This document shows positions 1 through 32,588 of a stretch of DNA of 32,588 nt, piece by piece; positions within the stretch are counted from its first letter, which is position 1; the number at the start of each line of letters is the position of its first letter. Origin of the DNA: Dehalococcoidia bacterium (GTDB lineage Bacteria > Chloroflexota > Dehalococcoidia > DSTF01 > JACRBR01); the NCBI GenBank assembly GCA_041494685.1, contig JBGQBE010000039.1, positions 1 to 32,588 of the forward strand. The letters run 5' to 3'. A model generated the notes under the pieces. It had not been told where the DNA came from. It saw nothing but the letters and a program-made list of their open reading frames with translations, and made no database searches. Both the position numbers and the translations under genes were made by a program.

Positions 1-174
1 AGGAACAACAATCTGCGCTTCGCCGAATTGGCCGCGCTTGCCGAGGCGTTCGGTTTCGAGCTGGATCGCGTCAGCGGGAGCCATCACATCTACGTGCACC
101 GCGGCGCAGGTGCCGTGCTCCACCTCCAGCCCATCGACGGCAAAGCGAAGCCCTACCAGGCCGTCAACCCCTTT
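1..174 (+). pseudogene. hicA: HicA-family toxin, 5' part (start lies upstream of the window), interrupted by the IS1595 insertion
   Basis: Frame 1 reads RNNNLRFAELAALAEAFGFELDRVSGSHHIYVHRGAGAVLHLQPIDGKAKPYQ, with the HicA GSH motif and a KAKPYQ segment. It is cut at the IS target site. A likely C-terminal remnant (MIELHNLE) resumes at 2191, directly before hicB. Confidence 0.85.
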
Positions 175-186
175 GGTAAGTATCCC

Positions 187-215
187 TTGACTGCCGAAGC
201 GGGATCGGCGATAAT
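187..215 (+). promoter_or_regulatory. Putative transposase promoter with its -35 inside IRL
   Basis: TTGACT (187-192), 17-nt spacer, GATAAT (210-215). AGGAG RBS at 224-228 before ATG 236. Confidence 0.65.
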
Positions 216-235
216 GGGAGCATAGGAGAACAGCC

Positions 236-1186
236 ATGCCACCAGTCAACCGCAAGAACCCGACCCGCGCCGCCTCTTCCGAATCCACCTTCTCCCTCAT
301 GGAGTTCGTGCGGGCGTACCCGGACGATGAGGCGTGCCTTCAGTCGCTTTGGCGCAACCGCTACTCGCCGGACGGTACGAACGCCCATTGCCCGAGGTGC
401 CAAGAGGTGCGCGTATTCGCGCGCTACGAGACGAAGCAACAGCGCCAAGCGTGGAACTGCACGCACTGCGGTGAGTACCGGTACCCGACCGCCGGGACGA
501 TCTTCCACAAATCGTCTACGTCGCTGCACCTGTGGTTCTACGCCATGTATCTCATGACGAGCACTCGTTGCGGCATCTCCGCAAAGCAACTGGAGCGAGA
601 GCTTGGCGTGACCTACAAGACCGCGTGGCGCATGGCGCACCGCATCCGCACGTTCCTCATGACGACGGATGGCGAGCCGATGGGCGGCACGGTCGAAATG
701 GACGAGACGTACATCGGCGGACGGCGCTCGATCAAGCGCGGCGGGCGGCGCGGTCGCCCCGGCCCCGACTCCAACAAGGCCACGGTGTTCGGCATGGTCG
801 AGCGCAAGGGCAACGTCATGGCCGTCACAGTGCCGAACGTCAAGAAGGCCACGCTCATGCCGCACATTCAGGAGCGCGTGCTTCCCGCGTCGATCATCTA
901 CACCGACGAACTGCGGTCGTACAACCCGCTGGCGAAGGCCGGATACCACCACGACCGCGTGAGCCATTCGGAGCACGTGTACGTGAGCGGGGATGTGCAC
1001 ACGAACACCATCGAAGGGTTCTGGTCGCTCATGAAGCGCGGGATTGACGGCGTGTACCACGCGGTGTCCGCTAAGCATCTTCAGGGTTACCTGAATGAGT
1101 ACACGTGGCGGTACAACCATCGCTCTGACGAGCGTGCGCAGTTTGAGACGCTACTTCTTCGGGCGGCGCGTACTCCGGCCCCGTAG
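236..1186 (+). CDS. IS1595-family DDE transposase with N-terminal zinc ribbon
   Basis: CPRC...CTHC zinc ribbon, SAKQLERELGVTYKTAWRM HTH, and catalytic motifs VEMDETYIGG, IYTDE and HTNTIEGFWSLMKR. Also YLNEYTWRYN. Confidence 0.95.
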   Translation: MPPVNRKNPTRAASSESTFSLMEFVRAYPDDEACLQSLWRNRYSPDGTNAHCPRCQEVRVFARYETKQQRQAWNCTHCGEYRYPTAGTIFHKSSTSLHLWFYAMYLMTSTRCGISAKQLERELGVTYKTAWRMAHRIRTFLMTTDGEPMGGTVEMDETYIGGRRSIKRGGRRGRPGPDSNKATVFGMVERKGNVMAVTVPNVKKATLMPHIQERVLPASIIYTDELRSYNPLAKAGYHHDRVSHSEHVYVSGDVHTNTIEGFWSLMKRGIDGVYHAVSAKHLQGYLNEYTWRYNHRSDERAQFETLLLRAARTPAP

Positions 1187-1309
1187 GGGCTTCTTGGAGT
1201 CTGGAACGGGCGTCGTGGCCGCCTTCTTGATGAGGCGGTCGAAGTCTGTTCGCTTTGGGATCGGAATCTCGTAGCCCTTCGGCGTCGTCTGCGTCGGCTT
1301 GTCCTTCAT
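1151..1309 (-). CDS. Putative 52-aa basic small protein inside the IS, antisense to the transposase 3' end (not in the ORF track)
   Basis: Manual translation gives MKDKPTQTTPKGYEIPIPKRTDFDRLIKKAATTPVPDSKKPLRGRSTRRPKK*. It is preceded on the minus strand by TAAACT plus 6 nt plus ATG, the same leaderless signature seen at several host genes. Confidence 0.55.
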   Translation of the reverse strand: MKDKPTQTTPKGYEIPIPKRTDFDRLIKKAATTPVPDSKKPLRGRSTRRPKK

Positions 1310-1325
1310 GATCGGAGTTTACTCC

Positions 1326-2102
1326 ATGCGCTACTCGGAGGGGTTCTACCCCGACTCCAGCGTCACCGGGCCAGAACTCAAGATCGAGCGAGCACACTAT
1401 CACATCGAGTTGCTGGGGCAGGAGGTCGGCAAGTTCTTCAAGCAATACTACGGTGATATCATCGCCGTCCAGTGTGACCTTAAGACCAGGGACAAGGTTT
1501 GGGTCATTGCCGAAGAGCCGACGCCCCCACCATTGTATTTGTCCACGATAATCGGTGACGCCCTTTACAACCTGCGCTCCGCACTCGACCATCTTGTGTA
1601 CGAACTCATTCGAGCGAATAGGAAGCAGCCGAACGGGAGATCCCAGTTCCCGATCGTCAGCACGAATGAAGTCGATTACGATCGGGTCGCGCCCATTCAA
1701 GTGCAGGGAATGGACCCGTACGCAGCGGCAGCGATCAAGCGGTTGCAGCCGTACAACAGATCGCACCGCCACAATAACAAGATGCTCCGACTCCTCAACC
1801 ACCTTGGTAATGTCGATAAACATCGGCACCTCCATCTCGTGGTGCCAGCGTCCGGTGGTTGGCTCTTCAGCAATCCCATCTCGATAGATGCCCGCCACAC
1901 CATCCACTCCGGAGCACTGAAACTCGGCACAGAGATAGCTCGCGTTTCCGAACAGGAGATGGACGTGGAGGGCGGCTTCTTTGGTGAGGTAGCGTTTAGT
2001 GACCCCGACGCGTTCAATGAGACGGCCTATGTCCTCCTCATCGGCATACGTGAATGCGTGGCGAAAATCGTCGCCGAGTTCCGGCGCGACTTCATCAAGT
2101 GA
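1326..2102 (+). CDS. IS passenger protein of unknown function, possibly HEPN-like
   Basis: ATG 1326 with GGAG at 1314-1317. Visibly lower GC than the flanks. Motifs IGDALYNLRSALDHLVYEL, SQFPI and LNHLGNVDKHRHL. Confidence 0.75.
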   Translation: MRYSEGFYPDSSVTGPELKIERAHYHIELLGQEVGKFFKQYYGDIIAVQCDLKTRDKVWVIAEEPTPPPLYLSTIIGDALYNLRSALDHLVYELIRANRKQPNGRSQFPIVSTNEVDYDRVAPIQVQGMDPYAAAAIKRLQPYNRSHRHNNKMLRLLNHLGNVDKHRHLHLVVPASGGWLFSNPISIDARHTIHSGALKLGTEIARVSEQEMDVEGGFFGEVAFSDPDAFNETAYVLLIGIRECVAKIVAEFRRDFIK

Positions 2103-2227
2103 TCCTGACGCTGATTGAGCGGCTAGCCTTCCAAGCGATTGCAATGGTAACTCCTTTTCGGCAGAGAAGGGATACTTACCACCCCTTTCAATGATTGAGC
2201 TACATAATCTAGAACCAGGGCACCCAC

Positions 2228-2458
2228 ATGAAGCGGGACTACCACATCAACGTCTTCTACAGCGCCGAGGATCGCGGCTACATCGCCGATATCCCCGACC
2301 TGGTCTCCTGTTCGGCCTTCGGCAAGACGGCCGAGGAAGCCGTGCGCGAAGTCACGATCGCGAAGAAAGCGTGGCTCAGGTCCGCGCGAAGTCTCGGCAA
2401 GCCTGTCCCGGAGCCGCGCTACCGCCCGGCGATCTACCAGACGGCCCACCTGCCCTGA
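2228..2458 (+). CDS. hicB: HicB-family antitoxin (short, no DNA-binding domain apparent)
   Basis: YHINVFYSAEDRGYIADIPDLVSCSAFGKTAEEAV...GKPVPEP is the typical HicB N-terminal fold signature. It follows the hicA remnant. Confidence 0.9.
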   Translation: MKRDYHINVFYSAEDRGYIADIPDLVSCSAFGKTAEEAVREVTIAKKAWLRSARSLGKPVPEPRYRPAIYQTAHLP

Positions 2459-2501
2459 TCGAAGCGGGCCGCCGCCGCCCCTGCCGTGTTATCATCCGCC
2501 C

Positions 2502-3281
2502 GTGGTTGTGCTGCACGAACCCGAGGGCTACCAGCTTCATCTCCCCGTCTTCGATGGGCCGCTCGACCTCCTCCTCCACCTGATCGAGCGCGAACAGCTC
2601 GACATCACGAACATCGCGCTGGTCGCCGTCGCCGACCAGTACATGCGCTACCTCCACTCCGGCGATCAGCTCAACCTCGACGCGCTGGCCGACTTCATCG
2701 CCATCGGCGCGAAGCTGCTGCTGCTGAAGTCGCGCGCGCTGCTCCCCCGGCCGCGACCGGACGACCCGGACGCCGAGCCCGAAGAAGACCTCAGCGACGA
2801 CCTGGCGCGCCAGCTGCTGGAGTACAAGCTGTTCAAGGAGGCTGCCGGCCGCCTGCGCGACATCGAGGTCGCCGGCCTGCACTCGTACCCCCGCATCGCG
2901 CCGCCGCCCGAACTCCCCGCGCCCACCGGGCTCGACGGCGTCACGCTCGACCTCCTGCAGGCGATGGTCGTCGACGCGCTGACCCGCGTGCCGGAGGAGA
3001 AGGAGCCGGTGCAGGTGATCCACCCGCTCCGCTTCACCGTGCGCGAGAAGGTGGCCATGCTCCGCGCGCTGCTCCAGGCGGAGGGCCGCGTCAGCTTCCG
3101 CGCCGTCGTCGAAGCGTGCGCCACGCGCATGGAGATCATCGTCTCGTTCATGGCGGTGCTGGAGCTGATCAAATCGCGCGTCCTCGAAGCACTGCAAGAC
3201 GCCGCCTTCGCGGACATCCTGCTCGTGCCCTCCGGCGAGGCGCCGCTCGACGTCGCCGTCACCGAGTTCGAGGGCGACTGA
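2502..3281 (+). CDS. scpA: Segregation and condensation protein A (kleisin)
   Basis: FDGPLDLLLHLIEREQLDI, KLLLLKSRALLP, LLEYKLFKEAA and IIVSFMAVLELIK...Q...F motifs. Confidence 0.93.
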   Translation: MVVLHEPEGYQLHLPVFDGPLDLLLHLIEREQLDITNIALVAVADQYMRYLHSGDQLNLDALADFIAIGAKLLLLKSRALLPRPRPDDPDAEPEEDLSDDLARQLLEYKLFKEAAGRLRDIEVAGLHSYPRIAPPPELPAPTGLDGVTLDLLQAMVVDALTRVPEEKEPVQVIHPLRFTVREKVAMLRALLQAEGRVSFRAVVEACATRMEIIVSFMAVLELIKSRVLEALQDAAFADILLVPSGEAPLDVAVTEFEGD

Positions 3282-3304
3282 GCTCTCACCCCATATACAC
3301 CACG

Positions 3305-3874
3305 ATGGACGCTGGCAACCCGCTCCCGCAGCGCATCGTCGTCGCCGGCACCACCGGCAGCGGCAAGACCACGCTTGCCCGCCGCCTCGCCGCCGCGATC
3401 GATGCGCCCCACGTCGAGCTGGACGCGCTGTACCACGAAGCGAACTGGACGCCCGCCGATATCGACGTGTTTCGCGCCCGCGTCAGCGCCGCCATCGACG
3501 CGCCGCGCTGGGTCGTCGATGGCGCCTACGCCAGCCACGTCTGGGATATCGCCTGGGCCGCAGCCGACACGATCGCCTGGCTCGACTACCCCTTCGCGGT
3601 CGTGATAGCGCGGCTCTTGCGCCGCACGCTCGTGCGCCGGGTCAAGGGAGAGGAGCTGTGGAACGGCAACCGCGAGAGCCTGCGCACGCACTTCGCCAGC
3701 CGCGATTCCCTCTTCCTGTGGGCCCGGAAGACGCACTGGAAGCACCGCCGCCAGTACCCGGAGCACTTCGCGCGCCCGGAGCTTGCGCACGTGCGCATCG
3801 TCCGCCTGCGCGGCCCCCGCGACGCGGAGCGCTTCGCCCGCGAAGTCGAATCGCTTGCCGCCCACCCGCGCTGA
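3305..3874 (+). CDS. P-loop adenylate-kinase-like protein (FlaR/topology-modulation-like)
   Basis: RIVVAGTTGSGKTTLA Walker A, ELDALYH, WVVDGAY, ADTIAWLDYP and ELWNGNRES. ATG 3305 lies within the longer 2486 ORF. Confidence 0.85.
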   Translation: MDAGNPLPQRIVVAGTTGSGKTTLARRLAAAIDAPHVELDALYHEANWTPADIDVFRARVSAAIDAPRWVVDGAYASHVWDIAWAAADTIAWLDYPFAVVIARLLRRTLVRRVKGEELWNGNRESLRTHFASRDSLFLWARKTHWKHRRQYPEHFARPELAHVRIVRLRGPRDAERFAREVESLAAHPR

Positions 3875-4047
3875 CCCCCGGCGTGGTGGAGTTCCCAGGT
3901 TCCCCGGCACCTCCTCAATCTGTGACATCCGTGGATTCCACCCTCGCCAACTCAAACCTGTGACAGTTCCGTAACCCGCCGACGGCCCGCGCTCCGTCCG
4001 CCGGCCGTTGCCCGTCCGTTACAATCCCGCGGGGCCCGGGAGGGGCG

Positions 4048-5154
4048 ATGGATGTGAGGAAATCAGGGCGCCGCTGGTGCACGATGGCCGCGTTCGCGAT
4101 GGCCGCGGCGCTGATCGCCGCGTGCGGCGGCGATGGCAAGGGCGACCCGCAGACCGTGGGGCCGCCGCGCTCGTTCATGATGGGCTTCAGCACGCTCCCC
4201 CGCGAGTTGAACGCGGACTCGTACGCGGACGCGTTCAAGCTGGCAAGCAGCAATGGTGAGATGGTCCTCATCCAGCGCACGCCGCCGTGGAAGGACTTCC
4301 TGCCCGGCGCGGACGTCAGCGAAGACACCGCGAAGACCACCGCGTCCGAGAAGCAGGCGATCGCCGATGGCCACCTGCGCCTCTTCTTCGCCATCGATCC
4401 CACGGACGGCTCCACCGGCCGCGACCGCCTCGCCGGGCTGCCGTCGGCGCTCTCCGGCCGCAACTTCAGCGATCCCGATGTCCGCGCGGCGTTCGTCTCG
4501 TACGCCAGGTACGTGGCGCTCAACTACAAGCCGGCGTACCTGGCGCTCGGCGTCGAGATCAACCTCTACTACGACAAGAACAAGGACGCGATGGACGACT
4601 TCAAGTCGCTGTACGCCGAGGCGTACGACGCAGTGAAGAAGATCTCCCCCGACACACAGGTCACCGTCACGTTCCAGTACGAGGACCTGCAGGGCGTCCT
4701 GCCGACCGAAGACCAGCACTTCGCCGACTGGCCCCTGCTGCGCAGCTTCGCTCCCAAGCTCGACGTGATGGCGATCAGCACCTACCCCAGCTTCGCGTAT
4801 GCATCCGCGGCGGCGATTCCCGCCAACTACTACAGCCAGCTGCGCGCCTTCACGGACCGGCCGATCGTCATCGCGCAGATGGGCTACTCGTCGGCCGCGG
4901 CCGGCGGCGCGCAGGGGATGAACAGCGGCACCGAGCAGGATCAGGACGCGTTCCTGAAGCGCGCGTTGGTCGACGCGCAGGAGATGAAGATGCCCTTCGT
5001 CATCTGGTTCGCCGGCTGGGATCCGACCTACGCGAACAACACGCCGTTCGGCATCTTCCAGCACATCGGCCTCTTGCGCGCCGACAAGACCAGCAAGCCC
5101 GCCTGGAACACGTGGTTCGCCGCCGCCCGGCGCCCGTACCAACCGGAGCAGTGA
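4048..5154 (+). CDS. Lipoprotein with a clan GH-A-like glycoside hydrolase fold
   Basis: Lipobox LIAAC. Motifs YLALGVEIN, AYDAVKKISPDTQV, DVMAISTYP, PIVIAQMGY, EQDQ and IGLLRADKTSKPAWNTW resemble GH-A TIM barrels. Confidence 0.7.
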   Translation: MDVRKSGRRWCTMAAFAMAAALIAACGGDGKGDPQTVGPPRSFMMGFSTLPRELNADSYADAFKLASSNGEMVLIQRTPPWKDFLPGADVSEDTAKTTASEKQAIADGHLRLFFAIDPTDGSTGRDRLAGLPSALSGRNFSDPDVRAAFVSYARYVALNYKPAYLALGVEINLYYDKNKDAMDDFKSLYAEAYDAVKKISPDTQVTVTFQYEDLQGVLPTEDQHFADWPLLRSFAPKLDVMAISTYPSFAYASAAAIPANYYSQLRAFTDRPIVIAQMGYSSAAAGGAQGMNSGTEQDQDAFLKRALVDAQEMKMPFVIWFAGWDPTYANNTPFGIFQHIGLLRADKTSKPAWNTWFAAARRPYQPEQ

Positions 5155-5178
5155 CAGCGAGACAGGGGCAGTGCGCGG

Positions 5179-5586
5179 CTAGATAACGAACGCGTCCGCC
5201 GCGCGGCCCTCCTCCGCCGCGCCCAGCGCCGCCGCCGTACGCACGCTGGCGTACGCGGCACACAGCGCGAACGCGAGCGCGAGGAACCGCCCGGGCGCGG
5301 GCAGGTGCCGGAACGAGCGGAGCGTGATGACGCAGTCCGCCACGTCCGCGGCCGCCCCCGCGGCGAGCCACGTCTTCGGGTCACCACCTCGCGCCAACGC
5401 GATCGCGCCGCCGGCGCCGATTCCGATGTCGCGCGCGCCCACCGCCTGCACGACTGTACGCGCGGCGGGGCGGTCGGCGTCCTCGCCGATCCAGCTACGG
5501 CCGAGGGTGCGCGGTGCTGCGAGCAGCGCCGCCCCGAATGCGGTGCGCGTGAGCGTGATGGCGAGCGCCGCGGTTCGCGGTGTCAT
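5179..5586 (-). CDS. Small membrane protein (GARDIGIG motif, DUF4267-like)
   Basis: Four hydrophobic segments. ATG 5586 is preceded by TACGCT plus 6 nt. Confidence 0.7.
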   Translation of the reverse strand: MTPRTAALAITLTRTAFGAALLAAPRTLGRSWIGEDADRPAARTVVQAVGARDIGIGAGGAIALARGGDPKTWLAAGAAADVADCVITLRSFRHLPAPGRFLALAFALCAAYASVRTAAALGAAEEGRAADAFVI

Positions 5587-5799
5587 GCACGCAGCGTAGC
5601 AGGTGATCGCGGCACGGGCGCGCGCCGCCACGTTACGGAACAGTCAGTCACGAATTCGACAGGAACGCGGTGGTGGGAAGTTAGGCGCGAAGGTTGACCG
5701 CTTATCACTTCCCGCCCCTTCGACACCCCGCCTACAATGCCGCCACGTTCTGGTGTGGTGTCCCCCACCACGTTCATTTCTGACAGAAAACTGAATACC

Positions 5800-7311
5800 G
5801 TGAAATACCCGATTACCGTGACCGCGGACGGGTACGCCCTGCAGCGGCAGAGCATCGCCGCGTCTCTCACCATGAGCGACGCCTGGCGGTTCGCCGTCCG
5901 CAACTGGGGCTTGCTGGCCGCGATCACCATCACCTTCCTCGTGCATGCGCCGACGCTCCGGTACTACTTCGCCGGGGATGACTTCGTCGTCCTCGGCAGC
6001 ATCCGCTACAGCGGGACGGGCGGCTACCTGGTCGATACGCTGCGCATGCAGGACATCGTGCCCAGCTGGCGCCCGCTCTCAGGCCTCATCTACGCGGCCG
6101 AGTGGAACGTCTTCGGACTCAACGCCATGGGCTGGCGCGCCGTGAATCTCGCCGTCCACCTGGGCTCCGTCGCGGTGCTCTACACCCTGGTCGTGCGCGT
6201 GACCCGGCGCCAGGCCGTCGGCGCCATCGCGGCCATCGTCTTCGGCGTCTCCGGCGCGCACTTCGACACCGTCACCTACGTCACCGCCCTGCCGCACGTG
6301 CTCGCCACCTTCTTCGTGCTCGCGTCGATCCTCGCGGTCATCTCCTACGCGCAGGACGGCGAGCGTAACCCCTGGGCGTTCTGGGGCGCATTCGCCCTGT
6401 TCGCGCTGGCCTTCCTCTCCAACGAAGGCGCGTTCGTCTACGCGCCCGTCGTCGTCGCCGCCTACACGCTGTTCGCGCGCCGCTGGCACGATGCGCCGCT
6501 GCGGCTCGTCCTGCACGCCGTCCCGTTCACGGCGCTGGCGTCCGGCTGGCTCGCGTTCTACGAGTCCTGCACCTGCGCGCAGCTCAAGTTCGACGGCTAC
6601 TACTGGGGGCCGCACGTCGCGACGAACTACGCGGTCTACCTCTCGTGGCTGGCGTTCCCCGCTCGCAGCATCCCGCTGACGCCCGACGGCCTGCGCTGGG
6701 TGCTGGCCGGCGCCGTCGCGCTCGTCGCGCTGATCTCCGTCGTGCGCGGCCCGCAGATCGCGCGCCTTGCGGTGCTCGGCATCATCCTGGCGCTGCTGCC
6801 GTTCGCGCCGGTGAAGATCTGGACCGCCTCGCGCTACAGCTACGGCGCCGTCGCCTTCTTCGCGCCGCTCGCCGCCGTCGCCGCGTACGAAGCCTTCGAC
6901 CGCGTGCGGCGCGTCCACCGCTTCGTGCGCGTGCCGGCCACCGTGCTGGGCATGGCCTTCGTCGCCGCGGTCGCCGTGCTGTACGGCTGGCAGACCTACG
7001 CCCAGGATGCCCGTTCCGGCCGCGAGACAGACCGCTGGCAGCTCCTGGTCAACCAGCTGCAGCGCACGAACTCGTCTGTCCCGCCGGGCGCGACCATCTG
7101 GATCGTCGACGGCCCCTGGACCAACCCCATGGAGCAGTACACGTGGGTGCCCTCCGTCGCGCGCGCCGTCTACGGCGACGCCGCCGCCTTCGACCTGCCG
7201 CGGCAGGCGTACCAGGACAGCCCGCCTCCCATGCACAACGCGATCTTCATGGAGTGGACGGTCGACGGACTCCGGCCGATCCAGCCACAGCAGGTCATCG
7301 CGCCACACTGA
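5800..7311 (+). CDS. Polytopic GT-C-type (PMT/GT39-like) glycosyltransferase; start uncertain (GTG 5800 or ATG 5872)
   Basis: YFAGDDF di-acid loop after TM1, WRPLS, NLAVHLGS and LSNEGA, plus many TM helices. Confidence 0.75.
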   Translation: MKYPITVTADGYALQRQSIAASLTMSDAWRFAVRNWGLLAAITITFLVHAPTLRYYFAGDDFVVLGSIRYSGTGGYLVDTLRMQDIVPSWRPLSGLIYAAEWNVFGLNAMGWRAVNLAVHLGSVAVLYTLVVRVTRRQAVGAIAAIVFGVSGAHFDTVTYVTALPHVLATFFVLASILAVISYAQDGERNPWAFWGAFALFALAFLSNEGAFVYAPVVVAAYTLFARRWHDAPLRLVLHAVPFTALASGWLAFYESCTCAQLKFDGYYWGPHVATNYAVYLSWLAFPARSIPLTPDGLRWVLAGAVALVALISVVRGPQIARLAVLGIILALLPFAPVKIWTASRYSYGAVAFFAPLAAVAAYEAFDRVRRVHRFVRVPATVLGMAFVAAVAVLYGWQTYAQDARSGRETDRWQLLVNQLQRTNSSVPPGATIWIVDGPWTNPMEQYTWVPSVARAVYGDAAAFDLPRQAYQDSPPPMHNAIFMEWTVDGLRPIQPQQVIAPH

Positions 7312-7474
7312 TCGCCCCGGCGTTTTCGCGCGGACTGGCGGGCGGACTGCGACCTGGGGGAGCGTCCGCCCGCGGTTGTATCCTGCCCCGATCCTCCGCT
7401 CGCGCCCGCAGGGGCTTGCGCGCGCGTGCCGCGCGGCTGCAAGCTAAGAGCGGCACAGCAAGAAAGGCGCGCTC

Positions 7475-7789
7475 ATGACAGTCGTCTCGACGCTCCGGCG
7501 GACCTGCATCGTCACGTCGCAGGAAGAGTGGGACAAGCGCAGCGGCGCCCTGCTCGCGCGGCTGCTGCCGTACCTGCAGCGGCAGCCCGGCTTCGTCGCG
7601 CACGAGTTGCGCCGCGACGGCGACGGCGGCGGCATGGTCGAGTCGACGCACTGGCGCAGCCACGACGACTGCCGCGCCTACCTGCGCGGCGGCTCCGCCG
7701 CCATGTGCGCCACCTGGCTCGATGCCTTCTTCCCGACAGCGCCGTTCCCGAACGGTAACTGGATGCGCGAGACCGTCGAACAGCCGTAA
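7475..7789 (+). CDS. Antibiotic-biosynthesis-monooxygenase (ABM)-like small protein
   Basis: LQRQPGFVAHELRR...THWRSHDD pattern typical of dimeric alpha-beta barrel ABM domains. Confidence 0.6.
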   Translation: MTVVSTLRRTCIVTSQEEWDKRSGALLARLLPYLQRQPGFVAHELRRDGDGGGMVESTHWRSHDDCRAYLRGGSAAMCATWLDAFFPTAPFPNGNWMRETVEQP

Positions 7790-7819
7790 TTGCCCGGGCG
7801 CGCCTGGAGGCGCCGCATC

Positions 7820-9097
7820 ATGGCCGACTCCGCAGCCGCCCAGTCCCCCGCCGACAACCCCCTCCAGAACGCGCTCGAACAACTCGACGCCGCCGCGGAC
7901 AGGCTGGGCCTCGACGCGGGCATGCGCGACGTCCTGCGCCACTGCAAGCGCGAGTTCACCGTCAACTTCCCGGTGCATATGGACGACGGCTCCATCCGCG
8001 TCTTCACCGGCTACCGCGTGCACCACAACGAGGCGCGCGGCCCCGTGAAGGGCGGGCTCCGCTACAGCACCAACGTCACGCTCGACGAGGTGCGCGCGCT
8101 CTCCATGTGGATGACCTGGAAGTGCGCCGTCACCGGCCTGCCGTACGGCGGCGCCAAGGGCGGCGTCATCGTCGATCCGCGCGCGCTCAGCCGCCGCGAG
8201 CTCGAGCGGCTGACGCGCCGCTTCACCGCCGAGATCAGCGTGATCATCGGACCGGACGAAGACGTGCCCGCGCCCGACATGGGCACCGACGCACAGGTCA
8301 TGGCCTGGATCATGGACACGTACAGCATGATCCACGGCCACTCCACCCCCGCCGTCGTCACCGGCAAGCCCGTGACGATCGGCGGCAGCAGCGGCCGCGT
8401 CGAAGCGACGGGCCGGGGCGTCCTCTTCGTCACGCAGGCGGCCTGCCGCGAGCGCGGCGCGTCGCTCGAAGGCGCGCGCGTCGCCGTGCAGGGCTTCGGC
8501 AACGTGGGCAGCGTCGCCGCGAAGCTGATCGCGGAGGCGGGCGCCAGGGTCGTCGCCGTCAGCGACTCAAGCGGCGGTATCTACGCCGAGGCCGGGCTCG
8601 GCGACATCGGCGCCCTGGCCGCGCGCCACGCAGAGCACCGGCTCGCGGCGGAGGGGCAGCCCGGCGCCGTGCGCATCACCAACGCCGAGCTGCTCGAGCT
8701 TCCCGTGGACATCCTGGTCCCCGCCGCGCTCGAAGGGCAGATCCACGGCGGCAACGCGGCCCGGATCCGCGCGCCGATGATCATCGAGGGCGCGAACGGT
8801 CCCACGACGCCGGAGGCCGACCGCATCCTCGCGGCGAAGGGCACGTACGTCGTGCCCGACATCCTGGCGAACGCCGGCGGCGTCGTCGTCTCCTATTTCG
8901 AGTGGGTGCAGGACCTGCAGTCGTTCTTCTGGGAGGAGGACGAGGTCAACGCGCGCCTGCACCGCATCCTCGACCGTTCGTTCCAGGAAGTGGCCGCCGT
9001 CCATCGCCGCGAGGGCGGCACCATGCGCGACGCGGCCTACACCCTCGCCGTCGGCCGCGTCGTCGAAGCGACGCAGGTCCGCGGCATCTTCCCGTAG
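7820..9097 (+). CDS. gdhA: Glutamate dehydrogenase (Glu/Leu/Phe/Val dehydrogenase family)
   Basis: [50 protein letters not shown] and [27 protein letters not shown] at 7806. Confidence 0.95.
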
Positions 9098-9131
9098 TTA
9101 GCGGTTAGCTGTTCGCGGTTAGCCGCTGGCA
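9097..9131 (+). repeat. Degenerate heptamer array (GTTAGCN)x5
   Basis: gttagcg gttagct gttcgcg gttagcc gctggca, starting at the gdhA stop codon. Confidence 0.6.
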
Positions 9132-9183
9132 GCATGCGGAAGAGTCCCCCGATCTCCGTGGCGTCGGGAACGCCCGCCCGTCC

Positions 9184-10812
9184 CTACGGCCCCTCGATCG
9201 GCACCCCGCCCCGCTTCGCCAGCGGCGGCAGTTCGTACGCGTAGAACTCCGTCTTCCCATCGCGCTCGACGATCCGCTCGGTGCCGCCCGGGAACGCGCT
9301 CTCGATGTCCGGCAGCAGCGCCAGGTAGTCGCCCAGCAGCACGTACGCCACGGGATGCCGCCGGTCCGGCGCGTCGATCGAGCCGTTGTAGGTGCTGAAC
9401 TCCCGCGAGCGGTCAATGCCGCGCACGTCGGGCGCCAGGAACTGCCGCGTCTCCAGGCTGATCGGCGCGCGGTCGTCGTAGAAGTAGATCACCGTGTCCG
9501 CGGGCAGGTCGCGCATGTAGACGCTGGCCGACGTCATCTCCGAGTAGTAGATCAGGCGCGGCCAGTCGTCCTTCCGGAACCTCCAGAAGTAGTCGCGTAC
9601 GGTGATGCTCGTGATCAAGGCGAGCGCCGCGCACGCTAGTATCGCCGCCACGTTCGCGAGCGGATGCGCCGGCCGCTTCGCCGCCGCGCGCCACGCCGCC
9701 GCCAGCGGCAGGGCCGCGATGAACATCACGAACGGGGCGGCGCCCACGGGTTGACGCATGATCGATTCACGCTGCGGTATCGCCGGCAGCGGTATGACCA
9801 GCACGCAGCACAGCGCCGCGATCACCATCGGCTCCCGTCGCATGCGGACCGCCATCGCGGCGCCGAGCGCCAGCAGCACCAGCGTGACCGGGTCGAACAT
9901 TGGGCGCAGGCCGTTGCCGTCGATCGAGTCGTGGTGGCTCGTCGTGGTGTACGCGCGGGCGAACGTGCGTGCCTGGTCGGCCAGGATCCGCGCCTTGCCC
10001 CAGAGATCCGCCTGGTGGAACTCGGCCGTCCGCGTCACGTTGACCTCCGAGTAGTTGCTGATGTGGCTCCAGGCGTAGGCGTGCGGGTTGGCGAGGTAGA
10101 TCAGCATCGGCGCGGCGACCACCAGCGCGGCGGCGCCGGTGCGCAGCATGCAGCCCCGCCACCACCGCCACTCGTCGCCGCGGTACCGCGCCCACGTCAT
10201 GATCGCCAGGAACGCCAGCACCGCGACCACCGCGATCGGGTAGATGTTGTACGTGTAGGCGCCCAGTCCCAGCAGCGCCCCCGCCGCCACGAACCAGCGC
10301 CGCCGCCGCGTGCGCATCCCCAGCATCAGGCACAGCAGCACGGCCAGCAGCACCGTGCCGTACGAGATCGACCAGTGCGCCACGCGGCTGTAGAACAGGT
10401 GCCAGTACGACACGGCCAGCAGCGCCGAAGCGAAGAACGCCTCGGCGCGGCGGAACGACACGCGCACCAGCAGGTACAGCAGCGGCACCGCCGCCAGTCC
10501 GACGAGCGCCAGCGGCAGCCGCAGCGCAAAGGCGCTGTTGCCCAGCAGCCAGATCGAAGGCGCCGCCAGGTACGCGTGGCCGGCGGGTTGCCCCAGCGCC
10601 GCGTGCGTATACACGCCGAGAACGTCGCCATGCAGGATCCGCTGCGCGTCCGTGCCGACCTGCGCCTCGTCGCTGTGGACGCCGTACGGGATGCCGCCCA
10701 GCAGCGCCAGTCGCAGCACGCCCGCGGCCGCCGTAACCAGCGCCAGCAGCGACAGGTCCAGCGCGACCGGATGCTCCGCGTAGTAGCGCCGCACCCGCCG
10801 CCCCGTCGTCAT
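9184..10812 (-). CDS. ArnT/GT39-like membrane glycosyltransferase
   Basis: GVHSDEA after TM1, FALRLPLAL, LLAVSYWHLFYSR and GLGAYTY motifs. The start overlaps the upstream stop (TGATG). Confidence 0.85.
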   Translation of the reverse strand: MTTGRRVRRYYAEHPVALDLSLLALVTAAAGVLRLALLGGIPYGVHSDEAQVGTDAQRILHGDVLGVYTHAALGQPAGHAYLAAPSIWLLGNSAFALRLPLALVGLAAVPLLYLLVRVSFRRAEAFFASALLAVSYWHLFYSRVAHWSISYGTVLLAVLLCLMLGMRTRRRRWFVAAGALLGLGAYTYNIYPIAVVAVLAFLAIMTWARYRGDEWRWWRGCMLRTGAAALVVAAPMLIYLANPHAYAWSHISNYSEVNVTRTAEFHQADLWGKARILADQARTFARAYTTTSHHDSIDGNGLRPMFDPVTLVLLALGAAMAVRMRREPMVIAALCCVLVIPLPAIPQRESIMRQPVGAAPFVMFIAALPLAAAWRAAAKRPAHPLANVAAILACAALALITSITVRDYFWRFRKDDWPRLIYYSEMTSASVYMRDLPADTVIYFYDDRAPISLETRQFLAPDVRGIDRSREFSTYNGSIDAPDRRHPVAYVLLGDYLALLPDIESAFPGGTERIVERDGKTEFYAYELPPLAKRGGVPIEGP

Positions 10813-11246
10813 CACAGCTCGAATGTCAGCCGCACGCGAGCGCCGCGTGACGCCGCCCACTCCGCCATCCGCCGCAGGTCGTCCAGCCGCGCCCGCAGGT
10901 CCGGCGCGTCCGCCGTCAGCTCGGCGATGCGCGCATCGCCGGCGTCCAGCGCACCGCAGACGGCACGCACGGTCGCGGCGAGCGGCGCCGCCTCCTGCCA
11001 GACGCGGTCCAGCTCCACCTGGTCCGCCGCCTCCTCGACGTCGCGGTCCGCGAACGTCAGCAGCGGCTTCAGGTCGATGCCGTACTCGAAGCCGCGCAGC
11101 AGCAGCGCCAGCTGCGAGAACGGGTGGATCGAGCCATACCGCGTGGAGTAGGCCAGCGAGAGGAAGTACACCAGCACGTCGCTCGCCCCGCCGAACTCGA
11201 TGCGGCAGGCTTCACCGCCGTCAGTCTCGAAGTACAGGCGTGGCAC
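10812..11246 (-). CDS. Hypothetical protein (144 aa)
   Basis: GTG 11246 is preceded by TACCAT plus 6 nt. Host-like codon usage. Translationally coupled to the downstream glycosyltransferase. Confidence 0.7.
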   Translation of the reverse strand: MPRLYFETDGGEACRIEFGGASDVLVYFLSLAYSTRYGSIHPFSQLALLLRGFEYGIDLKPLLTFADRDVEEAADQVELDRVWQEAAPLAATVRAVCGALDAGDARIAELTADAPDLRARLDDLRRMAEWAASRGARVRLTFEL

Positions 11247-11313
11247 GGCCCAATGGTAGCAGCGTGCCGCGATGACCGTCGTAGCGCCAGGTGGTGCCCC
11301 TGGTCGCAACGCA

Positions 11314-11399
11314 CGTGGCACAGCCGGGGACGGCTGTGCGTCCGGCGCGGCGCGTGGCACAGCCGGGGACGGCTGTGCGTCCGGCGCGGCGCGTGGCAC
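11314..11399. repeat. Tandem 39-bp REP-like palindromic units (2 full copies plus an 8-bp partial)
   Basis: CGTGGCACAGCCGGGGACGGCTGTGCGTCCGGCGCGGCG at 11314-11352 and 11353-11391. Each copy has a 9-bp stem GCACAGCCG/CGGCTGTGC with a GGGA loop. Confidence 0.85.
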
Positions 11400-11435
11400 G
11401 TGCGGGGGCGGGAGATGGATCGGCGCCGCTCGCCG

Positions 11436-12512
11436 TTACGCGGCGGGGCGGAAGGGCGCCACCGAGACGCGCGCCTTGCCGGCCTGCTTGGCGCGCCCCA
11501 GCGCATCGTCCGCGTCCCGCACCGCCGCGTCGAGCGAAGGCGCCGTCACCGGGTAGACGCTGACGCCGGCGCTCATCCGCACACCCGTGTGCTCGGCGAT
11601 GTGCTGCAGGCTGCGCTGGGCCATCGTGACCGCGTCGTCCAGCGAGTCCACGTGCGCCAGCACCACCAACTCGTCGCCGCCGTAACGCGCGACGGTGTCC
11701 GCGTCGCGGAACGTCTCCTGGAGCTGCTGCGCGACCCGCACCAGCACGCCGTCCGCGCTGACGTGGCCGTGCTTGTCGTTCAGCGCCTTGAAGTTGTCGA
11801 TGTCGTACATCAGCACCGCCAGCGGACGCGTGTCCGCGGCGGCGTGCGCGTCCAGCACCTCGCGGAAGCGCCGGCGGTTGTCCAGACCCGTGAGCGGGTC
11901 CGTCATCGATGCCTGGCGCACCAGCTCGCGCAGCTTGCGGTTGCTGGTGGAGATCATGTCCGAGTTCAGCGCCGTGAACACGGCCATGGCCGTGACGATC
12001 ATGTCCATCTGCCACATGACGGTGCCGCGGTCCAGCACGGCCGCCCCCGCCACGCCGCACCAGAACACCGCGATGCACCACAGCGAGAATGCCACCAGGT
12101 AGCGCGTCGTGTGCAGCATGGACAGCGAAGAGATGATCAACAGGTACCCGACCCAGATCGGGTAGTCAGGCCGCGCCACGGCGATCGTTGCGAGCATGAC
12201 GAAGAACGTGTCGCAGAAGGGCGTCACGTTCACCTGGAGGCGTCCGATGCCGCGCCAGCAGAACAGGCCGTACACGCCGACCGCGTAGACCTCCAGCGTC
12301 CAGGCGCTGGCGATCCACCAGGTGTGCGACATCGGCAGCACGCCTGCCGGGATCAGCAGCAGGTAGCAGGTCGTGATGATCACCCGCAGCCGCAACTGGC
12401 TGTCCCAGTACCCCGGGGCCGCCGCGTCGCTGGCGCGCTCGCGCGGGGCGTGGTCGTGCGGCCGCTGACCGGTGGTTGCCGGCGAAGTCCACCTGCGGAG
12501 ATGCTTCAACAT
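11436..12512 (-). CDS. Membrane-anchored diguanylate cyclase (GGDEF domain, GGDEL variant)
   Basis: TDPLTGLDNRR, DIDNFKALNDKHGH, RDAD I-site, RYGGDEL and SAGVS, with N-terminal TM helices. Confidence 0.9.
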   Translation of the reverse strand: MLKHLRRWTSPATTGQRPHDHAPRERASDAAAPGYWDSQLRLRVIITTCYLLLIPAGVLPMSHTWWIASAWTLEVYAVGVYGLFCWRGIGRLQVNVTPFCDTFFVMLATIAVARPDYPIWVGYLLIISSLSMLHTTRYLVAFSLWCIAVFWCGVAGAAVLDRGTVMWQMDMIVTAMAVFTALNSDMISTSNRKLRELVRQASMTDPLTGLDNRRRFREVLDAHAAADTRPLAVLMYDIDNFKALNDKHGHVSADGVLVRVAQQLQETFRDADTVARYGGDELVVLAHVDSLDDAVTMAQRSLQHIAEHTGVRMSAGVSVYPVTAPSLDAAVRDADDALGRAKQAGKARVSVAPFRPAA

Positions 12513-12699
12513 GAACGCGTGCTTGCCGCCTTCCGTCGCCCCGGGCGAGGTCCTGCTACTGGACAGTGTCGGCTCCGCGGTAAGGCGGTTTGAGAGCCGA
12601 GCGTGGCAGGAGTCGGGGAAATCATGCGGCGGCCCGCGGGTTGTCGCAGGTTATACTGGTGTAATCCCACCTCTCCTACAACGCGAAAGGAACCCCGCT

Positions 12700-13977
12700 T
12701 TGCCCATCGAATGGCAAGTTTCGAATCTGGACAACGGCCTGCGCGTCGTCACGACGCCGGTGCCTACCGCACAGTCGGTGAGCGTAAACCTCTTCGTCGG
12801 CATCGGCTCGCGCGGCGAGGACCGCCGCACGAACGGCCTCTCGCACTACATGGAGCACATGCTCTTCAAGGGCACGCCGCGCCGCGCCGACGCCATCATC
12901 ATCGCCGAGGCGATCGAGGGCGCCGGCGGCGTGCTGAACGCCTACACGTCGAAAGAGCTCACCTGCTACTGGAACCAGGTGCCGTTCGACCGCCTGCCGC
13001 TGGCGATGGACGTGCTGGCCGACATGTTCCGCAACTCCGTCCTCGCGCAGGAGGAGATCGACCGCGAGCGCACCGTCGTCCAGCAGGAGATCCGCCGCTC
13101 CTTCGACCAGCCCGGCGCCTGGGCGTCGGAGCTGCTTTCCCGCGCGACCTTCGGCGACCAGCCCGTCGGCTGGCCGATCGCCGGCACGATCGAGACCGTC
13201 GGCGCGATGATGCGCGACGACTTCGTGCGCCACGTCGAGACCTACTACGTGCCGTCCAACACCGTGCTCAGCGTCGCGGGCAACTGTACGCACGAAGAGG
13301 TGCTCCGGCACGCCGAGGCGCTCTTCGGCGACCTGCCGGCCCGCGCCGCGCCCGCCTCGCCGCCCGCCGGCGCGGCGTTCGCGCCCGAGCGCGTCGTCGT
13401 GGAGACGCGCGAGATCGCCCAGTGCAACATGGGCATCTCCCTGCACGCGCTGCCGCGCAACGACCCCGACCGCTACCCGCTGATGGTGCTGAATACCGTC
13501 CTCGGCCGCGGCATGAGTTCGCGCCTCTTCAAGGAAGTGCGCGAGCGACGCGGCCTCGCGTACAGCGTCGGCTCCGGCGTGTCCCGCTACAACGACGTGG
13601 GCGCGATGAGCGTCAGCGCCGGCGTCACGCTCGAGCACCTCGAAGAGGCGACGCGGGTGATCGTCGCCGAGCTGCTGCGGCTCACGACCGAGCCGGTCTC
13701 CGAGGAGGAGACCACGAAGGCGCGCGACTTCTCGACCGGCAACTTCCGCCTCGGCCTGGAGTCCACCATGGCGCTGGCGCAGCGTGCCGGCGAGCAGCTG
13801 CTGATGACCGGCGAGATCGAGCCGATCGAGGACGTCGTCTCCGCCATCGCGGCCGTCACGCCCGCCGCCGTCCAAAGCGTGGCGCAGCGGCTCTTCCGGC
13901 CGGGCGCCTTCGCGATGGCCGTCGTCGGCCCCGGCGGCGACGCCGAACGCCTGCGCGAGATCCTGGCCGCCGCGTAG
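12700..13977 (+). CDS. M16-family zinc peptidase (pitrilysin-like)
   Basis: HYMEH inverted zinc motif, LNAYTSKE and GMSSRLFKEVRERRGLAYSV. TTG start after AAAGGA. TATACT -10 at 12652-12657. Confidence 0.93.
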   Translation: MPIEWQVSNLDNGLRVVTTPVPTAQSVSVNLFVGIGSRGEDRRTNGLSHYMEHMLFKGTPRRADAIIIAEAIEGAGGVLNAYTSKELTCYWNQVPFDRLPLAMDVLADMFRNSVLAQEEIDRERTVVQQEIRRSFDQPGAWASELLSRATFGDQPVGWPIAGTIETVGAMMRDDFVRHVETYYVPSNTVLSVAGNCTHEEVLRHAEALFGDLPARAAPASPPAGAAFAPERVVVETREIAQCNMGISLHALPRNDPDRYPLMVLNTVLGRGMSSRLFKEVRERRGLAYSVGSGVSRYNDVGAMSVSAGVTLEHLEEATRVIVAELLRLTTEPVSEEETTKARDFSTGNFRLGLESTMALAQRAGEQLLMTGEIEPIEDVVSAIAAVTPAAVQSVAQRLFRPGAFAMAVVGPGGDAERLREILAAA

Positions 13978-14049
13978 CTGCTTCCAGCGCAAGAACCGGA
14001 TAGATGCGCCGCCCCCGCGGCCGTTAGCATCGACTCCGGAGGTGCGACA

Positions 14050-15132
14050 ATGATCGCGATGGTCACGACAGAAGCGGACGAGACTGCGACCGACGACGAG
14101 CGCTGGCTGGCGGTGCAGCGGCGCGACGCCGCGTACGACGGCGCGTTCGTCACGGCGGTGCGCACCACCGGCATCTACTGCCGCCCGTCGTGTCCCGCCC
14201 GCACGCCCAAACGCGAGAACGTCCGCTTCTACGCCACGCCCGACGGCGCCGAGCGCGCCGGCTTCCGCGCCTGCCGCCGCTGCCACCCCCGCGATCCCGC
14301 CAGCGCCGAGGTGGCGCTGGCCGAGCGCGTCTGTGCGCTGCTGCGCGCTGCCGGCCCCGAGATCCCGGCGCTGGCCGAGCTGGGGCACGCCGTCGGCGTC
14401 AGCCCGTTCCACCTGCAGCGCACCTTCAAGCGCGTGATGGGCGTCTCACCGCGGCAGTACGCCGCCGCCCAGCGCACCCAGCGCCTGAAGAAGGGGCTGC
14501 GCCGCACCGGCACCGTCACGCGCGCCCTCTACGACGCCGGCTTCGGCTCCAGCAGCCGGCTCTACGAGAACGCGCCGGACCTGCTCGGCATGACGCCCGC
14601 GGCGTACCGCGACCACGGCCGGGGCATGCGCATCGCCTACACCATCGTCGATTCGCCCTTCGGCCGGCTGCTCGCCGCCGGCACGGAGCGCGGCATCGCC
14701 TCCGTCGCGCTGCACGACAACGAAGCCGCGCTGCTCGACGCCATGCGCGGCGAGTACGCCGCCGCCGAGATCGTGCGCGACGACGCGGCCGCCGCGCCCT
14801 GGGCGGCGATCGTGCTGGAGACGCTGCGGGACGGCGGCATCCCCGCCGACCTGCCGCTGGACGTGCGCGTGACGGCGTTCCAGGCGCGCGTCTACGCGGC
14901 CCTGCGCCAGATCCCGGCCGGCGAGACCCGCTCGTACACCGACGTCGCCCGTGCCATCGGCGCGCCGAAGGCCGTGCGCGCCGTCGCCCGCGCCTGCGCC
15001 ACGAACCCTACGCCGATCGTCGTGCCCTGCCACCGCGTCGTGCACAAGGACGGCAACGTCAGCGGCTTCCGCTGGGGGTCCGACCGCAAGCGCGCGATCC
15101 TCGCGGCCGAGCGCGCCGCAAAGAAGGACTGA
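14050..15132 (+). CDS. ada: Bifunctional Ada transcriptional regulator / O6-methylguanine-DNA methyltransferase
   Basis: TTGIYCRPSCPAR...GFRACRRC zinc domain, AraC HTH (SPFHLQRTFK, AGFGSSSRLY) and the PCHRV active site. Confidence 0.95.
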   Translation: MIAMVTTEADETATDDERWLAVQRRDAAYDGAFVTAVRTTGIYCRPSCPARTPKRENVRFYATPDGAERAGFRACRRCHPRDPASAEVALAERVCALLRAAGPEIPALAELGHAVGVSPFHLQRTFKRVMGVSPRQYAAAQRTQRLKKGLRRTGTVTRALYDAGFGSSSRLYENAPDLLGMTPAAYRDHGRGMRIAYTIVDSPFGRLLAAGTERGIASVALHDNEAALLDAMRGEYAAAEIVRDDAAAAPWAAIVLETLRDGGIPADLPLDVRVTAFQARVYAALRQIPAGETRSYTDVARAIGAPKAVRAVARACATNPTPIVVPCHRVVHKDGNVSGFRWGSDRKRAILAAERAAKKD

Positions 15133-15135
15133 CGG

Positions 15136-15216
15136 CAACAGACAACAGACAACAGACAACAGACAACAGACAACAGACAGCAGGTCGGCTCCTTCTGTTG
15201 TTTGCTGTTTGCTGTC
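15136..15216. repeat. (CAACAGA)x6 heptamer array followed by degenerate inverted copies
   Basis: Six perfect units at 15136-15177. TCTGTTG TTTGCTG TTTGCTG TC at about 15194-15216 can fold back onto them. Confidence 0.9.
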
Positions 15217-15235
15217 TTCCGGCTATGCTCTGCGG

Positions 15236-15718
15236 ATGGAGCGCCACTTCACCGTCTCCGGCTTCCTCGTCGACGGCCCGCGCACGATGCTGCACTGGCA
15301 CAAGAAGCTGCAGCTATGGCTGCCGCCCGGCGGCCACGTCGACCCGGACGAGGATCCCGTGCAGGCCGTCGTCCGCGAGGTGCGCGAGGAGACGGGCATC
15401 GCCGCGGAGGTGATCCCCCACGGCCCGCTGCTGCCGTTCGCTGAGCCGCCGCAGATCCCGCCGCCGCTCGCGATCATCGTCGCCGATGTACCGCAGGGGC
15501 CGCACCAGCACATCGACATGTCGTACGCGCTGCGGCCCATCGCCGGCGTGCCGCCCACGGCGCCCGACGGCGACCACGGCTTCGTCTGGGTGACGGAGGA
15601 TCAGCTCCGCCGCAACGAGCCGCTCCCCGTCGCCGCCTGCGGCGTCGACCTGCCCGTCAACGAGGATGTCCGCGTCATCGCCCTCCACGCCATCGCCCTC
15701 GCCCGCAAGTCGCCCTGA
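15236..15718 (+). CDS. NUDIX hydrolase
   Basis: WLPPGGHVDPDEDPVQAVVREVREETGI Nudix box and HQHIDMSY. ATG is preceded by TATGCT plus 6 nt. Confidence 0.92.
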   Translation: MERHFTVSGFLVDGPRTMLHWHKKLQLWLPPGGHVDPDEDPVQAVVREVREETGIAAEVIPHGPLLPFAEPPQIPPPLAIIVADVPQGPHQHIDMSYALRPIAGVPPTAPDGDHGFVWVTEDQLRRNEPLPVAACGVDLPVNEDVRVIALHAIALARKSP

Positions 15719-15778
15719 GCTCCCAACGAGGAACTACCCAACTACCGGCTGAGAACGCCCCACTGGTACCCTGCCCCC

Positions 15779-17050
15779 GTGCTGAGCATCCAGTTCATCC
15801 GCGAACAGCCCGACGCCGTCCGCAAGTCGCTCGCCGACCGGCAGACGCCCGGGCCCCTCGACGAGATCCTCGCGCTCGACGTGCGCCGCCGCGACCTCCT
15901 CTCCGAGATCGAGCGGCTGCGCGCGGAGCAGAACGCCGCCGGCAAGAAGATCGGCGCGGCGAACGACCCGGCCGAGCGCCAGCGGATGATCGACGAGATG
16001 AAGGGCGTGGCGTCGCGCGTCGATGAGATCGCGCCATCACTGCGCGAGGTCGAAGAGCAACTCGACGCGCTCGTCATGGAGATCCCGAACATCCCCGACG
16101 CCGCCACGCCCTACGGCGAGAGCGAAGAGCAGAACACTGTCGCGAAGCAGAGCGGCGAGGAGTACACCGACGCCTGGCGGAAGCCGCACTGGGAGCTGGG
16201 CGAGGCGCTGGACATCATCGACTTCGAGCGCGGCGTCAAGCTCTCGGGCAGCCGCTTCTACGTGCTGAAGGGCGCCGGCGCGCGACTGCAGCGCGCGCTC
16301 ATCGCCTTCATGCTCGAGCTGCACATCGACAAGCACGGCTACACCGAGATGTATCTGCCGGCGATGGTGAAGGAAGAGACGATGTGGCACTCCGGCCAGT
16401 TGCCGAAGTTCCGCGACAACCTCTACCACGACGCCGAGGAGGACTTCTGGTTCGTCCCGACGGCGGAGGTGCCGCTCACCAACCTGCACGGCGGCGAGAT
16501 CCTCGAGGCCGGCGCGCTGCCCAGGCACTACGTCGCCTATACCCCCTGCTTCCGCCGCGAGAAGATGAGCGCCGGCCGCGACGTCCGCGGCATCAAGCGC
16601 GGCCACCAGTTCGACAAGGTCGAGATGTACAAGTTCTGCGAGCCGGAACGCTCCGGCGAGGAGCTGGAGCGCATGCTCGAGGACGCGCTCGACGTCTGCC
16701 GCGCGCTGGGCTTCCGCTACCGCGTGATGGAGATCTGCACCGGCGACCTCGGCTTCAACGCCGCCCGCACCTACGACGTCGAGGTCTGGTCGCCCGGCGT
16801 CGGCGAGTGGTTGGAGATCTCCTCCGTCAGCAACTGCACCGACTTCCAGGCGCGCCGCGCCAACATCCGCTTCCGCCGCGAGCCCGGCGGCCGGCCGGAG
16901 TTCGTCCACACGCTCAACGGCTCCGGCCTCGCCCTCCCCCGCACGATGATCGCCGTCATCGAGAACTACCAGCAGCCCGACGGCAGCATCGACGTGCCCG
17001 AAGCCCTCCGCAAGTTCATGGGCGGCGCGACGGCCATCCGCAGCTCTTGA
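15779..17050 (+). CDS. serS: Serine--tRNA ligase
   Basis: N-terminal coiled coil, GVKLSGSRFY, PTAEVPLTN, PCFRRE, RGHQFDKVEM, EISSVSNCTDFQARR and HTLNGSGLA. Confidence 0.97.
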   Translation: MLSIQFIREQPDAVRKSLADRQTPGPLDEILALDVRRRDLLSEIERLRAEQNAAGKKIGAANDPAERQRMIDEMKGVASRVDEIAPSLREVEEQLDALVMEIPNIPDAATPYGESEEQNTVAKQSGEEYTDAWRKPHWELGEALDIIDFERGVKLSGSRFYVLKGAGARLQRALIAFMLELHIDKHGYTEMYLPAMVKEETMWHSGQLPKFRDNLYHDAEEDFWFVPTAEVPLTNLHGGEILEAGALPRHYVAYTPCFRREKMSAGRDVRGIKRGHQFDKVEMYKFCEPERSGEELERMLEDALDVCRALGFRYRVMEICTGDLGFNAARTYDVEVWSPGVGEWLEISSVSNCTDFQARRANIRFRREPGGRPEFVHTLNGSGLALPRTMIAVIENYQQPDGSIDVPEALRKFMGGATAIRSS

Positions 17051-17162
17051 TGCGCGCGCGCTGACCGGCGCACATTCCGCCGGCGCGCGATTCACCCAGA
17101 TATGCCCACCTCTGCGCCCGGTGTTCTTGTACCCGCACGGGCACCCCCGGATAATGCACCGC

Positions 17163-17621
17163 ATGACAGCCCACGCCCCCACGCTTCCCGTGGCACACGG
17201 CCCTTCGGCGCCGCTCGCCGAGCGCTGGCTGTTGCTCGGCGCGCCGCTGGTCGCCGTGCTCGCCGGTCTCAGCGCGGAGTGGCTCGACTTTCGCGCACTA
17301 CGCATGCCCCTGCTGCTGATGGTCGGTTTCGGCGTGCTGGCCACCGCCTACGTCCTCTCTGGCACGCGGGCAGGCCCGCGCCCCTTCGCTACGACCGTGC
17401 TCGTCGGCGCGGCGACCTGGGCCGCCGCCGAGGCGCTGTACTGCGTCCTTCACGTCGCGCTCGGGCATCGCTTCCACGCGGACGTGTTCGGCTCGTCGCA
17501 GCCCGTGCAGGCCGTCGGCCTCATCGCCGCGCACGGCCTCTTCCTCGGTGCGCCCACCGGCGTCGCCGCGGCGCTGATGCTGCACGCGCCGTCGTGGCGC
17601 CGCCGCCGCCGGGGCCGCTGA
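17163..17621 (+). CDS. Hypothetical membrane protein
   Basis: Four hydrophobic segments. Its stop overlaps the next start (TGATG). Confidence 0.65.
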   Translation: MTAHAPTLPVAHGPSAPLAERWLLLGAPLVAVLAGLSAEWLDFRALRMPLLLMVGFGVLATAYVLSGTRAGPRPFATTVLVGAATWAAAEALYCVLHVALGHRFHADVFGSSQPVQAVGLIAAHGLFLGAPTGVAAALMLHAPSWRRRRRGR

Positions 17622-18073
17622 TGGACCACGGCGACGAGCCCCAGCTGCCGCTGACGCCGCGGAAAAAGGCCATGCTCGCCGTTGGCGGGCTGATGTTCGT
17701 CGTGCAGGTGCTGGCCGCGTTCGCCCTTGCTCCTGCCACCACCGGCAGCGGCAACGCCGACGCCGGACTGCTGGCGCTCATCTGGTGCGGCTGCGTCCTC
17801 TGGTCCGTGCCGGCGACGCTGCTGATCGTCCGTCAGGCCGACCTGCCCGACATCGCCACGTCCGCCTTCATCGTCACGATCAGCGCCTTCGCGGCCTTCG
17901 CGCTCTCCGGCGCGTTCCACGTCCGCGGCACGTCCGAGGAGGTGGATCTGGTCGATACGCTGTTCCTGGGCGTCACCACCGGCGCACTGACCGCCCTGCT
18001 GGTGTGGGGCATCGCGATGGGCGCAGCGCGCCTGCTCCGCCTGCCGACGACGGAGGCGCTGCGTGCGAAGTGA
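17621..18073 (+). CDS. Hypothetical membrane protein
   Basis: MDHGDEPQLPL... with four hydrophobic segments. Overlaps both neighbours, suggesting an operon. Confidence 0.65.
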   Translation: MDHGDEPQLPLTPRKKAMLAVGGLMFVVQVLAAFALAPATTGSGNADAGLLALIWCGCVLWSVPATLLIVRQADLPDIATSAFIVTISAFAAFALSGAFHVRGTSEEVDLVDTLFLGVTTGALTALLVWGIAMGAARLLRLPTTEALRAK

Positions 18074-18530
18074 GCCCACCGTCGCGATCGATGACACGGA
18101 CCGCCTGCTGCTGAACAACCTGCAGGGCGGCTTCCCCGTCTCGCACCGCCCTTTCGCGGAGGTCGCCGAACGCCTCGGCCTCGACGAAGACGACGTCATC
18201 GCCCGCATCCGGCGCATGGTCGAGAGCGGCGCGCTCAGCCGCTTCGGCACGATCCTCAACGCGCCGCAGCTCGGCGGCGAGCGCACGCTCGCGGCCATGC
18301 ACGTGCCGCCGGCGCGCTTCGAGGAGGTCGCGGCCTTCGTCAACGGGCTCGACACCATCTCGCACAACTACGAGCGCGCGCACCACTTCAACATGTGGTT
18401 CGTCATCTCGTCGGAAGACGAAGCCGACATCCAGCGGACGATCGACGAGATCGAGCGGCACACCGGGCTGAAGGTGATCAACCTGCCGACGCTCGAAGAG
18501 TACTTCGTCGACATCAAGTTCAAGTTCTGA
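18063..18530 (+). CDS. Siroheme decarboxylase subunit alpha (AhbA/NirD/NirG-like, Lrp/AsnC fold)
   Basis: LQGGFPVSHRPFAEVAERLG, TLAAMHVP and ISHNYERAHHFNMWFV. Confidence 0.85.
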   Translation: MRSEPTVAIDDTDRLLLNNLQGGFPVSHRPFAEVAERLGLDEDDVIARIRRMVESGALSRFGTILNAPQLGGERTLAAMHVPPARFEEVAAFVNGLDTISHNYERAHHFNMWFVISSEDEADIQRTIDEIERHTGLKVINLPTLEEYFVDIKFKF

Positions 18531-18541
18531 GGGGCGGTGAC

Positions 18542-19045
18542 ATGGCGGCACTGACGCAGGAAGAGCGCGACGTGCTGGCGGCGATCCAGGACGGCCTGCC
18601 GATCGAGCGCGAGCCGTATCGCGCCGTCGCGGATCGCCTCGGCATGAGCGAGGAGCGCGTCCTCGCCGTCGTCTCGTCGCTGCTCGCCGACCGCAAGATC
18701 AAGCGCATCGGCATGGTGCCGAACCACTACGCGCTCGGCATCACCGCCAACGGCATGTCGGTGTGGGACGTCCCCGACGACCTGGTCGCCGGCGTCGGCC
18801 GCCGCCTGGGCGAGCGCGACGAGGTCACGCACTGCTACAAGCGCCCGCGCCACCCCGGCTGGCCGTACAACCTCTTCGGCATGGTGCACGGCCGCTCGCG
18901 CGACGACGTCGTCGCCTCGGTCGAGCAGATCGCCCGCGACCTCGGCATCGCGCAATACCCCCACGACGTCCTCTTCTCGACGCGGCTGCTCAAGAAGCGC
19001 GGCACACGCGTCCGCGCCGGCGCCCCCGCGCCCGACGACGAGTAG
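18542..19045 (+). CDS. Siroheme decarboxylase subunit beta (AhbB/NirL/NirH-like)
   Basis: IQDGLPIEREPY, NHYALGITANGMSVWDV, VTHCYKRPRHPGWPYNLFGMVHG and LFSTRLLKK. Confidence 0.88.
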   Translation: MAALTQEERDVLAAIQDGLPIEREPYRAVADRLGMSEERVLAVVSSLLADRKIKRIGMVPNHYALGITANGMSVWDVPDDLVAGVGRRLGERDEVTHCYKRPRHPGWPYNLFGMVHGRSRDDVVASVEQIARDLGIAQYPHDVLFSTRLLKKRGTRVRAGAPAPDDE

Positions 19046-19075
19046 CCCTTCTCCCCATCGACTATCATGCCCTCC

Positions 19076-20416
19076 ATGAATGAGTCCGCCGACCCGCAGG
19101 CCGAGGCGCACTACCGGGCGGCGCGGATCGCCGAAGAGGCGACGCGCTGGCAGGACGCCGTCGCCGAGTACGAGGCGTGTCTGTCGCTGGCGGCGCAGGC
19201 GGGCGACGCCGCCCGATACGACGAGGCAGAGGTGCTCACCGCGCTCGGCGGCTGCTACTGGAACCTTGCCGAGGCGCGGACAGCGTGGCGCACGCTCCGT
19301 CGCGCGATCACCCTCTACCAGGAGCGCGGTGACGCGGTCGGCCAGGCCCGCGCGACCGTCGAGCTCCTCCGCATCTGGGGCCCGCCCGACCGGCACCGCG
19401 CGCTCGCCGAGGCGGCGTTGCAGGCCCTCGGCGACGCCGACCCCTATCTCCGCGCCCGTTTGCTGCTCCGGCTCCGCTGGTTCGACGACGATGCCAGCGT
19501 GAAGTTCGACGAGGCCATGTCGATCGCCGAACGCCACGGCTTCGAGGACGTGCTCGCCGCGCGACTTGAGCGCGATGCGTGGGCCGCGACGGACGAGGGG
19601 CGCGTCGACGACGGCATCGAGCTGCGCGAGCGCGCCCACGACGTGTACGCGCGCACGCGGGCGTACGAGGGCGCCGCGCAGGTGCTGCGTGGCTCCGGCT
19701 ACTCGACCGTCGAGCTGGGCATGCTGGACCGCGGATACGAGATCCTGCGACAGACCTTCGAATACGCCTCGGGGGTCAACCTGCGCTTCGCCGCGCAGCT
19801 CGCGCTGCTCGACATGGTCGGCGTCGCCTTCGCCCGCGGCGAGTTCGACCGCTGCGAGGAGCTGCTGGCGCTGGGGCCCGAAGCGTCCGACTTCCGCGCC
19901 GACCTGTACCGGATGTGGATGGCGGAGGCGCGCGGCGATATGGAAGGAGCGCTCCGCCTGATGGTGCAGCCGGAGCGCGGCGGCAACACGCCGACCGCGA
20001 TGGGGCAGATCCACGCCGCCGCCGCGGGCCTGCTGTTCCACGCCGGCAAGGTGGACGCCGCGCGGCAGGCGCTTGCCGCCTGGGCCGACGTCCGGCGCCA
20101 GTACGACGCCCGCGACTACAGCATCGAGTCCCCCGCGCTGCTGGACTGCGCGATCGCCCTGGCCGACGACGCGCTCCTGCGCGCGATCCAGGAGTCGTTC
20201 GAGCGGCAGGATCAGCGTGTCCGCGCGCCGCTCCGCTTCTCCACGCTCCAGGGGCGCGCGACCGCCCCGGTGCGCGGCGCGGTCGCCCTCAAGCTCGGGC
20301 TCGTCGATGACGCTGCGCGCCACTATCGCGACGGCCTGGCGTGGTGCGAACGAGAGCGGTGCGAGCGCGACGCCGCGCTCTGCCGCGCGGGTCTCGGGCG
20401 CATCGCCGCCCGGTAA
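19076..20416 (+). CDS. TPR-like all-helical protein
   Basis: Repeating helical motifs (AVAEYEACLSLA, AEVLTALGGCYWNL, ARRHYRDGLAW-like). ATG 19076 is preceded by TATCAT plus 7 nt. Confidence 0.7.
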   Translation: MNESADPQAEAHYRAARIAEEATRWQDAVAEYEACLSLAAQAGDAARYDEAEVLTALGGCYWNLAEARTAWRTLRRAITLYQERGDAVGQARATVELLRIWGPPDRHRALAEAALQALGDADPYLRARLLLRLRWFDDDASVKFDEAMSIAERHGFEDVLAARLERDAWAATDEGRVDDGIELRERAHDVYARTRAYEGAAQVLRGSGYSTVELGMLDRGYEILRQTFEYASGVNLRFAAQLALLDMVGVAFARGEFDRCEELLALGPEASDFRADLYRMWMAEARGDMEGALRLMVQPERGGNTPTAMGQIHAAAAGLLFHAGKVDAARQALAAWADVRRQYDARDYSIESPALLDCAIALADDALLRAIQESFERQDQRVRAPLRFSTLQGRATAPVRGAVALKLGLVDDAARHYRDGLAWCERERCERDAALCRAGLGRIAAR

Positions 20417-20437
20417 CGCACACGCAGCGGTGATCGA

Positions 20438-20515
20438 AGCGGGGCGAGCCAACTGGCCCGCCCCGCGCCCTCAGCCGTACCGCGCATGCTCCCCCTTTCC
20501 CGTCGTGGGAGAGGG
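20438..20515. terminator. Two GC-rich hairpins between convergent genes
   Basis: GCGGGGCGAGCC-AACT-GGCCCGCCCCGC and CCCTTTCCC-GTCGT-GGGAGAGGG. No U-tract. Confidence 0.4.
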
Positions 20516-20525
20516 TCGGCCGCGC

Positions 20526-21602
20526 CTAGTGCGCGTGCGCTGCGGGGTCCGTCGCGTCCGCGGCGGGCGCCAGCGTGCCGCCCGTCTTCAGCGAGGCGAT
20601 CGCGTCGCCCAGCACCTTGGCCAGGTCGTTGTAATTCAGGCTGTCCTTGTACACCACCGGGATGACCATGCCCCCGTTCGCCAGCGCGATGTTCAGCGAC
20701 TTGCCGTCCGGGCCCATCACGTGAGACAGCGTGTGGCAGTGGAAGATCCACGCCCCCTTGCCCGGCGCGTTCATCTTCACTTCCACGTCGATCGTCTGCC
20801 CCGGCGCGATCCAGACTGTGTTCTCTACCTGCGGCGCATTGCCGCCTTGCTCCTCCGTGCCGTCCCGCGCGATCTCCTTCACGAAGTGCCCGTGGAAGTG
20901 CATCGGGTGGCCTTCCAGCGGGCTGATGTTGATCATCCGCACGCGCAGCAAGTCGCCCTTCGTCACGATCCACGGGTCGATGTTCGGGAACTCCTTGCCG
21001 TTGATCAGGTAGTGCCCGTCGATGTTGTTGAGGAGGACGATGTGCTCCTGGTCGTACTTGCCATCGCCGCCGTCCCGCGGGTCGACGATGAAGGCCCCGC
21101 TCAACCCTTTCGACACCTGCAGCATGTCGTCCATGTGTGCGTGGTACATGAACGTCCCCGGCGTGTTCGGGATCGTGAACTCGTAGACGAACGTCTCGCC
21201 TGGCATGATCGGCGGCATCGTCAGGCCGCCCACGCCGTCCATCGAGTTCGGCACGACCAGCCCGTGCCAGTGCACGGTCGATGCCTCGTCCAGGTCGTTG
21301 CGGTAGTAGATGCGCACCTTGTCGCCCGGCTTGAAACGCAGCGTCGGGCCCGGGATCTGGTTGTTGTACCCCCAAACCTCCTGCGGCGGCTGGTCGTCGC
21401 GGAACTGCCACATGAACTTCGAGCTCGTCAGGTGGACGGTCTTCCAGTCGCCGTCCTCGATCGTCACCACCGCCTCCTTGGGGCCATAGTGCTCGGTCGC
21501 CGCCCGCGCGTGCCCCGAACCGCCCTGGAAGGCGAGCAAGGCGACGATAGCGGCGCCGGCCAGCATCGCTACCCATGAGGCCATGAACCATTTGCGTTGC
21601 AT
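20526..21602 (-). CDS. Secreted two-domain multicopper oxidase (type B, T1 site in domain 2)
   Basis: N-terminal signal/TM. Domain 1 has HWHG and YHAH (no Cys). Domain 2 has HPMHFHGH and HCHTLSH. AAGGAG RBS. Confidence 0.88.
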   Translation of the reverse strand: MQRKWFMASWVAMLAGAAIVALLAFQGGSGHARAATEHYGPKEAVVTIEDGDWKTVHLTSSKFMWQFRDDQPPQEVWGYNNQIPGPTLRFKPGDKVRIYYRNDLDEASTVHWHGLVVPNSMDGVGGLTMPPIMPGETFVYEFTIPNTPGTFMYHAHMDDMLQVSKGLSGAFIVDPRDGGDGKYDQEHIVLLNNIDGHYLINGKEFPNIDPWIVTKGDLLRVRMINISPLEGHPMHFHGHFVKEIARDGTEEQGGNAPQVENTVWIAPGQTIDVEVKMNAPGKGAWIFHCHTLSHVMGPDGKSLNIALANGGMVIPVVYKDSLNYNDLAKVLGDAIASLKTGGTLAPAADATDPAAHAH

Positions 21603-21761
21603 CTGAGGCTCCTTCACCACTGCTTGAACACGTGTCCGCGCACATTTTCACGAGAGACGGTACAGGGAGAAGGGGCCGAAGGTCACGTTGCCGCGAGGAA
21701 CAGCGCCCAAATGATGAAACTGTGAGGCCGGTGAGGATCTGAGCGTCCTGCCGGCGCGAAA

Positions 21762-21790
21762 TTGACAGGCCGTACGGGCAAGACTAGAGT
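21762..21790 (+). promoter_or_regulatory. Sigma70-type promoter for the riboswitch/treT operon
   Basis: TTGACA (21762-21767), 17 nt, TAGAGT (21785-21790). Confidence 0.8.
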
Positions 21791-21814
21791 GGAGAGACTG
21801 GGCGATGCCAAATT

Positions 21815-21956
21815 CGTGCGCGACCGCGCGCGGAGCGGGGGATCCGGTTCCCGGGGCGCGTGAGCGCCACGGGTTGGGGTGGATCCCGCCGAACGGCGGG
21901 TAAGGCCGCTCTCAGGTCTGAATCCGACAGCTAACCCCGCAGGCAGCGCAGAGAGG
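21815..21956 (+). ncRNA. c-di-AMP riboswitch (ydaO/yuaA class)
   Basis: Blocks in consensus order: GAGCGGGGGATCC ... GGGGTGGATCCC-hairpin-GGGTAAGG ... CTGAATCCGACAGCTAACCCCGCAGGC. TGCGC/GCGCA forms the closing stem and CTCTC/GAGAG a pseudoknot pair. It lies between the promoter and the GAGGAGG RBS. Confidence 0.88.
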
Positions 21957-22038
21957 CTCACTCCCGGGTCGGCGTGTCCCGGGCTGCGCCATCGCATGGC
22001 TCTCTTGTCATCGCGCACAGAAGCATGAGGAGGACCGT

Positions 22039-23289
22039 ATGTACGGCACACTCTCGCTTTCGCATCGGGCACTCGACGACCTGACCGGCGTGGCGGGCGA
22101 CGCCGCCATCAAGGAACTCCGCGACCTCGCGCGCCCCATCGAGGGGCTCCGCGTCCTCAACCTCAGCGCCACCGGGTTCGGCACCGGCATCGCCGAACTC
22201 CTCAACTCGTCCGTCCCGCTGCTGGTGGACCTCGGGCTGGACGCGCGGTGGCAGGTCGTACGGGCCTCCGAGGACGCCGCCGCCGTCGGCCGCGCGATGT
22301 ACCAGGCGCTCGGCGGTATCTGCGTCGCCTGGACACAGGACATGACCGACACCTGGTTGCGCTACGCCAGCATGAACGCCGACCTGCTGACGGAGCCGTT
22401 CGACGTCATCATCGTCCACGATCCGCAGCCCCTGGCCATCCGCTCGTTCGTCGAGACCAACACCGACGCGATGTGGGTCATGCACTCCCACCTCGACCTC
22501 TCGTCAGCGCAGGATGACGTCTGGATGCTCCTCCGCGGTCACATCGAGAACTACGATCTGGCGATCTTCGATGCCCCGCAGTTCGTGCGGCAGGACCTCA
22601 ATATCGACACGCGTGTCGTGTTCCCCGCGATCGACCCGAACAGCGCGCGCAACATGCCGCTGCCCGACGACGTCATCCGGCGCGTGCTCACGCAGTACGG
22701 CATCGACCCGACGCGCCCCCTCGTCTGCCAGATCTCGCCCTGCGACGTCGAGAGCGACCTCGTCGGCGCGGTCGATGCCTGGTCCGCCGCCCGCGCGCAG
22801 CGCCCGGATCTCCAGCTCGTGATGGTGCTCACCACCGAGCCCCACAATCCCGCCGGCCGCGCCTGCTACGAAGAGTTGGCGCGCCGCTGCCACAACGAGC
22901 CGGACGCCTTCATCGTCGCGATGGGCCGGGAGCCTGGCAACGTCGAGATCAACGTCTTCCAGCGCGCCGCCTCGGTCGTCATGCAGAAGGGCCTGCGCAA
23001 GGGCTTCGGGCTCGGGATCTCGGACGCCCTCTGGAAAGAGCGCCCCTGTGTCGTGGCGCCCGTCGGCGGCCTCACCGAGCAGGTGCTCGATGGCCGCACT
23101 GGCCTGATCGCGCGTACCTCCGCCGAGTTCACCTCCGCGATCGGGCGCCTGCTCTCCGAAGCTGGCCTGGCGAGAGAACTCGGGGAGAACGGCCGCCGGC
23201 ATGTGGCGGAACGCTTCCTGATCACGCGCTATCTTCGCGACTACCTTCTCATCCTGAACGAACTGCACAGGCCGGCAAAGGCAACATAG
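22039..23289 (+). CDS. TreT-like GT4 glycosyltransferase paralog with degenerate active-site motifs
   Basis: Collinear with the next gene (HDPQP, PAIDP, EINVFQRAA, RFLITRYLRDYL). It has QISPCDVESD where the next gene has QISRFDPWKD, and RKGFGLGISD where it has REGFGLVVSE. Confidence 0.85.
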   Translation: MYGTLSLSHRALDDLTGVAGDAAIKELRDLARPIEGLRVLNLSATGFGTGIAELLNSSVPLLVDLGLDARWQVVRASEDAAAVGRAMYQALGGICVAWTQDMTDTWLRYASMNADLLTEPFDVIIVHDPQPLAIRSFVETNTDAMWVMHSHLDLSSAQDDVWMLLRGHIENYDLAIFDAPQFVRQDLNIDTRVVFPAIDPNSARNMPLPDDVIRRVLTQYGIDPTRPLVCQISPCDVESDLVGAVDAWSAARAQRPDLQLVMVLTTEPHNPAGRACYEELARRCHNEPDAFIVAMGREPGNVEINVFQRAASVVMQKGLRKGFGLGISDALWKERPCVVAPVGGLTEQVLDGRTGLIARTSAEFTSAIGRLLSEAGLARELGENGRRHVAERFLITRYLRDYLLILNELHRPAKAT

Positions 23290-24578
23290 TGCTGGGCTCA
23301 GTCCCGACCACGCCCAAGTCCCTCGAGTCCTATCGTCCGATCATCGGCGACGACCGGACGGAGGAGATCCGCGCGCTCGCGGAGCGGCTGCGCGGGGCAC
23401 GGGTGCTGCACGTGAACGCCACGGCGTTCGGTGGCGGCGTCGCCGAGATCCTCGCGACGATGGTCCCGCTCTTGAACGACGTCGGCCTTGATGCCGACTG
23501 GCAGGTCATCAAGGGCGCCGACGAGTTCTTCAACGTCACCAAGGCCATGCACAACAGCTTGCAGGGCATGTACTACGACTGGACCCCCGCGATGCGGGAC
23601 ACCTGGCTCAACTACAACCGCGTGAACGCGGAGTTCTTCGACGAGGAATACGACTTCGTCGTCATCCACGACCCGCAGCCCGCCGCCATCCCCACGTTCC
23701 TCCAGGAGCGCGACGGCCGCCGTCCCGGCAAGTGGGTCTGGCGCTGCCACATCGATCTCACCGCCGCCCAGGTCCAGGTGTGGGATTTGCTCCGCCCGCA
23801 TATCGAGGGCTACGACGCGGCGATCTTCACATTGCCCGACTATGCGAAGGACGACCTCGCCAGCCCCCGGATCTTCGCCATCCCGCCCGCCATCGACCCC
23901 CTGAGCCCGAAGAACGCCGACCTGCCCCGTTCCACGGTCAACGACATCCTGGCACGCTACGGCGTCGACCCGGCGCGGCCGATGATCACCCAGATCTCGC
24001 GGTTCGACCCGTGGAAGGACCCGCTCGGCGTCATCGACGTCTACCGCGCCGCGAAGCGCGAGTTCCCGGACCTCCAGCTCGTGCTGATCGCCTCGATGGC
24101 CAGCGACGACCCCGAGGGCTGGGACTGGTACGAGCGCACCGTGCGTCGCGCCGGCGAAGATTTCGACATCCACATCCTCTCCAACCTCAATGGCGTCGGA
24201 AACATCGAAGTCAACGCGTTCCAACGGGCGGCGCGCGTCGTACTGCAGAAGTCCATACGAGAGGGGTTCGGTCTCGTAGTGTCGGAGGCCTTATGGAAGG
24301 GACGTCCAGTGGTCGCGGGGAACGTGGGCGGGATCCCGTTGCAGATCGAGGATGGGCGCACGGGGTTTCTGGTGAACTCGGCAGACGAATGCCTGGAAAA
24401 GCTGCTATACCTGCTGCAACACCAGGTCGAAGCAGACCGGATGGGAGCGGCGGGAGTAGAGTTCGTCCGGGACAGGTTCCTGATGACGCGTTATCTGCGG
24501 GACTATCTGGACATGTTTGGTCAGCTCTCGGCAGCCCCGTCCTCAACGTCGGGGCCAGGCCAGCGCGTGCACCGCTAG
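23289..24578 (+). CDS. treT: Trehalose synthase TreT (GT4)
   Basis: NATAFGGGVAEIL, FFNVTKAMHNSLQG, IHDPQP, WRCHID, QISRFDPWKDP and QKSIREGFGLVVSEALWKG. The GTG start overlaps the upstream TAG. Confidence 0.9.
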   Translation: MLGSVPTTPKSLESYRPIIGDDRTEEIRALAERLRGARVLHVNATAFGGGVAEILATMVPLLNDVGLDADWQVIKGADEFFNVTKAMHNSLQGMYYDWTPAMRDTWLNYNRVNAEFFDEEYDFVVIHDPQPAAIPTFLQERDGRRPGKWVWRCHIDLTAAQVQVWDLLRPHIEGYDAAIFTLPDYAKDDLASPRIFAIPPAIDPLSPKNADLPRSTVNDILARYGVDPARPMITQISRFDPWKDPLGVIDVYRAAKREFPDLQLVLIASMASDDPEGWDWYERTVRRAGEDFDIHILSNLNGVGNIEVNAFQRAARVVLQKSIREGFGLVVSEALWKGRPVVAGNVGGIPLQIEDGRTGFLVNSADECLEKLLYLLQHQVEADRMGAAGVEFVRDRFLMTRYLRDYLDMFGQLSAAPSSTSGPGQRVHR

Positions 24579-24592
24579 AACAAGGGATATCG

Positions 24593-25885
24593 ATGAAGCG
24601 CGTCGTGGCACTGGTCCTCGCCGGCGGGCAGGGCGACCGTCTCAGCGTACTCAGCGAAGAGCGCGCCAAGCCCGCCGTCATCTTCGGCGGCCGTTACCGG
24701 ATCATCGACTTCGCCCTCAGCAACATCGTGAACTCCGGCATCTCGCGCGTCGGCGTGCTCACCCAGTACCGCCCCCGCTCGCTCAACGACCACATCGGCA
24801 TCGGCCGCCCGTGGGATCTCGACCGGCAGGGCGGCGGTGTCACGCTGCTCCAGCCCTACCTCGGCCGCGAAAGCTCCGACTGGTACCGCGGCACGGCCGA
24901 CGCCGTCTTCCAGAACATCTACTTCCTCGAGGAGACGCGCGCCGAGATCGTCCTCATCCTCGCGGGCGACCACATCTACAAGATGAACTACGACGAGCTC
25001 ATCTCCTACCACGTCTCCAAGGGCGCCGACGTCACCGTGCCGCTGTACCAGGTGCCGATGGAGCAGGCGCACCGCTTTGGCGTCCTCACCACTGATGCCG
25101 ACAACCGCATCGTCGAGTTTGAGGAGAAGCCCGACCACCCGCGCTCCAACCTCATCTCCATGGGCATCTACGTCTTCAACCGCCAGACCCTCATCGATCA
25201 ACTCGTCGCCGACTCCCAGCGCGACTCCACGCACGACTTCGGCGCCGACGTCATCCCGGCCATGGTTGAAGACCCCGGCATGCGCGCCTTCGGCTACCCC
25301 TTCAACGACTACTGGCGCGACGTCGGTACGATCGAGTCCTACTACGACGGCAACATGGACCTGCTGGAAGACCTGCCGTCCCTCAACATGTATGACCCGG
25401 ACTCCCGCATCCGCTCGCGCGTCACCGGCTTCCCGCCCGCGAAGGTCGGTCACCGCGCCTACATCTCCCGCTCCCTGCTCGACCTCGGCTGCATCATCAA
25501 CGGCCACGTCGAGCACTCGGTGCTGTCGCCCGGCGTCTACGTCGAAGAGGGCGCGGTCGTCCGCGACTCCATCATCTTCGACAACTGCCGCATCGAAGCC
25601 GGCGCGATCGTCGAACGGTCGATCATCGACAAGGACGTGCTCGTGGGCAAGAACGCCTACGTCGGGTACGGTGATGACTGGACGCCGAACCTGGAGCGCC
25701 CCGACATCGTCAACTGCGGCATCACGATCGTCGGCAAGCGCGCGAAGCTCCCGCCGTACACGCGCGTCGGCCGCAACTGCGTCATCGGCCCGAACGTCAC
25801 GGTGACTGCGCCCGGCGACGACGGCTACGTCCCGAGCGGCACGACGATCCGCGGATCAGGCAAGCACTTCCCGCATACGGTATGA
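24593..25885 (+). CDS. glgC: Glucose-1-phosphate adenylyltransferase
   Basis: LAGGQGDRL, RAKPAVIFGGRYRIIDFALSN, WYRGTADAV, GDHIYKMNY, FEEKP, HDFG, YWRDVGT and a C-terminal beta-helix. Confidence 0.95.
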   Translation: MKRVVALVLAGGQGDRLSVLSEERAKPAVIFGGRYRIIDFALSNIVNSGISRVGVLTQYRPRSLNDHIGIGRPWDLDRQGGGVTLLQPYLGRESSDWYRGTADAVFQNIYFLEETRAEIVLILAGDHIYKMNYDELISYHVSKGADVTVPLYQVPMEQAHRFGVLTTDADNRIVEFEEKPDHPRSNLISMGIYVFNRQTLIDQLVADSQRDSTHDFGADVIPAMVEDPGMRAFGYPFNDYWRDVGTIESYYDGNMDLLEDLPSLNMYDPDSRIRSRVTGFPPAKVGHRAYISRSLLDLGCIINGHVEHSVLSPGVYVEEGAVVRDSIIFDNCRIEAGAIVERSIIDKDVLVGKNAYVGYGDDWTPNLERPDIVNCGITIVGKRAKLPPYTRVGRNCVIGPNVTVTAPGDDGYVPSGTTIRGSGKHFPHTV

Positions 25886-25888
25886 CGG

Positions 25889-26044
25889 GACCGAGAACCA
25901 AGAACCTAGAACCTAAGAAGCAGCACCAAGAACCTAGAACCGAGAACCGAGAACCGAGAACCGAGAACCGAGAAGCTGATACTCAGAACCTGAGCGGTGG
26001 TCTGCAGTCCGTCTTAGGTTCCAGGTTCTAAGCTCCTGGTGCTG
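25889..26044. repeat. (GAACCGA)n heptamer array with inverted degenerate copies
   Basis: Five perfect GAACCGA units at 25937-25971, plus GAACCAA/GAACCTA variants from about 25889. Segment 26013-26044 is an imperfect reverse complement of 25921-25951. Confidence 0.85.
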
Positions 26045-26057
26045 GCCCGGAGGGCCG

Positions 26058-27746
26058 TTGAAGCAAGGCGCGTTTACATTCGTCCTCCACTCACACCTGC
26101 CATACGCGCGGATGGCGGGCCGCTGGCCGCACGGCGAGGAGTGGCTCCACGAAGCGGCCGTCGAGACCTACCTGCCGCTCCTCGCCGCCCTCCACGATCT
26201 CGCGGAGCAGGGCGTCCGCTACCGCCTGACGATCAGCATCACCCCCGTGCTCGCCGAGCAGCTCGCCGACGCCGACGTGCTCCGCAATCTCGACGCCTAT
26301 CTCGACGACCTGCACGAACGCGCCGAGCGCGACGTGCGCCGCTTCGAGCGCGACGGCGACTCGCAGCGGGTGATCGTCGCCGCCTTCCACCGCGACCGCT
26401 TCGCGTGGCTGTCGCGCCAGTTCCGCCAGCGCTTCGACCGCGACCTCGTCGCCGCCTTCCGCTGGCTGCAAGATCACGGCTACGTTGAACTCGCCACCAG
26501 CGCCGCCACGCACGGGTACCTGCCGCTGCTCCAGCGCGACTCGTCCATCTACGCCCAGGTGCGCACCGGCGTGCAGACCTACGAGCGGCACTTCGGCCGC
26601 AAGCCGGAGTCGTTCTGGCTGCCGGAGTGTGCCTACCGCCCCTCCTATATCGCGTCCGACGGCACCCTCAAGCCGGGCATCGAGGAGTTCCTCGCCGGCC
26701 AGGGCCTGACCACGTTCTTCGTCGAGACGCACACCATCCTGGGCGGAGAGCTCGTCGGCAAGGCCGCCGGCGACGCCATCGGCCCGTACAGCGAGATCTC
26801 GCGCCGCTACACCGTGCCCGTGCCGCCCGACTCGCAGCCGGCGCACCGGACGACCTTCGAGCCGTACTGGGTCGCCGGGAAGCGCGTCGCCGCCATCGGC
26901 CGCAACGTCACCACCGGACTTCAGGTGTGGTCCGCCGAGCACGGCTACCCCGGCGACTTCGCCTATCGCGAGTTTCACAAGAAGGACGGCGAGTCCGGCC
27001 TGCACTACTGGCGCGTCACCGGCGCCGGCGTCGACCTGCACGAGAAGGCGCCCTACGACCCCCAGGCCGCGTTCGCGCGCGCGCACGAGCACGCCCGCCA
27101 CTTCGCCGCGCTCGTCGAAGAGCAGGTGCGCGGCTACCACGCGTCCAGCGGGCGCTATGGCATTCTCAGCGCCGCGTACGACACCGAGCTGTTCGGCCAC
27201 TGGTGGTTCGAGGGCGTCAGCTGGTTGCAGGAAGTGCTGCGCACCCTCGCCCGCAGCGACGCCGTCGAGATGACCGGCGCGGCGCAGTTCGTCCGCGAGC
27301 ACCCGCCCGAAGAGGCCGTCGCGCTGCCCGAGGGATCGTGGGGGCAGCAGGGTACGCACTTCGTCTGGAACAACGCCGACACCGCGTGGATGTGGCCCAT
27401 CATCAACGGCGCAGCCCGCCGCATGGAGGACATGGCGGCCCACTACGCCGGCGCCGCCGGCCCCGTCGCCGCCGCGCTCGCCCAGATGGCGCGCGAGCTG
27501 TTGCTGCTGGAGTCCAGCGACTGGCCGTTCCTCGTCACCACCGGCCAGGCCCGCGCCTACGCCGAGCTCCGCTTCGCCGAGCACGTCGAGCGCTTCGAGC
27601 GCCTCGCCGCCCAGGTCGAGGCGGGCGAGGTGGACGCGGCCTACCTGGCCGACCTCGCCGAGCGCGACAAGCTCTTCGCGGACGTCGCGCCGGCTGACTT
27701 CCTGGCGCGCGAAGGCGTCGCCGCGCCGCCCCAGCGCGCCCTGTAG
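26058..27746 (+). CDS. GH57 1,4-alpha-glucan branching enzyme (DUF1957 type)
   Basis: FVLHSHLPY, GEEWLHEA, ATHGYLPLL, FWLPECAY, YREFH, YDTELFGHWWFEG, EGSWG and ELLLLESSDWPF. Confidence 0.93.
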   Translation: MKQGAFTFVLHSHLPYARMAGRWPHGEEWLHEAAVETYLPLLAALHDLAEQGVRYRLTISITPVLAEQLADADVLRNLDAYLDDLHERAERDVRRFERDGDSQRVIVAAFHRDRFAWLSRQFRQRFDRDLVAAFRWLQDHGYVELATSAATHGYLPLLQRDSSIYAQVRTGVQTYERHFGRKPESFWLPECAYRPSYIASDGTLKPGIEEFLAGQGLTTFFVETHTILGGELVGKAAGDAIGPYSEISRRYTVPVPPDSQPAHRTTFEPYWVAGKRVAAIGRNVTTGLQVWSAEHGYPGDFAYREFHKKDGESGLHYWRVTGAGVDLHEKAPYDPQAAFARAHEHARHFAALVEEQVRGYHASSGRYGILSAAYDTELFGHWWFEGVSWLQEVLRTLARSDAVEMTGAAQFVREHPPEEAVALPEGSWGQQGTHFVWNNADTAWMWPIINGAARRMEDMAAHYAGAAGPVAAALAQMARELLLLESSDWPFLVTTGQARAYAELRFAEHVERFERLAAQVEAGEVDAAYLADLAERDKLFADVAPADFLAREGVAAPPQRAL

Positions 27747-27828
27747 GCGTCCCCCCTTCCCACGCCCCCTCCCGCCGCCGATGTCTTAGACTGGGACGAC
27801 CGTCGCCGGCGGTTGCGGGAAGGGGACT

Positions 27829-29130
27829 ATGGCCACGATCTACTGGGCCTCGTTGCTGCACTTCTACCAGCCTCCGATCCAGCTGCCGGAGGTGCTGCGC
27901 AAGGTCGTCGACGAGTCGTACCGGCCGCTGATCGACGTCTTCAAGCAGAACCCCCACGCTCGCGTCTCGGTCAACATCAACGGCGTGCTCACGGAGATGC
28001 TGTACGAGAGCGGCTACCAGGACGTGATCGACGGCCTGCGCGAACTGGCCGAGGGCGGCCAGGTCGAGTTCGTGGGCTCGGCCAAGTTCCACGCCATCCT
28101 GCCGCTGATCGACGAGTCCGAGCAGCGCCGCCAGATCCGCCGCAACCACCTGACCAACCGCCACTTCTTCGGCGAGGTCTACCAGCCGCGCGGCTTCTTC
28201 CCGCCGGAGATGGGCTACGACCGCTCCATCCTGGAACCGATCCTGGACCTCGGTCACGAGTGGGTGATCATGAGCGGCGTCGCCTGCCCCGCCGCGTGGC
28301 CGACCACGTCGATCTACGAGACGAAGTCGGACGACGGCAACGCGATCGCCGTGATCTTCCGCGACGACGTGCTGAGCAACAAGATCTCGTTCCAGGACAT
28401 GGACGGCAAGGCCTTCGTGTCGCACCTGCGCGCCACCTACGGCAACGACCGCGACATGTACATCGTCACCGCGATGGACGCCGAGACCTTCGGCCATCAC
28501 ATCGAGAACTGGGACCAGCTTTTCCTCGCCGACGCCTACGAGGCCGTCGCCCCGTACGCCGGTGTCGTCCAGCCGCGCTCGCTCGCCGCCAGCACGCGCA
28601 CGCTGCTCACGCTGACCGAGCGCGACGATGTGCCGGACCCCGTCGTCGCGACGACCATCAGCGGCCTCTTCGATCGCTTCCCGCGCGGCGAGGACGTCGA
28701 TCCGCGCCCGGCGTCGTGGAGCACCACGCACGCCGACCTGGATGCCGGCGTGCCGTACCCGCTGTGGCAGGCGCCCGGCAACTACATCCACAAGCTGCAG
28801 TGGGAGCACGTCGATGTAATGTCCCGGCTCGTCGCTACCGCCCAGGACGCGGCCGACACCCCGATCTCGCGGCGTCACGCCGAGATCGCGCGCGGCCTGA
28901 TGGATCCCGCCCTCCACTCCTGCCAGTTCTGGTGGGCCAGCCGCCGCCCGCACTGGGACGTCAACATGATCGCGCGCGGGCTCGCCCAGCAGGAGGGCGT
29001 CATCGTGAACGCGTTCCGCGCCATCAACCTCAGCGACGCCGCCGAGGAGACGAAGCGCGAGGCGTACTACCGCGTCGTCGCTTCGCGCGACATCCGCGAC
29101 AAGATCCACGACCAGCTCTTCTGGGACTGA
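27829..29130 (+). CDS. GH57 family glycoside hydrolase (amylase/glucanotransferase/amylopullulanase-like)
   Basis: LHFYQP, HAILPL, GFFPPEMGY (nucleophile), AMDAETFGHH (acid/base), ASWS and HSCQFWWA. Confidence 0.88.
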   Translation: MATIYWASLLHFYQPPIQLPEVLRKVVDESYRPLIDVFKQNPHARVSVNINGVLTEMLYESGYQDVIDGLRELAEGGQVEFVGSAKFHAILPLIDESEQRRQIRRNHLTNRHFFGEVYQPRGFFPPEMGYDRSILEPILDLGHEWVIMSGVACPAAWPTTSIYETKSDDGNAIAVIFRDDVLSNKISFQDMDGKAFVSHLRATYGNDRDMYIVTAMDAETFGHHIENWDQLFLADAYEAVAPYAGVVQPRSLAASTRTLLTLTERDDVPDPVVATTISGLFDRFPRGEDVDPRPASWSTTHADLDAGVPYPLWQAPGNYIHKLQWEHVDVMSRLVATAQDAADTPISRRHAEIARGLMDPALHSCQFWWASRRPHWDVNMIARGLAQQEGVIVNAFRAINLSDAAEETKREAYYRVVASRDIRDKIHDQLFWD

Positions 29131-29137
29131 TCCGCCC

Positions 29138-29602
29138 TTACGCCCGCACCTCGAAGATGAACTCCGCCTCGACGCTCGCGCCCAGCGGCAGCTCGGCCAC
29201 GCCCACCGCCGCGCGCGCGCCCAGCCCGCCGTCGCCGAGGACCTCGCGCAGCAGATCCGATGCGCCGTTCGCCACCGTCGGCTGGTACGTGAAGCCGGGC
29301 GCCGACGCCACGTACACCGTGCTCTTCACGACGCGCGCCACCCGGTCCAGCGAACCCAGTTCCTTGCGCGCGATCGCCAGCGCCGAGATCGCGCAGCCGC
29401 GCGCGGCCTCCTTGCCCGACTCCACGTCGATCTCCCGCCCGAGCTTGCCGGGGTGCAGCGGCCGCCCGTTCTCGACCGCGATCTGGCCCGAGATGAAGAG
29501 CAGGTTGCCGCTCAGCACCGCCGGCACGTAAGCCCAGCGCGGCGCGCCCACGGGCGGCAGGGTGATCCCCAACTCGATGATCCGCTGGTCGGGCGTGCCC
29601 AT
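29138..29602 (-). CDS. RidA/YjgF family protein
   Basis: LGITLPP...YVPAVLSGNLLFISGQ, QPTVANGASDLL and ARAAVGVAELPLGASVEAE. Confidence 0.92.
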   Translation of the reverse strand: MGTPDQRIIELGITLPPVGAPRWAYVPAVLSGNLLFISGQIAVENGRPLHPGKLGREIDVESGKEAARGCAISALAIARKELGSLDRVARVVKSTVYVASAPGFTYQPTVANGASDLLREVLGDGGLGARAAVGVAELPLGASVEAEFIFEVRA

Positions 29603-29733
29603 GTGCTGCTCCTCTCGCTCCCCTCCGGCACGCTGCGCTCGGAGCGCGTCGTAGCCCCTCCCGGTTGTTAGGACTTGTTTAACACATCGGCGGATCGCCG
29701 TTAACAGGGGGCGCGTAGGATAGCAGTGTAGTT

Positions 29734-29783
29734 GAACGGCGCTGCGGCCATGCTCCCCCGGCCGCATCGCCGTTCTTCTTTTT
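29734..29783 (+). terminator. Strong intrinsic-terminator-like hairpin in a divergent intergenic region (candidate sRNA 3' end)
   Basis: GAACGGCG-c-TGCGGCC, loop ATGCTCCCCC, GGCCGCA-t-CGCCGTTC, then TTCTTTTT. Confidence 0.7.
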
Positions 29784-29909
29784 CTCCCGATGCCATGTAG
29801 TGGATGTCTGTGGAAGGCCGTTGCCGATCTCTGCCGCCGTGGTGTGACAGCCCGCCGACGCCCGGCCTCCGCACTGGGAACCCCGCACGGCCAACGGTAG
29901 ACTGGGCGC

Positions 29910-30920
29910 ATGCAGGAAGAGCAGGGCCCGGTCCGCGCCCCCGAATTCTCCTCGAACGTCGCCTGGCTGCAGGGCGGCCCCCTCCGCATGTCCGATCTGC
30001 GCGGCCGGCCGGTGCTCATCGACTTCTGGGACTACACCTGCGTCAACTGCCTGCGCACCCTCCCGTACGTCAAGGAATGGCACCGCCGTTACGGCCCACT
30101 CGGGCTCACCGTCGTCGGCGTCCATGCGCCGGAGTTCTCTTTCGCGCGGGAGAGCGGCAACGTGCTGCGCGCCGTCCGCGACCAGGCCATCGACTACCCC
30201 GTGCTGCTCGACAACGAGTACGCCACCTGGCAGGCCTACGCCAACCGCTGCTGGCCCGCCAAGTACCTCGTAGACGGCGAGGGCTACCTGCGCTACTACC
30301 ACTTCGGCGAGGGCGCTTACGCGCAGACCGAAGAGGCGGTGCAGGCCCTCCTCCGCGAATCCTTCCCGCAGATCCTGCTGCCCGGGCTCATGGACCCCAT
30401 GCGCGACGAGGACGGCCCAGGCGCCGTCTGCTACCGCGTCACGCCCGAGCTGTACCTCGGCTACCAGCGCGGCGCGATCGGCAACGTCGCCGGCGTCGTG
30501 CCCGACAAGCCCGCGACCTACCGCGACCCCGGCAAGCACATCGACGGCCACACCTACCTCGAAGGCGACTGGCTGCTCGCGGGCGAGTACCTCGCCCGGC
30601 CCGCCGGCGCGCAGGGCGAGAGCCGCCTCACCGTCCCCTACATGGCGAAGGAAGTGAACCTCGTCATCCACCCGCCCTCCTACGGCGGCGCGGCGACGAT
30701 CGCCGTCACGCAGGACGGCGCGCCGCTGCCGGCCGAAGACGCCGGCGCCGATGTTGCCGCGGGCGGCGCCACATCGCTGCTCACGGTCGCCGCGCCGCGC
30801 ATGTACCGGCTCGTCGCCAACCGCGACATCGACCGCCACGAACTGACACTTACGACGACCTCCGACGGTGTGGCGCTCTACGCGTTCACCTTCACGTCGT
30901 GCCTGGTGCCGGGAGACTAG
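29910..30920 (+). CDS. Redoxin/thioredoxin-like protein with a DipZ-type C-terminal domain
   Basis: DFWDYTCVNCLRTLPYV, GVHAPEFSF, WPAKYLVD, HFGEGAY, TPELYLGY, PRMYRLV and YAFTF. Confidence 0.88.
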   Translation: MQEEQGPVRAPEFSSNVAWLQGGPLRMSDLRGRPVLIDFWDYTCVNCLRTLPYVKEWHRRYGPLGLTVVGVHAPEFSFARESGNVLRAVRDQAIDYPVLLDNEYATWQAYANRCWPAKYLVDGEGYLRYYHFGEGAYAQTEEAVQALLRESFPQILLPGLMDPMRDEDGPGAVCYRVTPELYLGYQRGAIGNVAGVVPDKPATYRDPGKHIDGHTYLEGDWLLAGEYLARPAGAQGESRLTVPYMAKEVNLVIHPPSYGGAATIAVTQDGAPLPAEDAGADVAAGGATSLLTVAAPRMYRLVANRDIDRHELTLTTTSDGVALYAFTFTSCLVPGD

Positions 30921-30989
30921 CACCGCCCCCGGTCGGAGCATGGAAGAATCGGACACGCGGGAACGCGGGCAGCATCCAGGGGGTACGAC

Positions 30990-31682
30990 ATGGACAGCGC
31001 AGGAAGCGCCAATCTACAGTCAGGGTTCGTGCTGGCAGCCGTGCTGGCGGCGGTGCTCTTCGCCGGGCGGCTCGGCGGCACCGACGAGGTTGCCCGCCGC
31101 ATCTACCAGGTGGCGCTGGGCGCGGTGCTCGCGTTCCTCGTCATCGCAGGCGTGACCGCATTCATCCGCCCGCCCAGCGTTCCGGAGGGCGTGCTGAGCG
31201 GTTCTTCGTCGTCATCGTCGTCGTCGTCGTCGTCGTCATCGTCCTCCTCCACGTTCGACGGAGGGGACACCAATTCGTCGCAGTCACAGGACGCCGGGCG
31301 GGCGTACCTCAAGGACCTCGCCGACCACGAGGCCACCGCGCGGTCCGTCCGCGCGGGCGTTGGCCTGCTGATCCTGATCGGCGGGCTCGTGGCGCTGGGC
31401 AAGCGCCCCACCGTCGCTCTCGGTGCGGCGCTTGGCGGGCTGCTGCTCGTGCTGCTCGGCGGCTCAAGCTCTACGGGTGGCGGTGGCTCCGACATCTTCA
31501 GCTCGCTGCTCGGCGTCTACTCCGGCGTGCTGGGGGCGGCGCTCGGCTCGTCGTCACGCGGCCTCGATATCGCCCACTTCGGCGTGCTGGCGGGCGGCGC
31601 GGTGGCGCTGCTCCTGTTCGGGCTGCTGCGCTGGGACGTGGATGAGCCGGCCGCCCTGCCCGCGCCCGTCCCCGACGCGTGA
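30990..31682 (+). CDS. Hypothetical membrane protein with a 16-Ser tract
   Basis: Multiple hydrophobic segments. Poly-Ser is encoded at 31203-31250. Confidence 0.7.
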   Translation: MDSAGSANLQSGFVLAAVLAAVLFAGRLGGTDEVARRIYQVALGAVLAFLVIAGVTAFIRPPSVPEGVLSGSSSSSSSSSSSSSSSSTFDGGDTNSSQSQDAGRAYLKDLADHEATARSVRAGVGLLILIGGLVALGKRPTVALGAALGGLLLVLLGGSSSTGGGGSDIFSSLLGVYSGVLGAALGSSSRGLDIAHFGVLAGGAVALLLFGLLRWDVDEPAALPAPVPDA

Positions 31683-32588
31683 CCGCCCCCGCCGACGAGC
31701 GCGCAGCCCGACTCCTCGCCGAGGCGGAGCGCGCCTACGATGACCTCTGGGACGACGCCGTCGCCATGGTGCGCTACGGCGACGCACCCGCCCACGACCC
31801 GCGCGGCACCTTCGCCTACGCGATCGTCCTGCTGCGCCGGGGCGACGCTGCCGCGCGCAACCGCGCCGCCCGCGCCATCCGCGCCGTGCTGGCGCTGCAG
31901 GAGCGCGCCCCCGACGACGTCCATCACGGCAACTTCCGCTGGACGCTGGAGGAATCGTGCGTCCGCGACCTCAACGGCGTCGAGTTCATGCTCGACAGCC
32001 TCAACGAGATCGTCCGCGTCCACGAAGACGCCCTCGCGCCCGGACTGGCGGAGGAGATCCGCGAGGCGATCGCCATCGGCCTCGACGAGATCGACCGGCT
32101 CGACGTGCATCCCGGCTACACCAACATCGCCCTCAGCGACATCAGCAACAGCGTGCTCGGCGGCGTCGTCACCGGCGACACGGCGTACGTCGAGCGCGGC
32201 GCGCGCCGCCTCGAGAATTGGCTCGCGTTCACCAACCGCTCCGGCGCGCCGCACGAGTACAACTCGCCCACCTACTGTGCCGTCGACCTGCAGCGCCTCG
32301 CCGCGCTCGCCGAGCACGCGCCCGATGCCGCGCTCGCGCTGAAGGCGCGCCTGGCGGAAGAGCGCCTGTGGCAGCACGTCGCCGCGCACTACCATCCCGC
32401 CCTCGCGCAGCTCGCCGGCCCGCACGCCCGCGCCTACTACGACGGCACGAGCGGCGCCGGCGGCTACCTCAAGCTGCTCCTCTGGCGCCTCCTCGGCGAC
32501 CCGGCGCTCCGCCCCGCAGGCGCGTACGACACGCCCACGCGCGAGGAGATGCACGTCTCCGTCGCGCTCGACACGCTGCACCCGCCCG
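31679..32588 (+). CDS. Hypothetical protein, 3'-truncated by the window end (not in the ORF track)
   Basis: GTG overlaps the upstream TGA (GTGA). The frame is open: VTAPADERAARLL...GNFRW...DLNGVEF...YTNIAL...HEYNSPTY...QLAGPHARAY, with host-like codon usage. Confidence 0.8.
   Translation, partial: MTAPADERAARLLAEAERAYDDLWDDAVAMVRYGDAPAHDPRGTFAYAIVLLRRGDAAARNRAARAIRAVLALQERAPDDVHHGNFRWTLEESCVRDLNGVEFMLDSLNEIVRVHEDALAPGLAEEIREAIAIGLDEIDRLDVHPGYTNIALSDISNSVLGGVVTGDTAYVERGARRLENWLAFTNRSGAPHEYNSPTYCAVDLQRLAALAEHAPDAALALKARLAEERLWQHVAAHYHPALAQLAGPHARAYYDGTSGAGGYLKLLLWRLLGDPALRPAGAYDTPTREEMHVSVALDTLHPP

Follow-up and report, generated by a model that had tools for sequence, protein, structure and literature searches.

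A predicted c-di-AMP riboswitch heads a trehalose-synthesis gene cluster in an uncultured lineage of Chloroflexota

Results

The window, by which we mean the whole 32,588-nt stretch of Dehalococcoidia DNA that was analysed, contains five forward-strand genes behind a leader that extends from a promoter to an ATG at 22039. A first-pass annotation of the same DNA had named their products as pseudo-TreT, TreT, GlgC and two GH57 proteins, and all five were identified by domain or profile matches. The promoter (21762–21790, forward strand) is of the sigma70 type, TTGACA-17-TAGAGT (–35, 17 nt, –10), and was located by pattern search and footprinting. By itself the pattern occurs in this sequence at chance level (1 found vs 0.8 expected); of 44 orthologous loci, 43 keep it upstream of the gene, as compared with 45 of 3000 random 520-nt windows from the same genome.

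A covariance-model search with Rfam placed a c-di-AMP riboswitch aptamer, RF00379, at 21796–21960 on the forward strand (68.5 bits against a gathering cut-off of 38, E 4.7e-14, full model 1–134). This is the sole Rfam match in the window, and it bears out the ydaO/yuaA-type aptamer proposed in the first pass, as the footprint does the promoter. The aptamer sits in the 5′ leader with a predicted expression platform behind it. Its last stem carries a compensatory A:U pair (21903:21919) instead of the consensus G:C, and position 21882 is a G where the consensus has a near-invariant A. The 5′ strand of the pseudoknot, assigned by its complementarity to the 3′ strand, lies in the loop of the last aptamer hairpin (21909–21913, forward); the 3′ strand (21951–21955, forward), assigned by complementarity and folding, is common to the base of the antiterminator described below. 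Complementarity extends over 5 bp in the window leader and 4–7 bp in 18/18 leaders compared, with weak covariation (13–21 of 500 shuffles) and nearly equal pairing after a 2-column slide. Relative to shuffles the whole-leader fold showed no extra stability (z −0.45), a comparison that is uninformative at such GC content.

When the pseudoknot strand is left free, the minimum free energy structure of the tail contains a predicted antiterminator hairpin (21953–21993, forward; ligand-free state), a homologue of which appeared in most of the 18 leaders folded. For the ligand-bound state, folding predicts a weak terminator-like hairpin with an imperfect U-tract (21988–22008, forward), consisting of 5 bp at 21988–22000 (−5.4 kcal/mol) and then 5 U in 8 nt. 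The first pass had seen no U-tract terminator after the aptamer, and in this it was mistaken. The second CTCTC that it placed near 22000 was located at 22000–22004, inside this element, and has the ribosome-binding site as an alternative pairing partner. In foldings of the window tail, the pairing probability of the terminator-like hairpin was 0.11 with the pseudoknot strand free and 0.99 with it blocked; it was already 0.40 with the whole leader free, and the linker-only control gave 0.29. Terminator-like sites occur in the region at chance frequency (3 found vs 3.0 expected), so the standing of the hairpin depends on its position and on relatives, several of which have a hairpin and U-run terminator 3′ of the aptamer. 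A U-rich tract is present in just 9 of the 18 leaders. Five of those 9 switched in the folding model, a count that depends on the pseudoknot tie-break (3 under an earlier one) and that includes one leader that flipped in the control too and one with a mere 3-bp hairpin. Tail-only folding gave a terminator switch in 0 of 6 other riboswitches tried.

In the folding model, the terminator-like hairpin and the antiterminator, which uses the pseudoknot strand, are competing alternatives, and the leader is predicted to act as an OFF switch. Control of translation may operate alongside: in full-leader folds the Shine-Dalgarno sequence of the first gene (22027–22033, forward) pairs with a segment 3′ of the hairpin. 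This pairing is predicted in both states, and the model therefore contains no switching of it. The first pass had suggested that the platform might be translational or Rho-dependent; a terminator/antiterminator component is likelier than it supposed, and a translational part is still compatible with these folds.

The first gene (22039–23289, forward) encodes a 416-aa protein, the pseudo-TreT, that was assigned to the TreT fold by Pfam TreT_GT1 and by its predicted structure (pLDDT 89.5), for which the best Foldseek matches are TreT (TM 0.84–0.90; 0.89 for T. uzoniensis TreT, 6zj4). With the first number giving the residue of the active neighbour TreT, its substitutions are G49>T, H88>Y, R238>P234, K243>S239, E325>K321 and E333>D329. 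The donor-binding and catalytic R/K/E/E residues, whose absence upholds the name given in the first pass, are all replaced in 42/42 orthologues, and one replaced Glu corresponds to E326, mutated in PDB 2xmp. Ratios of dN/dS of 0.07–0.25 in 11 pairs indicate purifying selection and rule out a pseudogene; judged by its residues, the protein looks catalytically dead yet conserved. Of 45 loci in the order, 44 have an intact treT 3′ of it and one is cut by a contig end. A constant need for an adjacent TreT is ruled out by distant members, which stand before otsA in one locus (L145) or alone (L205–L207).

The start of treT (23289–24578, forward) overlaps the stop codon of pseudo-treT at position 23289. 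Its 429-aa product, a TreT trehalose synthase, has the TreT_GT1 domain of Pfam and every motif intact (GGG loop, Arg/Lys pair, E-x-F-G-L-x-x-x-E), and matches P. horikoshii TreT 2x6q at E 2.7e-135; its score of 497 falls short of the 775 required for the Thermococcales equivalog. The next gene (24593–25885, forward) encodes a 430-aa ADP-glucose pyrophosphorylase, GlgC, above curated family profile cut-offs (TIGR02091, 431.4 vs 424.9; PRK05293, 492.8 vs 470). It is the only glgC in the genome, and glgA is present elsewhere. An overlapping 717-aa ORF (23732–25885) proved to be GlgC itself, read in the same frame from a far-upstream start codon. The intergenic stretch at 25886–26057 holds heptamer repeats with a partial inverted copy (z −1.6, not significant) and no promoter-like site; the same holds for the interior of the cluster as a whole, both here and in 18 relatives.

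Downstream, a 562-aa protein (26058–27746, forward) has GH57 and BE_C domains by domain search and, at what we take to be the catalytic positions, the Glu and Asp motifs. It falls below two lineage-specific equivalog cut-offs and, on its domain content, is of the branching-enzyme type. A GH13 GlgB was not found in the genome, of which this GH57 gene is the sole recognisable branching enzyme. The second GH57 (433 aa; 27829–29130, forward) also has catalytic Glu and Asp motifs, and a convergent Rid-family gene (29138–29602, reverse) marks the 3′ boundary of the cluster.

Across the Dehalococcoidia-related order, RF00379 heads the treT pair, otsA or glgC in 53 of 61 genomes, which are related and not independent counts. 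The survey of homologous treT pairs suggested in the first pass gave a divided answer, with the aptamer directly before pseudo-treT in 18 of 44 loci (the window itself and 17 of the 43 relative loci that were informative) and none scoring in the other 26 leaders. The order pseudo-treT, treT, glgC is conserved in relatives, and a GH57-fold gene directly follows glgC in 16/16 assessable riboswitch-positive loci. The GH57 pair is ruled out as a fixed part, being found in 10 of these 16, with a third GH57 instead in 6. Of 40 TPS-bearing genomes, 36 have RF00379 no more than 1.6 kb 5′ of otsA. It stands directly before glgC in G038 and G042, which belong to the same genus (98% and 85% complete); in both the treT pair is absent and glgA was not found. 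Outside the order the riboswitch-treT link is rare (1/15 and 1/20 loci, in two samples that may overlap). Within the family, the tree implies loss of the riboswitch at least 5 times, and the window's sister rows, G004 and G020 (support 89/85), have long leaders without a scoring aptamer.

The third GH57 is an uncharacterised protein of ~640 aa with 11–15% identity to solved GH57s. A sequence search of the PDB gave no match for it, and pairwise comparison with the second GH57 of the window showed no similarity. In several relatives its gene lies between the cluster and the Rid-family gene; 16 of 18 riboswitch-positive genomes carry it, and it is absent from the window. Its presence agrees with that of the riboswitch in 37 of 41 rows. 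Of the independent pairs, 4.2 fell the same way and 0.0 the opposite way (median p 0.125, from too few pairs to reach 0.05), and an association of the third GH57 with lack of TPS was unsupported (median p 0.625). The treT riboswitch is kept in 14/15 TPS-less vs 3/17 TPS-bearing genomes of the family, the TPS-less set including four genomes just 51–70% complete; a complementary distribution of treT riboswitch and TPS is not established by independent pairs (median p 0.22).

Elsewhere in the genome, a TPS-TPP fusion scoring above the PRK14501 cut-off has a second RF00379 copy ahead of it, at a distance of 93 nt from its TPS domain match, and none of the five c-di-AMP riboswitches precedes glgA. 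One CdaA-type DAC (CdaA-CdaR cyclase) and a 7TM-7TMR_HD protein with a PgpH-type phosphodiesterase domain are encoded; by gene presence, the host is a predicted c-di-AMP producer.

Discussion

In our view the leader probably (about 0.7) serves a trehalose-synthesis operon as an OFF switch responding to c-di-AMP. Comparative evidence comes from the order as a whole, in which the riboswitch recurs ahead of three separate steps in the making of trehalose. At low c-di-AMP, the 3′ strand of the aptamer would form the antiterminator and the operon would be read. GlgC would then make ADP-glucose, the GH57 enzymes would remodel or break down alpha-glucan, with free glucose as a possible product, and TreT would join ADP-glucose and glucose to give trehalose. 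TreTs are described as accepting ADP-glucose (PMC11046441). At high c-di-AMP, the pseudoknot would capture the aptamer 3′ strand, and the downstream hairpin would terminate transcription and/or hide the ribosome-binding site. As the operon holds the sole glgC, glycogen synthesis would presumably be throttled too. The earlier proposal, in which c-di-AMP gates trehalose synthesis as well as the supply of ADP-glucose for it, is supported by the presence of the riboswitch ahead of the unrelated TPS/TPP route, in this genome and in relatives, and ahead of glgC alone in two genomes.

It is unlikely that the regulon is real in the lineage while the window copy is decaying, leaving the operon uncontrolled and control moved to the TPS-TPP fusion. 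The riboswitch ahead of that fusion, the losses on the tree, the sister leaders, the G at 21882 and the weak terminator are all consistent with decay, as is the missing third GH57, which tracks the riboswitch in relatives. Against it, the aptamer scores 30 bits over the cut-off and retains a compensatory pair, and the pseudoknot and antiterminator are intact and mutually exclusive with the hairpin.

RF00379 is described as an OFF switch whose mechanism is termination in B. subtilis and, in C. glutamicum, probably translational; in the latter it affected just the first gene of a reporter operon (PMC9960051). A translation-only switch on the first gene and a coupled treT, with glgC and the GH57 genes as passengers, would agree with that precedent, with the pairing of the Shine-Dalgarno and with the 9 of 18 leaders that lack a U-tract. 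We regard it as decidedly improbable, given the terminators of several relatives, the retention of the riboswitch on glgC where the treT pair is absent, and a Shine-Dalgarno pairing that does not change between states.

The TreT of Thermococcales is reversible, and carbon storage might be the regulated output, with TreT running backwards (trehalose + ADP → ADP-glucose + glucose) and feeding glycogen together with GlgC and the branching enzyme. The unit does hold the sole glgC and sole recognisable branching enzyme, with glgA elsewhere, and c-di-AMP is described as controlling glycogen via SbtB-GlgB in Synechocystis (PMC8654305), but this alternative is very improbable, since the riboswitch heads otsA, a synthetic enzyme, in most TPS-bearing genomes, precedes glgC where glgA was not found, and heads no glgA in this genome. 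The carbon-storage link drawn in the first pass is real in the genome, which has one glgC and no GH13 branching enzyme, and looks secondary to trehalose.

For the pseudo-TreT, our best guess, evenly poised and the weakest step in the scheme, is a non-catalytic partner of the trehalose-forming enzyme, a subunit with a regulatory or scaffolding role. The TreTs of P. horikoshii and T. uzoniensis (GT4) share every motif with the second gene and the fold with the first; here, instead, the treT gene stands between a conserved duplicate with substituted residues, on its 5′ side, and glgC. A possible precedent by analogy is TPSP-GT of Thermoproteus tenax, in which, as described, a co-encoded GT4-fold protein without synthase activity activates the trehalose-forming enzyme in a complex (PMC3634074). 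That GT is PimA-like and its partner a TPS-TPP fusion, whereas the putative partner of the pseudo-TreT is TreT.

We advance a joint reading tentatively, as possible but doubtful. In it, c-di-AMP riboswitches would be the master switch for trehalose synthesis in the order, and the ancestral operon would encode an undescribed TPS-independent route from alpha-glucan: ADP-glucose from GlgC, glucose from a new ~640-aa GH57 subfamily, and trehalose from a TreT/pseudo-TreT heterocomplex with the pseudoenzyme as allosteric subunit. Lineages relying on a riboswitch-led TPS-TPP would first lose the third GH57 and later the treT riboswitch, and the window would stand midway.

The leader resembles the ydaO/kimA riboswitch RF00379, so far as the latter is described, in its full-length match, pseudoknot complementarity, predicted OFF logic and osmotic-stress context. 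The targets differ, being TreT, OtsA/B and GlgC here and, in the descriptions given, transporters for K+, amino acids and osmolytes and cell-wall enzymes (PMC9960051, PMC7266159). The eight supplementary files of a RegPrecise survey contain no trehalose, otsA or treT, and its ydaO section no Chloroflexi (PMC3766115). Osmoprotectant synthesis under a c-di-AMP riboswitch is mentioned in general terms for cyanobacteria, citing Nelson 2013 (PMC5986932). In the literature searched we found no mention of RF00379 before TreT or glgC; trehalose genes may already be named in lists beyond that scope (Nelson 2013, Block 2010). The Synechocystis SbtB-GlgB system, as described, likewise ties c-di-AMP to alpha-glucan metabolism and a branching enzyme, but acts at the protein level and is stimulatory, whereas control here would be at the RNA level, predicted to be repressive, and exerted on glgC and a GH57-type branching enzyme. 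On sequence grounds, the RNA class and logic are known and the predicted biosynthetic regulon is new.

The genes for trehalose and activated glucose lie behind a switch whose known targets are mainly ion-transport and cell-wall genes, and which probably governs sugar synthesis here. c-di-AMP limits osmolyte and potassium uptake; if it also controlled, directly and at the RNA level, the de novo synthesis of a compatible solute and the sole ADP-glucose source, its circuit would reach beyond transport into central carbon flow. The phylum concerned, Chloroflexota, is absent from the ydaO section of the RegPrecise survey. As a functional label, the riboswitch would assign an osmoprotective, synthetic role to a bacterial TreT, and it draws attention to a clade of TreT pseudoenzymes and a divergent GH57 subfamily, both conserved and both uncharacterised.

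A c-di-AMP riboswitch heads the treT-glgC-GH57 cluster

The first-pass annotation had placed a c-di-AMP aptamer behind a promoter and at the head of five same-strand genes, and proposed a search against Rfam. The aptamer is confirmed: the only Rfam hit in the window is RF00379 at 21796-21960 (+), whose score of 68.5 bits exceeds the cut-off of 38. The promoter was also borne out: by itself, the site at 21762-21790 is at chance level (1 found versus 0.8 expected in a shuffle test), and the pattern recurs 5′ of the orthologue at 43 of the 44 loci, whereas 45 of 3000 background windows contain it. The gene content was as annotated, with two TreT-family proteins (pseudo-TreT, 22039-23289 (+); TreT, 23289-24578 (+)), GlgC, a branching-enzyme-type GH57 and a second GH57. 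A convergent Rid gene (29138-29602 (-)) ends the cluster on its 3′ side. Neither the window nor any of 18 relatives showed a promoter-like site inside the gene unit, and the GH57 genes are probably co-transcribed with the genes upstream of them.

Several neighbouring features were recorded. A small two-domain multicopper oxidase gene (20526-21620 (-)) is divergent from the cluster, an arrangement that recurs in 5 relatives. At the glgC/branching-enzyme junction (25886-26057) a heptamer is repeated in tandem, and a partial copy of the repeat is present in inverted orientation; the genome has 9 runs of at least 3 units, and the same junction in some relatives also carries other heptamer-like runs. 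The product of an ORF at 30990-31682 (+) resembles a membrane protein, contains a long poly-serine stretch and matches no Pfam family.

In the host genome (97.6% complete) a single CdaA-type cyclase gene is followed by a CdaR-like gene (the latter assigned by eye from its translation), and a 7TM-7TMR_HD protein is also encoded. The genome contains five RF00379 matches. Besides the copy in the window, one of 97.9 bits heads a TPS-TPP fusion that exceeds the PRK14501 cut-off (L010:568-2766 (+), contig C22), one heads a 620-aa GT2-family protein (L012:563-2425 (+), contig C11), and two head small ORFs with no Pfam match (L013:3543-3749 (-) and L011:787-951 (+)). No recognised potassium transporter lies directly behind any of the five. 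The small ORFs encode 68 aa with paired cysteines (L013) and 54 aa (L011), the latter with an Nramp-like gene 1.3 kb beyond it; a third GH57 gene is divergent from the GT2 gene. The glgC in the window is the only one in the genome, glgA is located elsewhere, and a GH13 branching enzyme was not found in the genome. A third, intact TreT-family gene without a riboswitch (L014:3462-4721 (+), contig C18) is flanked by P-type ATPase and acetate kinase/phosphoketolase genes.

The leader is predicted to be an OFF switch

In all 18 leaders the two pseudoknot strands show 4-7 bp of complementarity, with some matched changes and weak formal covariation. In most leaders a long hairpin can form 3′ of the aptamer with its base built on the pseudoknot 3′ strand, and in several an overlapping second hairpin and then a U-run follow. 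When the window leader was folded to its U-tract, a free pseudoknot strand gave an antiterminator and a blocked strand gave a hairpin at 21988-22000, whose probability was 0.11 with the strand free versus 0.99 with it blocked (linker control, 0.29; whole leader left free, 0.40). Results across the relatives are mixed. A U-rich tract is present in 9 of the 18 leaders. Five of these 9 switch in folding, one of them in the control too and one with a mere 3-bp hairpin, and the count depends on the pseudoknot tie-break, being 3 with the first version and 5 with the later one. Tail-only folding of six other riboswitches revealed no terminator switch. In addition, nucleotides 22000-22010 can base-pair with the Shine-Dalgarno sequence, whichever of the two states is modelled. 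The window leader is best read from these models as an OFF switch, which may act by termination, translation or both.

Distribution of the riboswitch among relatives

Our lineage survey covered 60 relatives and the host genome itself. Recurrence of the motif at homologous treT pairs, a survey suggested by the first-pass annotation, was evident: after 3 of 46 scanned loci were left out (1 without pseudo-treT, 2 without upstream DNA), the aptamer lay just upstream of the pair in 17 of 43, or 18 of 44 counting the window. By family, it was present at 17 of 32 loci in that of the window and at 1 of 4 and 0 of 8 in two others. For TPS (OtsA), 58 of 62 matches were used, 4 partial rows being dropped; 34 have a riboswitch within 1.6 kb upstream among the 150 of 229 riboswitch matches listed, and scanning 20 of the remaining 24 upstream regions added 4. 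Riboswitch-led TPS genes occur in at least 36 of 40 genomes. In two relatives, G038 and G042, a promoter, aptamer and similar platform stand directly 5′ of glgC (L211:803-2089 (+) and L212:945-2231 (+)), with a tldD-like gene next; the glgC locus has no treT pair, and glgA was not found in either genome. Together, a riboswitch on the treT pair, TPS or glgC occurs in at least 53 of 61 genomes and accounts for about a quarter of all riboswitch matches, although such counts are not independent since the genomes are kin. One unpublished genome, G021, is counted once in the 18 and the 53 and belongs to the motif, folding and tree sets; its removal alters no conclusion.

Outside this order few treT loci have the riboswitch (1 of 15 and 1 of 20, in samples that may overlap). 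At one such locus, L145:5672-8791 (+), the riboswitch is followed by pseudo-treT and an OtsA-like gene, with no active TreT adjoining. Where the aptamer is missing, the leader is either short, or long and with remnants that by eye resemble an aptamer (G003, G007, G020, G057 and locus L125), and the pseudo-TreT tree implies at least 5 riboswitch losses in the family and 7 changes overall.

Pseudo-TreT retains its fold and has lost donor-binding residues

In 42 of 42 orthologues of pseudo-TreT, which retains the TreT fold, the third position of the loop is occupied by Thr, His88 is replaced by Tyr, Arg238 by Pro, Glu325 by Lys or Arg and Glu333 by Asp, and Lys243 is lost. The neighbouring TreT keeps these residues in 39-40 of 40 rows, one row being a broken fragment. 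Glu325 is the alignment counterpart of E326 in P. horikoshii TreT, mutated in PDB 2xmp, and in the related VldE the Arg/Lys/Glu residues are described as nucleotide-binding (PMC3441724). Pseudo-TreT dN/dS is 0.07-0.25 over 11 pairs. A FastTree of 155 rows (130 full-length representatives from the best 150, plus our own rows) groups the pseudo-TreTs as a single clade (support 0.999), placed with weak support beside Chloroflexota TreTs. A partly substituted TreT duplicate at L142:6001-8596 (+), 3′ of glgA and 5′ of an intact treT, retains the Arg and the last Glu and is likely an intermediate between TreT and pseudo-TreT.

At many loci the stop of pseudo-treT and the start of treT overlap, which points to translational coupling. 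From this overlap and a T. tenax precedent (PMC3634074), we infer by analogy that pseudo-TreT would be a partner subunit. Stand-alone, distant pseudo-TreTs argue against an obligate partnership with TreT, and some other catalytic activity may be present. Two such stand-alone genes (L205:3482-5991 and L207:2663-5251) are divergent from a gene that by eye resembles one for ribose-phosphate pyrophosphokinase.

A divergent GH57-like gene accompanies the cluster in relatives

A gene for a protein of ~640 aa (e.g. L064:3962-5884 (-)) occurs in 20 of 61 genomes, 3′ of glgC or the second GH57 wherever the locus is readable. The protein has at least 430 homologues and invariant Glu150 and Asp286, in motifs that we take to be GH57-like. 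Its structure model, which is confident (pLDDT 93.6), has GH57 enzymes as best fold matches, at TM ~0.4 and 11-15% identity, and we assign it to a highly divergent, uncharacterised GH57 subfamily. The gene is present in 16 of 18 riboswitch-positive genomes; it was found neither in that of the window nor in G023, where the contig ends in glgC. Beyond these genomes it occurs only in G003, G007 and G057, which have remnant leaders, and in G012. The association with the treT riboswitch is suggestive and statistically not significant. In the window, the second GH57 adjoins the Rid gene, at the place occupied by the 640-aa gene in several relatives. The pattern supports the idea that TreT has a glucose-supplying partner, and the absence of the gene here raises the chance that the window riboswitch is being lost.

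Proposed mechanism and significance

On the observed leader and gene anatomy, its conservation and the gene content we place a mechanism in which the window aptamer presumably binds c-di-AMP and TreT probably runs in the trehalose-forming direction. Low c-di-AMP would allow read-through, and trehalose would be made from ADP-glucose and glucose. High c-di-AMP, on the predicted direction of switching, would turn the operon off and, because glgC is single, would also limit glycogen synthesis.

The leader is a genuine representative of an established riboswitch class, and its logic is the expected one. A literature search of titles and abstract openings found no paper linking a c-di-AMP riboswitch to TreT, OtsA or glgC, and the regulated set is apparently an undescribed and unusually coherent biosynthetic regulon, to which two uncharacterised protein subfamilies, pseudo-TreT and the 640-aa GH57, are attached.
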